The notes below the pieces were generated by a model. The model searched no databases. It saw only the letters and a program-made list of their open reading frames with translations, and was not told where the DNA came from. Position numbers and translations under genes: made by a program. Shown in pieces: positions 1-24,484 of a stretch of DNA of 24,484 nt; within the stretch, counting starts at the first letter, position 1, and each line of letters opens with the position of its first letter. The stretch spans positions 1-24,484 of the forward strand of contig JZWU02000023.1 of NCBI GenBank assembly GCA_000960865.2. The letters run 5' to 3'. Origin of the DNA: Vulcanisaeta sp. AZ3. Its GTDB lineage: Archaea; Thermoproteota; Thermoprotei; Thermoproteales; Thermocladiaceae.

Positions 1-874
1 CCTCTCTCTTTGGTGCTATTGCATCTATCTCATCTATGAATATTATTGCTGGCGCATTCTTCTTAGCCTCCTCAAAAATCTCCCTCAACTTAGCCTCAGA
101 CTCACCATAATACTTACTCATAATCTCAGGACCATTAATAGAAATAAAATATGCATTAGACTCTGTAGCCACAGCCTTAGCCAACAAAGTCTTACCAGTA
201 CCAGGAGGACCAATCAACAAAACACCCTTAGGAGGCTCAATACCCAAATGCCTAAAAATCTCAGGATGCCTAAGAGGCAATTCAATCAACTCCCTAATCT
301 TCCTCTTAGCCTCTTCTAGATCGCCAATATCCTCCCAAGTGACTCTAGATGTTGTTAGTTCTACCTCCTTAACTGGCTCCTCTCTTACCTGAACCTCTGT
401 GTCCATGCCTACGTATGCTGCTGGTCCTGGTGTTACGCTTATTACCATGAATCTAATTGAACCTGTATAATATGGTATTTCAATTATTGCGCCTTTCCAT
501 ACTGGTTTGCCCAGTAGGTAGGCTCTCTTTAGGTAGTCAGAGTCTACTCTAATATATTCTCCAACTGGCGCTATTGCGGCTCTTTGGGCTGATCTTAGGT
601 CTATCTTCCTAACCTTAACAATGTCGCCAATACTTACGCTGGCATTTTGTCTTAATGCACCATCCATTCTAATGTAATCCTTATCCTCATCATCCGTATA
701 CGCCGGCCACACCTGGGCGTAGGCATTACGTTTATTACCAATAATCTCCACATACTCACCAGGCTCAAGACCCAAAACCTTCATATAACGCTGAGAAATC
801 CTAACAATCAACCTACCCACATCCCTAGTCCTAGCCTCAGCAACCCTAAGACTAACCTCACCACTAGAACTCAT
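1..874 (-). CDS. cdc48: CDC48/VCP (p97-like) AAA+ ATPase, 5' part; runs off the left window edge
   Basis: Absent from the ORF track because no stop lies in the window. Manual translation from ATG 874 gives [26 protein letters not shown]...[12 protein letters not shown] (CDC48 N-domain), then [52 protein letters not shown] (Walker A) and [15 protein letters not shown] (Walker B). Confidence 0.96.
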
Positions 875-1118
875 GCAGTTCTCAAGGTACTTAATACTGA
901 TCGGCTTATATAATTATCTTTATCTCCTTGATAAAATGAACCGTAGTTGTAGGAATTAGAACCTTAAATCATTACTACAGATTTCGCAATCATAAAAGTT
1001 GACAATTATAAGGCTAGACGCAGGTCTTGAAGGTATGTTTGTTATGTTTGTTTAGATTAGAATTATTGTCGAATTTTATAACGTTAAAAGTTAAATACTT
1101 GATAGAAACAAGGGGGTT

Positions 1119-2168
1119 GTGAGTAAGGTAGGGATTGTTGGATGGGGTACCTATATACCTAGGTTTAGGATTAGTACTAAGGAGATAGCTAGGGTCTGGG
1201 GTGATGATCCGCTTAGAATAAAGGATTTGTATTGGGTTGAGGAGAGAAGTGTTGGTGATTTGGATGAAGATGCCGTGACCATGGCTGTTGAGGCCTCTAG
1301 AAACGCTTTGAGACGAGCTGGTATTGATCCTAAGGAGTTGGGCTCAGTGTTTGTGGGTACAGAATCTAAACCTTATGTGGTTAAGCCAATAGCGTCCATA
1401 TTAATTGATGCATTGGGCATGAAGAAACAATCCTTTGCGGTAGACATGGAGTTTGCATGTAAGGCTGGTTCGGATGCCATAGTTAACGCAACGGGCCTTG
1501 TGAAGTCTGGTATCATTAGGTATGGGCTTGCGGTTGGTGTTGATCATAGTCATGGAGAACCTGGGGACCATCTTGACTACACGGTGTCAGGTGGTGCCGC
1601 TGCATACATAATAGGATCGGATAACTTAATTGCGGAGATAGAACATGTGTATGCTTACAACTCTGACACACCAGACTTCTGGCGTAGGGATGGAATACCA
1701 TACGCAGTCCATGGTGAATCCTTCACTGGAGAACCAGCTTATTTTAGGCATATAGTTAATGCTGCAAAGGCTTTGATAGAGGCGACGGGTCTGAGACCCA
1801 GTGATTTTGACTATGCAGTTTTCCATCAGCCAAATGCTAGGTTCCCTGTTAGAGTTGCTCAAATGCTTGGCATACCGCTGGATAAGGTTAGGTTGGGTAT
1901 TGTGGTTGATAGGATAGGTAATACGTATAATGGTGCCGTGCTTATAGGGTTAGCGAATATCCTTGAAAATGCAAAACCAGGCTCTAGAATATTAATGGTG
2001 TCCTTTGGGAGTGGTGCTGGTTCTAATGCCTTCAGCCTAGTAACAACTGATCTATTACCGGAGAGAGTTAGTAGGGCTAGAACTGTTAGTTATTATCTTG
2101 AGAATAAGTCCTATATTGATTATGCACTTTACCTTAGGTTTAGGAACCTCATTAGGACAGTACAATAA
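1119..2168 (+). CDS. Hydroxymethylglutaryl-CoA synthase (archaeal type)
   Basis: 349 aa thiolase-fold protein with [17 protein letters not shown] (catalytic Cys), FHQPN and GNTY...[11 protein letters not shown] start about 25 nt after TTAAATA (1091-1097). Confidence 0.94.
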
Positions 2169-2224
2169 TACTGAAGCTAACGGTATCTTAATCTTTAAAA
2201 ATAAAATGGTTAAAAATCAAAGTA

Positions 2225-2515
2225 ATGCCGCGTAAGCAGACTGTTAGGATTGTTGAGAGGAAAAGAGATGTCCTAGAGTTGTTAATTAAGGAGGGTGAAA
2301 TGCCTACAAATGAGATTGTTAAGAAGACGAACCTAAGCCACAGTCAAGTCTTTTACGCATTAAAGCTACTGCAGAGGGATGGGTTAATTAGGGAGATTAA
2401 GAGAGGTAAGGTGGCTTATTGGAAAGCCAGCGACAATGCCCAAGAAGCCCTAAAGACCCTTGAGCAGGAGGTTAAGGAGGAGACCATGGGAGAGGAGGAA
2501 GCTGAGGAGACTTAA
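2225..2515 (+). CDS. Small winged-helix DNA-binding protein with acidic C-terminal tail
   Basis: 96 aa with wHTH pattern (TNEIVKKTNLSHSQVFYALKLLQRDGLI...GKVAYW). TTTAAAA about 30 nt upstream. Confidence 0.8.
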   Translation: MPRKQTVRIVERKRDVLELLIKEGEMPTNEIVKKTNLSHSQVFYALKLLQRDGLIREIKRGKVAYWKASDNAQEALKTLEQEVKEETMGEEEAEET

Positions 2516-2548
2516 GCTTTTTAAGCCATGGTATTGGTTAGGAACTAA

Positions 2549-2602
2549 GTGATGACGTGGGCAGCAACCGAAAAATGAAATGACGAGACTGTCTCACACT
2601 GA
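2549..2602 (+). ncRNA. Box C/D methylation-guide sRNA (predicted 23S rRNA targets)
   Basis: C GTGATGA 2549-2555, 12-nt guide CGTGGGCAGCAA, D' CCGA 2568-2571, C' ATGACGA 2580-2586, 12-nt guide GACTGTCTCACA, D CTGA 2599-2602. Intergenic, with TTTTTAAG about 25 nt upstream. Confidence 0.9.
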
Positions 2603-2711
2603 ACAGGTACTTGCTTTAAGTCCTCACTTCATTTATAACTCCGAATAGAATAGGAGACAAATTATTTTCCTCGCTTAAACCTAGAGGGATTGACGTTTGG
2701 TTATAGCGTAG

Positions 2712-3407
2712 TTATAGATTAATGAGTATTTCGATTTCATCACCATCCTTAAGGTTTAGCTTATCGCGTAACTTATAGGGTGATATAACCTCTATAGTAT
2801 CAGGCCCGTGGTGCGTCCTCTCGATTACCAATACGGCAGCTGGCAGACCTCCTACAGACGCCTTGAGGCACTTAACGCCGCCATAAGTTCTTGCGCCATT
2901 ACTAAAGCCCTCAATGTAGATACCGGGTAATGCGTCTAGGTATAACTTATACCTAATGTACTCGGGTTTTAATTTAACATTGAGTGTGCCTGGATATGGC
3001 TTAAATCCCAGCTTCTCTGTGAATTGCTTAACGTAGCCCTCAAGACTCATGTAGAAGCTGCCCTCACCCAGTCCAGAGGTTACAGTGCCAACCAACCTAA
3101 TTACTAACTTCTCGTTGAGGTACTGCCTAATTGTGTCAATAACAAATCTTAACGCCTCAGAGGCTTTCGGTGTGAACTTAATCATTAATTGACCATTAAC
3201 TGTGGTTTTCTCCACTAGACCATCTCCAACTAATCTACTGATTATCTTGAATACGTTTTGGGGTGTTGTACCAACATCATTTGCCATGCGTGTTAGGCTA
3301 AGTGGCGTAAATTCTCCTTCATTAACTCCATACTTAATTAGTAGTATTAAGTATGGTACCCTCCTAAGCATCTTATAATTCAATCCTAACACCACACCCT
3401 CCTTCAT
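2712..3407 (-). CDS. ribK: CTP-dependent riboflavin kinase with N-terminal wHTH (RbkR-type bifunctional regulator/kinase)
   Basis: N-terminal HTH (SLTRMANDVGTTPQNVFKIISRL). C-terminal GTVTSGLGEG...YPGTLN...ERTHH...EVISPYKLR matches the archaeal riboflavin kinase signature. Confidence 0.93.
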   Translation of the reverse strand: MKEGVVLGLNYKMLRRVPYLILLIKYGVNEGEFTPLSLTRMANDVGTTPQNVFKIISRLVGDGLVEKTTVNGQLMIKFTPKASEALRFVIDTIRQYLNEKLVIRLVGTVTSGLGEGSFYMSLEGYVKQFTEKLGFKPYPGTLNVKLKPEYIRYKLYLDALPGIYIEGFSNGARTYGGVKCLKASVGGLPAAVLVIERTHHGPDTIEVISPYKLRDKLNLKDGDEIEILINL

Positions 3408-3471
3408 TAACTATCGACTCACCTTAACTAACTAATTTAATTAATTTATCAGTACCTAATCAACCACGTAA

Positions 3472-4038
3472 TCATTTAATCCTACTCATTAGGGTTATGT
3501 AGGCTAAGTTCTCAAGAACCTCAGTTCTATTGAGTACTTCATATGGTGAAGAGCCCATAGTGACTAGGCCATGCCTCCTAAGGATCACTGCGGTAATATC
3601 TCTCCTTGAGACTGCCTTACTAACTGCATCTGCCAATTCTTGAGTGCCTGGCCTTATATATGGTATCTCCACGATTTCACCCACATACGAGGTCGCCTCA
3701 CTTAAGGATGTGTCTATATTAAGCCCTGCTTGTGTTAGGGCAAGTATGTTTGGTGGGTGAGTGTGCAGTATGAATTTTACGTCATCCCTAACTTTATAAA
3801 TGCCTACGTGCATCCTCCACTCACTACTGGGCTTACCCCCGGAGACCACGGTGCCATCAAGCCTCATCTTAACTATATTTTGAGGTTTAATTAAGACCTT
3901 GGGTGTTGATGTTGGTGTTATGAGGATCTCACCACCCAGCCTAGCACTGGCATTGCCACCGAGCAAGTCAACTAGGCGCTTAGTATATGCAAGCCTAGTG
4001 ATTTCTACTAGTAACCTCCTCACGGTCTGCTCATTCAT
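3472..4038 (-). CDS. Class II aldolase/adducin family protein (fuculose-1-phosphate aldolase / MtnB-like)
   Basis: GGNASAR, ITPT, PSSEWRMH, HTHP and RHG metal-binding motifs. Start moved to ATG 4038 (MNEQT) because the track start at 4155 overlaps the divergent gene. Confidence 0.88.
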   Translation of the reverse strand: MNEQTVRRLLVEITRLAYTKRLVDLLGGNASARLGGEILITPTSTPKVLIKPQNIVKMRLDGTVVSGGKPSSEWRMHVGIYKVRDDVKFILHTHPPNILALTQAGLNIDTSLSEATSYVGEIVEIPYIRPGTQELADAVSKAVSRRDITAVILRRHGLVTMGSSPYEVLNRTEVLENLAYITLMSRIK

Positions 4039-4118
4039 ACGACATAATGCTGCTAAAAACTCCTTAATTAGGTTTGGTCCGGTATAGCTAAATATGGGGT
4101 GCCCATTATTTATTATGT

Positions 4119-4991
4119 ATGAGGTACGTAGACGCCCATACCCATGCCCATGCAATATTAAGAGAAGTTGTTAATAATGATATTTCTGACTTTATAATCA
4201 ATGAATTAAGGATAACATTAGATAAACTCATTACTGTGAAGGATCTCGTTAGCATCTTAGACAGTGCAAACATAGAGTACATAGGGGTCATGGCATATCC
4301 TTCCAGGAAGTTGGGTACAGGTACTGAGGAATTAGCAATTAGGGTAATAAATGCAGTGAAGGATTACCCGGACCGATTCGCGATAATAGGGGGCGTTGAG
4401 GTAAATGAGGTAAGTATTGAGGAGACCATGTACTGGCTTGAGAAGCAGTATGAGGCAGGGATTAGCGGATTTAAGATACACCCGCCACACATGTGGGTTA
4501 AACCAAATGCTTATAGACCTGAGGAGGGCGGGTTGAAGCAATTGGAGCTTCTTTATCAATTTGCTGAAGACCATGGGCTACCAGTATTCATACACACAGG
4601 CACGAGTGCCTTCTCAAGGGCTAGGAATAAGTATGGAGATCCTATATTTGTTGATGATGTTGCTGTGGATTTTCCGAGATTAGTAATAGTCATGTCACAC
4701 GTAGGCAGGCCTAACTGGGTACCTACTGCCTTTCAACTCATTAGGATTAGGAGGAATATATATGCAGACCTAGCGAGTATACCGCCAAAACGTGTTCTCG
4801 AGTACTTACCGAGACTAACGGAGATAGGAGATAAGGTAGTATACGGTAGTGATTACCCGTCGCCTGGAGTATACGATGTGAAGAAGAATCTTGAGGAGTT
4901 CTTGAAAATACCGATACCTCAGGAAGTGATGGATAAAATAACAAAAGCAACACCAAGATTGCTCCTAAAACCACTATCCAAAACCAAGTAA
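4119..4991 (+). CDS. Amidohydrolase-superfamily metal-dependent hydrolase (Amidohydro_2-like)
   Basis: DAHTH at the N-terminus, GFKIHP, IHTG, SHVG and YGSDYP motifs of the TIM-barrel amidohydrolases. Substrate unknown. Confidence 0.9.
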   Translation: MRYVDAHTHAHAILREVVNNDISDFIINELRITLDKLITVKDLVSILDSANIEYIGVMAYPSRKLGTGTEELAIRVINAVKDYPDRFAIIGGVEVNEVSIEETMYWLEKQYEAGISGFKIHPPHMWVKPNAYRPEEGGLKQLELLYQFAEDHGLPVFIHTGTSAFSRARNKYGDPIFVDDVAVDFPRLVIVMSHVGRPNWVPTAFQLIRIRRNIYADLASIPPKRVLEYLPRLTEIGDKVVYGSDYPSPGVYDVKKNLEEFLKIPIPQEVMDKITKATPRLLLKPLSKTK

Positions 4992-5041
4992 TGGAATAAC
5001 GGTGATTAGGCTTAAATATGCAATACTGCACATAAGCCAGA

Positions 5042-5128
5042 GCGGGGGTGCCCGAGCCAGGTCAAAGGGGACGGGTTGAGGTCCCGTTGGCGAAGGCCTG
5101 CGTGGGTTCAAATCCCACCCCCGCACCA
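5042..5128 (+). tRNA. tRNA-Leu(GAG), intron-less, CCA encoded
   Basis: GCGGGGG acceptor, anticodon arm ACGGG-TT-GAG-GT-CCCGT (anticodon 5078-5080), long variable arm, GTGGG-TTCAAAT-CCCAC T-arm, discriminator A5125 plus CCA. TTAAATA at 5012-5018. The 3' C run is one C short (see findings). Confidence 0.96.
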
Positions 5129-5355
5129 AACTGATCCATCACCTCACAAGATGCTGTTTATTCCTAAATTACTGTCGATAAGCCTGGGTCCTTATTTGAT
5201 TTAGTGACGATTATTAAATATGGAAACAATTGCCAATACAAAGTTCAAGTATATCTCCAATCCTCTCAATGGCTTCCTAACATGCTTTGTACTGAACAAT
5301 TTATTCATTATACATATATTTTTAAAATTAAATAATATTTATAAATTATTTATGA

Positions 5356-5937
5356 TTAAGAATTTAAATTATTAGCAATTAGTTTAATTATCATTAGATC
5401 ACTATATATTGGGCCCTTAGGTGTTAAGATACTCCTCTTAAGCCTCACACTATCGACCACTTGAGTCCCGAAGTCAGCCTCACTATACCTCTTAATAACT
5501 TCCATGTACTTATCTCGATTCCTAACGTACTTAACTCTGGCAACGGTTAAATGAGGCACAAAATTTCTCTCATCTCTCTCGCCAATATCTCCCGTTAGTC
5601 TCATTATTATATCATGTAGGTTCATTAAGTCCCTGGCACCTTCCTCAACGCCTACCCATATGACCCTCGGTCTTTCGATGCTTGGGAATGCCCCAACACC
5701 CTTAATGTGCATTGTGAATTGATTATACGTAATTGAGGCTAGCCTCTTCTTGGTCTCTTCAACAAGGTCCTTATTAACTTCGCCTATGAATCTCAATGTT
5801 ATGTGCAGATTCTCCGGTTCCACGGGTTTCATGTCAACACTTGAGACCATGAACTCTCTCTGCATCTTAATTATTGACTCCTTTAATTGGTTCGTTAGAT
5901 CAATGGCAATGAATATCCTATAAACCTCTCTGGACAT
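5356..5937 (-). CDS. thpR: RNA 2',3'-cyclic phosphodiesterase (2H phosphoesterase, 2'-5' RNA ligase family)
   Basis: RIFIAID start, two HxT motifs (LHITL, PHLTV), AFP..RPRVIWVG and C-terminal S.LTPKGPIY. Confidence 0.93.
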   Translation of the reverse strand: MSREVYRIFIAIDLTNQLKESIIKMQREFMVSSVDMKPVEPENLHITLRFIGEVNKDLVEETKKRLASITYNQFTMHIKGVGAFPSIERPRVIWVGVEEGARDLMNLHDIIMRLTGDIGERDERNFVPHLTVARVKYVRNRDKYMEVIKRYSEADFGTQVVDSVRLKRSILTPKGPIYSDLMIIKLIANNLNS

Positions 5938-6048
5938 TACTGGAAACTAAATGGGATGGGGAATAAATTAATCTTTATCTGCCATTAATTTAAGGCCGTT
6001 AGGAACTAAGTCCTCTATGTGAAATTGCCATTGGAATAGACGGAGGGG

Positions 6049-6498
6049 TTAGCTGTTACTGGAGGTTGTCATTTCATAAAGCCATTTATTAAGGTACTCG
6101 CACTTCTCAGGCGTTATTTCCTCAGTAGTTCCGCAGACCTCGATATATGGGCAATAGAAACAAGGTATCTTCGTGAGTAGGTCATAAGTTAAAACTTTCA
6201 TTAGCGAACTTGCCTCAACCAGTTCCTTGGCAACTACCATCCCTAGCTCCGTTAGTTTTACCTTATACATGACTCTCTTCTTAACACCCACGTTCTCCTT
6301 GTTAAGTAGGCCTTTCTTCTCGAGCTTATTAACGGATGGCATGCCTTCCTTACTCTTTATGCCCATGTTTCTCCAAATATCCTTAAGCATCACCTCCCTG
6401 CCGGCCTTGTAAATCTCGGTTAGGATCATTGTCTCCTTATCACTTAATTCCCTAATTATTGCAGATAAATTACTACCCACGGACAAGAACTTGAACAC
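6049..6498 (-). CDS. Transcription factor TFE beta subunit (RPC34/RPC39 homolog; wHTH plus C-terminal Fe-S domain)
   Basis: N-terminal wHTH and C-terminal PCFYCPYIEVC-x10-CEYLNKW four-Cys motif typical of RPC34/TFEbeta. Lies directly downstream of tfb. Exact start uncertain. Confidence 0.82.
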   Translation of the reverse strand: MFKFLSVGSNLSAIIRELSDKETMILTEIYKAGREVMLKDIWRNMGIKSKEGMPSVNKLEKKGLLNKENVGVKKRVMYKVKLTELGMVVAKELVEASSLMKVLTYDLLTKIPCFYCPYIEVCGTTEEITPEKCEYLNKWLYEMTTSSNS

Positions 6499-6519
6499 GG
6501 ATTTTTAAAAAATACTTGC

Positions 6520-7473
6520 TTAAACCTCGATGATTATGTCTATCTTTGAAATCACTTCCTTATATCTGTTCCTAATTGTTACGTCAGTAACCCGAGATGC
6601 CTCAGCAACATCCCTCTGCCTCTTTCTAACGCCCATGAGCGTCACTGCTATGTAGACAGCCGAGGCCACTAGGGCGTAAAATGTTCTGCCATTGGTTAAC
6701 CTCTTCCTCTGTCCTTCATTTATTATGCCCATGGCTAGCCTCGTAACTTGAAATCTAACATCCTCGCCAAGCTTTAACGCATTCACAACCTTCTGTAAAA
6801 ACTTGCCTAATTCCTCCTGACTTTTTGCCGAGACACCATCTGCACCAATAACCTCCTTAGCGATATTAAACAACTTACTAATTCTCTTACTCTTCTCAAT
6901 GTCCAATGCACTTTTTAACTCCTTAAGCGGGCAGACCAGCTTTGACCTCTTACATGCGATGTATAACAGTACTAGGGCTAGATCCCTGGTCCTCGTACCC
7001 CTAATATCATACTTACTCGCTAATTGCCTAAACATTATTAAGGCCTCCTCAATAACACTATCAGGAATGTTCAACTTATACTTAAGGGGCATTATGGTGT
7101 CGCGAAGCTCAGAGATCCTCTTCTCCGCATATTGATACTGATTAAACCTATTAAGCCTAACCAAAGCTCTCAACCTGCGTTGGAGTAATGGATTACGGCT
7201 ATATCTAATTTCAATGACAGAACCCCCAATTCCTTGGAAAGGCAATGCTGGGTTTATGAGCTTAGCTCTATCGTAAATAAGACCCTCATCACTACTAAAG
7301 GCTCTCCATTCAGGCCCCACATCAATAACATGCTCTTGTATAACCAGACCACAGTGACGACAAACATACTCACCCCTCTCAGGGTCAAATATTATGTCCG
7401 TTGAACCACAATTGGAGCACTTAAGCCTTCCTACCTCTTGATCTTGCTTCACAAGCTTATCTACCGTGACCAT
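6520..7473 (-). CDS. tfb: Transcription initiation factor IIB (TFB), divergent paralog
   Basis: Zn ribbon CSNC..CRHC, GPEWRAF B-reader and two cyclin repeats ending TDVTIRNRYKE. ATG 7473 preferred because GGAGGGG (Shine-Dalgarno-like) precedes it. Overlaps the gar1 3' end. Confidence 0.93.
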   Translation of the reverse strand: MVTVDKLVKQDQEVGRLKCSNCGSTDIIFDPERGEYVCRHCGLVIQEHVIDVGPEWRAFSSDEGLIYDRAKLINPALPFQGIGGSVIEIRYSRNPLLQRRLRALVRLNRFNQYQYAEKRISELRDTIMPLKYKLNIPDSVIEEALIMFRQLASKYDIRGTRTRDLALVLLYIACKRSKLVCPLKELKSALDIEKSKRISKLFNIAKEVIGADGVSAKSQEELGKFLQKVVNALKLGEDVRFQVTRLAMGIINEGQRKRLTNGRTFYALVASAVYIAVTLMGVRKRQRDVAEASRVTDVTIRNRYKEVISKIDIIIEV

Positions 7474-7732
7474 GGCGACCACCCCTCCTTCTTAAGTCGA
7501 TATCCTTAACGTAGGCTGACTTACTCACAAAATCCTCAGGATTAGGGAGTTGTGTATCTGGTTTCACTAGGCCGTATGGTGAGTTAACGGGGCCTATAAT
7601 GTCGTAGAGAACACCCAATCTTTTCATGGTATAATCATACACGACAACACCAAGTGGTGGCGTGAATGCTAATTTAAGCACGAACCTCCTATCATGAGAT
7701 ATGTGCATGATATCACCAACCCTCCTAAGCAT
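7457..7732 (-). CDS. gar1: H/ACA RNP subunit Gar1
   Basis: 91 aa with G..VYD..MKRLG.LYDIIGPVNSPYGLVKP Gar1 signature and an Arg/Gly-rich tail. The gar1-tfb adjacency is a known archaeal synteny. Confidence 0.88.
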   Translation of the reverse strand: MLRRVGDIMHISHDRRFVLKLAFTPPLGVVVYDYTMKRLGVLYDIIGPVNSPYGLVKPDTQLPNPEDFVSKSAYVKDIDLRRRGGRHGHGR

Positions 7733-7912
7733 CCAGCGTATACGTCGTAAACAATCATTTAAAAGTATTATTTTTCGTTATAGAGAATACGGTTATATTA
7801 CACCCGTATTAGATGAAGATTAGTAAGATATTTATATACATGTATCTAGGATTAAATGATGTTATGTAAAATGGTACGAAATAAATATAAACATGGCGAT
7901 GAGCAGTAACGT

Positions 7913-8833
7913 GTGCTTGCGGTCGTCGCGCTTGGGGGAAATGCTTTCGCTAGAGAGGGAAGTAAGGTTGGCTCACCCGCTGAACAATGGGTTAGTGTGA
8001 AGGTTGCTGCTAATGACGTGGTGAATTTGATTGAGGATGGCTTTGACGTCGTTGTGACACACGGTAATGGGCCTCAAGCAGGTCTTTTGGCAGAGAGAGT
8101 TGGCGATTACTTAAGCCTTGATATGGTTAATGCAGCTACGGAGGGTTGGATGGGTTACTTAATAGCCAATGCCCTTGAAAATGAACTTCGGTGGCGGGGT
8201 ATTCGGCGGACCCCCGCAGTTGTTCTATCACGCTCTATTATTAATAATAATGACCCATCCTTCCAAAACCCCACTAAATTCATAGGTCCACTGTATGACA
8301 AGGAAACTGCGGAAAGACTCACTAAGGAGAGAGGGTGGGTCTTTAGGTGGGATGTACGTGGTGGTTATAGGAGAGTTGTTCCATCGCCTGAACCTCGAGA
8401 CATAATAGAACTGAACCTAGTTAGGTTATTGATTAGAGAGAACTTCATACCAATCGCTGTTGGTGGTGGAGGCATACCTGTAATCATCGATGATGAGGTG
8501 GAAGGCGCCGAGGCTGTTATTGATAAGGACCTGGCGAGCCAAGTACTTGCCAACGCGATTGGCGCTGATTATTTAATTATACTGACTGATGTTGATTACG
8601 TATATATAAATTATAAGAAGCCAAACCAGGAGAGACTTAGTAAGGTAACGGTTAGTGAGGCTGAGAGGTATTATAATGATGGCCAGTTTCCGCCGGGGAG
8701 TATGGGGCCTAAGGTATTGGCCGCGATTAGATTTGTAAGGAATGGCGGTAAGGCGGCATACATAGGGCCGTTGGGTAGGGCTAGGGATGTTTTGAGAGGC
8801 ATTACGGGTACCGTAATAGTGAGAGACACTTAA
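7913..8833 (+). CDS. arcC: Carbamate kinase
   Basis: VVALGGNA, THGNGPQ, PTKFIGP, RRVVPSP, GGGGIPV, EAVIDKD and GSMGPK motifs. Confidence 0.95.
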   Translation: MLAVVALGGNAFAREGSKVGSPAEQWVSVKVAANDVVNLIEDGFDVVVTHGNGPQAGLLAERVGDYLSLDMVNAATEGWMGYLIANALENELRWRGIRRTPAVVLSRSIINNNDPSFQNPTKFIGPLYDKETAERLTKERGWVFRWDVRGGYRRVVPSPEPRDIIELNLVRLLIRENFIPIAVGGGGIPVIIDDEVEGAEAVIDKDLASQVLANAIGADYLIILTDVDYVYINYKKPNQERLSKVTVSEAERYYNDGQFPPGSMGPKVLAAIRFVRNGGKAAYIGPLGRARDVLRGITGTVIVRDT

Positions 8834-8866
8834 GCGGACTATGTATTGGGTAAAGTAAATTAAGGA

Positions 8867-9634
8867 TTGGACTATGGTGACTTAATGGACATACTAATAA
8901 CAATACCCCTCAAGAGTTCATTAATCATTAAATTAAATAGACCTGAGAAGAGGAATGCCTTTAATCTAGAGTTGACGGTTAAGGCGAGGGAAGTTATCAC
9001 GAAAGGTTGTAGTGATGGTAATTATAGAGGTATTATATTAACTGGGGAGGGTAAGGTTTTCTCCGCTGGTTTAGATTTAGCTGAGATTTATGGATTTAAA
9101 ACAATTGATGAAGCTAGGGAGTACTTTATGGCAATAAAAAGCTTGGTCGTGGCCTTGGCTAACTGTGAAAAGCCTGTTGTGGCTTTAGCCAATGGTTCGA
9201 CATATGGCTTTGGAATGGAAGTCCTATACTTCGTTGATCAAGCGATTGCCGTGAGGGGTTCGGAATTCTCATTACCTGGCATTAGGTATGGGCTTGTACC
9301 AGTTACACCAGCCTTCGCTCCATACCTCCTTGGTAGTCTAAGGACTAGGTTTTTCTTTAATAGAGACTTTAAACTGAGTACTGAGGAGGCTCTTAACTGG
9401 GGTATTATACATGGAGTTGTTAATGATGTGAATGAAGGGCTTAACACAGCCCTAGGCATAATAGAGATGATGAGCAGTATACCTCGCAATGTGTATCTTG
9501 AGATTAGGAGATTAGTAATAACATCAATGTTAGGTATGGTTGGAGGTAGATGGGATGAGTTACTTGAGACCCTGGCGAGAGAGTCGATAAAACCCGATGT
9601 TAAGGTTAGGCTGGAGGAGTTTCTTAAAAGGTAA
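8867..9634 (+). CDS. Enoyl-CoA hydratase/isomerase (crotonase) family protein
   Basis: LNRPEKRNA, FSAGLDL, KPVVALANG..YGFGME and EALNWGII motifs. Start may be ATG 8885. Confidence 0.88.
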   Translation: MDYGDLMDILITIPLKSSLIIKLNRPEKRNAFNLELTVKAREVITKGCSDGNYRGIILTGEGKVFSAGLDLAEIYGFKTIDEAREYFMAIKSLVVALANCEKPVVALANGSTYGFGMEVLYFVDQAIAVRGSEFSLPGIRYGLVPVTPAFAPYLLGSLRTRFFFNRDFKLSTEEALNWGIIHGVVNDVNEGLNTALGIIEMMSSIPRNVYLEIRRLVITSMLGMVGGRWDELLETLARESIKPDVKVRLEEFLKR

Positions 9635-9672
9635 ATAAAGTATTAAAAGTTGATTATTCAATAACATAGTTA

Positions 9673-10218
9673 ATGTCCGTAATATTTCACGGCAGCTCCT
9701 ACTCCGTAATACTCAATAAGGACTGCATAGTATTTAGGCCAGATAAAGTGAAAGCGCGGGTATTAATTCTAACGCCACCCAGTGTGAAGCCCCAATTTTT
9801 CTCAATACTTGCTGTACTACTTACTAAGGCAAATATTGAGGTTGTGATGCCTAAATTACCTCTGCCTTGTGATCAAATGGCGCTTAAGGGTATTGTTATG
9901 AAGACTATAAACCTGAATAAACCTGACCTAATACTTATTATGGGATTTAGCATAGATAAAGTTAACATGCCCAAAGTAACTCTTGGCTTTAACGAGAATG
10001 TCATGAATTGGTTAATAAGACAGAACATACCTGGGTCTGTCTACGAATCTCCAGCGAACGATTGCAATTGGTTTAGGACTAAAAAAATCGACGCCGACCT
10101 TGTTATTTCTGAGGATCAAATCATGTTGAATTCCATAATAAAAATTAAGGAGTTTTTACTTAATAAAACTGGTAATCTTTCTGGGTTAGGTGAGGCACGT
10201 GAAAGTACGCATAAATAG
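9673..10218 (+). CDS. Hypothetical protein, possibly degenerate alpha/beta-hydrolase fold
   Basis: 181 aa ORF filling the gap, with TATA-like TTAAAA about 28 nt upstream. Only weak motif resemblance to a known family. Confidence 0.65.
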   Translation: MSVIFHGSSYSVILNKDCIVFRPDKVKARVLILTPPSVKPQFFSILAVLLTKANIEVVMPKLPLPCDQMALKGIVMKTINLNKPDLILIMGFSIDKVNMPKVTLGFNENVMNWLIRQNIPGSVYESPANDCNWFRTKKIDADLVISEDQIMLNSIIKIKEFLLNKTGNLSGLGEARESTHK

Positions 10219-10228
10219 GGTTCCCTAG

Positions 10229-10902
10229 GTGTGTATGTTTGTGAGAATACCATTATTTATTGAGTTTAACGATAGGAATGTGCTGGTTATTGGGGGTGGT
10301 AATGTTGGCACTCGCAGGGCACTTAAATTCCTCACGGCAGGAGCAAACATTAGAGTTCTTAGCCTTGAGTTCAGTGATGAATTGGTTAAGTATGCTGAGC
10401 AGGGTAATGTTGAGTTAGTTAAGGGTGATGCTGGAGATATAGAGTTACTCCGTAAGAATATTGAATGGGCTGACTTGGTGATTATTGCAACAAGTAATCC
10501 AGAAATTAATGAGAATGTCAGAAAAATAGCAAGAGGTCTTAGGAAGTTTTTAATGATGTAACCAATGCCGAGGAGACTGAGGTTGTTGTACCATTTGAGA
10601 GTGAGGTTAATGGTATTAGGATTGCCGTGACTACGGAGGGACTTAGCGGTGTTATGGCCAGGAGAACAATCAACAAAGTGATTGCTATGTTAAAGAATGA
10701 TGAAGAGTTAATGAAGATGAGCAACGTGTGGTATGCTGTGAAGCGTAGAATTAAGGAGTCAATTAATGATGTAAGGGTAAGATTAAAATTATACATGGAG
10801 CTTGATAATGATGAGAAATTTAACGAGCTTGCAAAGAGGGGTGATATCGAGGAGGCTTTGGAATACGTTATGAAGAAAATTGAGGAACGGGAAAGAGGTT
10901 AG
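10229..10902 (+). pseudogene. sirC: Precorrin-2 dehydrogenase/sirohydrochlorin ferrochelatase (SirC / CysG N-terminal), split by a 1-nt frameshift (possible sequencing error)
   Basis: 5' part has RIPLFIEF..RNVLVIGGGNVGTRR (Rossmann) and IIATSN. Adding 1 nt at TTTTTAA (10547-10553) gives RKF-x-NDVTNAEETEVVVPF..GIRIAVTTEG.SG, continuous with ORF 10627-10902, for about 220 aa in total. Confidence 0.88.
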
Positions 10903-11558
10903 GGGCCGCCAAAGGCTCTATCTCCAGCGTCGCCAAGGCCAGGTACTATATATCCCTTGTCATTGATCTCGGGATCTATGGATACCGTGTATATTTCAAC
11001 GAATGGATACTCCCTAAGCACTCTCTCAATGCCGTACTTAGTAGATATTACACTAACTATTATCGTCCTCCTGGGATTCCCGTATTCAAGGACGCGCTTT
11101 AGAACTGCCGTTATTGTTGACCCTGTAGCAAGCATTGGGTCTGCAATGATTAATGTATCCTCATTAAGAATTCTGGGAACCTTAACATAAGTAATCTCAA
11201 TGTCAAAGTTGAGAGAATTAAGTTTGTGAGACTCCTCAACCCTTCTAGCGCTTACGACACCCATTCTTGCATTTGCGAAGATCTTAACGAGACCTTCAAC
11301 CAAAGGCATTGCAGCCCTGAGAACTTGAATTATGACCACGTGATCAAGATCTCTAATCCTAACTCCCCTGGCCTTAACACCCAACGGTGTTTCTACCTCT
11401 ACTATTTCAATATCCATTGACTTAATTATCTCATAACCAATCAACCTACCAAGCCTAACAAGTCCCTTCCTAAACTCTATTTGCTTCGTATTCCTATCCC
11501 TAAGAGTTGTTAAAATAGCTTGAGCTAATGGATGATCGACAATTATGACCCTCCCCAA
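10899..11558 (-). CDS. upp: Uracil phosphoribosyltransferase
   Basis: HPL....[22 protein letters not shown] (PRPP loop) and [15 protein letters not shown]. Stop codon overlaps the convergent sirC stop. Confidence 0.97.
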
Positions 11559-11628
11559 GGTGAACCCGCAATTACGTGAAAGACATGCATTTAAAAGAGT
11601 TTCTCATGTATTACCTTAGTGGTATTTC

Positions 11629-11677
11629 ATGAAGATTATGGTAGCCGCTGATGAGTGATGAAGGTCCAAAGCGCAGA
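11629..11677 (+). ncRNA. Box C/D methylation-guide sRNA (predicted tRNA-Gln U34 guide)
   Basis: C ATGAAGA 11629-11635, 12-nt guide TTATGGTAGCCG, D' CTGA 11648-11651, C' GTGATGA 11655-11661, 12-nt guide AGGTCCAAAGCG, D CAGA 11674-11677. Intergenic, with TTTAAA at 11590-11595. Confidence 0.8.
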
Positions 11678-11687
11678 TCTCTAGGGC

Positions 11688-12632
11688 TTAGTAATTCGAT
11701 ACCTTTACCTTAATTGAGCTCAGGTCAAGCTCAATGAGCTCAAGCCTATTAATATTGAGGTAGGACTTAAGGGCATTCACAAATTCATAAAATCCTCTCT
11801 GCGGATTTAGGAGCGGTGCCTTGTATTGAGCACCCGAGGCATACTTATGCCCACCACCACCTAGTTTAGTGGCGACTTGAGTACAGTCATAGGGTCCATC
11901 CCTACCTGCACCACAGTAATACCTAAAAGTTCTTCTACCTTTCCTCAATAATATATTGACCATCTTAGCACCCCTATGCTGAAGCTCTATTGTTAATTGT
12001 CTATACGATATGCCTAGGTCTGTTGGACTATAGATGTTAATTATATCCCTAATGGGTATCTTATCTGCGATCTCAAGCATTAATCTCTTAGCCCTACTGC
12101 CCCTCTCCACAAGCTTACGCATTCTTAAACTCTCTAACGCACCTAACCCATTAATAGCAAGGTTTTTAGCAATGAATAACTTCTCTGAATAAGATGCAAA
12201 CCTAACTGCCAAATCCAACTCCTCAGCCTCCTTACTACTTATACTAGCAGTATCCGTCTCAATAGCAACCTTAACTAAATTATTAGTTATGGGGTCATTA
12301 TCCAGGTTTAGAGCCTTCATTGCCATTAATGCTGAACAAGGTGCCTCTGGATCGTAGAACTCAACCTTAGCACAAGGCTTGTTAGTCCTATGATGATCAG
12401 CCCTCACTAATACCTTACCTGGACAGGGTAAATCAGCCACAAAAGTCCAATAGAACCACCTAACCCATCTAGATTTATTAACCTCGCTAGGTGGCATGAG
12501 AACCACGATACCATTGGGATATCTCCTTAGGAATATGGCTGCGCTGGTTATGCCATCAACATCTCCGCTATCACACAACGCCAAGGGCCTATTGACCAGC
12601 TTAGCCCATAATGCCATTAAGAATCTTCTCAT
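11688..12632 (-). CDS. DHH/DHHA1-family phosphoesterase
   Basis: DVDG, AD, ADHH and TD motifs plus the C-terminal GGGGH..ASG (DHHA1) motif. Confidence 0.85.
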   Translation of the reverse strand: MRRFLMALWAKLVNRPLALCDSGDVDGITSAAIFLRRYPNGIVVLMPPSEVNKSRWVRWFYWTFVADLPCPGKVLVRADHHRTNKPCAKVEFYDPEAPCSALMAMKALNLDNDPITNNLVKVAIETDTASISSKEAEELDLAVRFASYSEKLFIAKNLAINGLGALESLRMRKLVERGSRAKRLMLEIADKIPIRDIINIYSPTDLGISYRQLTIELQHRGAKMVNILLRKGRRTFRYYCGAGRDGPYDCTQVATKLGGGGHKYASGAQYKAPLLNPQRGFYEFVNALKSYLNINRLELIELDLSSIKVKVSNY

Positions 12633-12665
12633 AGTACTTCCTTCGTTTTAAGGCCCTAAATAAAC

Positions 12666-13418
12666 TTATTTCTTCTTACTACTAAGATATCTTGAACAAA
12701 CTGGACAATCTTCAACCCTACTTAACGTCACTTCATCAATGACCCAGTTCTTACCGTCAATAATTAATAATCTGTTCATTAATGGCTCGCCAATGCCCGT
12801 AATTAATTTAATGGCCTCAAGAACCTCTATAGAAGCCACAACACCAACAACAGGACCGATTACTGGACAAAATCCAGTGCATTGAGGCAACGACCTAGCT
12901 TGGACAATTTCATAGAGACACGGTGTCTTACCTGGTATTATAGTGGTAACTTGCCCATACCAACCATTCACAGCACCGTGGACCAGAGGCTTACCCAACC
13001 TAACAATACTTTCGTTTAGAATCTGCCTGCTAAGCCAATTGTCAAGAGCATCGATAACTACATCGACATTACTGATTATACTATCGACATTCTCATAAGT
13101 CAAAGCCTCATTTATGGGCTTTATGTTTATCGTGGAATTTAACGAACGAAGTTTCTCTATGGCAACCTCAACCTTAGGCCTACCAACATCTCTCTCGCTA
13201 TAGAGTAGTTGTCTATGTAAGTCAGTTAGGTTAACAATGTCATAATCAACGAGAACTAACTCACCCACACCAGCGCCTGCGAGGTAAAGGGATATGAGGG
13301 AACCTAAACCGCCAAGACCAATCACCGCAACCCGCGCCTTAGCTAACTTTTCCTGGCCCTCCTTACCAATCACTGCGACTTGCCTTGAATACCTATCAAG
13401 AAGTAGCATGGAGCTCAT
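12666..13418 (-). CDS. ThiF/MoeB/UbaA family E1-like adenylyltransferase
   Basis: RYSRQ, GLGGLG, DYD.V..TDLHRQ, DALDN and C-terminal CPVC. Confidence 0.93.
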   Translation of the reverse strand: MSSMLLLDRYSRQVAVIGKEGQEKLAKARVAVIGLGGLGSLISLYLAGAGVGELVLVDYDIVNLTDLHRQLLYSERDVGRPKVEVAIEKLRSLNSTINIKPINEALTYENVDSIISNVDVVIDALDNWLSRQILNESIVRLGKPLVHGAVNGWYGQVTTIIPGKTPCLYEIVQARSLPQCTGFCPVIGPVVGVVASIEVLEAIKLITGIGEPLMNRLLIIDGKNWVIDEVTLSRVEDCPVCSRYLSSKKK

Positions 13419-13909
13419 CTAAGCTAGACCTAGATGGATACTAAATATAAATGTTGTTAATATTAGTTTCTTAATTCCATAGAGGGAAACTCATTAGAAT
13501 AAGCACTTTACATTATCTTGATCATGGTGTTGTATTATCTCGACAATCAATGTATACCCTTATATAAAACTGAGTAAAACCAATTCCTTTCATTAATATG
13601 GATTGTTAAATAAGAACCGCTGATTCTATAATGAATCTTCAGAGAGAATCTTTCCAAAAGACCTCGCCCTTTCTTACTTCAGGGAATTATTTATCGCTTT
13701 TATCCTCATTATCCGTACTTGATTTCTACGCCTCGCTTGTCCAATGGTAAATCACTAGCTTAGTCTTCGGCCAAATTATCCTCACCCTCTATCTAGAACT
13801 TGGAGATACATTCAAGAAAGATGCATAAGTATTGTTCGAATATGTAATAAAAGTCTTGTAGAACGTTCCATTATTTTGAACGAATTTCGAAATAGATTAA
13901 GATTTATAG

Positions 13910-15085
13910 TTATTTTGTCAGGAACTTAATGATTGAGAATAGTACTAAGGCAGTGATGTATATTAATAGGGCTGCTAAGGCGATACCCCCAAGGCCTAAG
14001 GCTGAAAATGCATAACTGCTTAGAATACTACCGGCACCCATGCCGAATCCCAGGACAAGGCTGTATAGACCCATTGAGGAGCCTCTCATGCTAATTATTG
14101 ATTTATCACCAGTTAAGGCGAGTATTGAGGGTACAACAGCCGATGCCATGAATATGAATGGTGATGCCACAGCAACTGCAATTAATGGGTTTATACCTAA
14201 GATCAATAGTACCGTTAGTATTGCAAGGCCTATAGAAACACCCACTATCCCAATACTCATGATCCTGACCCTGCCAATCTTATCAGATAGATGACCGAAG
14301 ACCACAGAACCGAGTCCAATTACGATGGTTGCACCAAGTAGTAGAAAACCAACATGAATAGGTAGTATACCAGGTATAGTTCTCAATGCCCTACCTGCGT
14401 AAATGGCTACGCCAAGTATTGTAGTTATTGCAAACCAAATTGGCAATGGAGCCCATGCGTCCCTAGATAAACCCCTAAACGGGTTCAAGTATATTTTACT
14501 GCCTATGGACCCTTTTGTTTCAGGGATGTACTTAACAATAGCAGCATAGATTACCACTAGAATGGTTAATAGGATTAGGAAGGAGTAATCGGCATAGGCT
14601 GGATTAATTGCCGTGGTTAATTGATAAAGGACTGAACCCACGAGATAGCCTAGGGCATAACCAAAGATATTTAGGAAATCAAAGACACCCATACCTATAC
14701 CCCTATGACCCCTCTCAGTGAGATCTGTTATCATGGTTAGGGTAGAAACTAAAACAAGGGCAGCGCCGAAGCCCATCAAACCATTGATTAAGGCAACCCA
14801 CGTAGGGTTATTAATGAGGCTTAACATAACGTATAGGAGTAACATGAAGATTAGGATCCATGAATAACCAACTATGAATGTAATTCTCCTGCCAAGGATA
14901 TCAGTCATGTGACCAGCAGCAAAGGAACTAAGAGCCTCAACGAATGGGTAGGAAGCAAGTATAAAGCCAACAATTATATTACCACCAGATGCTAGGTAAG
15001 ATATTAGGAACGTATTTGCTCCAGAACTCATCCTAACCACGAATATTGGAATGTATGGCATGGACAATCTTCTAGCACCGTTCAT
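13910..15085 (-). CDS. Major facilitator superfamily transporter
   Basis: About 12 hydrophobic segments with MFS motif A twice (GHMTDILGRR, GHLSDKIGRV). Confidence 0.92.
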   Translation of the reverse strand: MNGARRLSMPYIPIFVVRMSSGANTFLISYLASGGNIIVGFILASYPFVEALSSFAAGHMTDILGRRITFIVGYSWILIFMLLLYVMLSLINNPTWVALINGLMGFGAALVLVSTLTMITDLTERGHRGIGMGVFDFLNIFGYALGYLVGSVLYQLTTAINPAYADYSFLILLTILVVIYAAIVKYIPETKGSIGSKIYLNPFRGLSRDAWAPLPIWFAITTILGVAIYAGRALRTIPGILPIHVGFLLLGATIVIGLGSVVFGHLSDKIGRVRIMSIGIVGVSIGLAILTVLLILGINPLIAVAVASPFIFMASAVVPSILALTGDKSIISMRGSSMGLYSLVLGFGMGAGSILSSYAFSALGLGGIALAALLIYITALVLFSIIKFLTK

Positions 15086-15107
15086 TAACGCACTATGGAA
15101 GTAGAAC

Positions 15108-15124
15108 CCTTAAAATATTTAAGG
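15108..15124. promoter_or_regulatory. Back-to-back TATA boxes of a divergent promoter (MFS / hemerythrin-like gene)
   Basis: Near-perfect palindrome CCTTAAAATATTTAAGG. Each TTTAAGG half ends 22 nt before its ATG (15085 minus, 15147 plus). Confidence 0.6.
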
Positions 15125-15146
15125 TAATGAAGTACCTTATGGACTA

Positions 15147-15602
15147 ATGGATTTAGTGGAACTCCTAATGGTTGAGCATGGAATATTTAAGGTGAGATTC
15201 ATGTACCTAACCAAACTGTCTGACAATGAATTTTGGGAGGAGTTCGCGAAAATTCATGATTTCATAATAAATGTGCATGCAAAGATGGAGGACTTATACG
15301 TATTTCCCCTTGCCCCAGACTTGGCTAAACCCTTCGCAGCTGATCATAAACTAATTGAAAAGTTTGGTAGTTATTTAATGAGTACGAGAGATAGAGATAG
15401 GTTTGAAAGATATGTAGCAACCGTAACGTACCATAATGATCATGAAGAGACCGATCTATTTCCAAAAATAGGAACCGTTGAGACGAGGATGGACGTAATT
15501 AGGAATTATGGAATAGATAGGTATAGGGCAATTACTGGAATAAATATAGAGGCATTGATAAGCAGGACAGGAGGAACGTACCAAAAAACTAATAAGGAAT
15601 AA
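15147..15602 (+). CDS. Hemerythrin-like (HHE cation-binding) domain protein
   Basis: LMVEH...VHAKMED.YVFP...ADH...YHNDHEETDLFP: duplicated H..HxxxE pattern. Confidence 0.85.
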   Translation: MDLVELLMVEHGIFKVRFMYLTKLSDNEFWEEFAKIHDFIINVHAKMEDLYVFPLAPDLAKPFAADHKLIEKFGSYLMSTRDRDRFERYVATVTYHNDHEETDLFPKIGTVETRMDVIRNYGIDRYRAITGINIEALISRTGGTYQKTNKE

Positions 15603-15617
15603 GTTACCATAGAAGGC

Positions 15618-15691
<74 letters not shown>

Positions 15692-15727
15692 CTATATTTT
15701 CTTTATTGATTTTTAACTTATTCATGA

Positions 15728-17611
15728 TTATTGTGATTCAAATTTACTCGGTGGGATTGGATCTCCGTAAAGTCTCCTTGCCTCTAGTAATCTTTGTCTT
15801 TGTTCTTCAAGCACGTCGAAGAGCCTTTTTGGTGTTGTTGGTATTTCAGAGTATATTTTCCATATTCTATCAATCTTCTCAAGATGCTTAGCCACCCTTA
15901 TCGCAAATTGTTTATTATAATCTTCTAAGCTATAATCCCTGTTGAGTACCTCGTGGAATAACTCCCTGAGATCCTCATACTTCGGTACATAACCTATTGG
16001 TGTTGAAATAGCTCCTAACTCATTGTGCACCCTCCTCTCCATCCACTGCAACCAAACCCTCTTATCCTCCTTACTATTCAGGAACTTACCCTGTTCATCT
16101 CTAAGGAAGTAGTTTACACCGAAAATTTTTGGAGGCTTTGGTAAGTTATCACCAAACTTAAGATAATTACTTATATAAACTCCCAAATCGACAGATAGAA
16201 AGTCCAGGTTAGCCATGGGATTGAACTCCCTCTCACCCGGCTTACCAATCACTGCAGCAGTTCTCTCAGATTCAAGAGATGCAGCTATCGTGACGACGCC
16301 ATGTTCCCAATCGAAAGCCTCGAACACGGGAACCCAAGTATCTGGGTCTCTACCTCCAAATATTAATCCACCAACAACTACACCTTCAGGATCATCATAC
16401 CTAGGATCGAGGTTCCTAAATGCCCTTAACGATACTGTGAACCTTGCATTGGGGTGAGATGGAGGTACTGGATTACCTTTATCATCAGTCTTTCCTTTCC
16501 ACCATCTACCTGTGTAATTAATACCTCTCTCCGGAACTGGCTCACCCTTACCATTCCAATAAACGTTTCCATCCTCAGTGACGAGAACGTTGGAGAATAT
16601 AATCTCGCCGGGCTTAGTAAGCACTTCATAAATCAATGGATCATCCACAGGATTGATACCCTCAATAATGCCGAAGACTCCAGCCTCGGGATTTACAGCC
16701 CTAACCTCACCGTTAATGTTCCTAAGGAATGCCAGATCATCACCTATTAACTTACCAAGCATTGCAGTTGATGTCTTACCTGAGTAGGATGGGTAAGCTC
16801 CCGTGAAGTACGTAACCCTACCTCCAGGTCCTTCAACACCAATTATAAACATATGCTCACTAAGCCAATCCTCCTCCATAGCCCTCTTTATGGTGAGCCT
16901 CAACGCCAATTTCTTCAAGCCTATACTATTACCCCCGTACTGAGTATTTACTGAGTACACAGTCTCACCAACGAGATCTATGTATATTCTCCTCCGCCCA
17001 ATATTCTTACTTTGCTTCATCTCATTAAGCTCGCCCTGCGAGTGAAGGAACCTTAGGAATTTAGCTCCCTCACCCTGCTTTACGAATTCATCATAGGCAG
17101 GTCTATAGAGAATGTTTTCATTATGCATCACATAGTACGAATCCGTTATTTGAAGAGCCAATATACTGAAAGGTGAACTCTTAGGACCTAAGGAATAAAA
17201 GCCTACGAGCATCTCCCTACCTTTCATTACACCATCCAATAATGAGAACATCTCCCTAAGACCCTCATCACGATCCTTAGTCCTTATGAAAGGTAGCTTT
17301 TGACTACTCGGTAAAAGTATTGCTGTGTCTTCACGGGCTCTTGCTTGGTCGTAGGGACTGTCGAAATGTACCGTATGACCTGACATTTTTAGAGGTATCT
17401 CTTCACCAGTCTCGATAGCCTTTCTCCTAATATACTCGAGATCTTCAGGGCCCCCCGTGGATATAAATACGGAATCCGGTTTGCATAATTCTATAGCCCA
17501 TGCTATGAATTTATGAACCTCTTTATTTCTTATCGCCATTAATCTTCGGTACATGTCATCGCTCATTTTACTCTTGAGCACGCGATCGACCTCATCCACA
17601 CTCGGCTCCAT
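15728..17611 (-). CDS. pckG: Phosphoenolpyruvate carboxykinase (GTP-dependent)
   Basis: DQAR, QITDS.YV, YGGNSIGLKK, WLSEHM, PSYSGKTST, GDD, NPEAG.FG, HPNARFT, FGGR, NPMA and VNYF motifs. ATG 17611 preferred over the track start at 17629. Confidence 0.95.
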   Translation of the reverse strand: MEPSVDEVDRVLKSKMSDDMYRRLMAIRNKEVHKFIAWAIELCKPDSVFISTGGPEDLEYIRRKAIETGEEIPLKMSGHTVHFDSPYDQARAREDTAILLPSSQKLPFIRTKDRDEGLREMFSLLDGVMKGREMLVGFYSLGPKSSPFSILALQITDSYYVMHNENILYRPAYDEFVKQGEGAKFLRFLHSQGELNEMKQSKNIGRRRIYIDLVGETVYSVNTQYGGNSIGLKKLALRLTIKRAMEEDWLSEHMFIIGVEGPGGRVTYFTGAYPSYSGKTSTAMLGKLIGDDLAFLRNINGEVRAVNPEAGVFGIIEGINPVDDPLIYEVLTKPGEIIFSNVLVTEDGNVYWNGKGEPVPERGINYTGRWWKGKTDDKGNPVPPSHPNARFTVSLRAFRNLDPRYDDPEGVVVGGLIFGGRDPDTWVPVFEAFDWEHGVVTIAASLESERTAAVIGKPGEREFNPMANLDFLSVDLGVYISNYLKFGDNLPKPPKIFGVNYFLRDEQGKFLNSKEDKRVWLQWMERRVHNELGAISTPIGYVPKYEDLRELFHEVLNRDYSLEDYNKQFAIRVAKHLEKIDRIWKIYSEIPTTPKRLFDVLEEQRQRLLEARRLYGDPIPPSKFESQ

Positions 17612-17715
17612 TAAGAATAAGACCACCAATGGACTTATAACTATTTCTCTAGAATAAATTAATTTCTCAATAACAATATATTGATGGTCAACTCTACAAA
17701 CTCATTAAACCTCCT

Positions 17716-18484
17716 TTATATGTAGAGGAATATTATAATTAGAGCCCCCACTGCAAGAGACTCAATAAGTAATAACATGCCCATTTTCCTAACCTTAGAC
17801 CTAAGATCCTTAGCACTTAATTTACCCTCCTTAACAGCAATCAACGCCCTAACCGTAGGCTCAGCAACAATTATAAGTGATGCCAGCCCCATAATCACGT
17901 ACAATTCATAAATCAGCACTGGCAATAATGTAAACCAAAAAATAGGAGGAATAATATGGCATTAAATTACGCCTGAATGGTAACCTTCCCTCCACGTAAA
18001 GAGCTGAAAATGCATGATAAATAACCCAAAGCACCGATACAATCACAACTCTACCAATTAAATCACCACCCATTAAGACATACCAAGCAATAAAGGATGA
18101 AGCTATTAGGGCAGTTCCAGAGACATTAGCTAATGCCGACCTACCCCTACCTCTCACAACCTCCATCAGAAATAAGGCAAGTGGTATAGCCGGTATCAGC
18201 AACCATAGACCTAGATACATAAGTAGCACTGCGTAAGGTGCAATGTTAGCTAGAAATACTAAGTAATCATGTAATCCTCCCCTCGAAATAAGACCTAAAT
18301 GAACTCTAATGAGGCTTATGAAATTAAGTATTACGAGGCCCGTCACAAGCATCAACCTGGTGATATTTATATCAATGCCATTCACTATGAACAATGCTAT
18401 TAATGATAATGCATAACTTATTATGACCAATGACAATGCACCTGAGTCTGTATGAACCCTCCTAACAATTGACCTATCACTCAT
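17716..18484 (-). pseudogene. Multi-pass membrane protein (YwiC-like), split by a 1-nt frameshift (possible sequencing error)
   Basis: ORFs 17906-18484 and 17716-17925 overlap. Removing one base from the A6 run at 17937-17942 gives ...PYYSSYFWFTLLPVLIYELYV... and one 255-aa hydrophobic protein. Family call rests on weak resemblance (DSGAL start, RKMG...ES end). Confidence 0.72.
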
Positions 18485-18647
18485 TTACATTACGATAAGT
18501 CATGTCCAGAAATAAGTATTGCTTACGATACTAATACTGCCAATCAAATCATTATTTGTATCGTGAAAAATCTCGATTAGTACTTCATCAGCTGAAAATC
18601 ACTGGTAATAGCGTAAGATTTAATGATACCCTGAATATTACACCCTA

Positions 18648-18698
18648 GTGATGAGAATAATAGGCACCGAAAGGAATGAGGAACTTCCAGGCTTCTGA
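18648..18698 (+). ncRNA. Box C/D methylation-guide sRNA
   Basis: C GTGATGA 18648-18654, 12-nt guide GAATAATAGGCA, D' CCGA 18667-18670, C' ATGAGGA 18676-18682, 12-nt guide ACTTCCAGGCTT, D CTGA 18695-18698. TTTAAT about 25 nt upstream. Ends 4 nt from the convergent nnr stop. Confidence 0.88.
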
Positions 18699-18702
18699 GC
18701 CT

Positions 18703-20313
18703 TCAGTCAATTAGCTTCTTAGCCTGGGTGTGTATTGATGAATTAATTATTGAGTCAACATTTATCAATTTCCTGAAGACTGACGGTATTCTCTCAATAA
18801 CGTCTATTGGGGTTATGTGATAGCCTAACTCCTTAACTGCCATATCACCGGCAAGCCCCGTTATGAATGCTCCAAGAGCTGCTGCCTCAAGCATGTCTTG
18901 AACCTTGACGGCTAGGGCTGAGACCACGCCTGTGAGTACATCACCAGTACCACCAACCGTCATACCTGGATTACCGGTGAAGTTTAGTTTATACTTGTCC
19001 CCGTCACTTATTATGTCCACATTACCCTTAAGAAGTACAATGCCGCCATTAAAGGCTTTCTTCGCAATATCACGAATCTTTTGTGCCTTAGCCCATGGAT
19101 TCTCCTCAGCGGTTACGTCAATACCTGTTAACCACTTAAACTCCCCTGCGTGCGGCGTTACAATAACACCCTTCGCAATTAGGTCCTGTCTCTTTAACTC
19201 GCCAAGAGCCTTTATGGCATCTGCATCAACCACAACCCTCTTACCCACACCCACAGCCCTTGAAACCAACTCAACCACAGCTTTCATGGTGCCTTCCATT
19301 AAGCCAAGTCCCGGGCCTATTGCAATAACACTAGACTTACCAACCTGCTCCATTATTTGATCTACATGACTCATCGTTAAATAATCACCATCAAGCGGTA
19401 TTGCTATTATGCTTGGATCGTGGGCTCTAATGTCCCTGGCTACGTCCCTAGGAGCCATGACTATTGATAAATCCACTCCGGTCCTTAGGGCAGCCTTAGC
19501 TGCCAGGTATATAGCCCCCGTGAATTCCCTTGAACCACCTATGAAGAGGACCCTACCATTATCACCCTTCTTGGAGTTAGGCCTCCTAGCGTAATTGAGG
19601 TAAAGCAGGTCACCAGGACCAACCACATGTTCAGCCTCCTCAGGAATACCGATATCAGCTATTATTAACTCACCAACGTACTGCCTAGCCCTCTCCTTAA
19701 TCAAACCCACCTTAGGCCTATGCATTGTTACAGTCACATGAGCTTTAACTGCCAAATCTTTAACTTCACCAGTGTCCGGGTCCAAGCCGCTTGGTATATC
19801 CACAGCCACTTTATGGGCAGAGGATTTGTTTATGAGCTCTATTGCAGTCGCTTGAGGCTCCCTGAGCATACCCTTAATACCAGTGCCTATTATGGCATCA
19901 ATTATTACCTCAGCCCATGGTTGAAACAAGTCTTGGCTTGTCAATAGGTCATACGGCGTGGGTGCTTCTATTATTTCAAGATTCAGGTTCCTCAGTATTG
20001 TTAAATTATCAACAACTAACTCTTCCCTGGCATCATTAATTCTACCGAGGAGTAAGACCCTGACCTCTTTACCCCATGAGTGTAGGTACCTCGCGGCCAC
20101 TAAACCATCACCTCCATTATCACCGAGACCTGCCACTACAAGGACCCTCTTGGCATTTGAGTACCTCTCAATGACTGTGGTAGCCACGGCTTTACCTGCA
20201 TTCTCCATGAGTAGGTGCCTATCGATGCCCATATAAACGGAGTTAGCGTCGATAACCCTCATTTCCAAGGTTGTTATTGCACTCGAGGACCAATCCCTAT
20301 AATCACTCAGCAT
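18703..20313 (-). CDS. nnr: Bifunctional NAD(P)H-hydrate epimerase / ADP-dependent dehydratase (YjeF)
   Basis: N-domain LMENAG, GDNGGDG, DAIIGTG, DIPSG. C-domain KGDNG, GPGLG, VDADA, TPHAGEF, LKG, GGTGDVLTG. Confidence 0.96.
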   Translation of the reverse strand: MLSDYRDWSSSAITTLEMRVIDANSVYMGIDRHLLMENAGKAVATTVIERYSNAKRVLVVAGLGDNGGDGLVAARYLHSWGKEVRVLLLGRINDAREELVVDNLTILRNLNLEIIEAPTPYDLLTSQDLFQPWAEVIIDAIIGTGIKGMLREPQATAIELINKSSAHKVAVDIPSGLDPDTGEVKDLAVKAHVTVTMHRPKVGLIKERARQYVGELIIADIGIPEEAEHVVGPGDLLYLNYARRPNSKKGDNGRVLFIGGSREFTGAIYLAAKAALRTGVDLSIVMAPRDVARDIRAHDPSIIAIPLDGDYLTMSHVDQIMEQVGKSSVIAIGPGLGLMEGTMKAVVELVSRAVGVGKRVVVDADAIKALGELKRQDLIAKGVIVTPHAGEFKWLTGIDVTAEENPWAKAQKIRDIAKKAFNGGIVLLKGNVDIISDGDKYKLNFTGNPGMTVGGTGDVLTGVVSALAVKVQDMLEAAALGAFITGLAGDMAVKELGYHITPIDVIERIPSVFRKLINVDSIINSSIHTQAKKLID

Positions 20314-20659
20314 TAAGGCACTGCATAATTATTAACCCTTAAAAAGACTTCCACGCGAGATTTGGCCTCGCTAGGATGAACATGCCCAATAAATATTGAA
20401 CCTGGTAATTATTTATAAAAATCAGGAACAAACTTTAGGAAATATTATGTCCGTATTAAGATTGAGGGTAATTTAATGTAGCTACTGAGATAAACATATC
20501 AAACGTTAATATAGATAGGATTATGACAGGGCTTGCAGACATCTATGATCTACTGATTAGGATTAAGGACCGTGGTAAGAGTACTTAAATTAAGCAGTTC
20601 TTATAATTAACGAGGAATCACACAAAATATACAAAAAGGTTAATATCTTGTGTTGAGTA

Positions 20660-21283
20660 ATGATTAAGGCTGCAATATTAGATGTTGATGGTGTACTAAC
20701 CCACTTTAGGTCGGCTTGGCAACATCTTCACAGAATATTAGGTACTGAGACCTGGGCTTCGGTGAATAGGGATGCATATAAGGAGGGCCTTATTGATTAT
20801 AAAGACTGGGCCTTAGTTGATGCATTACTTTGGTTCGGTGTGCCTAGGATGTGGGTTGAGCCACCGATAACCTTGAGGAAGGGTGCTCTTGATTTGTTAA
20901 AAGTCCTTAAGGACAGTGGTGTAAAGGTCATTGCAGTTAGTGGAGGGTTAAACTATACGGCTGTGCCTATTGGTAATTATGTTGATTATTTCATTAGTAA
21001 TGAGTTGGTAATTGGTGATGATGAGTCCTTGATTTCCGTCAGAATTGTTGTTGAGAATAAGGGTTTTGTTGATGAATTAATTAAAGAAATGGGTATTAAT
21101 TGGGATGAGGTTATTGCAGTTGGCGATAGTGATATGGACATGCCGATGCTCAAGAGAGCTGGTTATCCCGTAGCTTACAATCCTGTTAGTGAGAATGTAA
21201 TTAATACTGCACGTATTGTAATTAACTCTGATACTCTATATCCACTTATTAACATTATTAAGATAATACTAAGTATCAAGTGA
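20660..21283 (+). CDS. HAD-IB family phosphatase (phosphoserine phosphatase-like)
   Basis: DVDGVL motif I, VSGG motif II, K, and GDSDMD motif IV. Confidence 0.87.
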   Translation: MIKAAILDVDGVLTHFRSAWQHLHRILGTETWASVNRDAYKEGLIDYKDWALVDALLWFGVPRMWVEPPITLRKGALDLLKVLKDSGVKVIAVSGGLNYTAVPIGNYVDYFISNELVIGDDESLISVRIVVENKGFVDELIKEMGINWDEVIAVGDSDMDMPMLKRAGYPVAYNPVSENVINTARIVINSDTLYPLINIIKIILSIK

Positions 21284-21338
21284 TGCTTATGTATCGTATA
21301 CGTATACGTTAAGTAATGCATTTAATACCGCCAAGCGG

Positions 21339-22613
21339 ATGTTGCTTATGCCTGACACAACAATTGAGGACTTAGGCATTAGAAAGATATTCAACTCTCG
21401 TGGTGAGGAGACTGTTGAGATTGAGGTTTATCTAACGGATGGTTATGGAAGAGCTGCAGCTCCTTCAGGTGCTTCAAGGGGTAAACACGAGGTAGTTTAT
21501 TTCCCAAACGATGATATTGACTTGGCCGTGAGTACCTTTGAGAAGACCGTGGCCCCCGACCTAATGGGTCTTGACGCAGCAATACAGGGTGAAGTAGATA
21601 CCAGGCTTGAGGAGATTGATGGCACTGATAATTTCTCAAGAATTGGAGGCGCAGTTGCCATAGCCACTTCTATGGCCGTGGCTAAAGCCACCGCAAATAC
21701 ACTTGAGATAGCCCTCTTTCAACACCTCGGTGGTATGAACGTTAGGGATGTGCCTTACCCACTAGGTAATGTAATTGGTGGTGGTAAGCATAGCCGTGGC
21801 CTTGGCCCTGATATTCAGGAATTCCTCGTAATACCATACGGAGCTCCAGACATATACACGGCGCTTAAGGCTAACATTGAGGTTCATAGAGCCGTGTTCA
21901 AAGAGCTTGTTAAGGCTGATCCATCATTCACTGGTGGCCGTAATGATGAGGGTGCTTGGTCAGCAAGAATATCTACAAATACAGCTCTCGAAATCCTGAG
22001 TAAAGCGGTTAAGGAGGTTAGTTCCAGATTTGGGTTTGAGATTGGTATTGGTGTTGATATGGCATCCTCAACTCTCTGGAATGGTGAGAAGTATGTCTAT
22101 AGTAATGAAGGTGTTTTAAGAACACCAAGAGAGCAGTTAGAGTTCGTTAAGGGGTTAATTGAGAAGTATGGACTTGTATATGTGGAAGATCCATTTCATG
22201 AGGAAGACTTCGGATCCTTTGCTGAACTAACAAGCCTGGTTGGTGATAAATGTCTCGTGGTTGGCGATGATTTATTCACAACGAATTCTACAAGGCTTGC
22301 CATTGGCATTAAGGAGAAGGCTGGTAATGCAATTATCATAAAGCCTGACCAAATAGGTACGTTAAGTAAAGCTTGGGAGACTGTGAGGCTGGCAGTGAGT
22401 AATGGTTATGTTCCAGTCGTTAGTCATAGGAGTGGTGATACTGAGTATGAGGTCCTTGCCCACATAGCTGTCGGCTTCGGCGCACCGATAATAAAGAGCG
22501 GCGTTCTCGGCGGTGAGAGAATGGCTAAGTTGAATGAGTTAATAAGGATTTGGGATTACCTAGGGAAAGTTGCTAGGATGAATACCTTCTTACAAAGGAG
22601 ACTTGCGCATTAA
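21339..22613 (+). CDS. eno: Enolase (phosphopyruvate hydratase)
   Basis: NSRG..TVE, PSGAS, GGKH, QEF, DEG, EDP, VGDD and SHRSGDT motifs. Start is likely ATG 21348, about 21 nt after TTTAATA. Confidence 0.97.
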   Translation: MLLMPDTTIEDLGIRKIFNSRGEETVEIEVYLTDGYGRAAAPSGASRGKHEVVYFPNDDIDLAVSTFEKTVAPDLMGLDAAIQGEVDTRLEEIDGTDNFSRIGGAVAIATSMAVAKATANTLEIALFQHLGGMNVRDVPYPLGNVIGGGKHSRGLGPDIQEFLVIPYGAPDIYTALKANIEVHRAVFKELVKADPSFTGGRNDEGAWSARISTNTALEILSKAVKEVSSRFGFEIGIGVDMASSTLWNGEKYVYSNEGVLRTPREQLEFVKGLIEKYGLVYVEDPFHEEDFGSFAELTSLVGDKCLVVGDDLFTTNSTRLAIGIKEKAGNAIIIKPDQIGTLSKAWETVRLAVSNGYVPVVSHRSGDTEYEVLAHIAVGFGAPIIKSGVLGGERMAKLNELIRIWDYLGKVARMNTFLQRRLAH

Positions 22614-22668
22614 TGCATTAGTGAAATAGTGAAATACTTATTAATCTAAGTTCTCTCCGTAATCCCCA

Positions 22669-23349
22669 ATGAGTGAGGAGCGTAAAGAGTCAAGAGATGA
22701 GGGTTTAGCGCCAGTACCTCCGCAGGAGGAATTATTAATAGCCATTGAGCGTTATCTAGCAGCTGGTGTTAGGCTTGGAACCAGGGTCTCTAATGTATAT
22801 TTGCAGAAGAGGGGTTTTGTCTTTTCCGTAAGACCTGATGGCCTTAGAATCCTCAATCTCAGAAAGATTGATGAAAGGATTAGGACTGCAGCAAGGATGA
22901 TCGCAATGTATGATCCTGAGAAGGTTATTGCTTACTCGGCTAAGCCCTATGGCTTTAAACCTGTTGAGATGTTCTGTAAGTTCGTTAGATGTAAGGCAAT
23001 AACTGGGAGGTTTATACCAGGTACATTCACGAATCCAAATCTCAATAATTACATAGAGGCTGACTTACTAATATCCACGGATCCCAAGGCCGATGTACAA
23101 GCAATTGAGGAGGTGGCTAGGATGGGAATACCTGTAATAGCCCTAGTCGACACGGATACCCCTGTCTCTTATGTGGATTTAATAATACCTTGCAATAATA
23201 AAGGTAGGAGGAGCTTAGCTCTGATTTACTGGTTATTGGCTAGGCAGGTGCTTAGGATTAGGGGTGAGCTTAAAGAGAATGAGGATTTACCAGTAACTCC
23301 AGAGGACTTCGAGGTTAAGACATCTCTTGAGGGTGTGCCTCAGCAATGA
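22669..23349 (+). CDS. rps2: 30S ribosomal protein S2 (uS2)
   Basis: YLAAGVRLGT, RPDG, GRFIPGTFTNP, DP..D.QA..E and IPCNNKGR.SL motifs. Confidence 0.97.
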   Translation: MSEERKESRDEGLAPVPPQEELLIAIERYLAAGVRLGTRVSNVYLQKRGFVFSVRPDGLRILNLRKIDERIRTAARMIAMYDPEKVIAYSAKPYGFKPVEMFCKFVRCKAITGRFIPGTFTNPNLNNYIEADLLISTDPKADVQAIEEVARMGIPVIALVDTDTPVSYVDLIIPCNNKGRRSLALIYWLLARQVLRIRGELKENEDLPVTPEDFEVKTSLEGVPQQ

Positions 23350-23391
23350 GGAAGTAAGCATTTTTAACCAACCATTAATCTAGTTAATGTA

Positions 23392-24252
23392 ATGGTTAAT
23401 GTACGTAAACCGGCAGTTGCAGGTTATTTTTACGAGGCAAATAAGGATAAGCTTATTGAGCAGATAGAATGGTCAATAAGGCATCCCCTAGGCCCAGGTC
23501 AGTTGGTCAAGAAACCACGTGAGGGTTATAGGGCAGTACCCATCGTGATAGTGCCGCATGCCGGTTACATTTACTCAGGACCTGTGGCTGCCATGTCCTT
23601 TGCTGAAATATATAGGTTTCACGAACCGAGGACTTTCGTAATTGTTGGGCCCAATCATTACGGCATCGGATCTCCCGTGGCAATATACCCAGAAGGTGCT
23701 TGGGAGACGCCTCTAGGAACTCTTGAGATAGATTCTGAGGTCGCGAAGGAACTAATGAATAGAGTTAAGTATCTTGAGCCTGATGCTAATGCGTTTGTTC
23801 AAGAGCATTCACTTGAGGTCCAATTACCCTTCATACAGTATATCTTTGGCAATAATGTAAAGATAGTGCCAATAATCCTAATTAGGCAGTCAAAGGAAGT
23901 TGCTAAGGATTTGGGTAATGCAATAGCGGAGGCTGTCTCTAATCATGCGCCCGGCTCAGTAGTTTATGTGGCATCCAGCGATTGGAACCACTATGAACCA
24001 CATGAAGTGACCACAGAAAAAGATATGAAAGCCATCGATCCTGTTCTTAAGCTAGATGAGGATTCATTCTACGATATAATTGAGCGTTATGATGTCTCAG
24101 CATGCGGTTATGGAGCTATAGCCACAGCAATAATTGCTGCCAAAAGGCTTAACGTTAAGAACGTTATCCTCCTTAGGCATGCAACTTCTGGTGATACGAG
24201 TGGCTATACTCTAGAGACAGTAGGTTACGCCTCAATAGCATTTTACTTATGA
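23392..24252 (+). CDS. MEMO1 family protein (AmmeMemoRadiSam protein B)
   Basis: RKPAVAG.FY, PHAGYIYSG, GPNH, EHSLEVQLPF, SSDWNHY, CGYG and VGYAS motifs. eno-rps2-memo is a known archaeal neighbourhood. Confidence 0.94.
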   Translation: MVNVRKPAVAGYFYEANKDKLIEQIEWSIRHPLGPGQLVKKPREGYRAVPIVIVPHAGYIYSGPVAAMSFAEIYRFHEPRTFVIVGPNHYGIGSPVAIYPEGAWETPLGTLEIDSEVAKELMNRVKYLEPDANAFVQEHSLEVQLPFIQYIFGNNVKIVPIILIRQSKEVAKDLGNAIAEAVSNHAPGSVVYVASSDWNHYEPHEVTTEKDMKAIDPVLKLDEDSFYDIIERYDVSACGYGAIATAIIAAKRLNVKNVILLRHATSGDTSGYTLETVGYASIAFYL

Positions 24253-24311
24253 GGACTATCTATTAAAATATCAAAATCTTATTTAATTAGTCACTTAAAT
24301 AATGCAGTGAT

Positions 24312-24482
24312 ATGAGCGCTGTTAGGATATTCTTTGAGATTCTCCTAATAATAGTGGCCTTGGCATTAATATACACTATAGTTAAGCCTTTCAAGGTTGA
24401 AGTTAAGGAGTATATACTTAGTATTAATAATAGGCAGATCAGTGAGTTATTGTATATTAGTGGTTACATAATATATAATTAG
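24312..24482 (+). CDS. Putative small membrane protein (56 aa) or 5' fragment of an interrupted gene
   Basis: Manual translation: MSAVRIFFEILLIIVALALIYTIVKPFKVEVKEYILSINNRQISELLYISGYIIYN*, with one N-terminal hydrophobic helix. TTTAAT about 25-30 nt upstream. Not listed in the ORF track. Confidence 0.5.
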   Translation: MSAVRIFFEILLIIVALALIYTIVKPFKVEVKEYILSINNRQISELLYISGYIIYN

Positions 24483-24484
24483 GT

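Follow-up and report, generated by a model that had tools for sequence, protein, structure and literature searches.

In archaeal box C/D ribonucleoproteins, L7Ae binds the two box pairs of the sRNA, Nop5 positions the guide-target duplexes, and fibrillarin methylates the base opposite N+5, the fifth guide nucleotide upstream of box D or D'; the spacers that hold the guides are about 12 nt long (PMC7229835). About half of 489 sRNAs are double guides, and in the same survey, in which target prediction allowed no bulges, U2552 of 23S rRNA (E. coli numbering, as throughout unless stated otherwise) is a predicted target in five of seven archaea (Dennis et al. 2015, PMC4644070). In Pyrobaculum, some 45% of sRNAs have both targets within 100 nt, and a chaperone (folding-aid) role has been proposed for all such double-target sRNAs (Lui et al. 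2018, PMC6009581).

Two published sRNAs bear most closely on the locus considered here. Pyrobaculum sR115 has a D' guide predicted to target U2670, the equivalent of U2552, and a D guide predicted on A2695, the equivalent of A2577, which lies 25 nt after U2670; A2695 is the D target in five of six species, and G2696 in one (Lui et al. 2018, PMC6009581, tables S1 and S4). Ignicoccus hospitalis sR33, with a read figure of 1120, places its D' guide on U2826, again equivalent to U2552, and its D guide carries no target prediction under the no-bulge rule of that survey (Dennis et al. 2015, PMC4644070, supplementary file 1).

The locus compared here with these RNAs lies in a window of 24,484 nucleotides, the whole stretch of Vulcanisaeta sp. 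AZ3 DNA that was analysed. From box C to box D it covers positions 2549..2602 of the plus strand, and it sits in a non-coding gap between the gene of a winged-helix HTH protein (2225..2515, plus strand) and the convergent gene of a CTP-dependent riboflavin kinase (2712..3407, minus strand). Both neighbours serve as context only; the kinase has 75-83% identity to eight named Vulcanisaeta records. The elements follow one another in the order C, D', C', D over 54 nt, in agreement with the archaeal box C/D layout of about 50-60 nt: box C (GTGATGA, 2549..2555), a D' guide of 12 nt (2556..2567), box D' (CCGA, 2568..2571), a variable loop of 8 nt (2572..2579), box C' (ATGACGA, 2580..2586), a D guide, also of 12 nt (2587..2598), and box D (CTGA, 2599..2602). 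Boxes D' and C' each have one mismatch to consensus, and both spacers agree with the archaeal 12-nt rule. The complete C-D'-C'-D sRNA with two 12-nt guides that the first-pass annotation had proposed was confirmed in its boxes and spacers. A TATA-like element at 2518..2524 (plus strand) is the probable promoter of the sRNA itself or, alternatively, a T-tract terminator of the HTH gene.

The arrangement is a real archaeal box C/D sRNA gene. A strict box scan returned 41 matches in the genome against one or two in each of five order-3 Markov simulations, and of 200,000 trials with shuffled guides 0.10% gave two 23S matches within 100 nt. All 12 same-genus genomes keep the sRNA at the syntenic locus, and the two-guide pattern matched 23 of 120 genomes of the class, every one in the same family as Vulcanisaeta sp. 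AZ3, with zero matches for a reversed-pattern control. These 23 matches and one added genome form the family set of 24 homologues, the genome under study included. Throughout the set the D' guide has A at N+5 and the D guide has T, while the boxes and the loop drift; the N+5 bases belonged to the search pattern, whereas their register relative to the degenerate D' boxes did not. In all 24 homologues boxes D and C' have a canonical or near-canonical sequence, box D' reads CTGA in ten and is degenerate in the remainder, and the variable loop ranges from 3 to 15 nt.

A TTWWWA word starting 34-27 nt upstream of box C is found in 16 of the 24 homologues, against 0-4 of 24 for other 8-nt windows clear of this peak. 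The TATA-like word is also present in a genus in which different genes flank the sRNA, and its recurrence there and across the set argues that the sRNA probably has its own promoter. The gene context (HMG-CoA synthase, HTH protein, riboflavin kinase) is kept in Vulcanisaeta and one other genus and is absent in two further genera of the family. An Rfam scan of the locus placed no family above threshold, the match returned being a sub-threshold one to sR17 (RF01144; 18.5 bits against a gathering cut-off of 36, E 2.9).

Two other box C/D candidates occur in the window, both on the plus strand. The D guide of the first (18648-18698) pairs over 10 nt, 9 of them Watson-Crick (WC), with the tRNA-Phe D-loop of this genome, and for its D' guide neither the rRNA proxy nor 23 tRNAs offer a good target. 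The second (11629-11677) has a CAGA box D and a weak likeness to Rfam sR14 (21.9 bits against a cut-off of 38), and neither of its guides exceeds 6 WC pairs in the rRNA proxy. Across the genome, 11 of the 41 candidates have two 23S targets within 100 nt, several of the double-target candidates lying in the vicinity of the peptidyl-transferase centre (PTC), for example at 2582, 2590, 2593 and 2611.

The assembly of Vulcanisaeta sp. AZ3, which is 89.85% complete, yielded no 23S gene; nor did four of five close draft genomes, the fifth having fragments that end before the target region. Guide pairing was therefore tested on the 23S rRNA of complete relatives (n=5), four from the same genus and one from the same family. 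The best site of the D' guide sets N+5 (window position A2563) on the U of the A-loop, with 8 WC pairs and one G-U over 2550-2558, in four of the five; in the fifth, G012, the rRNA differs at this site. The best site of the D guide, with N+5 at window position T2594, has 9 of 9 WC pairs in all five. Alignment to E. coli rrlH identifies the N+5 sites as U2552 for the D' guide and A2598 for the D guide, 46 nt apart. A2598 we take to be the closing base of the helix 93 tetraloop. The relatives' rRNAs agree with the original proposal: the D' guide reads U2552, the D guide pairs perfectly with 2595-2603 and sets N+5 on A2598, and the two PTC segments are about 46 nt apart.

On same-genus 23S, as distinct from the organism's own, each guide forms 9 bp with a WC pair at N+5, which agrees with the archaeal box C/D requirement of about 9-10 bp. 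In G012 the C2558U change of the 23S is matched by a change from G to A in the D' guide, which forms 9 WC pairs on its own rRNA against 7 on the other four tested. In 11 of the 24 homologues the D' duplex has just 6 contiguous pairs if bulges are disallowed. A stretch of some 1,500 nt upstream of the 23S gene in one relative, comprising most of the 16S gene, offers weaker sites, at 6 and 7 WC pairs. The CC A-loop read by the D' guide is typical of Thermoprotei (PMC9976906). The assignment of the D' guide to U2552 is well supported by this pairing, and Um2552 is, with high confidence, the modification to be expected from the sRNA.

Genes for fibrillarin, Nop5 and L7Ae-family proteins are present in the genome, the L7Ae matches being family-level. 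An RlmE-like protein had no match in the 89.85% complete assembly, and a full-length match was found in 3 of 120 class genomes, none of them in the order of Vulcanisaeta sp. AZ3; the absence of rlmE that had been put forward for checking is supported. The three genomes with a full-length RlmE-like protein, at 221-231 bits, belong to a single family. In the proposed mechanism, a free-standing sRNA would be transcribed from its own promoter, and its C/D and C'/D' motifs would bring together L7Ae, Nop5 and fibrillarin. With the D' guide paired to helix 92, the A-loop of 23S, fibrillarin would 2'-O-methylate U2552 and so perform the task of RlmE, which is apparently absent from the lineage. The D guide would pair mainly with 2595-2603 and direct methylation to A2598, with A2577 at most a minor target. 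Taken as a whole, this explanation, from own promoter to Um2552 and Am2598, is somewhat favoured on the sequence evidence. By analogy with the double-target sRNAs of Pyrobaculum, the RNA may also aid folding.

The assignment of the D guide is complicated by a repeat. The 23S rRNA carries CGUGAG twice, at 2573-2578 and 2594-2599, and the D guide consequently also pairs over 9 nt with N+5 on A2577. This second-best site has 7 WC pairs and two G-U pairs, and its duplex energy is -13.4 kcal/mol, against -17.5 kcal/mol at A2598. Among the 4096 possible 5' halves of the D guide, the real one ranks 10th for A2598 and 251st for A2577. On one proxy 23S, 9-11 contiguous nt pair at the A2577 site for the D guides of all 24 homologues. 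At position 2596 all 12 23S sequences found in the family of Vulcanisaeta sp. AZ3 have U, which completes the A2598 duplex, and all 17 found in the sister family have C. Of 23 sister-family genomes, 20 share the two-guide layout, and the D guide of 19 of these 20 is a version fitting A2577; this correlation between U2596 and guide reflects one lineage split, not independent events, and is suggestive only. On balance the pairing tips moderately towards A2598 as the sole or dominant target of the D guide, with A2577 predicted to be at most a minor one. Of the first-pass reading overall, the gene, both N+5 assignments and the absence of an RlmE-like protein stand; the single D-guide target that it implied does not, a near-repeat in the 23S rRNA giving a credible second site.

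A tentative and rather doubtful alternative is that the sRNA is a three-site guide, in which D' marks U2552 and the single D guide, kept as a compromise fitting both sites, marks A2577 as well as A2598. In a sister class, a looser pattern matched 25 of 201 genomes, against 12 control matches; five of the 25, one with a variant D guide and four chance-like, were omitted. The remaining 20 genomes, from six families, have the same guide pair and share the D-guide 5' half CCTAG, which the search pattern did not specify, and C2579 and U2596 are found in all 8 carriers with a 23S match. The sister-class guide forms 10 pairs and one bulge at each site, with energies of -14.8 and -15.0 kcal/mol and N+5 on an A at both. 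Its 5' half comes 10th of 4096 when judged by the weaker site, and 61st and 227th when each site is judged singly. Solely the 2577 site pairs with its A at N+9, and solely the 2598 site with its U at N+7. Guides with two predicted targets are, moreover, already in print. Set against this, one family member ranks first both for A2598 and for the pair of sites, and the likeness of the sites is such that any guide well suited to one will score highly on both. The bulge could instead reflect a 10-nt limit on archaeal guide duplexes, with the spare spacer looped out (PMC7229835), and a bulge at N+7 may block catalysis. The guide of Vulcanisaeta sp. AZ3 itself prefers A2598 by 4 kcal/mol.

In its broadest form the compromise would make this sRNA, Pyrobaculum sR115 and Ignicoccus sR33 one old family across two Thermoproteota classes, whose D guide uses the PTC repeat to methylate A2577 and A2598, tracks positions 2579 and 2596 by lineage and was narrowed to A2577 where 2596 became C; this too is conceivable rather than probable. 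If true, Am2598 in the helix 93 loop would join the archaeal modification map, and the RNA would be a natural case of one guide retained as a two-site compromise.

Nearly the same D guide also occurs beside other D' guides at five loci in three further families, which looks like guide swapping; among these other D' guides, one pairs 12 of 12 nt with its own 23S at U2514 and another pairs with a proxy 23S over 10 nt at G2543. Separately, the 23S of genome G016 carries substitutions flanking the A-loop, and the two-guide pattern was unmatched in four of four genomes of its genus.

It is unlikely that the true target of the D guide is A2577, as predicted for sR115, and that the A2598 match is a by-product of the repeat. 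The shared D' target and register of sR115 speak for this reading, as does G088, which retains nearly the same D guide despite C2596 and in which A2577 is the slightly better contiguous site. A pattern search of five complete family genomes for a separate perfect A2577 guide found none in four and a single match in all, at control level. The equivalent eukaryotic base is presumably methylated, as yeast Am2946. A text search of PMC11121408 gave no match to Am2946. Against A2577 as the only target, guides of the family have a G at N+8 and a U at N+9, forming WC pairs at 2598 and wobble pairs at 2577; these bases belonged to the search pattern and are also present in all 12 same-genus loci that synteny identified. 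The sister family, by contrast, has A at N+8, a WC pair at 2577, in 19 of the 20. The energies favour 2598 in every family member computed.

Still less is to be said for a reading in which only U2552 is methylated and the D guide keeps helix 93 open as an anchor or folding chaperone, with no stable methyl mark; it is quite improbable. Conserved non-methylating guide interactions have been described in Pyrobaculum, the sister-class duplexes are bulged, and A2598 is missing from the target tables of both surveys (PMC4644070, PMC6009581; no matches for 2872 or for A2716). Yet both surveys disallowed bulges and dealt with other species, and the published non-methylating cases carry a mismatch at N+5, where the present guide forms a WC pair next to a box D and box C' that are conserved in the homologues as described. 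That box-like words have fallen together by chance in an intergenic region, a reading to which the weak Rfam match might lend something, is ruled out, with a negligible residual probability, by the box-scan simulations, the shuffled guides, the reversed-pattern control, conservation with drifting flanks and the compensatory guide-target change in G012.

A2598 was not surfaced as an archaeal methylation site by a full-text literature search judged on titles and the starts of abstracts, and supplements or structure models may hold it; no mapped table of archaeal 23S 2'-O-methylations surfaced in the search listings. The main text of a preprint on the P. calidifontis ribosome (10.1101/2024.11.12.623245) names none of 2552, 2577 and 2598, which its supplements or figures may list. 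The preferred reading, with Um2552 and a D guide directed mainly to A2598, would make the RNA the probable source of Um2552 in a family with no detectable RlmE. Um2552 is important for large-subunit assembly in E. coli. The predicted methylation at A2598 is the new element relative to the two published archaeal target tables. Since neither the class of RNA nor the U2552 target nor the paired-guide arrangement is new, the locus is chiefly of value for annotation; of wider interest is whether two repeated sites in the catalytic centre share one guide.

Compared with the described archaeal sRNAs, neither the paired-target arrangement nor the targeting of U2552 is unusual. The locus is probably related to sR115 and sR33, to judge from the guides. 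With sR115 it shares the layout and the D' guide core, including a D' guide that targets U2552, and the D guide is in the same register, its core being two transitions away. The two differ in that the D guide of the sR115 family is predicted on A2577, whereas here the best site is A2598 with A2577 second, and the 23S rRNA of Pyrobaculum has C2596, which spoils the A2598 site. The three flanking proteins match none of 20 sister-family loci, so that orthology is argued from the guides alone. The D guide of sR33 shares both the terminal GTCTCAC and its register and has an A at N+9, for which one bulge is needed at either site. Sulfolobus acidocaldarius sR7, Methanopyrus kandleri sR17 and Nanoarchaeum equitans sR10 are also predicted on U2552, the A-loop's first nucleotide, but their second guides differ (alignment positions G2783, G2733 and U2880, respectively; PMC4644070), and they probably represent separate families. 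Outside the archaea, the same product, Um2552, is made in yeast by the eukaryotic snoRNA snR52 with Spb1 as back-up (PMC11121408), whereas bacterial RlmE and the SPOUT-type RlmR of Thermus make it as stand-alone proteins (PMC12123411).
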